A DNA stretch of 32,000 nt from NCBI GenBank assembly GCA_965279305.1, contig OZ257143.1, positions 1,470,001-1,502,000 on the forward strand, in the 5' to 3' direction. The notes below the pieces were generated by a model. That model was not told the DNA's origin, did not search any database, and saw only the letters and a program-made list of their open reading frames with translations. This DNA comes from Gammaproteobacteria bacterium (lineage in GTDB: Bacteria > Pseudomonadota > Gammaproteobacteria > JBIOEC01). Made by a program: the position numbers and the translations under genes. Shown one piece after another: positions 1 through 32,000 of this stretch (within the stretch, counting starts at the first letter, position 1; every line of letters starts with the position of its first letter).

Positions 1-1824
1 AATTTGGCGGCAGGTGCTAGCTGTACTTTAAATCTAGTGATATCAGGTGCAGTGAATGGAAATGATCCTAATCCTGCAAACCATTTATTTATTTGCACCT
101 CTGATGGTACTACTTGTTCGGGTACCAATTATCCTTTAAATGTGACAGAGACCAGCGGCCCTGTAGTTCCTGTTGCCCAATATCCTATGCTAATTCCTTT
201 TAACTTTGCTCTTAATGAAAAGCTTGATATGGATGGCCCCTATGCTATCGATAGTACCACGGGTCCCTTGCCAGAAGATTTTGTGGGTAATGGTTTTTTT
301 AATGCGGTTTCTTGTGGATCGAGTAGTTGCATAGCCGTGGGGAAATATACCGCATCATCTTCAGTGGTTTATCCAATGATCGCTAAAGGTGATACCTCAG
401 GCGCTAACTGGAGTTATGTGATTGATAAAACAACGGGTACATTGCCTCCTGACTACTCTACTGGAGGAAGTTTTAATACGGTGAGTTGCTCAGGCACTAC
501 GTGCGTGGCAGGAGGGCGTTATGTTGATACAGGAACAGGTGCGTTTCTTATGATGGCAGTGAGTACGGATAGCGGAACAACATGGACGTATCCTATTAAC
601 AATACCGTTCCTACTTGGCCTGCTTCTTTTGCAAATGCTACTGCGAACGTAGCTAACTTTACCGATGTTGATTGCGTTGATGCAAACCGCTGTGTGGCTT
701 CAGGCACGTACACCGCTTCTGTTCCCACTACTACGGCTTATCCTCTAGTGGCCATAACCTCCAACGCAGGATCCACATGGAGTTATGTGATTGAAGAAGG
801 AACCGGGTTACCTGGAGATTTTGATTCGGCAGGTGCCTTTAATGGTGTGGACTGTACGGGCTCAGGAACAACCGCTGTTTGTGCTGTTGGCGGAACCTAT
901 AATAATGGCTCTTTGGTTTATCCATTGTTGGCAACCAGTGTTAATACAGGTACTGCCTGGACCTATAGAGTAAGTAGTTCTAATGCTCCTACTACTTATG
1001 GTAGTGCAGGAGTTATTAATGGCGTGGCTTGCTCAGGCGCAACCACTACTTCAACCTGTGCTGGTGTGGGTAGTTACACTAACGGTATCGCAGAGCAAAC
1101 TATGTTTTTTGCTTTAGGTGTAAACGCAGGGGCAGGATCGCCCACATGGAGTTTCCCTATAGAATCTGGGAGTGTTCTTCCTGCCAGCTATAATGCGCAG
1201 GCTAGCTTTAACGATGTCTCTTGCACAGGTGCAACGACTAGCACTATTTGTGCAGCGGGCGGTAGTTATTCGGCAGGTGGGCAACCCATACCTATGCTGG
1301 CTGTTACCATTGATAATGGAAATTCGTTTGGCTATTTTGTTGATAACAGTGCTGGAGAACCTTCTGGTACTGTTACTACAGGAGTTTTTACAGATGCTAG
1401 TTGCACACAAACCGGTGGCTCTCCACGCTGTATTTTAGGCGGACATTATACTGATGGTGGCGTGCAGTATCCCATGGTAAGTCTCAGCACCGATGGAGGA
1501 TTAACTTTCTCATATGTTGTGAAACAAGCTCTGCGTTTACCACCTGATTATGCTTCTGCAGGTAATATGGGGACCGTTCTTTGCAATAGTGCTTTTTGTA
1601 TGGCAGCAGGTGAGTATGTTAATGAAGCTACTTTTGTAAATGAAGAAAATGCATGGAATTATTGGTTGACTGAGGTTAATACCTTGCGTACGGATTATCA
1701 TCCTAAGTTACTCGCCCATGTGAATGTTCCTTTGAGCCCTATGGCTTCACTCGGAATAGCTCCGCTAGGAAATGAAAGCAGTAACGATAGCCTAATAGGA
1801 TGGTTATCTCGTTTCTTTGGATAG
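1..1824 (+). CDS. Asp-box/BNR-type beta-propeller repeat protein, Cys-rich, 5'-partial (open to window edge)
   Basis: The frame is open from nt 1 to TAG at 1822-1824. The product has about 8 tandem units with F-N-x-V-x-C...C-x-A-x-G-x-Y...Y-P-[ML]...S-x-D/N-x-G-x-[TS]-W-[ST]-Y, for example STDSGTTWTY, SNAGSTWSY, SVNTGTAWTY and STDGGLTFSY. This matches the SxDxGxTW Asp-box. Confidence 0.6.
   Translation, partial: NLAAGASCTLNLVISGAVNGNDPNPANHLFICTSDGTTCSGTNYPLNVTETSGPVVPVAQYPMLIPFNFALNEKLDMDGPYAIDSTTGPLPEDFVGNGFFNAVSCGSSSCIAVGKYTASSSVVYPMIAKGDTSGANWSYVIDKTTGTLPPDYSTGGSFNTVSCSGTTCVAGGRYVDTGTGAFLMMAVSTDSGTTWTYPINNTVPTWPASFANATANVANFTDVDCVDANRCVASGTYTASVPTTTAYPLVAITSNAGSTWSYVIEEGTGLPGDFDSAGAFNGVDCTGSGTTAVCAVGGTYNNGSLVYPLLATSVNTGTAWTYRVSSSNAPTTYGSAGVINGVACSGATTTSTCAGVGSYTNGIAEQTMFFALGVNAGAGSPTWSFPIESGSVLPASYNAQASFNDVSCTGATTSTICAAGGSYSAGGQPIPMLAVTIDNGNSFGYFVDNSAGEPSGTVTTGVFTDASCTQTGGSPRCILGGHYTDGGVQYPMVSLSTDGGLTFSYVVKQALRLPPDYASAGNMGTVLCNSAFCMAAGEYVNEATFVNEENAWNYWLTEVNTLRTDYHPKLLAHVNVPLSPMASLGIAPLGNESSNDSLIGWLSRFFG
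298..1653 (+). repeat. About eight tandem coding repeats of roughly 60 aa (about 180 nt), the propeller blades, each with a conserved Cys pair
   Basis: Blade starts are read from the translation: FNAVSC, FNTVSC, FTDVDC, FNGVDC, INGVAC, FNDVSC, FTDASC, MGTVLC. The repeats are diverged at DNA level, and the boundaries are approximate. Confidence 0.55.
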
Positions 1825-1833
1825 TATGTATGT

Positions 1834-1865
1834 ACTGTCATTCCCACAAAAGTGGGAATGACAGT
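1834..1865. terminator. Perfect 14-bp stem / 4-nt loop hairpin between convergent genes (candidate bidirectional terminator)
   Basis: ACTGTCATTCCCAC (1834-1847), loop AAAA, GTGGGAATGACAGT (1852-1865). It lies between the stop of the propeller gene (1824) and the gloB stop (1865-1867). Confidence 0.6.
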
Positions 1866-2647
1866 TACCAATGATTTCGTAATTCCCGCAAGCAAATAAA
1901 AACGTCATGCTGATTCGCATTTGATTCGAGTTCTGGAAAATCTTTTTGAAGGGTTTGAATAATATTTTGGGAATCTAATCTAAAAAAGGGATTTATTTGT
2001 TTCTCAATGCTCATTGTTGTAATAATAGGATCATGCGGATTGGCCAATTCTGCTTTTTGAATCCATTGATCAATGTCTTTATTATCAGGCTCACGTGTTT
2101 TAGCAAATCGCACATTATTCAGTAAATAATCATGTCCTGGATAAATAAGGGTGTTATCCGGCAGCTTGGATAATTGCTCATTAAATGTTTTGTATAATAA
2201 TTCTACATCACCACTATAGCAATTGCCGCAACCCGCATTAAATAAAGTATCTCCAGAAAAAAGAGCAGGGATCTTATCATTGCTTAATAAACAAATATGG
2301 CTAAGAGTATGGCCAGGAGTATCTAGAACCGTTAACTCGATAGTTTTACCGATTTTAATTTTATCACCGGCTTTTACTCGATGAGTGACGGAGTGAATAG
2401 GCGCATTGATATGGGCTGTAATGCTGGCACCTGTGCGAGAGGCTATCACCGCATTACCCGCAATATGATCTTGATGTTCGTGTGTATTAATAATATGCGT
2501 GATAGTCGAATTTTTTTCTTTAGCGAGAGCTAGTGCTTTTTCAGGATCGAGCGGATCAATAATAGCGGCTTCACGTGTTTCAGGACACACTAAGAGATAA
2601 TTATAATTTCTTAGTGTGTTTTCCTGATAGATGGAATAAATTTCCAT
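1865..2647 (-). CDS. gloB: Hydroxyacylglutathione hydrolase (glyoxalase II), MBL fold
   Basis: 260 aa. Motifs: THEHQDH metal motif, TPGHT, GDTLFNAGCG, PGHDY. The start lies 5 nt after the ahpD stop, so it is probably co-transcribed. Confidence 0.8.
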   Translation of the reverse strand: MEIYSIYQENTLRNYNYLLVCPETREAAIIDPLDPEKALALAKEKNSTITHIINTHEHQDHIAGNAVIASRTGASITAHINAPIHSVTHRVKAGDKIKIGKTIELTVLDTPGHTLSHICLLSNDKIPALFSGDTLFNAGCGNCYSGDVELLYKTFNEQLSKLPDNTLIYPGHDYLLNNVRFAKTREPDNKDIDQWIQKAELANPHDPIITTMSIEKQINPFFRLDSQNIIQTLQKDFPELESNANQHDVFICLRELRNHW

Positions 2648-2652
2648 TAAGT

Positions 2653-3186
2653 TTATCCTGCAAGCGCTTGTTCGGCATTCAAGGTAACGGATACTGCATG
2701 TACCACTGAAGCAATTCGAACAGCTGCTTGAATAGAGGCTACGCTCATATTGTGTGTGAGTAATTGTTTTTCATGTGAATCAATACACATACCACATCCG
2801 TTAATAGCAGAAACCACTAATGACCATAATTCAAAATCGCTTTTATCAACACCAGGATTAGCTAAAATATTCATACGCAAACCGGCAGGTAATTTACCGT
2901 ATTCTTTATTGCTAGCAAGGTGAATAAAACGATAATAAATATTATTCATTCCCATAATAGCGGCCGCAGCTTTAGCCGCTTGATCGGCTTCAGGGCTTAA
3001 ATGTTGTTTAGCTTCTTCGGCAATCGATTTGATAACGGTTGAATTTCGGCTAGCGATAGCAGCTGATAAAAACGAACCCCATAATTGTTGCTCGTTTAAA
3101 TCGGTAGTATTTAATAAAGAAGATAAATTTAATTTTAAATCTTTTGCGTAATCAGGCAATGCCTCTTTTAAACTTTCAATCGACAT
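2653..3186 (-). CDS. ahpD: Alkylhydroperoxidase AhpD (carboxymuconolactone decarboxylase family)
   Basis: The N-terminus [21 protein letters not shown] and the CxxC active site ([11 protein letters not shown]) fit AhpD. I moved the start to ATG 3186 because a GGAG lies 6 nt upstream. The track ORF starts at 3198. Confidence 0.8.
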
Positions 3187-3204
3187 ATAATGCTCCATTT
3201 AATC

Positions 3205-3248
3205 ACCTCTCCCTGAGGGAGAGGTCGCCACGTGCAAAGCACGTGGCG
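3205..3248 (-). promoter_or_regulatory. Two back-to-back GC-rich hairpins in the ahpC-ahpD intercistronic spacer
   Basis: Hairpin 1 is ACCTCTCCC-TGA-GGGAGAGGT (3205-3225). Hairpin 2 is CGCCACGTGC-AAA-GCACGTGGCG (3226-3248). Both arms are perfect. Confidence 0.45.
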
Positions 3249-3259
3249 GGTGAGGGGGA

Positions 3260-3793
3260 CTAAGATAAAGTTTTTTCGCCTTGAGTCCAATTACAAGGGC
3301 ATAATTCATCTGTTTGTAAAGCATCAAGAACACGTAATACTTCTTTAGGATTACGTCCAACGCTTAAATCATTGGCTTGTACATAACGAATAATACCTTC
3401 TGGATCTACAATAAAAGTAGCGCGTAAAGGAACGCCTGCTTCATCATGTAAAATACCTAATGCAGTGCTGAGATCTCTTTTGATATCAGATACCCAGGGG
3501 AAAGGGCTATTGGCTAAACGTGCATCATTTTGGCGCCATGCTAAGTGTACAAAATCGCTATCGATTGATGCACCAATTAACTGAGCATCCCGATCTGCAA
3601 ATTCTTTGTTTAATTCACCAAAACCTACAATTTCAGTAGGGCATACAAAGGTAAAGTCTTTAGGCCAAAAGAACCAGACTTGCCATTTGCCTTTATAGGT
3701 TTCATTGGTAACCGGTTTAAAAGCCGTGTCTTTGTCGCCTACATGCACGGCGGTAAGGTTAAATAGAGGGAATTTTTGTCCAATCGATAACAT
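3260..3793 (-). CDS. ahpC: Peroxiredoxin AhpC (AhpC/AhpD-type 2-Cys)
   Basis: The peroxidatic motif DFTFVCPTE and a C-terminal CPCNW are present. I set the start at ATG 3793 (MLSIGQKFP), preceded by AAAGGAGAA. The track ORF starts at 3832. Confidence 0.85.
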   Translation of the reverse strand: MLSIGQKFPLFNLTAVHVGDKDTAFKPVTNETYKGKWQVWFFWPKDFTFVCPTEIVGFGELNKEFADRDAQLIGASIDSDFVHLAWRQNDARLANSPFPWVSDIKRDLSTALGILHDEAGVPLRATFIVDPEGIIRYVQANDLSVGRNPKEVLRVLDALQTDELCPCNWTQGEKTLS

Positions 3794-3861
3794 ACTGAGT
3801 TCTCCTTTAAGAGTTAAATAATGTATTGGCATAGGATGCCTTAGGGATGAGAATTAGGCAA

Positions 3862-3898
3862 ATTGTTTTTTTCTATAAAGCTAATAGCTTTTAGCTAT
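3862..3898. promoter_or_regulatory. OxyR-type binding site (two ATAG-N7-CTAT elements 7 bp apart) upstream of ahpC
   Basis: ATTGtttttttCTAT-aaagcta-ATAGcttttagCTAT. The second element fits ATAGnTnnnAnCTAT at every specified position. The site lies 69-105 bp upstream of the ahpC start. Confidence 0.45.
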
Positions 3899-3964
3899 CT
3901 CTTTTGAGTAGGGCTTACAGCTTAATTTTATGCTTTTTGATATAATAATCGCACTATTCTTGAT

Positions 3965-5053
3965 ATGAGAAAGCCCATGAAGTTAGATTTGGCTAGCGCT
4001 AAACAACAAGTGATTGAAATGCCTCCCGAGCATGCATTGTCTGCTGCCGAAAAACAACGCATATTTGCTGATATAGCAGCATTGTTGCGCGAAAAAAATG
4101 CCGTAGTGATTGTCCATTATTATGTAGAAGATGCCTTACAAGAGCTTGCAGAAGCTACAGGCGGGTTTATAGGAGACTCTCTAGAAATGGCGCGCTTTGG
4201 CAGAGATAATCCTGCCACCACTCTGATTGTTTGTGGCGTTCATTTTATGGGTGAAACAGCCAAAATTTTAAGCCCCCATAAACGAGTATTGGTTCCTGAT
4301 TTGCATGCCACTTGCTCATTAGATATTAGCTGTCCCCCTCAACAGTTTAGCGATTTTTGTGATGCTCACCCTGATAGAACCGTGGTGGTTTATGCGAATA
4401 CCTCAGCGGCCGTAAAAGCCCGTGCAGATTGGGTGGTCACTTCAAGCATAGCCGTTCCCTTGATTGAGCATTTGCATGGAAAAGGGGAGAAGATCCTGTG
4501 GGCTCCTGATAAACATTTAGGGCATTATCTGCAAACCAAAACTAAGGCTGATATTTTATTATGGGATGGTGCTTGTATAGTGCATGAGGCTTTTAAAGCC
4601 GAAGCCCTGCGCCAACTAAAGCAGCAATATCCCGAAGCGGCGGTGCTAGTGCATCCGGAAGCGCCTGCCGATGTATTAGCCTTAGCCGATGTGATTGGCT
4701 CTACCTCACAGCTTTTGAAAGCTTCGCAGCAATTACCGAACGATACCTGCATAATCGGTACAGAAAGCGGCATTTTCTATAAAATGAGACAATTGTCTCC
4801 CCACAAACGCTTTATCCAAGCACCCACTGGCGGCCATGGAGCCACCTGCCAATCCTGCGCTCATTGTCCTTGGATGAAGATGAACTCACTTGAAAAGCTT
4901 TATGACGTACTCAAAACGGGCTCTAATGAAATCGTGCTAGCACCTGATCTCGTTAAGAACGCTCAAGTATCTTTAGAGCGTATGTTGGGTTTTGTAAAAG
5001 AGTATCTTTCTATTGGATCTCCTACCGTTTGGGCTGTGAAAAAAGACAGCTAA
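3965..5053 (+). CDS. nadA: Quinolinate synthase NadA
   Basis: 362 aa. Typical NadA blocks are present ([31 protein letters not shown], CxxCxHCPWM). The start could be the internal Met at 3980. Confidence 0.85.
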
Positions 5054-5115
5054 CTTTCTTTGTTTTATCTATGTTAGAATGACCACTTATTTTTTTAAAA
5101 CGAGAGATTTGTGTC

Positions 5116-5796
5116 ATGGCACCTAAAAAATCATCAGGTAAATCAACAGTAACACCGACAAGAACACCGGCAGTAACACCGACAAGACAATCTACAAGAG
5201 AAACTACTCCTCCTGAAAGATTTGTTCCTCCTTCTAGAATTGTACCAAGGCTTAGACCTAGAGGTAGAAGAGTGGTGAGAAGCGTTTCTGCTCCCATTCC
5301 ACCTGACAGAACAGCATCACCTGTAGCTATGTCTGAGCATGCTGTTACAGAAGCCTCTTCTATGTCAACGACACCAAGTGCCATTACTCCTAGTACAACT
5401 GAGGCAGGAACTCCTGTTGATATAGATTTTGGATTTAGCATAGAAACAAGCGCTAATGAATTAACTCATAGCGCACCAGAAACCCCTCATCATGCAGCGC
5501 AGGAAGTGTCTCCACTTGATGGGCTTTTTCTGGGTTATGTAGATAGCACACAGTTTGCTGCTCATCTAGATGATGATTTTCATGGTTCTATTGGTCAATA
5601 TTCACCTGACTCAATTGATAATGCCAATGATTCTATTGCTCAATACTCAGTCGGTGCGCCAGCAGGCACTGCAAACGTTTTGACTTATTTAGATGATGTA
5701 CTTGATGAATTTAGCATGGAAGGCCAGGTTAGAACTTTATTAGCAGACGGTTTTCCTGAAGCACCTGCAGATGTTTCCACACCTGCTTTTGCTTAA
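5116..5796 (+). CDS. Hypothetical protein with a basic P/T/S/R-rich disordered N-half and an acidic C-half
   Basis: The 226-aa ORF fills the whole nadA-Rrf2 spacer. The N-terminus is MAPKKSSGKS and there are many TP/SP dipeptides. A 17-nt direct repeat (5147-5163 and 5171-5187) encodes VTPTR twice. I recognise no family. Confidence 0.45.
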   Translation: MAPKKSSGKSTVTPTRTPAVTPTRQSTRETTPPERFVPPSRIVPRLRPRGRRVVRSVSAPIPPDRTASPVAMSEHAVTEASSMSTTPSAITPSTTEAGTPVDIDFGFSIETSANELTHSAPETPHHAAQEVSPLDGLFLGYVDSTQFAAHLDDDFHGSIGQYSPDSIDNANDSIAQYSVGAPAGTANVLTYLDDVLDEFSMEGQVRTLLADGFPEAPADVSTPAFA

Positions 5797-5810
5797 ACCA
5801 GCGTTTTTTA

Positions 5811-5840
5811 TTGAATCTAGGACTACTTTAGTACTATAAT
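5811..5840 (+). promoter_or_regulatory. Candidate sigma70 promoter of the Rrf2-suf operon
   Basis: TTGAAT (5811-5816), 18-nt spacer, TATAAT (5835-5840), 34 nt before the Rrf2 ATG. Confidence 0.4.
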
Positions 5841-5873
5841 GGGCTTTCTAACTAAGCCCTTATAGACTAAATT

Positions 5874-6293
5874 ATGCTCAGAATTACCAAGCTTACCGAT
5901 TATGCCATCTTACTGATGAGCGATTTAGCTTCCTCATTCCCCGAACATCAAAGTGCTAAGGCTTTATCTTTGCATACCGGTATTCATTTGCCCACCGTCA
6001 GTAAATTGCTTAAAATCTTGCAGCGCCAGGGTTTAGTACTGTCTCATTTAGGAGCAGAAGGTGGTTACCAGTTAGCTCACCCTGCCGATAGCATTTCCCT
6101 GGCACAAATTATTGAAGCATTAGAAGGGCCTATTGCCATGACCCAATGTAATTTGGCTCATGGGCTTTGTGAACAAGAGCAAAGCTGTCATGTGCGTCCT
6201 CATTGGAAAAAGATTAATCAGGCAGTATTAACAACTCTGCAAGGGGTTTTATTACAAGACATACTCAGTAACGAAACAAGAGTACAGGTATAA
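5874..6293 (+). CDS. Rrf2-family Fe-S-binding transcriptional regulator (IscR-like) heading the suf operon
   Basis: The N-terminal w[18 protein letters not shown] is typical of the family. The Cys cluster [15 protein letters not shown] resembles the IscR ligand spacing. Confidence 0.8.
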
Positions 6294-6298
6294 AGCGA

Positions 6299-7747
6299 AT
6301 GGCTACAGCATTAGATTTAAGTAAAAAATTAAATGAGCGGGAATATCAGCACGGATTTGTGACGGATATTGACGCGGATGAATTGCCAGCGGGTTTAAGC
6401 GAAGAGGTAGTTCGTGCAATTTCTAAAAAGAAAAATGAACCTGAATTTATGTTGGAGTGGCGCTTAAAAGCCTACCGACATTGGTTAACCATGACCGATC
6501 CCGATTGGGCCCATTTAAATATCACACTGATTGATTATCAAAAAGTGGTGTATTATTCAGCACCCAAGGCCGCCAAAGATCGTCCTAAAAGTTTAGATGA
6601 GGTGGATCCAGAATTACTCAGAACATACGAAAAACTTGGCATTCCTTTGCGTGAGCAAGAATTATTAGCAGGCGTTGCGATGGACGTAGTATTTGATAGC
6701 GTATCAGTTGCCACCACGTTTAAAGAAAAATTAGCAGAAGCTGGTGTTATATTTTGTTCTTTCTCTGAAGCCGTTCAAAAATATCCTGAGTTGATTAAAC
6801 AATATTTAGGAAGTGTGGTTCCGCATACCGATAATTTTTTTGCTGCACTGAATGCGGCCGTATTTAGCGATGGTTCTTTTTGTTATGTGCCTAAAGGTGT
6901 GCGTTGTCCTTTAGAGTTATCCACTTATTTTAGAATTAATGCAGCCAATACTGGGCAATTTGAGCGTACCTTAATTATTGTAGAAGAAGGCGGATATGTT
7001 AGCTATTTAGAAGGTTGCACAGCACCTATGCGTGATGAAAACCAATTACATGCAGCCGTGGTTGAATTAGTGGCTTTAAAAGATGCTCGAATTAAATATT
7101 CTACTGTACAAAATTGGTATCCGGGAGATAAAGCGGGTATTGGTGGTATTTATAATTTTGTAACCAAACGCGGTGATTGCCGCGGTGATAATGCCAAAAT
7201 TTCATGGACTCAGTTAGAAACCGGCTCAGCGATTACCTGGAAATATCCTAGCGTGATTTTACGCGGTGATAATAGCGTAGGCGAGTTTTATTCGGTTGCG
7301 CTCACTAATAATTATCAGCAAGCCGATACCGGAACGAAAATGATTCATATCGGTAAAAACACGCGTAGTACTATTATTTCAAAAGGGATTTCAGCCGGTC
7401 ACGGACAAAATACGTATAGAGGCTTAGTTAAAATTTTAAAGAAAGCCGAAGGCGCTAAAAACTTTACTCAATGTGATTCTTTATTAATTGGCGATCAGTG
7501 TGGTGCTCATACTTTTCCGTATATTGAAGTGAAAAATGCTACTGCACAAGTGGGGCACGAAGCAGCAACAACTAAAATAGGTGAAGATCAGTTGTTTTAT
7601 TGTAAGCAGCGCGGCATCGATACAGAAAACGCCGTGTCTATGATAGTCAATGGTTTTTGCAAAGCCGTATTTAGAGAGCTTCCGATGGAATTTGCCATGG
7701 AAGCACAAAAATTATTAGAAATCAGTTTAGAAGGAGCAGTAGGCTAA
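6299..7747 (+). CDS. sufB: Fe-S cluster assembly scaffold SufB
   Basis: 482 aa with conserved SufB blocks ([20 protein letters not shown]). Its position is directly upstream of sufC. Confidence 0.9.
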
Positions 7748-8484
7748 TGTTATTAAATATTCAAGATTTGCATGTGAATGTAGATGGAAAAGCCATTCTG
7801 AATGGGCTTAACCTTCAAATTAATGAAGGTGAACTTCATGTGTTAATGGGGCCGAATGGTTCTGGTAAAAGTACTTTAGCTAATGTATTAGCTGGGCGTA
7901 GTGATTATGAAGTGATCTCGGGAACTATTGAATATAAAGGTCAAGATTTACTTAGCCTGTCGGTAGAAGAACGTGCACAAGCCGGTGTTTTTCTGGCTTT
8001 TCAGTATCCTGTTGAAATTCCCGGTGTAAGCAATATCAATTTCTTAAAAGCCTCTGTTAATGCGGTTAGAAAAGCGCAAGGTAAAGAGGAATTAGATGCG
8101 GTTTCTTTACTAAGCCAAGCGAAACAAAAAATGGCGGCACAAGGATTAGATCCAGATTTTTTATACCGTTCAGTGAATGAAGGTTTTTCGGGCGGCGAGA
8201 AAAAGCGTAATGATTTAGTGCAAATGCTAATGCTTGAGCCTTCTCTTGCGATTTTAGATGAAATTGATTCGGGTTTAGATGTGGATGCTCTTCAAATGGT
8301 TGCTAAAGGCGTAAACGCTATGCGGGATGAACATAGAGGATTTTTACTCATTACCCATTATCAGCGTATTTTGAATTTTATTATTCCGGATTACGTACAT
8401 ATTTTTTCTCAAGGAAAAATCGTAAAATCAGGCGGAAAAGAATTAGCGTTAACCGTAGAAGCAGAAGGTTACACAGGGTATTAA
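7747..8484 (+). CDS. sufC: Fe-S cluster assembly ATPase SufC
   Basis: Walker A GPNGSGKST, ABC signature FSGGEKKR, Walker B LAILDEIDSGLD. The start overlaps the sufB stop. Confidence 0.9.
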   Translation: MLLNIQDLHVNVDGKAILNGLNLQINEGELHVLMGPNGSGKSTLANVLAGRSDYEVISGTIEYKGQDLLSLSVEERAQAGVFLAFQYPVEIPGVSNINFLKASVNAVRKAQGKEELDAVSLLSQAKQKMAAQGLDPDFLYRSVNEGFSGGEKKRNDLVQMLMLEPSLAILDEIDSGLDVDALQMVAKGVNAMRDEHRGFLLITHYQRILNFIIPDYVHIFSQGKIVKSGGKELALTVEAEGYTGY

Positions 8485-8485
8485 T

Positions 8486-9664
8486 ATGCATACTAAGCAA
8501 AAAGAAGCATTTAAATACACTTCGCTTAATCGTATAGAAAGCCAAACCTATGCCAAACCCTCTATGGCATCTAAAAAAACGATTAATAAACTATCTACGT
8601 TGGCAAAAGCGAATACTACTTTAGTATTTGTCGATGGTTTTTATAGAGAAGATTTATCGAAACTAGCTTTAATCACCGGTGTAAAATTCGAGCCTGCTGT
8701 TTTATCTTCTAGAAAGTCTGAGTCTGCTTTAAATCATAGTGATGATTATGTCTCTTCTTTGCCTTTTTTAAAGGTTAATTCTACTTTAGATGGCTTTATT
8801 ATTGAAGTTAAGCCAGGTGTTAACGCCGGTATTATTGAAATCTTTTTTTATACTAGCGCTAATGCTGAACGTACATCCGCGCGTAAATTAGTTCAATTAA
8901 GAAATAGCATTTATTGCCATGCCGACAGCCAAATAACTGTTATTGAGCGTTATATAGGTGAAACAGCGGCAGAAAGCTTAACCAATAGCGTAACAGAAGT
9001 GCAATTAGATACTAATGCGCGTTTAGATCATATTAAAATTCAAACCGAAGCCACCTTAACCGATCATATCGGGCAGTTATTTGTTGACCTATCTAAGAAT
9101 AGTACCTTAAACAGTTATATGCTTTCGTATGGTGCTAATTTAGCTCGCAATGAAGTGCATACACGCTTACTACAAGAACATGCTACTTCTAACTTATATG
9201 GTCTTTTTATGCCGCAAAAAAATCAGCATATGGATCAATATACGGTAATGGATCATGTGTCTTCACATGCCAATAGCCATGAATTTTATCGGGGCATTTT
9301 ATCCGATAATGCTAGAGGCGTTTTTAATGGCAAAGTGATGGTTCGCCCTGATGCTCAAAAAACAGTGACTAGGCAAATTAATAATAATTTATTACTGTCT
9401 TCTAATGCTGAAATTGATACCAAACCTGAATTACAAATTTATGCGGATGATGTTCAATGTAGTCACGGCGCTACCGTAGGGCATTTAGATGAGCAGGCTC
9501 TGTTTTATATGCAAGCGAGAGGAGTTCCTTTAGCGGAAGCTAAAAATATATTATTGAGTGCATTTGCTACTGAAATATTACAATCTATTTCTGATCTGGC
9601 ATTGAGAGATCAATTGCAAACCGATTTATTGGCCTATTTGCCAGGAGCTTCTTATGGCCAGTAG
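8486..9664 (+). CDS. sufD: Fe-S cluster assembly protein SufD
   Basis: 392 aa, with a SufB/D-type C-terminal beta-helix region (QIYADDVQCSHGATVG). It sits between sufC and sufS. Confidence 0.85.
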   Translation: MHTKQKEAFKYTSLNRIESQTYAKPSMASKKTINKLSTLAKANTTLVFVDGFYREDLSKLALITGVKFEPAVLSSRKSESALNHSDDYVSSLPFLKVNSTLDGFIIEVKPGVNAGIIEIFFYTSANAERTSARKLVQLRNSIYCHADSQITVIERYIGETAAESLTNSVTEVQLDTNARLDHIKIQTEATLTDHIGQLFVDLSKNSTLNSYMLSYGANLARNEVHTRLLQEHATSNLYGLFMPQKNQHMDQYTVMDHVSSHANSHEFYRGILSDNARGVFNGKVMVRPDAQKTVTRQINNNLLLSSNAEIDTKPELQIYADDVQCSHGATVGHLDEQALFYMQARGVPLAEAKNILLSAFATEILQSISDLALRDQLQTDLLAYLPGASYGQ

Positions 9665-10874
9665 AGCTGACTTTCCTGGATTACATCAAGAAGTCAACGG
9701 ACAACCCCTGATTTATTTTGATAATGCAGCTACCACTCAAAAACCTTTATCAGTCATTGAAGCTGTTGATCACCATTATCGATTTGATAATGCTAATGTG
9801 CACCGTGGTGTTCATGTTTTAAGTAGCCGCGCGACCCATGCTTTTGAAAAAACTCGCTCTTTGCTGGCAGAGTTTATTAATGCTGAGTACTTACATGAAG
9901 TGATTTTTACTCGAGGAACCACTGAAGCGATTAATTTAATTGCTTACTGTTACGGCTTACCTTTTTTGAAAAATGGCGATGAAATTCTGATCACTACGAT
10001 GGAGCATCACGCAAATATTGTGCCCTGGCAAATGGTATGTGAACAAACAGGCGCTACACTTAAAGTAGTTCCTTTAGTAGCTGATGCAGATAGTGGTGAG
10101 TTAGATAGAGATGCGTTTAGCGCACTGTTAAGCAAAAATACCAAAATAGTTTCGTTTCCTCATATCTCTAATGTCTTAGGGACTATTAATCCTGTTGCGG
10201 AATTGATTGCAGAAGTGCGAGAAAAAACCTCTGCTATTGTGGTGATTGATGGTGCGCAAGCGATTGCTCATCTTCCTATTGATGTACAAGCATTGGATTG
10301 CGATTTTTATGTGTTTTCAAGCCATAAAATGTATGGTCCATCAGGTATTGGTATTCTTTATGGTAAAACTGCTTTGCTAGAACGTATGCCGCCTTTTCAA
10401 TTCGGTGGCGAAATGATTAAAAGCGTTAGCTTTGAACATACCGAATATAATGATCTTCCTTTTAAATTTGAAGCAGGAACACCTAATATTGAAGGGGTAA
10501 TTGGTTTGGGTGCTGCAGTAGAATATCTTAAAAAAGCTGATGTTAAAAAACTAGCCGCTCAGGAAAAAGAATTATTAAACTATGCCACTGAACAAATGCA
10601 AAATATTCCTAATATCCGTATTTTGGGAACATCAAAGCATAAAGCAGCTATGATTACGTTTGTGATCAAGGGCATTCCGGCGCAAGATATTAGTACTTTG
10701 CTGGATATGTCGGGTATTGCGATTAGAGTAGGGCATCATTGTGCTATGCCTTTACATGAGTCTTTAGGGCTTAGCTCTTCTGTGCGCGCTTCTTTTGCTT
10801 TTTATAATACTAAAGAAGAAATTGATAGATTTATTATTGCTTTGAATAAAGCGCTAAAGGTGTTACATGCATAA
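9654..10874 (+). CDS. sufS: Cysteine desulfurase SufS (group II, PLP-dependent)
   Basis: HHANIVPW, the PLP-Lys motif SSHKMYGP and the catalytic Cys in RVGHHCAMP. It overlaps sufD by 11 nt. Confidence 0.9.
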   Translation: MASRADFPGLHQEVNGQPLIYFDNAATTQKPLSVIEAVDHHYRFDNANVHRGVHVLSSRATHAFEKTRSLLAEFINAEYLHEVIFTRGTTEAINLIAYCYGLPFLKNGDEILITTMEHHANIVPWQMVCEQTGATLKVVPLVADADSGELDRDAFSALLSKNTKIVSFPHISNVLGTINPVAELIAEVREKTSAIVVIDGAQAIAHLPIDVQALDCDFYVFSSHKMYGPSGIGILYGKTALLERMPPFQFGGEMIKSVSFEHTEYNDLPFKFEAGTPNIEGVIGLGAAVEYLKKADVKKLAAQEKELLNYATEQMQNIPNIRILGTSKHKAAMITFVIKGIPAQDISTLLDMSGIAIRVGHHCAMPLHESLGLSSSVRASFAFYNTKEEIDRFIIALNKALKVLHA

Positions 10875-11412
10875 AGCACCGGTTGTATTAACTCGCGAAG
10901 TTGAAGCATTGCTGATCCCTTCTGCAACGCCTGTGATGTTACGAGAAGGTGAAGTAGTGAGAGTTACCCAAGCTTTAGGTGGCGCTTATACGGTGCAAGT
11001 GGGTGGTAATTTAGCCCGTATTGAAGGTAAAGATGCCGATGCTTTAGGTTTAGAAATAGAAGAAGCGTGTTCTACTCTTGAAAAAGTAGCAGACGGTCCT
11101 GTAGAAGTTGAAGTTTTATGGGAAGCGCTTAGAACGTGTTACGACCCTGAAATTCCAGTGAATATTGTGGATTTAGGTTTAATTTATAAATGTGAAGTAG
11201 TTGCAGTTGATGCTACTCATAACAAAGTAGAAATTGAAATGACACTGACGGCACCCGGTTGTGGAATGGGCCCTGTATTGGTATCCGATGTAAGAAACAA
11301 AATCGAAAAAATAAAAAATGTGACAGAAGTAGATGTACAATTAGTATTTGACCCGCCCTGGGATCAATCGCGAATGAGTGAAGCCGCTCAACTCCAGTTA
11401 GGTTTATTATAA
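10867..11412 (+). CDS. sufT: DUF59/MIP18-domain Fe-S assembly protein, long SufT-type
   Basis: 181 aa. The DUF59 core is CYDPEIPVNIVDLGLIY...LTAPGCGMG, with an N-terminal extension as in proteobacterial SufT. It overlaps sufS by 8 nt. Confidence 0.65.
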   Translation: MHKAPVVLTREVEALLIPSATPVMLREGEVVRVTQALGGAYTVQVGGNLARIEGKDADALGLEIEEACSTLEKVADGPVEVEVLWEALRTCYDPEIPVNIVDLGLIYKCEVVAVDATHNKVEIEMTLTAPGCGMGPVLVSDVRNKIEKIKNVTEVDVQLVFDPPWDQSRMSEAAQLQLGLL

Positions 11413-11441
11413 TTGCTGGTGGAAAGTAGGAAGTATCTACT

Positions 11442-12875
11442 ATGTTTAATTTATTTAATTGCTTTAGGAGCCGCCAAAAAACTCCATTATTTACTGATTT
11501 TGCTTTATCTCCTTTGATGAAGGATCCTCCTTATATCCCTTTGACAGAAATACCTGCCTTAGTAGAACCAGAAAAGCCTGAAACATTAATCGTGCTATCT
11601 CTAGATGCAGATGGGATGGTTTTTAATCCCCGTTGGGTTGCATATAAACTAGATTGTATAAAAAGAAATATCGCATGTGATAATGATAGTATTTTTAAGT
11701 TCAATAGGCCATTGGTGGGTTATATTCTTGAGGTTTTACTTGAGCATGGTGTTGATTCTGCTCAGGTAATGGTTGGGTCCATGCGCCAATCAAAATTTGC
11801 TGATAATCATAATATAGAAAAATTTCCAGGAACGGGATCGTATTTTTATTGGTTAGAAATGTTTTGTAACTTTTTTAATGAAGAGTGCAAAGACGATAAT
11901 CTCTCATATCGATTAAAGCTTAACCGTTATTTACTATCAGATACTTATAGTGATACTTCTCATGAATTTAGTTTCATCAATGCGCTTGCTGGACAAGGTC
12001 TTTCTGGTATTGAACTTATTGAGTCTGTAAGTAAAGTTGATAGAGGAAAGTTCGGTATTTTATATGCGCAAATGTTTAAGATAGCTACCGAAAATCCAAA
12101 TAAAAAAATCATATATCGGTTTGTCGATGATCACCAGGAAACGTTAGATGCTTTATATGATATTTTTAGAAAAAACATACGGTATTTGCCTCCAAACGTA
12201 TCTCTTGAAATAGTACGCCATTATTACAATTCTCTAGGAGAACCTGTCATTGATAGATCGCGTTATATTATTCACCCTGATCCTAAAAATATAATGGATG
12301 AATGCTATGAAGAAACGTTGAGAAAAATAGCTAACTATGCAGAAGAAGGAAGAGATATCTATTTTGACTTAGAGTTGCAAGATGAGTTTCAGGGGTTTAG
12401 AGAGAAGATAAACGTACTTAGAAAAGTAGAAGTGATTGTACCTAATAATATTGATAGGTTGCATAGTCTTAGAAAAGAAGTGGAATCTTTGTATGCCGGT
12501 TTGTTAGAACATTATTTTAGTTTTGATGATGATGGGATAGCTGATTGTATGAGCTCTGTTTTTTCAGAAATTCGGACTTTATATCATATCTATATCAAAG
12601 AGTCTGGTCGTTCAAACTTGGAATATTCTTTTGAAGCCATGAATGATTTTTGTTTTATGAAATTAATTTTATCGTATGTGAAAAACTTACTTGAAGGGCG
12701 TTTTGAAAATGGTTTGGTTTCCGGTTGTAGTCAATCTAATATAGAAAATATAGTAAAGGGTAAAATGGGGCTTTATAATACAGCTTCTTTGGCATATGCT
12801 CTAAACACTCTTTATAATATAATAGTTTTCCCTACTGCTCCTGTAAAAGAAAATTTGACTCCTGTGGCAGGTTAA
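11442..12875 (+). CDS. Hypothetical 477-aa protein (possible HAD-like fold), AT-rich insert within the suf operon
   Basis: It is a long uninterrupted ORF. LIVLSLDADGMVFN (DxDG, like HAD motif I), VMVGSMRQS (possible motif II) and RFVDDHQ (possible motif IV) are present. The family is not recognised. Confidence 0.55.
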   Translation: MFNLFNCFRSRQKTPLFTDFALSPLMKDPPYIPLTEIPALVEPEKPETLIVLSLDADGMVFNPRWVAYKLDCIKRNIACDNDSIFKFNRPLVGYILEVLLEHGVDSAQVMVGSMRQSKFADNHNIEKFPGTGSYFYWLEMFCNFFNEECKDDNLSYRLKLNRYLLSDTYSDTSHEFSFINALAGQGLSGIELIESVSKVDRGKFGILYAQMFKIATENPNKKIIYRFVDDHQETLDALYDIFRKNIRYLPPNVSLEIVRHYYNSLGEPVIDRSRYIIHPDPKNIMDECYEETLRKIANYAEEGRDIYFDLELQDEFQGFREKINVLRKVEVIVPNNIDRLHSLRKEVESLYAGLLEHYFSFDDDGIADCMSSVFSEIRTLYHIYIKESGRSNLEYSFEAMNDFCFMKLILSYVKNLLEGRFENGLVSGCSQSNIENIVKGKMGLYNTASLAYALNTLYNIIVFPTAPVKENLTPVAG

Positions 12876-12889
12876 CTTAGAAGGCAAGT

Positions 12890-13198
12890 ATGGCAAATTG
12901 GATCAGCATTAATACCGTAGATAGTTTTACAGACACTCCCAGACAGTTTCTAGATAAAGACAATCTGCATATAGCGATATGTAAAATAGGGGAGCAATTT
13001 TTTGCTTTTGAAAGCATGTGTACTCATGCCATGTATGAGCTAGATGATGCGCCTATAGAAGGTAATGAGATAATCTGCCCTTTGCATGGAGCTCGATTTT
13101 GCTTAAAAACAGGAGAGGTAATGTCACCCCCCGCCTATGAAGACTTAAGGGTGTTCTCAACTCGCGTAAGGGAAGGTCTAGTTGAAATAGAGCTTTAG
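12890..13198 (+). CDS. Rieske [2Fe-2S] ferredoxin-like protein (suf-associated type)
   Basis: 102 aa with Rieske ligands CTH...CPLHGARF. Confidence 0.8.
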   Translation: MANWISINTVDSFTDTPRQFLDKDNLHIAICKIGEQFFAFESMCTHAMYELDDAPIEGNEIICPLHGARFCLKTGEVMSPPAYEDLRVFSTRVREGLVEIEL

Positions 13199-13202
13199 AT
13201 AA

Positions 13203-13439
13203 CTACTCATTGTTAAGTTGGTCGATAATAGTTTCAATTGAATAATCATTTGCCATGCCGCTTTCTTCACCTTCGATTAAAGCTGAACGTAAAGCGCTTA
13301 ATTTGACTTCTCGTTCCTCCAGCATTCTAAGGCCAGCACGAACAATTTCACTAGCAGAGCCATAGCGACCGGATGATATCTGTTTATCTACAAAAAGATT
13401 GAAATGTTCGCCTAAGGCGATACTGGTTGTTTTTGCCAT
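13203..13439 (-). CDS. parD: ParD-family (RHH) type II antitoxin with no adjacent toxin
   Basis: [44 protein letters not shown] is typical ParD. The start was moved to ATG 13439 (GAGGAA upstream). The stop lies 4 nt from the convergent Rieske gene stop. Confidence 0.75.
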
Positions 13440-13512
13440 AAATTCCTCATGGATTACCAATAGATAGTATATGTTGGTAGTTTGATTTTGGCAAGCGGGG
13501 AGAGAAAATGCA

Positions 13513-13530
13513 CCCCTCCAGAAGGAGGGG
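13513..13530 (-). terminator. Candidate rho-independent terminator of rpsD
   Basis: On the minus strand, CCCCUCC-UUCU-GGAGGGG is followed by UGCAUUUUCUCU, about 20 nt after the rpsD stop. Confidence 0.45.
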
Positions 13531-13550
13531 CAACAAGAGTGAGTAAAAAC

Positions 13551-14171
13551 TTATAAACCTACGCGTGAGTAGTACTCAACGATTAAGTTCAATTCTACTT
13601 GTAAGGGCACGTCGTCTGATTGAGGCGCCTGGGTTACGGTAGCGGTAAACTCTTTAGTGTTTACGCTTAAGTAGGCTGGTAAGCTTAAAGAAGGGTTTTC
13701 GATGGTTTCGATTACCAACGGCACACCTTTAGAGCTTTCTTTAATACTAATCACATCGCCTGCTTCAACATGATAGCGAGGGATATTCACTAATTTACCA
13801 TTTACTTGAATATGCTTATGAGACACTAGCTGACGAGCAGCGGGTAGGGTAGGTGCAAAACCTGCACGGAACACTACGTTATCTAAGCGAGATTCCAACA
13901 TTACTAGCATTTCTTTACCAGAATCACCTTTAGAGCGAGCCGCAGCACGCATATAGCCTCTTAACTGACGTTCACTAACGCCATAGTTAAAGCGAACTTT
14001 TTGTTTTTCACGTAAACGAACACCGTATTCAGTGCTGTTTTTGCCCTTACGGGTAGCGCCATGCTGACCAGGGGGATTTTTACGTTGATTTGGGGTCTTG
14101 CGGGTTAAACCGGGCAAGTCGGTTTGTAAACTACGTAATACTTTTAAGCGTGCGCCTGTAAATCGTGACAT
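13551..14171 (-). CDS. rpsD: 30S ribosomal protein S4, stand-alone (not in an rpsM-rpsK-rpsD-rpoA context)
   Basis: 206 aa with PGQHGA, LREKQKVR, ESRLDNVVFR, ARQLVSHKHI and the C-terminal IVEYYSR. Confidence 0.9.
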   Translation of the reverse strand: MSRFTGARLKVLRSLQTDLPGLTRKTPNQRKNPPGQHGATRKGKNSTEYGVRLREKQKVRFNYGVSERQLRGYMRAAARSKGDSGKEMLVMLESRLDNVVFRAGFAPTLPAARQLVSHKHIQVNGKLVNIPRYHVEAGDVISIKESSKGVPLVIETIENPSLSLPAYLSVNTKEFTATVTQAPQSDDVPLQVELNLIVEYYSRVGL

Positions 14172-14433
14172 ACTATTCTATATCCATCCTTTAAATAATT
14201 ATTAGCCCAGCAGTACTGCCTATACCGACCAGCCACTGGAAAGTCGCCCAAAATAGCATATCCAAGCCTCAATTGCAAGGGAGCCTAGGCTTTTTTGGCC
14301 TTCTGATCAGCTAGTATCTAATCGCTAAGTTGGTTAGCGTGTATTATAATTGTCTCTATTATTTAAAACCGCTTTGGCGGGTGATAGGGGCAAGAAAATG
14401 TCAGCTTCTTATATTCTCATTGCATTACAGTGG

Positions 14434-14462
14434 TTGCTAGCGCCAAGTATAGGGTGTAGAAT
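14434..14462 (+). promoter_or_regulatory. Candidate promoter of tRNA-fMet
   Basis: TTGCTA (14434-14439), 17-nt spacer, TAGAAT (14457-14462), then the GC-rich discriminator GCTCC, about 19 nt before the tRNA. Confidence 0.35.
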
Positions 14463-14480
14463 GCTCCACTTGTTATCTAT

Positions 14481-14557
<77 letters not shown>

Positions 14558-15028
14558 TTTAAGCATTTCAGAACGTTTCAAAACGTTCCTAACTCCTTGT
14601 AATTACTCAGTTTTTTTGGTATCCTGTCTGCCAAGTTGTTCACCTTAAACCATCTAAATCCCACCCTAAGTGGGGGCTCTTCTCAAAACCGAATTTAAAA
14701 ACTCCTTATAAATCATTGGTTTTACCTAGGTCCAGGCAATTCAAGGAAATGCCCATACATCAAGGCATAAGTGGGGGTACTTTTATACACCTAAAAATGG
14801 GTGTCCCAGACGTTTTTAATTCATATAAAATTGAGCCGGCGGAGATTGGAAGGATCTTAAACGCAGTCAAATGGCTACCAGGGCTCTTTTTTTCACTCAA
14901 TGTGCTTTTATAGAGTATCCCCTATGGGGTTTGTGCGGCCAGGAGAGTTACGGGGAGCCAATGGTCAGAAATAAATTTTGAAAAGGCAGAAAATGACAGA
15001 TACCAGGGGGCTAAAATGAAAATTCGTA

Positions 15029-15790
15029 CTAAGCATATTCTCCCTTTGTCCTCTCAGGCCATTGCCTATAACAATGAACCTGATGAGGGCTAAAATGACC
15101 CTGATAGGCCAATGCCGCTTGGTAAGATGGATCTAAAGAAATCAATGTTACCTGATAGGAATCATTTTCAATAATGAAGGGCTCTGCTGAAAGTATATTT
15201 ATTTTATCTAGTGGATAACTAAGTCCACATCCTAAACATTTTAATAGCGCCTCCTTTTGTGTCCAAATCTCAAAAAATAGCTTATTTTGATCTTTATGTG
15301 GAACTATGGAAAGTGTCTTATATTCTTCAGCCGAAAAGAAATGCTGAGCTATGCTCATAAAATCAAAGTTTGAGATCATAAATTCTATGTCTACCCCAAT
15401 GTTTTGATATTGAGAAATTGAGATCAATATATAGTTACCTGCATGTGAAAGATTAAATTGAATATCCCTTATGTTTTGATGGTGTTTTATCCGCGGTTTT
15501 CCAAAGGATGAATAGACAATATGGATATCAGTAGGAGGTAAAGCTAAATATTGCCCTAGTAAGTAACGCAACGCTCCACGAGCAAGAATGTAACGTTGGC
15601 GATCCTTCTCAAATATATATTTTTTTGATTTCTCCTGTTCATCGGCAGCCAAAAAAGACTGGAGTTGCAATTGATGAGGGGAAAGTTGATCGAGTGTAAA
15701 GCACCATAAATGAATGTTATCACTCGGTAAAACCCAGTTATTCAGACGTAAGGGAGGTGTTATTGGAAGTTCAATTTTTAAAAAAAACAT
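15029..15790 (-). CDS. Sfp-type 4'-phosphopantetheinyl transferase
   Basis: 253 aa with FGKP, FNLSHAGNYILI, IGVDIE and WTQKEALLKCLG (the W/KEA motif). Confidence 0.8.
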   Translation of the reverse strand: MFFLKIELPITPPLRLNNWVLPSDNIHLWCFTLDQLSPHQLQLQSFLAADEQEKSKKYIFEKDRQRYILARGALRYLLGQYLALPPTDIHIVYSSFGKPRIKHHQNIRDIQFNLSHAGNYILISISQYQNIGVDIEFMISNFDFMSIAQHFFSAEEYKTLSIVPHKDQNKLFFEIWTQKEALLKCLGCGLSYPLDKINILSAEPFIIENDSYQVTLISLDPSYQAALAYQGHFSPHQVHCYRQWPERTKGEYA

Positions 15791-16269
15791 AGCATGATAG
15801 GCTTCAATGATGTTTCAGACTGGTAAAAAAGAGTTCTTTATTCTATGCAAGCGTACATATCTAGCGTAAAAACAGCATTCTAACGTATTTTTTAATGTAC
15901 TACCAGCGCCAAAGACTATGTAAACACACATCCTAAAAAGTGGTTGTTTTTTAAGCTATCTTGCGCATAATTTTCTGACTCTTACTAATGTATAAGGCCA
16001 AAAACATATTGCACTAGTTATGGGAACTTCATCACAAATTAACTCTATTACTATATCAGGTTCAGCTATTGTGATTACTCATGGAGAGTTTTTAGATTTA
16101 ATCAGAGAAAATAAACAAGCAAAATCGATCTGATATATACAAGTTAAAAGTATAAAAAATGTGATTGAAATGCTAAATTTTTCTTGACGTAGCCAATTAA
16201 TTATATTAATTTGTTAGGCATGGTTAAGTAGTTTAAGATTTTTTTGATTTGAATTTGGGAGAATGCCTC

Positions 16270-16663
16270 ATGAACCACAAGCTGGGGCATGTAAGGATCC
16301 ATGAAGTCAAAGAATTACCTTCCCCCTTTGTTAAATTGAATGATTGTTCTATTTCTGATTTTGCAGCGAAATTAATTTTTGAAACGCATAATGAAATTTC
16401 ATCATTATTGCATAATATTGATGATTACTTTCGCACCGTCTTTATACGGAATGCCATAACCTCTTGCTAGTGAGTTATCAGAGCTCGCTAATACGGTCGA
16501 ATCAACTGGTTGGAAAATTAAATCTGCAGAAAGAATAGAATACAAAGGTAACGACGCTGCTATTGAAGATTTTAAAAAGAAGAAAGGACTGAATATTAAG
16601 CTTGATAATAATGGAAGGACTAATTTGCCAGCATGGCATTTGGCCCTTCAAGTCACCGTCTGA
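16270..16663 (+). pseudogene. Possible frameshifted or degenerate gene (two abutting ORF pieces), family unknown
   Basis: ATG 16270 is preceded by GGGAGAA, and this piece runs to TAG 16470. From 16472 the +1 frame continues with protein-like sequence (ELSELANTVESTGWKIKSAERIEYKGNDAAIEDF...PAWHLALQVTV) to TGA 16663. Confidence 0.25.
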
Positions 16664-16689
16664 TAGTGAAAAAATAGGGGCTAATAGAA

Positions 16690-18126
16690 ATGTTCCAGAA
16701 GTATGCTTCATTTGCCGGGTTGAGTCTTGGTTTCTTTATTATTATGATGGACATAACCACTGTACCATTGATGTACCCAACCCTTATGAATGTGTTTGAT
16801 GTTAATCCGGCTATGGTCGCTTGGGTCAATAATATTTATCTCATTACTTATGCTTCATTTATTCTTTTAGGAGGTCGGCTTGGAGACTTCACAAATCGAA
16901 AGATTGTATTACTGATTGCTTATTTGGCTATAGGGGTAGGAGCAGCAATTAGTGGTGCAGGACAAAGCTTGTCAGATGTAATTATTGGTCGCGCATTGAT
17001 GGGTGTAGGAGCGGGATTATTGACACCACAGAGCATGGCATATATTTCTATTCTTTTTGCGAGTGGAGGTAGAGGAACTGCACTGGGTATCTGGGGAGCT
17101 GTAGCTGGTATTGCCGCTGCTACTGGGCCTATTGTTACCGAGATATTCTTGACAATGGGGGATTGGCGTTGGGTGATGTGGATCAACATTCCTATCGTGC
17201 TTGTTTGTTTTTTAATTTCCGTTTTGAGTTTACCCAATGTTCCCGGCCGTGGTATTAAATTCTGGGACACTACTGTAAGTGTTTTGTGTGGAGCGTGTTT
17301 GGCAGGAATTATTCTTGGAATCCAATTCATTAATGCGTCTAAATCAATTATAAGCATAGGTGGTGCTCTTTTTATAATGGGAGGTGTGGCTATAAGTGTC
17401 TTGATTAGAAATGAATTGAAGAAAAAACAGGGATACATTTTGTCACCCGAATTATGGGTTGATAATATTTTTCTCAGAATATGTTTAATTTCAGGGCTAC
17501 TTGGATTAAGTCTAACAGCTTTTTATCTTCCTTTAGTATTTCTTTTAGACGTACGAATGAATTTAGGCCCTGTGGCTATAAGCATGGTCATGTTTACTAT
17601 CGCGCTGGCTAATGCATTAGTTGGACCATTCGCAGGTAATCTTTCAGACCGTATGGAGCCAGAAATAATTATTAGACGTGGTTTGATTTTATTTGCAATT
17701 GCAAATGCTTTACTTGGTTTTATTGGTATATTCCTGCCTGAAGGAATTTTGGCCTTAGTAGCACTTTTTGCCGTTATGTTTATTGCTGGAGCGGGTACTG
17801 GTTTAGCTTTTGCGCCTCTTGCTAATTTAGCCGTGGGTCGTGCTCAAGTAGCAACTCTAGGTCGTGCTGCCGCTTTTTTCAACTGTGCGCGCCAAATATC
17901 AAGTGCATTAGGTGGTGTGATTGTAGCTATTGTTTTTGATTGGATAATACGCTTACAATTAGAACATGACATTGAAATAACTACTACAACCCTTCGTGAA
18001 TCATCGACTATTACTGCTAATGCCACTTTAGCTTGTTTTTTGTTTATTGCTATTAGTTTGTCGGTAGCTGCTTATCTATCTTGTAGAAGTGAGCAGGAGC
18101 TTGTAGTAGATGAATCTGGGGCTTAG
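16690..18126 (+). CDS. MFS transporter, DHA2 (EmrB/QacA-like, about 14 TMS) drug/metabolite exporter
   Basis: 478 aa and hydrophobic throughout. The N-terminal motif IIMMDITTVPLMYP resembles the DHA2 LDxTIVNVALP motif, and GRLGDFTNRK resembles motif A. Confidence 0.85.
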   Translation: MFQKYASFAGLSLGFFIIMMDITTVPLMYPTLMNVFDVNPAMVAWVNNIYLITYASFILLGGRLGDFTNRKIVLLIAYLAIGVGAAISGAGQSLSDVIIGRALMGVGAGLLTPQSMAYISILFASGGRGTALGIWGAVAGIAAATGPIVTEIFLTMGDWRWVMWINIPIVLVCFLISVLSLPNVPGRGIKFWDTTVSVLCGACLAGIILGIQFINASKSIISIGGALFIMGGVAISVLIRNELKKKQGYILSPELWVDNIFLRICLISGLLGLSLTAFYLPLVFLLDVRMNLGPVAISMVMFTIALANALVGPFAGNLSDRMEPEIIIRRGLILFAIANALLGFIGIFLPEGILALVALFAVMFIAGAGTGLAFAPLANLAVGRAQVATLGRAAAFFNCARQISSALGGVIVAIVFDWIIRLQLEHDIEITTTTLRESSTITANATLACFLFIAISLSVAAYLSCRSEQELVVDESGA

Positions 18127-18488
18127 TATCTGTTGTAATGCACAATTTTAGTTGGTAAAGTAAGCTTGTGTATAAGTTCCAAAAATTCGGATTATGATAT
18201 TGAATCATTCAAGTTATTGTACGGACCATGTGAGTTTCTGACTAAGTGTTCGCTATCCTTAAGGTGATATAGGATGGTATGAAAAAGAGTTGCTTAAGCA
18301 CTGAGAAGCAAGCAAGATTACTGGTGAGATATATATTAGTGGTACTTTTTTTGTCATATGCTAGATTAAGGTGTACCTATGACAAGAGAAAGAAGAAGCT
18401 CTATGCGGGTTACGGGATAAGTGAAGCAGCAAATGATGATTGGGCGACAGAATAAGAGTCACTATTGACACAATCGAAGGTATTATTG

Positions 18489-19523
18489 ATGACAAATTCA
18501 ACTTCTTTTGGGATAAGTGCATTTGGATATTCATTTGGCGAAAAACAAAATGTGGAAGAAACTGCATGCAATTTTGTTTCTGATCCGGAAAGAGTTTTTA
18601 AATGGGATTGTCAAACCTACTATCGTTCACCCCCTGATCGATTTGCCCTTGATCTGGCAACTGATGCGGCACGTGAAGCTATAAGTAAAGCAAATATCGA
18701 CCCTAATAGTATAGATTTAGTAGCATTTGCTTCAGCAGAAATAGCAGAATATTTATACTGGGATTCCTCAGTTGCACTTGCACGTGCACTGGGCATTGAA
18801 AGAACGCAAACAATGCTACTAAATAATGAAGGTTGCAGTGCAGGGATAAGAATCTTTGGAGCCATTGCAGGAGTCTTTGCAACGCAACCGGAAATTCAAA
18901 CTGTTTTAGTAGTAATAGTTAACCGTGTGAGTGAATATCACAGGAATCGTATGAAGGTTGTTAATTGCATACTAAGCGACGGAGCTGTAACTGCCGTTTT
19001 ACAACGTGGCCATCCTCATAATCAATATTTGGCTTCAGACCATTTCGTCTATCCAGAATTTTGCGATTTTTTTCGAATGGATTATGGTGGAACAAAAGCC
19101 CCCATTACTCCTGCAGGTTGGACTTGCCATGATGAGCATGGTTACGATAAAATATATGAACACTTTGGTGATGATATAGAGAGAATGCAAAACTTTTTAA
19201 CAGTACAGCGTAATGAACGGTTAGCAGAGGTGGTTCAACGTTCTTGTGCACGTGCTAATATATCTAAAGATGATATTTCACATTTCTTTTATGTTGCTGA
19301 TTCTCGCCCAGGAGCTATTGCAGAAATTGTAAAACCTTTTGGAATTCCTATCGAAAACACTAACCTTGAATTAGCAAGAATGTATGGGCATATGGGGGCT
19401 GCTGATCAATTTTTTTCTTTAGGAAAATTTATAGAAAGTAGACATATGGGACCGGGAGATATAGCCGCCATGGCGGGTATTTCATCCGGAATTCAATGGT
19501 GTTCCACTTTGTTTAGAGTATAA
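18489..19523 (+). CDS. KASIII (FabH)-like enzyme of the DpsC/CerJ acyltransferase type (Cys, His-x4-Asp)
   Basis: The nucleophile is in NNEGCSAGIR. The FabH HQAN region reads YVADS, so the His is missing. The FabH GNTSAAS region reads GHMGAAD. I set the start at ATG 18489; the track uses TTG 18465. A 4-nt gap separates it from the NRPS gene. Confidence 0.7.
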   Translation: MTNSTSFGISAFGYSFGEKQNVEETACNFVSDPERVFKWDCQTYYRSPPDRFALDLATDAAREAISKANIDPNSIDLVAFASAEIAEYLYWDSSVALARALGIERTQTMLLNNEGCSAGIRIFGAIAGVFATQPEIQTVLVVIVNRVSEYHRNRMKVVNCILSDGAVTAVLQRGHPHNQYLASDHFVYPEFCDFFRMDYGGTKAPITPAGWTCHDEHGYDKIYEHFGDDIERMQNFLTVQRNERLAEVVQRSCARANISKDDISHFFYVADSRPGAIAEIVKPFGIPIENTNLELARMYGHMGAADQFFSLGKFIESRHMGPGDIAAMAGISSGIQWCSTLFRV

Positions 19524-19527
19524 TCTG

Positions 19528-22500
19528 ATGAATGAAACTATTTTCCAAGCATTTGAAGAACAAGTTAAAAAAACACCTGATTCTATTGCACTTCTTTTTA
19601 AAGAAGAAAAACTTAGCTATAAAGAATTAAATGAAAAATCTAATCAAGTCGCTAGATCCCTGCGTAATCTCTACAAAAAAAATATAGGATTCGACCTTAA
19701 ACCGGATACTCTTATTGGCATTTGTGTTGAACGTAGTTTAGACACCGTTATTGGAATATTAGGAATATTAAAAGCGGGTGGTGCATATGTGCCAATTGAT
19801 ATTGCCTATCCAGAAGGACGAATCCAATTTTTATTAGAAGATACTAAAAGCCCTTTTATCGTGACGCGGAGGCATTTGCAAGAGAAATTAAATAAAATCC
19901 ATAACAACACATTGCATCAGTTTTTCTTAGACGATCTTTCTTATGATAATGAAAGCAAAGATAATTTAAGTATTATACTAGAACCCAATCATTTGGCCTA
20001 CATTATATATACATCAGGAACTACCGGAAAACCAAAAGGTGTTATGCAGACTCATCATAATGTTATGCGCCTATTTACGGCAACACAGGATGTATTTGAA
20101 TTTAACGAAACAGATGTATGGACATTATTCCATTCCTATGTATTTGATTTTACGGTGTGGGAGTTATTGGGTGCTTTAATATATGGTGGAAAACTGGTAA
20201 TACCCAGTCTTGATGAGGTTAAAGATACAAGTAAGTTTTATGATTTATGCGAAAAACATAAGGTTACTGTGTTAAATCAAACACCATTAGTCTTTTATCA
20301 ATTTATTGAGGAAGCAATTAATCGTAAAGAAAAACTGAATAGTTTAAGATGCATAATTTTTGGTGGAGATTATCTTAATATTTCTCAATTGAAACCTTGG
20401 TGGAATCAGTATGGTTTTCTAAAACCTAAATTAATTAATATGTATGGAATTACTGAAACAACGGTATTTGTTACACATAAAATCCTCACTGAAGCGGATA
20501 TAAATAAAGGTTCTATCATTGGCACTGTAATTAAAGATCAAAAAGCTTATGTTTTGGATGAGAATTTAAAACCCGTACCCGTCGGAGTTGTTGGAGAATT
20601 ATATGTGGGTGGTGCTGGTCTTGCCAGAGGATATTTGAATAGAGAAGAAGTAACACAGGAAAGTTTTATTATCAATCCTTATGCCACAAATGAAGATCTA
20701 TTGAAAGGCTATAACCGTATTTATAAAACGGGAGATTTAGTCAAATGGTCTACAAATGGGGATTTAGAATATATCGGCCGTAATGATAAACAAGTTAAAC
20801 TACGCGGCTTTCGAATAGAACTGTTAGAAATTGAAAGTATTTTAAACACTTTTACTGGAATAAAACAAAGCACGGTATTGTTAGATAAGAAAAGCAACAA
20901 TCCATATTTAATAGGTTACTATCGTTCAGAAGCAAAAATAGATGAGGAAATATTACGATCACATTTAGCTAAACATCTACCGGATTATATGGTCCCCAAC
21001 GTTTTAGTCCATTTAAACAAGTTTCCCATTACTATCAATGGAAAATTGGATGTAAACGCATTACCTTGTCCCAATTTTAATTCTACTCAATCTTCCATAA
21101 CACTCAAAAATGAGATTGAAAAGGATGTGGCTGCAATTTGGTCGGAAATTTTAGGAATTGATATAATTGGCACAAATGAAGATTTCTTCAGAATTGGAGG
21201 TGACTCAATTGTAAGTATAAAACTAGTCCTAAAATTGAGAAATAAAGGGTATCATTGTAATGTAAAAAATATATTTGAAAATAGAACCATTGAAAGCCTA
21301 AGCCACTTTTTGAAATCATCTGATATACAATCTAATAAAATTGAAGCAGAACAAGGGTTGTTAACTGGCGAGGTTGATTTATTACCGATTCAACAATGGT
21401 TTTTTAAAAACAAATTTGATAAGCAGAATCATTGGAATCAATCTTTTTTAATCAAGGTTCCATTATTGGATGTTAATAAATTAAATCATGTCCTTGAGAA
21501 ATTAATTGAGCATCATGATGTGTTACGGTTGGTTTTCAAAAAGACAACAAATTTTTATAAACAATTTTATTTGAAAGAAATTAAAATTCCTCTCATTAAT
21601 ACCTTGGATAGATCTGAACTCTCTGATCAACAACTAATTAATATATTTACCAAATGGCAAAGTGATTTTGATATAGAGAATGGTCCTTTATGGAAGATAG
21701 GCTATGTTACTGGTTATAAAGATAATACCGCTCGGATATATTTTGCCTTGCATCATCTTATTATAGATTCTGTTTCATGGAGAATTTTGATTGATCATTT
21801 GAAATGTTTGTATGAAAGTAAGGAATTACCCCCAAAAACCAGCAGCTACCGTCAATGGGTGAGGGCTGTGCAACATTATGCGACTTCGAATAATCAACAA
21901 TTAAGTTATTGGGAACAACATTACATCCCTCAAGTACTAGAAGATGATTTTAAATTTCTTAATGAAAATACCGCACATAATATTAAAAATATTAATCTTG
22001 TCACATTAAATGAAAGTTTGACGAAAATTTTATTAAGGAAAGCCAACAAAGCCTATCATACCGAAATTAATCACTTGTTACTCACTGCCTTAGGATGTGC
22101 ACTAAGGGATTTAACGAATAAAAGTGAACATATTATTCGTCTTGAAGGGCATGGTCGTGAAAAAATCAATGAAATTATAGATGTTAGTCAAACTGTCGGC
22201 TGGTTTACAATACTTTATCCTGTCAAGCTTATGGTGAATGACTCATTAGAAAAGTCTATTCTATCTATCAAAGAAATTTTAAAAAGTATTCCTGACAATG
22301 GAATTGGATACAGTGCACTTAAATATGCAAATAGCGAAAATTCTCTTTGTAAACATTGTCCATCGGGAATTAGCTTTAATTACTTGGGCCAGTTTGATAC
22401 AGAAACCAGTTTGTGGCAAATTGCCGCAGAAAACTCTGGAAATAATTACGGTGCTAATGCTGATGGAAATCTACTAACGATCACAGGCTGGGTTATTGAT

Positions 22501-22641
22501 GGTAAATTAGAATTTGAAATCGTAAGTTGTATGAACGCAATCAAGAGTGAACAATTTTCAAAATTCTTTCAGTCTATTTTAGAAGAAATAATAGTACATT
22601 GCGCAGATTTAGTTAGTAGCGACAAAAAGGCGTTAGTTTAA
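19528..22641 (+). CDS. Stand-alone NRPS module with adenylation-thiolation-epimerization (A-T-E) architecture
   Basis: A-domain cores: LAYIIYTSGTTGKPKGV, NMYGITE, GELYVGGAGLARGY, YKTGDL, GRNDKQVKLRGFRIEL, NGKLD. T domain: FFRIGGDSI, with the Ser codon at 21205-21207. E-domain cores: PIQQWF, HHLIIDSVSW, LLLTALG, EGHGRE, QTVGWFTILYPV, PDNGIGYS, FNYLGQ. Confidence 0.9.
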   Translation: MNETIFQAFEEQVKKTPDSIALLFKEEKLSYKELNEKSNQVARSLRNLYKKNIGFDLKPDTLIGICVERSLDTVIGILGILKAGGAYVPIDIAYPEGRIQFLLEDTKSPFIVTRRHLQEKLNKIHNNTLHQFFLDDLSYDNESKDNLSIILEPNHLAYIIYTSGTTGKPKGVMQTHHNVMRLFTATQDVFEFNETDVWTLFHSYVFDFTVWELLGALIYGGKLVIPSLDEVKDTSKFYDLCEKHKVTVLNQTPLVFYQFIEEAINRKEKLNSLRCIIFGGDYLNISQLKPWWNQYGFLKPKLINMYGITETTVFVTHKILTEADINKGSIIGTVIKDQKAYVLDENLKPVPVGVVGELYVGGAGLARGYLNREEVTQESFIINPYATNEDLLKGYNRIYKTGDLVKWSTNGDLEYIGRNDKQVKLRGFRIELLEIESILNTFTGIKQSTVLLDKKSNNPYLIGYYRSEAKIDEEILRSHLAKHLPDYMVPNVLVHLNKFPITINGKLDVNALPCPNFNSTQSSITLKNEIEKDVAAIWSEILGIDIIGTNEDFFRIGGDSIVSIKLVLKLRNKGYHCNVKNIFENRTIESLSHFLKSSDIQSNKIEAEQGLLTGEVDLLPIQQWFFKNKFDKQNHWNQSFLIKVPLLDVNKLNHVLEKLIEHHDVLRLVFKKTTNFYKQFYLKEIKIPLINTLDRSELSDQQLINIFTKWQSDFDIENGPLWKIGYVTGYKDNTARIYFALHHLIIDSVSWRILIDHLKCLYESKELPPKTSSYRQWVRAVQHYATSNNQQLSYWEQHYIPQVLEDDFKFLNENTAHNIKNINLVTLNESLTKILLRKANKAYHTEINHLLLTALGCALRDLTNKSEHIIRLEGHGREKINEIIDVSQTVGWFTILYPVKLMVNDSLEKSILSIKEILKSIPDNGIGYSALKYANSENSLCKHCPSGISFNYLGQFDTETSLWQIAAENSGNNYGANADGNLLTITGWVIDGKLEFEIVSCMNAIKSEQFSKFFQSILEEIIVHCADLVSSDKKALV

Positions 22642-23712
22642 CTTTCTTTCTTGTGCGATTTTTCTAAAATTTTCAAGAGCTTCAGCAGCAGTTAATTCTT
22701 GGCCTTGTAAAACATCGTTAGCGGGTATAATTTTATAGCGCATATTTTCTGGTATTGAATATTTTGTTGGCAAATACAATTGATCTAGCCCTATACCAAA
22801 AGCACAATTTTCTTGCCCTAAAACTCGAAAATAATGCCTTAATCGATTAGATTCATCTTTAATAATAAATTTTTTCATTTCTGGATCATGACATCCATAT
22901 GTCAAATAATACTCCACATTGTTATTTTCCATTTTACGAACAATATCAACTAAATTGTTATAAAGAACTTCTCCCGGATAAAGCTCCCTATACATTCCTG
23001 AATTTCCTGAACGTGCTCTTGCAGTTTCAGGGTAAGGTGGGTTCATTACAACAAAGTCGCCCGTTTGGAGATCAGATAATGCATGCAAAAAATCACCACT
23101 TTTTAAAATAACATTATTTTTGTTCAAAAGATTTGAGGTTCTATCAACCTCTTCAAAAAAAACTTCTAATGATAGAGAGGCTTCATCAAGGTAACGTTGT
23201 ATTGTTTTTCCTTTTATATTAACTTCTCTATAAACAATATTACCTTGATCATCATGAAGAAGTATCCCACCCCAAGAATGATTAATAATAAAGGGTAATA
23301 ATAATGATTTTTCATCCAAATTTGCTTGATTATAATCACTAATTATTTTTAAAAAAAATTCTTTTTTGGTATCTGAGTGGTCATATTCGCGTATCAATGA
23401 TTCATACTTTGATTTTACTCTCTTTGGTGCTTCTTTGATTAGGCATAGAGTATTAATGAGTGCTTCATCACTATCATTAATGATATATTGGTCTGCTAGA
23501 CCTAGTTCCATCGCTGCTAAACTCCATGAGGCACTTCCAGAAAGCGGATCAAAACAACGTTTAAATTTTTTGCCTTGCGAATTTGCTATAATGACTGCAA
23601 AATGATCATCAAGTAAGTTCTTGTCAATTTCCATCCGACCAGAGTGCATGGGTAGTGTTAGGTTTCTATTTCCAAGATAATGTAAGAGTCCGCCTTTATT
23701 TTTTGATAGCAT
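22633..23712 (-). CDS. Dam-like (D12 class, alpha-type) N6-adenine methyltransferase, orphan
   Basis: Motif I CFDPLSGSAS (aa 53-62) is followed by YIINDSDEALINTLCLIKE. Motif IV is NPPY (aa 224-227), about 170 aa downstream, which is the alpha-class order. The gene is very AT-rich, and its 3' end overlaps the NRPS 3' end by 9 nt. Confidence 0.55.
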   Translation of the reverse strand: MLSKNKGGLLHYLGNRNLTLPMHSGRMEIDKNLLDDHFAVIIANSQGKKFKRCFDPLSGSASWSLAAMELGLADQYIINDSDEALINTLCLIKEAPKRVKSKYESLIREYDHSDTKKEFFLKIISDYNQANLDEKSLLLPFIINHSWGGILLHDDQGNIVYREVNIKGKTIQRYLDEASLSLEVFFEEVDRTSNLLNKNNVILKSGDFLHALSDLQTGDFVVMNPPYPETARARSGNSGMYRELYPGEVLYNNLVDIVRKMENNNVEYYLTYGCHDPEMKKFIIKDESNRLRHYFRVLGQENCAFGIGLDQLYLPTKYSIPENMRYKIIPANDVLQGQELTAAEALENFRKIAQERKLN

Positions 23713-24016
23713 AGTTTAAACTTCTTAAATATATTGTCATTTAAAATTTTGAATTAAGATTATCATAAATTATAGCTAGTTTCAAGAATTTTAATGATAC
23801 ATAGCAATGGATATTGGCTCACATCAATCTTGGCAAATCTCGCAGGCATCTTTCACGAAATAACTACTTGGCACTTGTAAAAGAGGCAGGTACTATGGGT
23901 GCAAATACGTGCGAAAAGTTAATCATCGCATGAATTAATGGACGTAGGTGAAAGAATGACAGTACATAATGAAATTGTAGTGAAAGCAGTTGCTAAAATT
24001 ATGAAAAAAAATAAAA

Positions 24017-25648
24017 ATGTCAAATGACCTGATTTATCTAAAAGAAGACGCTTATTTCGAACCTTTGATAAATCACTGGTTTGCGTGGTCTTATCTTATT
24101 CCACCGGTTCAGGCTTCACGCTATATCACTAACACTCATAAAAGGATCATGTCTTCCTTCGTTGAAGACACGCAAGTGCACATCTTTGGGTCAAAAGAAC
24201 CAGCACTCGCAGGCGGTGACTTTCTCAACGCTCGTGACGATCAGGTGAAAGACATCAAAGCATTGCTGGCGGAGTTCGATGAAAAGCATGCCGATGTAGT
24301 TAAGCTTTCTGAAGCAGTACAGGAGCTCGACGAGATGATCCGCGCACATATCAGCGGCGAGTCTATTGAATATATGTATGAAAAAGTTCCTCTGCCGCTC
24401 AAAGGCTTCGTCGAAATCGGTATGGATATGAACCACAACCCCTGTTATCGTTTGCTGGAGCATTTGCTTTACAACTCAGAGCATTATCGCAAATCACTAC
24501 AAAGTATCTACTTCGGTTTACTTTCCAAGATCGAAGAGCGTCCTTTCTGTTTTTCGACACCGCGTTTGGCCGATGAGAACCACATTCAATTGGCGATGGA
24601 TTTCTGTGCACCAGAGGTAGATATTTTAGTCAAGTCGCGCACTGAAGGCGTACCGTGCGAGATGGTGAATGATATATTTGCGCGCTTCGAGACTCGCGGC
24701 GGCCTTGATTATCGCGAATTGTTCACTACTGAGCCGCCGTCAAGACGCCGTGAGCCGGTGAGCGATGACAGCTTGAAATTGACTTTCCTCGGTCATGCCT
24801 CGTTTATGATAGAAACCAAAGATATCAATATTTTAATTGATCCGGTAATTCCCATTAGAGGCAAAAAATATGCCGATGACGTGATTAGCTATTCTGAGCT
24901 ACCCAAGAAAATCAACTATATTTGCATTACCCACAATCACCATGACCACTATAACCTTGAAACCTTGCTACAGTTGCGCCATAAAACGGACAAGCTGGTT
25001 CTACCCATCAACAATGGTGGAACATTGCCGGATCCGTCGATGAAGCTGATAGCCAAACAATTGGGCTTTAAAGTAATTGAGGTGGACGACTTTGATGAAA
25101 TCGAGATCCCAGATGGCAAGATAACGGCGATCCCATTTCTTGGCGAACACGGCGACCTCAATGTGCGTTCAAAAACCGTGTGGCTTATAGAACTCAAAGG
25201 TAAGAAATACTTCTTCGGCGCCGATGCCACCAACTATAATCCGCAAATGTACCGTCATGTCCAAAAGTTGGTTGGGGATGTCGATGTATTGGCTATCGGA
25301 ATGGAATGTGTCGGAGCTCCCTATTCTTGGCTCTATGGTGCACTTAACACTAGGGACGTCAGTAAAAACATCACAAATTCACGTCGTCTGAACGGCTCCA
25401 ATGCCGATCAGGCTTATCATATGGCAGATACTTTCAATGCTAAACAAGTTTATCTTTATGCAATGGGCATGGAACCTTGGTACAAGTACTTTATGGGCTT
25501 AGTTTATAACGAGAACTCACAGCAAATAATTGAGTCAGATAAGATGATTAAGCGCTGTGAAAATAAAGGAATACCATGTCAACGCTTAGCTCTTAACTGC
25601 TACATTCTGACAGATTTAGGTAGTAGCCACAAAATGGCGCCAGTTTAA
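24017..25648 (+). CDS. Two-domain protein: unknown N-terminal domain of about 250 aa plus a C-terminal MBL-fold hydrolase (NAPE-PLD/UlaG-like)
   Basis: LKLTFLGHASFMIETKDINILIDPV, ICITHNHHDHYN (HxHxDH), FLGEHGD and FFGADAT. The gene is clearly GC-richer than its neighbours. Confidence 0.7.
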   Translation: MSNDLIYLKEDAYFEPLINHWFAWSYLIPPVQASRYITNTHKRIMSSFVEDTQVHIFGSKEPALAGGDFLNARDDQVKDIKALLAEFDEKHADVVKLSEAVQELDEMIRAHISGESIEYMYEKVPLPLKGFVEIGMDMNHNPCYRLLEHLLYNSEHYRKSLQSIYFGLLSKIEERPFCFSTPRLADENHIQLAMDFCAPEVDILVKSRTEGVPCEMVNDIFARFETRGGLDYRELFTTEPPSRRREPVSDDSLKLTFLGHASFMIETKDINILIDPVIPIRGKKYADDVISYSELPKKINYICITHNHHDHYNLETLLQLRHKTDKLVLPINNGGTLPDPSMKLIAKQLGFKVIEVDDFDEIEIPDGKITAIPFLGEHGDLNVRSKTVWLIELKGKKYFFGADATNYNPQMYRHVQKLVGDVDVLAIGMECVGAPYSWLYGALNTRDVSKNITNSRRLNGSNADQAYHMADTFNAKQVYLYAMGMEPWYKYFMGLVYNENSQQIIESDKMIKRCENKGIPCQRLALNCYILTDLGSSHKMAPV

Positions 25649-25827
25649 CTCCTTCACAAAAAGTGCTTGTGCGCTAATTATAACGTCACTAACTTATATA
25701 TGCCAAGATGAGGAAGGGGTAACTTTGCACACGTAGTACTTGGAATGGCGAGGAGCGGTGATTTAGGTGAGTTAGAAGGGCTGGTTATGGTAATTATCTA
25801 TACAATCCGGGGCCATTAGGAATTTCC

Positions 25828-32000: not shown

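Follow-up and report, generated by a model that had tools for sequence, protein, structure and literature searches.

The locus under study raises the question of how a single NRPS-type A-T-E module, with no condensation or release domain at hand, passes on the amino acid that it loads, and to which kind of pathway such a module belongs. The window, meaning the whole 32,000-nucleotide stretch of DNA that was analysed, had been described in an initial annotation as carrying a PPTase, an MFS transporter, a KASIII-like gene and an A-T-E gene, a combination not recognised there as a described pathway. All four genes are real, with agreeing coordinates and Pfam calls (Table 1), and the A-T-E gene starts 4 nt past the KASIII-like stop codon; the inventory had however overlooked a CmlA-family hydroxylase gene and a methyltransferase pseudogene, with which the unit reaches to about position 25648. 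The reading that we favour, and regard as reasonably probable, is that of an orphan and rearranged 'amino-acid-adding' cassette of the kind associated with griseoluteic-acid-type phenazine antibiotics (D-alanylgriseoluteic acid, pelagiomicins).

Table 1. Features of the locus, in window coordinates.
Feature	Position	Strand	Remarks
Sfp/HetI-type 4'-phosphopantetheinyl transferase (PPTase)	15029..15790	-	Pfam ACPS 1e-16, AASDHPPT_N 3e-13; divergent from cassette
Methyltransferase pseudogene	16412..16660	+	C-terminal third of ehp-type SAM-dependent methyltransferase; in-frame stop
EhpJ-type MFS transporter, DHA2 type	16690..18126	+	Pfam MFS_1 4e-43
KASIII-like acyltransferase, proposed off-loading enzyme	18489..19523	+	Cys116/His301/Asp306
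A-T-E protein, whole	19528..22641	+	1037-codon gene, 32% GC
Adenylation (A) domain	19528..21087	+	Pfam AMP-binding 1e-86
Thiolation (T/PCP) domain	21088..21342	+	Pfam PP-binding 1e-11; GGDSI core
Epimerisation (E) domain	21343..22641	+	Aligns to GrsA and TycA E domains
CmlA-family non-haem diiron beta-hydroxylase	24017..25648	+	Pfam CmlA_N 1e-76 and MBL domains

The earlier statement that the 32 kb window holds no C, TE, R, ACP or MbtH gene was borne out by three kinds of search. Multidomain NRPS queries, TE domains included, matched the A-T-E gene alone when run against the window by tblastn; six-frame motif scans gave no MbtH, TE or R signature, and the only carrier core and the only HHxxxD motif that they returned both lie within the A-T-E gene; Pfam scans of the remaining ORFs gave nothing related. 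The single T domain is presumably primed by the adjacent Sfp/HetI-type enzyme, which scores 6e-47 against the NCBIfam HetI model, under that model's cut-off, and has both motifs (GVDIE and WTQKEALLK) intact and a host-like GC3 of 0.30.

Over its entire length the A-T-E protein can be aligned with TycA (E=1e-185), with which, as with GrsA, it has its three domains and all core motifs in common. The specificity code of the A domain, DFWNIGMVFK, is of the threonine type with a unique His331Phe: the about 100 closest A domains all read DFWN[IV]GM[VI]HK, and the nearest named relatives are the PvdD threonine modules. Pfam labels the final domain Condensation, an assignment that we rejected on the basis of its alignment to the GrsA and TycA E domains and of the E motifs that it contains (PIQQWF, HHLIIDSVSW, EGHGRE, NYLGQ). 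Family-invariant positions are kept at 75 of 77 sites in the A domain and at 62 of 67 in the E domain, the latter slightly below every other family member. The resemblance to TycA would fit a canonical initiation module, from which a C-domain synthetase encoded beyond the window would receive the D-aminoacyl thioester while the KASIII-like enzyme plays an unrelated or accessory role, and indeed the protein is most closely related to modules of multimodular NRPS lines, which have C domains after them. We consider this improbable. The protein ends in ...LVSSDKKALV, exactly where all 18 of the 18 E-containing relatives have a TPSDF...LLDxLQ tail or continue into a fused C or TE domain; unlike GrsA and TycA it thus has no COM-type docking tail, which speaks against a partner C-domain synthetase, and neither a gene nor a remnant for such a partner is found in the 32 kb. 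Moreover, the gene 4 nt upstream belongs to a family that is habitually paired with carrier loading, and the MFS, the CmlA-family enzyme and the pseudogene link the locus to a pathway in which release is KASIII-like (see below).

The KASIII-like ORF spans 18465-19523, with a TTG start at 18465 as an alternative to the ATG at 18489; the latter is the likely true start, giving a protein of 344 aa that is identical to database entry P0001 and in which ACP_syn_III_C is the sole Pfam domain called. Alignment of 20 family members shows that Cys116, His301 and Asp306 are invariant, that Asp271 occupies the position of the FabH catalytic His, and that the FabH-type His/Asn pair for decarboxylative condensation is absent. 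Sequence matches in the PDB are NatS (7vyu), ChlB3, CerJ and DpsC, and the same four proteins are the best fold matches of the AlphaFold model (pLDDT 91; TM 0.79-0.84), with FabH ranking lower. The comparison supports its assignment to the non-decarboxylating acyltransferases exemplified by CerJ, DpsC and ChlB3, so that the DpsC/CerJ-like, non-Claisen function first proposed for it appears sound. Like CerJ, DpsC, ChlB3 and NatS the window enzyme lacks the residues for decarboxylation, and it has in common with them the fold and the Cys (or Ser)-His-Asp site with its H-x4-D spacing; these enzymes are however only 16-22% identical to it, and the groups that they transfer are malonyl, propionyl or 6-methylsalicylyl, delivered by CoA or ACP, and not aminoacyl groups from an NRPS T domain.

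Such an enzyme could in principle modify the T-bound amino acid instead of releasing it, by N-acylation from acyl-CoA or acyl-ACP, the variant put forward in the initial annotation, or by condensation with a malonyl unit, release being then left to hydrolysis or to another enzyme. The KASIII-like enzymes of various pathways do form C-C, C-O, C-S and C-N bonds (PMC12186527), which lends this reading some plausibility, yet we judge it very unlikely, given that the His/Asn pair is missing, that the nearest structures are acyl-transfer enzymes, that no TE, R or hydrolase for release was found in the window, and that the related ehp enzyme attaches an amino acid to an acceptor (PMC11310501). The suggestion that the KASIII-like enzyme replaces the C/TE function thus stands in part: comparison with ehp supports the view that the amino acid is moved from the T domain to an acceptor; for its acylation there is no support.

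The favoured reading, that of an amino-acid-adding cassette, draws on a comparison with two phenazine clusters that are orthologous to each other gene by gene. In Microbulbifer variabilis, a pelagiomicin producer (PMC9628828), the order is MT-MFS-SDR-ACAD-like-A-T-KASIII-like-CmlA, directly beside phzA/B, D, E, F and G. The other is the ehp cluster for D-alanylgriseoluteic acid (AGA) of Pantoea agglomerans; on the Pantoea AGA plasmid the genes follow each other in this order too, minus CmlA. The window MFS is 65% identical to the M. variabilis cluster protein and 53% to that of Pantoea; among 72,556 plasmids searched, the four Pantoea AGA plasmids alone gave matches below 1e-60, and in one of them the matching gene contains the transposon site assigned to ehpJ (PMC8182272). 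The comparison supports its identification as an ortholog of EhpJ, the ehp-type pathway exporter, in line with the export role first suggested for it. The pseudogene is 64% identical to residues 142-224 of the M. variabilis methyltransferase (224 aa) and 45% identical to the Pantoea ehp enzyme; its stop falls within the alignment (GMP*PLA), and a search for the N-terminal part did not find it. In M. variabilis the matching methyltransferase gene lies immediately upstream of the MFS gene, an order that the window retains as pseudogene-then-MFS. The hydroxylase, finally, shares 74% identity with its M. variabilis homolog, which is encoded after the KASIII-like gene of that cluster. It matches PDB 8a90 (2e-113) and CmlA (3e-102) over their full length, contains the HNHHDH motif, keeps 86 of 86 invariant positions and, with a GC3 of 0.49, is a compositional outlier. 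Together, hydroxylase and pseudogene reveal the origin of the cassette.

The gene logic is therefore not undescribed, contrary to the earlier view: the amino-acid-adding end of the ehp cluster (EhpM/EhpN/EhpO and EhpJ), whose genetics has been known since 2002, likewise combines adenylation, a carrier, KASIII-like transfer and an MFS and does so without C or TE domains. According to PMC11310501, the enzyme that attaches the amino acid to griseoluteic acid is EhpO, and comparison supports a corresponding off-loading to an acceptor by the putative transferase of the window. The amino acid of AGA has the D configuration, and the window has an E domain. The differences are nevertheless substantial. 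The window holds no phenazine core genes and none for the griseoluteic acid part, so that nothing visible there would supply the expected acceptor. EhpM is a stand-alone A enzyme, and its ortholog in M. variabilis fits DltA (D-alanine ligase) models, whereas the window has as its loader a fused A-T-E protein of NRPS type, with a threonine-type pocket and only about 25% identity to EhpM; the KASIII-like gene precedes the loader, unlike in ehp, and a dedicated PPTase lies adjacent. The KASIII-like enzyme itself shares only about 25% identity with EhpO and with the counterpart in M. variabilis, meaning that function is here carried over from a sister lineage and not from an ortholog.

That the window enzyme is, judged from its sequence, a member of a sister lineage to EhpO also emerges from its family. 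A neighbour-joining tree (no bootstrap computed) clusters it with Burkholderia phenazine-cluster members, and its nearest clade consists of KASIII-like genes from phenazine clusters of Burkholderia and actinomycetes (46-54% identity). There, as in the window, the gene adjoins carrier and loader, being paired with FkbH and ACP or with A and T, e.g. on the B. ubonensis plasmid pMSMB2035, and the FkbH-type clusters share with the window the order KASIII-like gene, loader, carrier. They differ in containing phenazine genes and in loading through FkbH (glyceryl) or through an A domain that stands alone, and neither an E domain nor a CmlA homolog occurs in the clusters compared. Among 80 genome loci of the family, FkbH and ACP are present in 56 and A and T in about 25, with phenazine core genes within 10 kb in 17. 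An FkbH-type or adenylation-type loading gene for the carrier lies within 10 kb of a family member in 84 of 86 loci, an association beyond chance; an E domain, on the other hand, was seen beside a family member at no other locus examined. We found no published biochemistry for this lineage, the Burkholderia and actinomycete phenazine-cluster enzymes included. Comparable chemistry is described for AfcL (AFC-BC11, Burkholderia), likened to the window enzyme by its published description and not by sequence: a Cys/His/Asp KAS III-like enzyme whose cluster has neither C nor TE domains, shown biochemically to move a carrier-bound aminoacyl/peptidyl chain to its own Cys and to form the releasing bond (PMC12186527). 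AfcL differs in making an amide with Lys-CoA, in acting on a lipo-tri-beta-alanyl chain, and in its stand-alone carrier and VinN-type loader.

In the mechanism that we propose, the T domain would be primed by the Sfp-type PPTase and the A domain would load a small beta-branched amino acid, the pocket being of the threonine type although the unique His331Phe may favour the isosteric valine. CmlA-type enzymes hydroxylate amino acids held on NRPS carriers, and the window enzyme would act likewise on the C-beta of the T-bound L-aminoacyl group; a threonine-type A domain next to a beta-hydroxylase is chemically awkward unless His331Phe shifts the specificity. CmlP/CmlA likewise combines such an enzyme with an NRPS carrier, but CmlP is an A-T-R protein with reductive release, as opposed to the KASIII-like release proposed here. 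The E domain would then epimerise C-alpha, and Cys116 of the KASIII-like enzyme would receive the aminoacyl group, which would go on from there to a hydroxyl (or an amine) of the acceptor, the product being released by this transfer with neither a C nor a TE domain. Either product or acceptor may be exported by the EhpJ-type MFS.

What counts against an active cassette is that the methyltransferase of the ancestral pathway, truncated and with an in-frame stop, is dead. This would suit a decaying relic, i.e. the remnant of an ehp/pelagiomicin-type cluster that lost its phenazine core, yields no product and is heading towards pseudogenes. We hold such decay to be unlikely. In its favour, the window is missing every phz gene of the related clusters as well as the genes for the SDR, the ACAD-like and EhpF-like proteins and the aldehyde dehydrogenase, the genome is seemingly small (1.87 Mb contig), every protein is a singleton, and the KASIII-like enzyme, like the E domain, deviates at more family-invariant positions than other members, keeping 25 of 28 (slightly below every other member), with one deviation, Asn270Ala, adjoining the active-site Asp271. 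Against decay, five long ORFs are intact, among them the long AT-rich A-T-E gene, every catalytic motif is present throughout the cassette, and the hydroxylase has lost none of its invariant positions. The absence of a docking tail, the 4 nt spacing, the intact motifs, the invariant positions and the host-like GC3 are all signs that the cassette may be maintained, and the GC3 of the MFS, KASIII-like, A-T-E and PPTase genes indicates long residence with the ORFs kept open. In fact, loader and transferase are both replacements of the ancestral ehp ones, a sign that the locus was remodelled and did not simply lose genes.

We have carried out Pfam/NCBIfam-type domain calls and alignments over the window, and the four genes from which the initial annotation had assembled its cluster (PPTase, MFS transporter, KASIII-like enzyme and A-T-E protein) were all found. 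Its statement that the window holds no further NRPS parts is equally borne out by tblastn, six-frame motif scans and Pfam scans. With multidomain synthetases including TE domains as tblastn queries, the A-T-E gene was the sole match in the window; the six-frame motif scans located one carrier core and one HHxxxD motif, both within this gene, and detected no MbtH, TE or R signatures in the window, while the other ORFs correspond in the Pfam scans to suf genes, rpsD, ParD, a protein kinase and similar. The KASIII-like gene, the adenylating enzyme and the carrier adjoin one another here without a C or TE domain. Two features had been overlooked, namely a CmlA-family hydroxylase gene, 1.4 kb downstream of the A-T-E gene, and a methyltransferase pseudogene in the 900-bp "gap" that precedes the MFS gene. 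The A-T-E and hydroxylase genes are separated by a 359-aa ORF on the opposite strand, which shares 9 nt with the 3' end of the A-T-E gene. The window's proteins are all singletons, and promoter and terminator scans of the window returned signals no better than those in shuffled sequence.

Features of the cassette and its flanks, in window positions
Feature	Position	Strand	Remarks
477-aa ORF	11442-12875	+	No family match; in suf operon after sufB, C, D, S and the FeS_assembly_P gene
Small Rieske [2Fe-2S] protein gene	12890-13198	+	suf operon end
ParD-type antitoxin	13203-13460	-	3e-32
tRNA-Met	14481-14557	+	Between rpsD and PPTase gene; typical island insertion point
PPTase	15029-15790	-	ACPS and AASDHPPT_N matches; HetI-like
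Methyltransferase pseudogene	16412-16660	+	SAM-dependent methyltransferase, C-terminal 83 of 224 residues
MFS transporter	16690-18126	+	DHA2 type
KASIII-like gene	Likeliest start ATG 18489	+	Gives 344-aa protein present in public databases
A-T-E gene	19528-22641	+	Begins 4 nt past KASIII-like stop codon
359-aa ORF	22633-23712	-	NPPY motif; weak Dam-family match (TIGR00571, 4.6e-12, below cut-off); no Pfam match
CmlA-family diiron beta-hydroxylase	24017-25648	+	CmlA_N 1e-76; PDB 8a90 2e-113; CmlA 3e-102, full length
Weakly ankyrin-like ORF with hydrophobic stretches	25828-26676	-	
Eukaryotic-type Ser/Thr kinase	27007-28740	+	Pkinase 7e-46
Short WD40-like fragment	29039-29284	+	
ORF of >845 aa	29465 to beyond 32000	+	No domain match

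The KASIII-like enzyme had been described as related to DpsC and CerJ, and its FabH/thiolase fold and Cys/His-x4-Asp active site agree with this assignment. Its AlphaFold model (pLDDT 91, pTM 0.91) retrieves in Foldseek the acyltransferases ChlB3, NatS, DpsC and CerJ as best matches (TM 0.79-0.84, E 1e-24 to 1e-26), ranking above true FabH enzymes, and the best solved relatives by sequence are again NatS (7vyu), ChlB3, CerJ and DpsC. Cys116 (EGCSAG), His301 and Asp306 (GHMGAAD; H-x4-D) are invariant among 20 family members and align with the ChlB3 residues, and the position of the FabH His is occupied throughout the family by an invariant Asp (Asp271), which makes a decarboxylative condensation unlikely. 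From these residues and from the homologues we infer that the enzyme would transfer its acyl group by way of a covalent acyl-enzyme and would not carry out a Claisen condensation. Tri31, from triacsin biosynthesis, was considered as an analogue and dropped, since the corresponding paper shows it to be a 25 kDa N-acyltransferase.

The relatives of this enzyme at 45-59% identity are found mostly in actinomycetes, with some in Burkholderia, and their gene contexts were compared across 80 reference-genome loci and several metagenomic loci, 86 of which were typed. An FkbH-domain protein (TIGR01686, above cut-off) and a small carrier come after the KASIII-like gene in 56 of the 80 genome loci. In about 25 loci the gene is directly preceded by a stand-alone A domain and a carrier of 80 aa, and only two of the 86 typed loci lack both types of loader, one of them (L087) being a 3.2 kb contig ending just past the gene. 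These loader and carrier contexts suggest that the family acts on small polar acyl groups, aminoacyl or glyceryl, held on a carrier protein. At least two phenazine core genes occur within 10 kb of the KASIII-like gene in 17 of the 80 loci. The nearest homologue (P0002, 59% identity) is uninformative as to context, since its 3.2 kb contig breaks off 29 codons into the following gene. In a neighbour-joining tree, built without bootstrap, the closest partner of the window enzyme is an unplaced metagenomic sequence, and this pair joins the Burkholderia phenazine-cluster enzymes, adjoining the A+T phenazine clade.

Two other arrangements emerged from the same sample. An actinomycete cluster conserved at 45 of the 80 loci (among L003-L078; example L084:10001-20867) combines a hydrazine-synthetase-type set with a glyceryl-ACP/KASIII module and comprises genes for KASIII-like, FkbH, ACP, lysine N-monooxygenase, cupin, MetRS-like, ATP-grasp, DDAH-like, avidin-like and solute-binding protein. 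The Burkholderia loci L081 and L103 (e.g. L103:56-17179) correspond to a phenazine cluster carried by a conjugative B. ubonensis plasmid of 299 kb; besides the phz genes it has an EhpF-like ligase, an aldehyde dehydrogenase, a KS-ACP-TE set and the KASIII-like, FkbH and ACP genes; this gene set suggests glyceryl-type esters of a griseoluteic-acid-like phenazine.

The A-T-E protein contains all three domains of a GrsA/TycA-type initiation module with their core motifs, aligning end to end with TycA (E=1e-185). Its last domain carries the Pfam label "Condensation", but a true C domain is rejected by the alignment with the isolated E domains of GrsA and TycA and by the epimerase motifs PIQQWF, HHLIIDSVSW, EGHGRE and NYLGQ; the core of the T domain reads GGDSI. 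The specificity code of the A domain is DFWNIGMVFK, whereas about 100 of the nearest A domains have the threonine code DFWN[IV]GM[VI]HK and none has Phe at position 331. This position, residue 314 of the protein, has Phe in place of His and is one of the two family-invariant positions lost by the window A domain, and His331Phe is a candidate specificity switch. Beta-hydroxylation makes little sense on threonine. Without the polar His, the pocket may have come to favour valine, which is isosteric, and hydroxylation would then yield 3-hydroxyvaline. Pelagiomicin A carries 3-hydroxyvaline as its amino acid.

A further particularity of the protein is its terminus, which lies 10 residues past the E-domain alignment, TycA running 43 residues further. 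All 18 E-containing relatives extend beyond this end, some being fused into a C or TE domain and others having a 19-40-residue tail with a TPSDF...ISQSLLDxLQ motif; the window protein terminates (...LVSSDKKALV) at the point where the TPSDF motif would start. No COM/docking tail was found on the protein and no partner C domain in the window, and the missing tail, judged against these 18 relatives, argues against hand-over to a C-domain partner. In the protein's nearest relative, at 55% identity, the matching part is an internal module, with a C-domain protein coming after it.

The enzymes of the CmlA family hydroxylate amino acids held on an NRPS carrier, and the window homologue has, beside its A-T partner, the CmlA_N domain (257 bits against a cut-off of 25) and the metallo-beta-lactamase fold with its HxHxDH metal motif (HNHHDH), aligning with CmlA and 8a90 over the full length. 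Its relatives, at 66-79% identity, are far closer than those of the other cassette proteins: the homologue in the Microbulbifer variabilis phenazine cluster is 74% identical, and metagenomic homologues at 68-70% (L093-L095) occur in unrelated contexts (PvdQ-like acylase, ABC exporter). The GC3 of the gene is 0.49, as compared to 0.21-0.40 in every other gene of the window, and that of close homologues ranges from 0.35 (M. variabilis) to 0.81 (soil metagenomes); the gene was probably acquired more recently than its neighbours. The MFS, KASIII-like, A-T-E and PPTase genes have a host-like GC3. Given these differences, the cassette is a mosaic whose parts arrived at different times.

The combination of genes had not been recognised as a described pathway, but it is not an undescribed one, as the set mirrors EhpM/N/O with an EhpJ-type MFS. 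In the pelagiomicin producer M. variabilis (PMC9628828), genes for a methyltransferase, MFS, SDR, ACAD-like protein, A domain, carrier, KASIII-like enzyme and CmlA homologue directly adjoin phzA/B, D, E, F, G, an EhpF-like ligase and an aldehyde dehydrogenase. The same series, minus the hydroxylase, is found on a 207 kb Pantoea agglomerans plasmid, the two clusters being orthologous gene for gene, and is the ehp cluster for D-alanylgriseoluteic acid (AGA). EhpJ is the MFS of this cluster (PMC3175449; PMC8182272); counting from it, the series closes with EhpM (A), EhpN (carrier) and EhpO (KASIII-like), and EhpO is said to attach the amino-acid moiety to griseoluteic acid, its deletion resulting in loss of activity (PMC11310501). 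The window MFS shares 65% identity with its M. variabilis counterpart and 53% with Pantoea EhpJ, and among 72,556 plasmids its only strong matches are four Pantoea AGA plasmids, the published ehpJ transposon site falling within one of these matches (PMC8182272). The pseudogene, which has an in-frame stop and no N-terminal part left, is 64% identical to the M. variabilis methyltransferase and precedes the MFS gene, as the methyltransferase does in both clusters.

The remaining parts differ. EhpO and its M. variabilis counterpart are only 24-25% identical to the window KASIII-like enzyme, which groups with a Burkholderia/actinomycete lineage sister to that of EhpO, and EhpM and the M. variabilis A protein share about 25% identity with the window A domain; neither pair is orthologous. 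The transferase comes from this sister lineage and the A-T-E protein from ordinary multimodular NRPS lines, and the locus is a variation on a known system and no new class.

When all M. variabilis and Pantoea cluster proteins were compared with the window by tblastn, the matches were restricted to the MFS, the CmlA homologue, weak A and KASIII matches and the 83-residue pseudogene, and no phzA/B, D, E, F, G, EhpF-like ligase, aldehyde dehydrogenase or intact O-methyltransferase was found in the window. This absence of phenazine genes, together with the dead methyltransferase, raises the question of whether the locus is a decayed relic instead of a functional cassette. Consistent with decay, the KASIII-like enzyme keeps 25 of 28 invariant positions (the changes being Gly40Asp, Ala168Thr and, adjacent to Asp271, Asn270Ala), and 62 of 67 are kept in the E domain, both deviating slightly more than any other family member. 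However, all catalytic motifs are intact, all 86 invariant positions are retained in the CmlA homologue and 75 of 77 in the A domain, and the long ORFs are still open despite long residence.

For a functional cassette, the most likely mechanism is one mirroring EhpM/N/O and in agreement with the biochemistry of AfcL, the KAS III-like releasing enzyme of the AFC-BC11 pathway (PMC12186527). The PPTase would prime the T domain and the A domain would load a small beta-branched amino acid, to be hydroxylated on the carrier by the CmlA homologue and then epimerised by the E domain; the KASIII-like enzyme would take the amino acid onto Cys116 and pass it to an acceptor hydroxyl or amine, and the EhpJ-type MFS would export the product or the acceptor. 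The initial annotation had proposed that the KASIII-like enzyme replaces the C/TE function: transfer of the T-bound amino acid to an acceptor is, by these analogies, the likeliest course.

On a wider and rather doubtful reading, the cassette might have been freed from phenazine biosynthesis and re-tooled, through a new NRPS-type A-T-E loader, a different KASIII lineage, His331Phe and Asn270Ala, so as to attach a D-beta-hydroxy amino acid (e.g. D-3-hydroxyvaline) to a non-phenazine acceptor in a small-genome host-associated bacterium. A metabolite of the bacterium or of a host could serve as such an acceptor, as could another molecule of the hydroxy amino acid itself, giving an ester-linked dimer, and on this reading the product would belong to an undescribed type of small molecule. 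Activity without phenazine would suggest that both the acceptor and the resulting metabolite, in an intracellular-type bacterium, are new, and inactivity would make the locus a dated example of cluster decay. The release of NRPS-bound amino acids by FabH-like transferases in place of C/TE domains is a poorly charted route, with genetic evidence for EhpO and biochemical evidence, for AfcL, only since 2025. As the locus is compact and self-contained, its single A-T-E protein being accompanied by a PPTase of its own, a hydroxylase and an exporter, it would be convenient for reconstituting this chemistry, and its worth resides in this suitability, its orphan context and its remodelled parts. It also illustrates the reshuffling of antibiotic-cluster pieces, with parts from three lineages and an ancestry recorded by a pseudogene.

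As to the flanks, the ParD gene is located between the Rieske-protein gene and rpsD and has no ParE toxin gene next to it, and a search downstream in the window for an att-like direct repeat of the tRNA-Met 3' end found none. The effector-like genes that follow the cassette fit a host-associated bacterium.

Follow-up and report, generated by a model that had tools for sequence, protein, structure and literature searches.

The ehp cluster of Pantoea makes D-alanylgriseoluteic acid, a D-amino acid ester (PMC3175449). The hydroxylases of phenazine cassettes sit in operons with the order MTase-MFS-SDR-ACAD-A-PCP-KASIII-CmlA amid phz/ehp genes, and the Pantoea ehp-type plasmid keeps this cassette gene order unchanged without CmlA. 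One hydroxylase-bearing cassette occurs in Microbulbifer variabilis; Microbulbifer is the genus of the pelagiomicin producer, and pelagiomicin A carries 3-hydroxyvaline. No epimerization (E) domain is known in cassettes of this phenazine aminoacyl-ester type other than the one considered here. We analyzed a locus whose central gene, an intact open reading frame at 19528–22641 on the plus strand, encodes a 1037-aa protein with an adenylation (A), a carrier (T) and an E domain. On balance, we think that this A-T-E protein loads and epimerizes the amino acid in a phenazine O-aminoacylation cassette whose product is a D-(beta-hydroxy)aminoacyl griseoluteic acid. This role is suggested by genomic context, because an EhpI pseudogene, an EhpJ-type MFS exporter, a KASIII-like enzyme and a CmlA-type hydroxylase match the griseoluteic-acid aminoacyl-ester cassette. 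The features below are numbered within the window, by which we mean the whole 32,000-nucleotide stretch of DNA analyzed.

15029–15790, minus strand: Sfp-type 4'-phosphopantetheinyl transferase (Pfam ACPS 1e-16, AASDHPPT_N 3e-13)
16412–16660, plus strand: decayed EhpI-type phenazine O-methyltransferase fragment (3' end, last ~83 codons, one in-frame stop)
16690–18126, plus strand: predicted EhpJ-type MFS exporter (Pfam MFS_1 4e-43)
18465–19523, plus strand: KASIII-like (FabH-fold) acyltransferase (Pfam ACP_syn_III_C)
19528–21078, plus strand: Thr-clade adenylation domain with the pocket code DFWNIGMVFK (Pfam, whole-domain comparison, alignment to GrsA-PheA)
20467–20469, plus strand: codon TTT for Phe314 (PheA position 331), the sole departure from the Thr code DFWNIGMVHK (alignment)
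21124–21312, plus strand: carrier (T/PCP) domain, GGDSI with Ser560 (Pfam PP-binding 1.3e-11, motif position)
21370–22620, plus strand: epimerization domain with all seven E motifs and without a TPSDF/COM tail (bit scores, motif scan, alignment)
22633–23712, minus strand: D12-class (NPPY) methyltransferase-like gene (NCBIfam dam 4.6e-12, below cut-off)
24017–25648, plus strand: predicted CmlA-type diiron beta-hydroxylase for carrier-bound amino acids (Pfam CmlA_N 1.3e-76 plus an MBL fold)

Pfam divides the 1037-aa protein into AMP-binding (9–370), AMP-binding_C (434–506), PP-binding (533–595) and Condensation-superfamily (615–1031) regions. The first-pass annotation had called the last of these an epimerase on the strength of seven core motifs and had noted the carrier motif GGDSI. 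Every quoted string occurs exactly once in the protein. The E motifs span aa 620–955: PIQQWF (620–625), HHLIIDSVSW (742–751), NHLLLTALG (848–856), EGHGRE (873–878), QTVGWFTILYPV (888–899), PDNGIGYS (922–929) and FNYLGQ (950–955). In an alignment they match the GrsA E domain column for column. His743 of HHxxxD, Glu873 of EGHGRE and Asn951/Tyr952 of FNYLGQ are retained, and we take the residues of these motifs to be catalytic, as in mutational work on GrsA E. Against solved E domains, the last domain scores 239.6 (BacC), 234.1 (GrsA), 220.8 (TycB), 216.5 (TycA) and ~204–213 bits (PvdL), versus at most 34.5 bits against C domains (LgrA, TycC and others). A comparison with the BacC E-C chain gives 221 bits for its E part and 19 for its C part. 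The phmmer E-values against the solved E domains, 5e-70 to 2e-59, indicate homology rather than chance, and the scores in homologues are bimodal (162 bits or more in one group, 50 or fewer in the other). The alternative outcome, assignment to the LCL or DCL condensation class, was not obtained: E scores exceed C scores by ~200 bits. By sequence, the domain is a canonical NRPS epimerization domain, a call that is strongly supported.

GGDSI (aa 557–561) lies directly before the E domain. We tallied GGDSI and GGHSL in 107 carrier domains of homologues: none of the 37 GGHSL carriers precedes an E-type domain, and GGDSI is present in 25 of the 27 carriers that feed one. The earlier remark that GGDSI is typical of E-feeding carriers is compatible with these counts, but the motif is not exclusive and hence undiagnostic, since 32 GGDSI carriers precede C-type domains.

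GrsA/TycA-type modules, which start a peptide and pass on a D-residue to the condensation domain that follows, have this same A-T-E order, and the nearest homologues are themselves modules within multimodular NRPSs. An ordinary or initiating NRPS role, which the first-pass annotation had implied, did not hold up. The protein stops 9 residues past the conserved HC(A/x)D/E-K stretch, and alignment with GrsA and seven homologues shows that the COM donor tail (TPSDF plus helix) is absent from its C-terminus, though (T/A)xSD and the tail are kept in GrsA and in six of the seven aligned homologues (five as TPSDF or TASDF). The genome is complete, a single contig of 1.87 Mb. A search of it with PF00668 (E ≤ 0.001) gave two matches, both terminal E-like domains of lone A-T-E proteins, and no condensation domain besides these; MbtH is also absent from it. 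Because a COM docking tail is missing and no condensation domain is encoded in the complete genome, the A-T-E protein is not a peptide-initiating module, and we regard peptide initiation as highly improbable.

Pairwise alignment to GrsA-PheA gave the pocket code DFWNIGMVFK (D207, F208, W211, N250, I277, G279, M305, V313, F314 and K506), the same 10-mer that had been extracted by hand, with nine of ten residues matching DFWNIGMVHK. The GrsA reference yields its published code, DAWTIAAICK, with the published numbering (235/236/239/278/299/301/322/330/331/517); in a structure search with the A domain, 1amu came seventh, after multi-domain LgrA chains. Whole-domain similarity places the A domain in the Thr clade. 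The best 15 single-domain matches among 848 A domains, sampled from an A-domain search of 1.84 billion representatives, all have DFWN[IV]GMVHK, and the named hits are PvdD. The domain itself lacks the His that the Thr code has at position 331. The codon for Phe314, TTT, is two base changes from either His codon. The other Thr-type pockets have His at this ninth code position in 212 of 212 cases (104/104 and 108/108 in two samples), which makes Phe unique among the 213 Thr-type pockets examined; this uniqueness is within those pockets, the search having been dominated by giant multimodular NRPSs and ranked on summed scores.

Two mutational studies bear on this residue. The H570A change in polymyxin A10 caused Thr activity to be lost or Thr activation to be lowered (PMC13584550), and PvdD His299Ala incorporated Val and Leu/Ile (PMC11267755). 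Literature searches for the code DFWNIGMVFK, and for DFWNIGMVHK together with hydrogen bonding, returned no match. It had been proposed earlier that the module activates Thr and yields D-allo-Thr, with the His-to-Phe change perhaps shifting the substrate. The shift is the likelier half of that proposal, because removal of the same His lowers Thr activation and admits Val/Leu/Ile; Thr to D-allo-Thr is made doubtful by the loss of His and by the CmlA-type hydroxylase. We infer that the substrate is not Thr but a Thr isostere that lacks the hydroxyl, such as Val, and receives it on the carrier, because a CmlA-type beta-hydroxylase adjoins and Thr already has a beta-hydroxyl.

The main competing account is that L-Thr is still loaded, the code change being nearly neutral, and that the E domain makes D-allo-Thr, which the KASIII-like enzyme esterifies to the phenazine while the CmlA-type enzyme is idle or acts elsewhere. 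The nine code positions shared with Thr and the placement of the domain fit this account. So does the Thr1 structure, in which the Thr hydroxyl touches main-chain atoms and water and no side chain (PMC6668435, PMC13584550); since Phe is about the size of His and the hydroxyl is not read directly by His, Thr could still be accepted. Against it stand the invariance of His in the other pockets, the mutational results above, and the hydroxylase of the cassette clade in the locus, near which no carrier was found besides that of the A-T-E protein. We consider L-Thr loading doubtful. Phe at position 331 is common to all three CmlA-bearing loci (the A-T-E locus, L018 and L019); it is not confined to CmlA-linked cassettes, as the EhpM-like domain of Pantoea, with a D-Ala product, also has it (DFWSVCTVFK).

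The CmlA-type enzyme is 74–77% identical to the hydroxylases of the phenazine cassettes L019 and L018, and in a tree it groups as (M. variabilis,(A-T-E locus,L018)) with 100/98 support. Close homologues (73–79%) also occur in unrelated lipopeptide NRPS clusters, a point against the cassette link. A candidate hydroxylase-NRPS fusion (P0018) was rejected as evidence, its C-terminal MBL domain being glyoxalase-II-like and not CmlA-like.

Upstream of the NRPS gene, the order EhpI pseudogene, MFS, KASIII-like, A-T-E places an A domain, a carrier and a KASIII-like enzyme beside EhpI/EhpJ-type genes. The EhpI fragment immediately precedes the MFS gene, an arrangement shared with ehp-type operons. It is 64% identical to residues 142–224 of the methyltransferase of the M. 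variabilis cluster (tblastn), and its DNA is 77% identical to an intact copy at genome positions 33979–34228. The MFS protein is 65% identical over 472 aa to its counterpart in the phenazine cassette of M. variabilis, with 58% identity to the L018 protein and 53% to the MFS of the Pantoea ehp plasmid. The hydroxylase falls in the cassette clade, and phenazine core and griseoluteic-acid tailoring genes are present, noncontiguously, in the same genome. Against the assignment, the A domain (25%) and the KASIII-like enzyme (24–28%) are not orthologous to EhpM and EhpO, and the other cassettes of this type are not known to have an E domain. On the other side of the NRPS gene, the D12-class gene is convergent with it and overlaps it by 9 nt. 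Its sole paralogue, beside the distant phenazine cluster described below (genome positions 18495–19547), matches at 59% over 351 aa. The D12-class gene may encode a tailoring enzyme and not a DNA methylase.

The KASIII-like gene, which stops 4 nt short of the NRPS start, probably begins at the ATG at 18489, giving 344 aa. The best solved relatives of its product are ChlB3, CerJ and DpsC, and its Cys124, His309 and Asp314 are shared without exception by 12 family members. Members of the family adjoin carrier-protein loaders, many within phenazine clusters: in 8 phenazine clusters of actinomycetes the subfamily is encoded directly 3' of A plus PCP genes, and in 55 of 80 loci beside FkbH plus ACP. 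Those 8 clusters have no CmlA and carry Thr/Ser-like codes with His, one exactly DFWNVGMVHK. Their codes favor L-Thr loading, and their lack of CmlA counts against it. We considered tetramic-acid/tetronate-type chemistry for the KASIII-like enzyme, since its closest relatives adjoin FkbH plus ACP, and set it aside as less likely because (i) the FkbH plus ACP loci are phenazine clusters, where formation of a griseolutein-type ester on griseoluteic acid explains the pairing; and (ii) the enzyme has an acyltransferase Cys-His-Asp pattern. Across 40 relatives, only one genome (G002) matched the KASIII-like protein, distantly (23% identity, E 3.5e-11) and not as an orthologue. The producer would be an uncultured, small-genome gammaproteobacterium with eukaryote-like genes.

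An ehp-type phenazine cluster lies at genome positions 23–34.7 kb, ~418 kb from the A-T-E locus. It encodes PhzA/B, D, E, F and G, EhpF (74%), EhpG (60%), SDR, ACAD and MTase; MFS, A, PCP, KASIII and CmlA genes are absent from it, and no orthologues of EhpM, EhpN or EhpO were found elsewhere in the genome. The functions missing from this cluster are exactly those of the A-T-E locus. Given the ~418 kb between them, cooperation of the two is deduced from gene content and not from linkage. It is unlikely that the A-T-E protein instead serves as a self-contained maker of a D-amino acid, or as an aminoacyl donor to a non-phenazine acceptor such as a lipid or host molecule, with release by hydrolysis or by the KASIII-like enzyme. 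Lone A-T-E units do recur, as the genome has a second one followed by a type II thioesterase, and the KASIII subfamily is also found outside phenazine clusters (e.g., in Salinispora). The EhpI fragment, EhpJ-type MFS and cassette-clade CmlA point rather to a phenazine pathway, and to one that is missing just these functions.

A mosaic base composition (30–33% G+C in the NRPS gene and 44% in CmlA, against 38.9% in the genome), the adjoining pseudogene fragment and the lack of an A-T-E orthologue in a same-genus genome (G001, 66% complete) would fit a decaying, non-functional remnant cut from a larger NRPS, with Phe as drift in a dying gene. We regard this as very unlikely, as the 1037-codon frame is open, all A, T and E core motifs and catalytic residues are intact, and the neighboring genes are all intact, with the KASIII-like gene closely abutting the NRPS start.

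Returning to the phenazine cassette as our preferred reading, we propose the following route. The Sfp-type transferase, the likely primer of the A-T-E carrier domain, would act on Ser560. The amino acid that the A domain adenylates and loads onto the carrier would be small and beta-branched, with Val or another Thr isostere lacking the hydroxyl as the most likely candidate. The CmlA-type diiron enzyme would hydroxylate the tethered residue at C-beta, and the E domain would equilibrate its C-alpha. The KASIII-like enzyme, through its Cys-His-Asp residues, would then move the D-aminoacyl group onto the hydroxymethyl of a griseoluteic-acid-type phenazine as an ester, the acceptor being supplied by the distant ehp-type cluster, and the EhpJ-type MFS may export the product. 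The predicted product, a D-(beta-hydroxy)aminoacyl griseoluteic acid, would be analogous to D-alanylgriseoluteic acid and the pelagiomicins, with the EhpM/EhpN/EhpO trio presumably replaced non-orthologously by the A-T-E protein and a different KASIII subfamily. A more specific version, which we put forward only tentatively, is that a Thr-clade A domain was excised from a multimodular NRPS and retuned for valine by His331 to Phe, and that the residue is then hydroxylated by CmlA, epimerized and esterified by KASIII to give a D-3-hydroxyvalyl phenazine, an antibiotic that mirrors the pelagiomicin type.

By themselves, the E-domain call and the near-Thr code are routine annotation, and correct. 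The His-to-Phe change, at a residue invariant in 212 of 212 relatives and beside a beta-hydroxylase, amounts to a natural test of the A-domain specificity code; position 331 may be a single-residue switch from a Thr pocket to a non-hydroxylated isostere, which would be useful for NRPS engineering. An E domain that lacks a condensation partner and seems to feed a KASIII-like acyltransferase would be an unreported route to a D-aminoacyl ester. If this is true, it would also be the first one known, in phenazine tailoring, to work with an acyltransferase instead of a condensation domain. The proposal also joins two loci ~418 kb apart in one predicted aminoacylated-phenazine pathway with a concrete product.

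The A-T-E protein resembles GrsA and TycA (PDB 1amu, 5isw, 2xhg, 9bfd) in domain order, E-domain scores (214–234 bits), the seven motifs and a GGDSI-type carrier. In contrast to them, it has no COM donor tail, its genome encodes no downstream C domain, and its pocket is Thr-like rather than Phe-like. It agrees with Thr A domains (PvdD A1, polymyxin A2/A10 and Thr1, PDB 5n9w; DFWN[IV]GMVHK) at nine of ten code residues, and its best whole-domain matches all have their code, but it has Phe in place of their invariant His at PheA position 331 (Phe in 0 of 212 others). The CmlP/CmlA pair of chloramphenicol biosynthesis is likewise a lone module whose carrier-bound amino acid is beta-hydroxylated in trans by a diiron MBL-fold CmlA_N enzyme. 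CmlP, however, is A-T-R, loads p-aminophenylalanine and releases it reductively, whereas the A-T-E protein has a terminal E domain and depends on a separate enzyme for release. For the KASIII-like enzyme, ChlB3, CerJ and DpsC (PDB 7eqi, 3s3l, 4xs7) are the best solved relatives and have the invariant Cys, His and Asp in common with it; they are distant (26–47 bits), and the donor proposed here, an aminoacyl-S-carrier, is not known for them. EhpM/EhpN/EhpO of Pantoea agglomerans similarly combine an A domain, a carrier and a KASIII-like enzyme beside the EhpI methyltransferase and EhpJ MFS; there, A and carrier are separate proteins, E domain and hydroxylase are both lacking, and the A domain and KASIII are only 25–28% identical to those of the A-T-E locus. 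The cassettes of M. variabilis and the metagenome locus L018 differ in having stand-alone A and PCP proteins, no E domain, a KASIII of the EhpO subfamily and contiguity with phz genes, from which the A-T-E locus is ~418 kb removed; they are like it in CmlA (74–77%, same clade), in MFS (58–65%) and in the Phe331 of the A pocket.

We found the reading frame of the NRPS gene at 19528-22641 (+) to be uninterrupted over 1037 codons, and its product carries the domains and motifs listed here.

Domains and motifs of the A-T-E protein
aa 9-370: AMP-binding (Pfam, 1.2e-86)
present in the protein: AMP-binding_C (Pfam)
aa 533-595: PP-binding (Pfam)
aa 557-561: carrier motif, GGDSI
aa 615-1031: Condensation-superfamily domain (Pfam, 5.8e-62)
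aa 620-625: E1, PIQQWF
aa 742-751: E2, HHLIIDSVSW
aa 848-856: E3, NHLLLTALG
aa 873-878: E4, EGHGRE
aa 888-899: E5, QTVGWFTILYPV
aa 922-929: E6, PDNGIGYS
aa 950-955: E7, FNYLGQ

The seven E motifs and the GGDSI motif had been quoted in the first-pass annotation, and every string is found, each occurring once in the protein. We used the last 432 residues as a phmmer query against all PDB chains. The top matches were epimerization domains only: those of bacitracin synthase 3 (239.6 bits), GrsA (234.1 bits), TycB (220.8 bits), TycA (216.5 and 214.8 bits), and PvdL (about 204-213 bits). The highest-scoring condensation domain, that of LgrA, reached 34.5 bits. As an internal control, a bacitracin E-C didomain chain scored 221 bits in its E part and 19 bits in its C part. 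Scores of the window's domain against 107 post-carrier domains, taken from the 119 closest homologues, were bimodal, with 27 at 162 bits or more, 80 at 50 bits or less, and none between. In the alignment with GrsA, the residues that reportedly matter in GrsA mutagenesis and have a catalytic role are conserved in the window's domain, with the second His retained in HHxxxD, Glu in EGHGRE, and Asn-Tyr in FNYLGQ. By homology, the terminal domain is an epimerization domain, as had been proposed, and an LCL/DCL condensation classification, named beforehand as the contrary outcome, was not obtained. The reading of GGDSI as a sign of an E-feeding carrier holds in part. In the homologue carrier set, 25 of the 27 E-feeding carriers read GGDSI and no E-type domain follows any of 37 GGHSL carriers, but 32 GGDSI carriers precede C-type domains, so the motif is compatible with an E-feeding carrier and not diagnostic of one.

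We extracted the specificity code by pairwise alignment to GrsA-PheA, using a reference sequence that reproduces the published DAWTIAAICK at positions 235/236/239/278/299/301/322/330/331/517. The pocket residues D207, F208, W211, N250, I277, G279, M305, V313, F314, and K506 give DFWNIGMVFK, the code previously read by hand. The Phe314 codon (TTT, 20467-20469) is two substitutions away from CAT or CAC. Named homologues are PvdD, and the Thr-specific Thr1 is among the solved relatives. From the 150 top-ranking representatives in a library of 1.84 billion proteins we sampled 848 A domains, and all 15 best single-domain matches carry DFWN[IV]GMVHK. Sequence comparison thus assigns the A domain to the Thr clade. 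Position nine is His in every other domain with Thr-type first eight code residues in each of two samples (104/104 and 108/108); where Phe occurs at this position in the two samples, the code is mainly of the Val/Ile type (for example, DAFWLGGTFK or DAFFLGVTFK). A literature search for the string DFWNIGMVFK gave no match.

The genes around the NRPS gene are as follows.

Genes neighbouring the NRPS gene
15029-15790 (-): Sfp-type PPTase
16412-16660: EhpI-type methyltransferase fragment (last ~83 codons, one in-frame stop), directly upstream of the MFS gene
16690-18126: MFS transporter
18465-19523: KASIII-like gene, ending 4 nt before the NRPS start
22633-23712 (-): D12-class (Dam-like, NPPY) methyltransferase-like gene, between NRPS and CmlA
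24017-25648: CmlA-type diiron beta-hydroxylase (CmlA_N, 1.3e-76)
25828-26676 (-): ankyrin-like membrane protein ending CTIL, just past the biosynthetic genes
27007-28740 (+): 577-aa eukaryote-type protein kinase (Pkinase, 6.7e-46)

The nearest relatives of the hydroxylase are 74-79% identical to it, compared with 55% for the NRPS. Two of these relatives, from the metagenome locus L018 and Microbulbifer variabilis, lie in operons ordered MTase-MFS-SDR-ACAD-A-PCP-KASIII-CmlA, which sit within phzA/B, D, E, F, G, EhpF- and EhpG-like genes. A Pantoea agglomerans plasmid of ~207 kb has the same gene order without the hydroxylase. Its genes correspond to the ehp cluster, whose product is D-alanylgriseoluteic acid, griseoluteic acid esterified at its hydroxymethyl group with a D-amino acid (PMC3175449). 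Pelagiomicins, structural analogues of griseolutein (PMC12360287), are reported from the genus Microbulbifer (PMC7345734). A tree built by maximum likelihood from 44 CmlA homologues joined the window's enzyme to the two phenazine-cassette enzymes with 100/98 support, and placed homologues of lipopeptide NRPS contexts outside this clade. We note that the ankyrin-like protein and the protein kinase fit a host-associated lifestyle. The L018 contig, which holds the most similar phenazine-cassette hydroxylase (77% identity), encodes an F-box-like protein beside the cluster (L018:20829-21380) and may come from a similar host-associated bacterium keeping the undisrupted cassette order.

We searched the whole genome by tblastn with the M. 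variabilis cluster proteins, which revealed a contiguous minus-strand phenazine block at about 23.0-34.7 kb, ~418 kb from the window on the circular map.

Genes of the distant block, with identity to M. variabilis
MTase: 74%
SDR: 72%
ACAD-like: 66%
PhzG: 72%
EhpF: 74%
EhpG: 60%
PhzA/B: 56%
PhzF: 54%
DAHP synthase: 43%
PhzD: 48%
PhzE: 38-46%
small ORF (orf97): 38%

Exactly five of the M. variabilis queries, MFS, A, PCP, KASIII, and CmlA, had no match in this block. The window alone in the genome matches them: the MFS at 65% and the CmlA at 74%, with the A-T-E protein (25%) and the KASIII-like protein (24%) as distant matches. The fragment at 16412-16660 represents the last 83 residues of an EhpI-type methyltransferase. 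It is 64% identical to M. variabilis and, in DNA, 77% identical to the intact genome copy at 33979-34228. It stands directly before the window's MFS gene, so an ehp-type EhpI-EhpJ junction survives here as a scar. The methyltransferase-like gene between NRPS and CmlA has one paralogue on the genome contig C1, at C1:18495-19547 beside the distant cluster (59% identity over 351 aa), and both D12-class paralogues may be small-molecule tailoring enzymes instead of DNA methylases.

Across the genome, a single contig (1,869,759 bp) rated 100% complete, there are only two Condensation-superfamily matches. The first is the window's domain, and the second is the E-like terminus of another lone A-T-E, at C1:1324793-1328074, with a type II thioesterase following it. 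No MbtH gene was found in the genome. Removal of the epimerised residue from the carrier must therefore fall to something other than a C domain. After the conserved HC stretch, GrsA and the homologous proteins P0006, P0009, P0060, and P0064 read TPSDF and P0005 reads TASDF, with a tail or the following domain after it; a looser T-x-S-D stands at this position in P0084 and P0018. The window's protein, in contrast, ends nine residues past the HC stretch. The module is not peptide-initiating. The earlier proposal that it converts Thr to D-allo-Thr in an NRPS was not sustained, given the CmlA gene at the locus, Phe at position 331, and the lack of a C domain. More likely, judging from gene context and homology, it is the loading and epimerizing part of a phenazine aminoacyl-ester tailoring cassette.

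The second lone A-T-E (C1:1324793-1328805 with its thioesterase) has 1093 aa and is 34% identical to the window's protein; its pocket code is DGFFVGGTFK (Val/Ile-like), ELHGRS replaces EGHGRE in its E-like domain, and the thioesterase 3' of it has 244 aa. The genome also encodes a 1578-aa single-module NRPS-like protein (C1:1576689-1581422, -) whose N-terminus is formyltransferase-like and whose end is reductase-like, with an A domain (DAFFLGGTFK) and a GGHSL carrier. Another such single-module protein, a 985-aa A-T-TE (C1:38986-41943, -; code DAWTFTCFGK), lies ~4 kb from the phenazine cluster past housekeeping genes.

Which amino acid would the module load? Phe occupies position 331 in all three loci with a cassette-clade CmlA (window, DFWNIGMVFK; L018, DYWSIAVVFK; M. 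variabilis, DYWSLAAVFK). Eight actinomycete phenazine cassettes, in which A and PCP precede KASIII, are without CmlA, and every pocket code has His: DVWSVAMVHK at four loci, and otherwise DVWGVAMVHK, DVWTVAMVHK, DFWNFALVHK, and DFWNVGMVHK, of which the last is the Thr code of actinomycetes. In PvdD A1, His299Ala leads to pyoverdines with Val and Leu/Ile replacing Thr, and His299Asn resembles the wild type (PMC11267755); H570A in polymyxin A10 strongly reduces Thr adenylation (PMC13584550). A beta-hydroxylase needs a residue unhydroxylated at C-beta. Taken with the PvdD finding, this requirement points most economically to a Thr isostere, for instance Val; 2-aminobutyrate is an alternative. While tethered to the carrier, the residue would become a Thr-like beta-hydroxy amino acid. 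A 3-hydroxyvaline ester of griseoluteic acid as the structure of pelagiomicin A would, if true, fit this substrate reading exactly; we take it as a lead only. Against the reading of a Thr isostere, Phe is similar to His in size, Asn at position 278 is retained, and Phe is likewise present in the EhpM-like domain of Pantoea (DFWSVCTVFK), although the product there carries D-Ala. The Thr1 structure has the Thr hydroxyl contacted by main-chain atoms and water, not directly by a side chain (PMC6668435, PMC13584550), so the effect of the His-to-Phe change is not readable from sequence. Based on pocket and context, the substrate is probably not Thr itself. We give Val or another non-hydroxylated small residue about an even chance and consider Thr rather unlikely, with the remainder falling to some other residue.

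The simplest history would be cassette remodelling, in which an ehp-type cassette (i) retained its MFS and hydroxylase genes and lost EhpM, EhpN, and EhpO, its A, carrier, and KASIII-like trio; (ii) acquired a KASIII from a different subfamily, together with an A-T-E module cut from a multimodular NRPS; and (iii) then changed the pocket His to Phe. The G+C content is 30-33% for the NRPS gene, 39-40% for the KASIII and MFS genes, 44% for CmlA, and 38.9% for the genome. The NRPS is closest to internal C-A-T-E modules that have COM tails and the complete Thr code, and no orthologue was found in a same-genus genome (66% complete).

The closest solved relatives of the KASIII-like enzyme are ChlB3, CerJ, and DpsC, which are FabH-fold acyltransferases and not condensing enzymes, and Cys124, His309, and Asp314 are invariant in 12/12 family members. 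It shares 50-59% identity with its own subfamily, whereas EhpO-type enzymes, 49-67% identical among themselves, share 26-28% with it, which rules it out as an EhpO orthologue. Its closest relative (59% identity) lies on a 3.2-kb metagenome contig, L011; the next gene there is represented by its first 29 codons (MQYIQNNNSSKEFWLNEFNGFDGLRELKI, L011:3087-3173), which resemble the middle of a condensation domain and run to the contig end. We sampled the subfamily's context in 80 genome loci (L023-L102), mostly from actinomycetes. The KASIII gene lies beside an FkbH-type loader in 55 and beside an ACP gene in 53, several of these FkbH/ACP-flanked loci being within phenazine clusters; in ~17 further Streptomyces loci, the position just downstream is instead taken by a distant AMP-binding gene. 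In eight of the 80 loci, all actinomycete phenazine clusters, A and PCP genes stand immediately upstream of KASIII (including Streptomyces monticola, Saccharopolyspora taberi, Nocardiopsis halophila, and Actinopolyspora mortivallis). These eight clusters have no E-type match, and the 80 loci have a single weak one (L086, 27% over 293 aa); the E domain is without precedent beside this subfamily in griseoluteic-type clusters. The subfamily looks like a general "carrier-to-acceptor" acyltransferase set, and the eight A-PCP-KASIII phenazine clusters provide a precedent for its pairing with an amino-acid loader in griseoluteic-type clusters.
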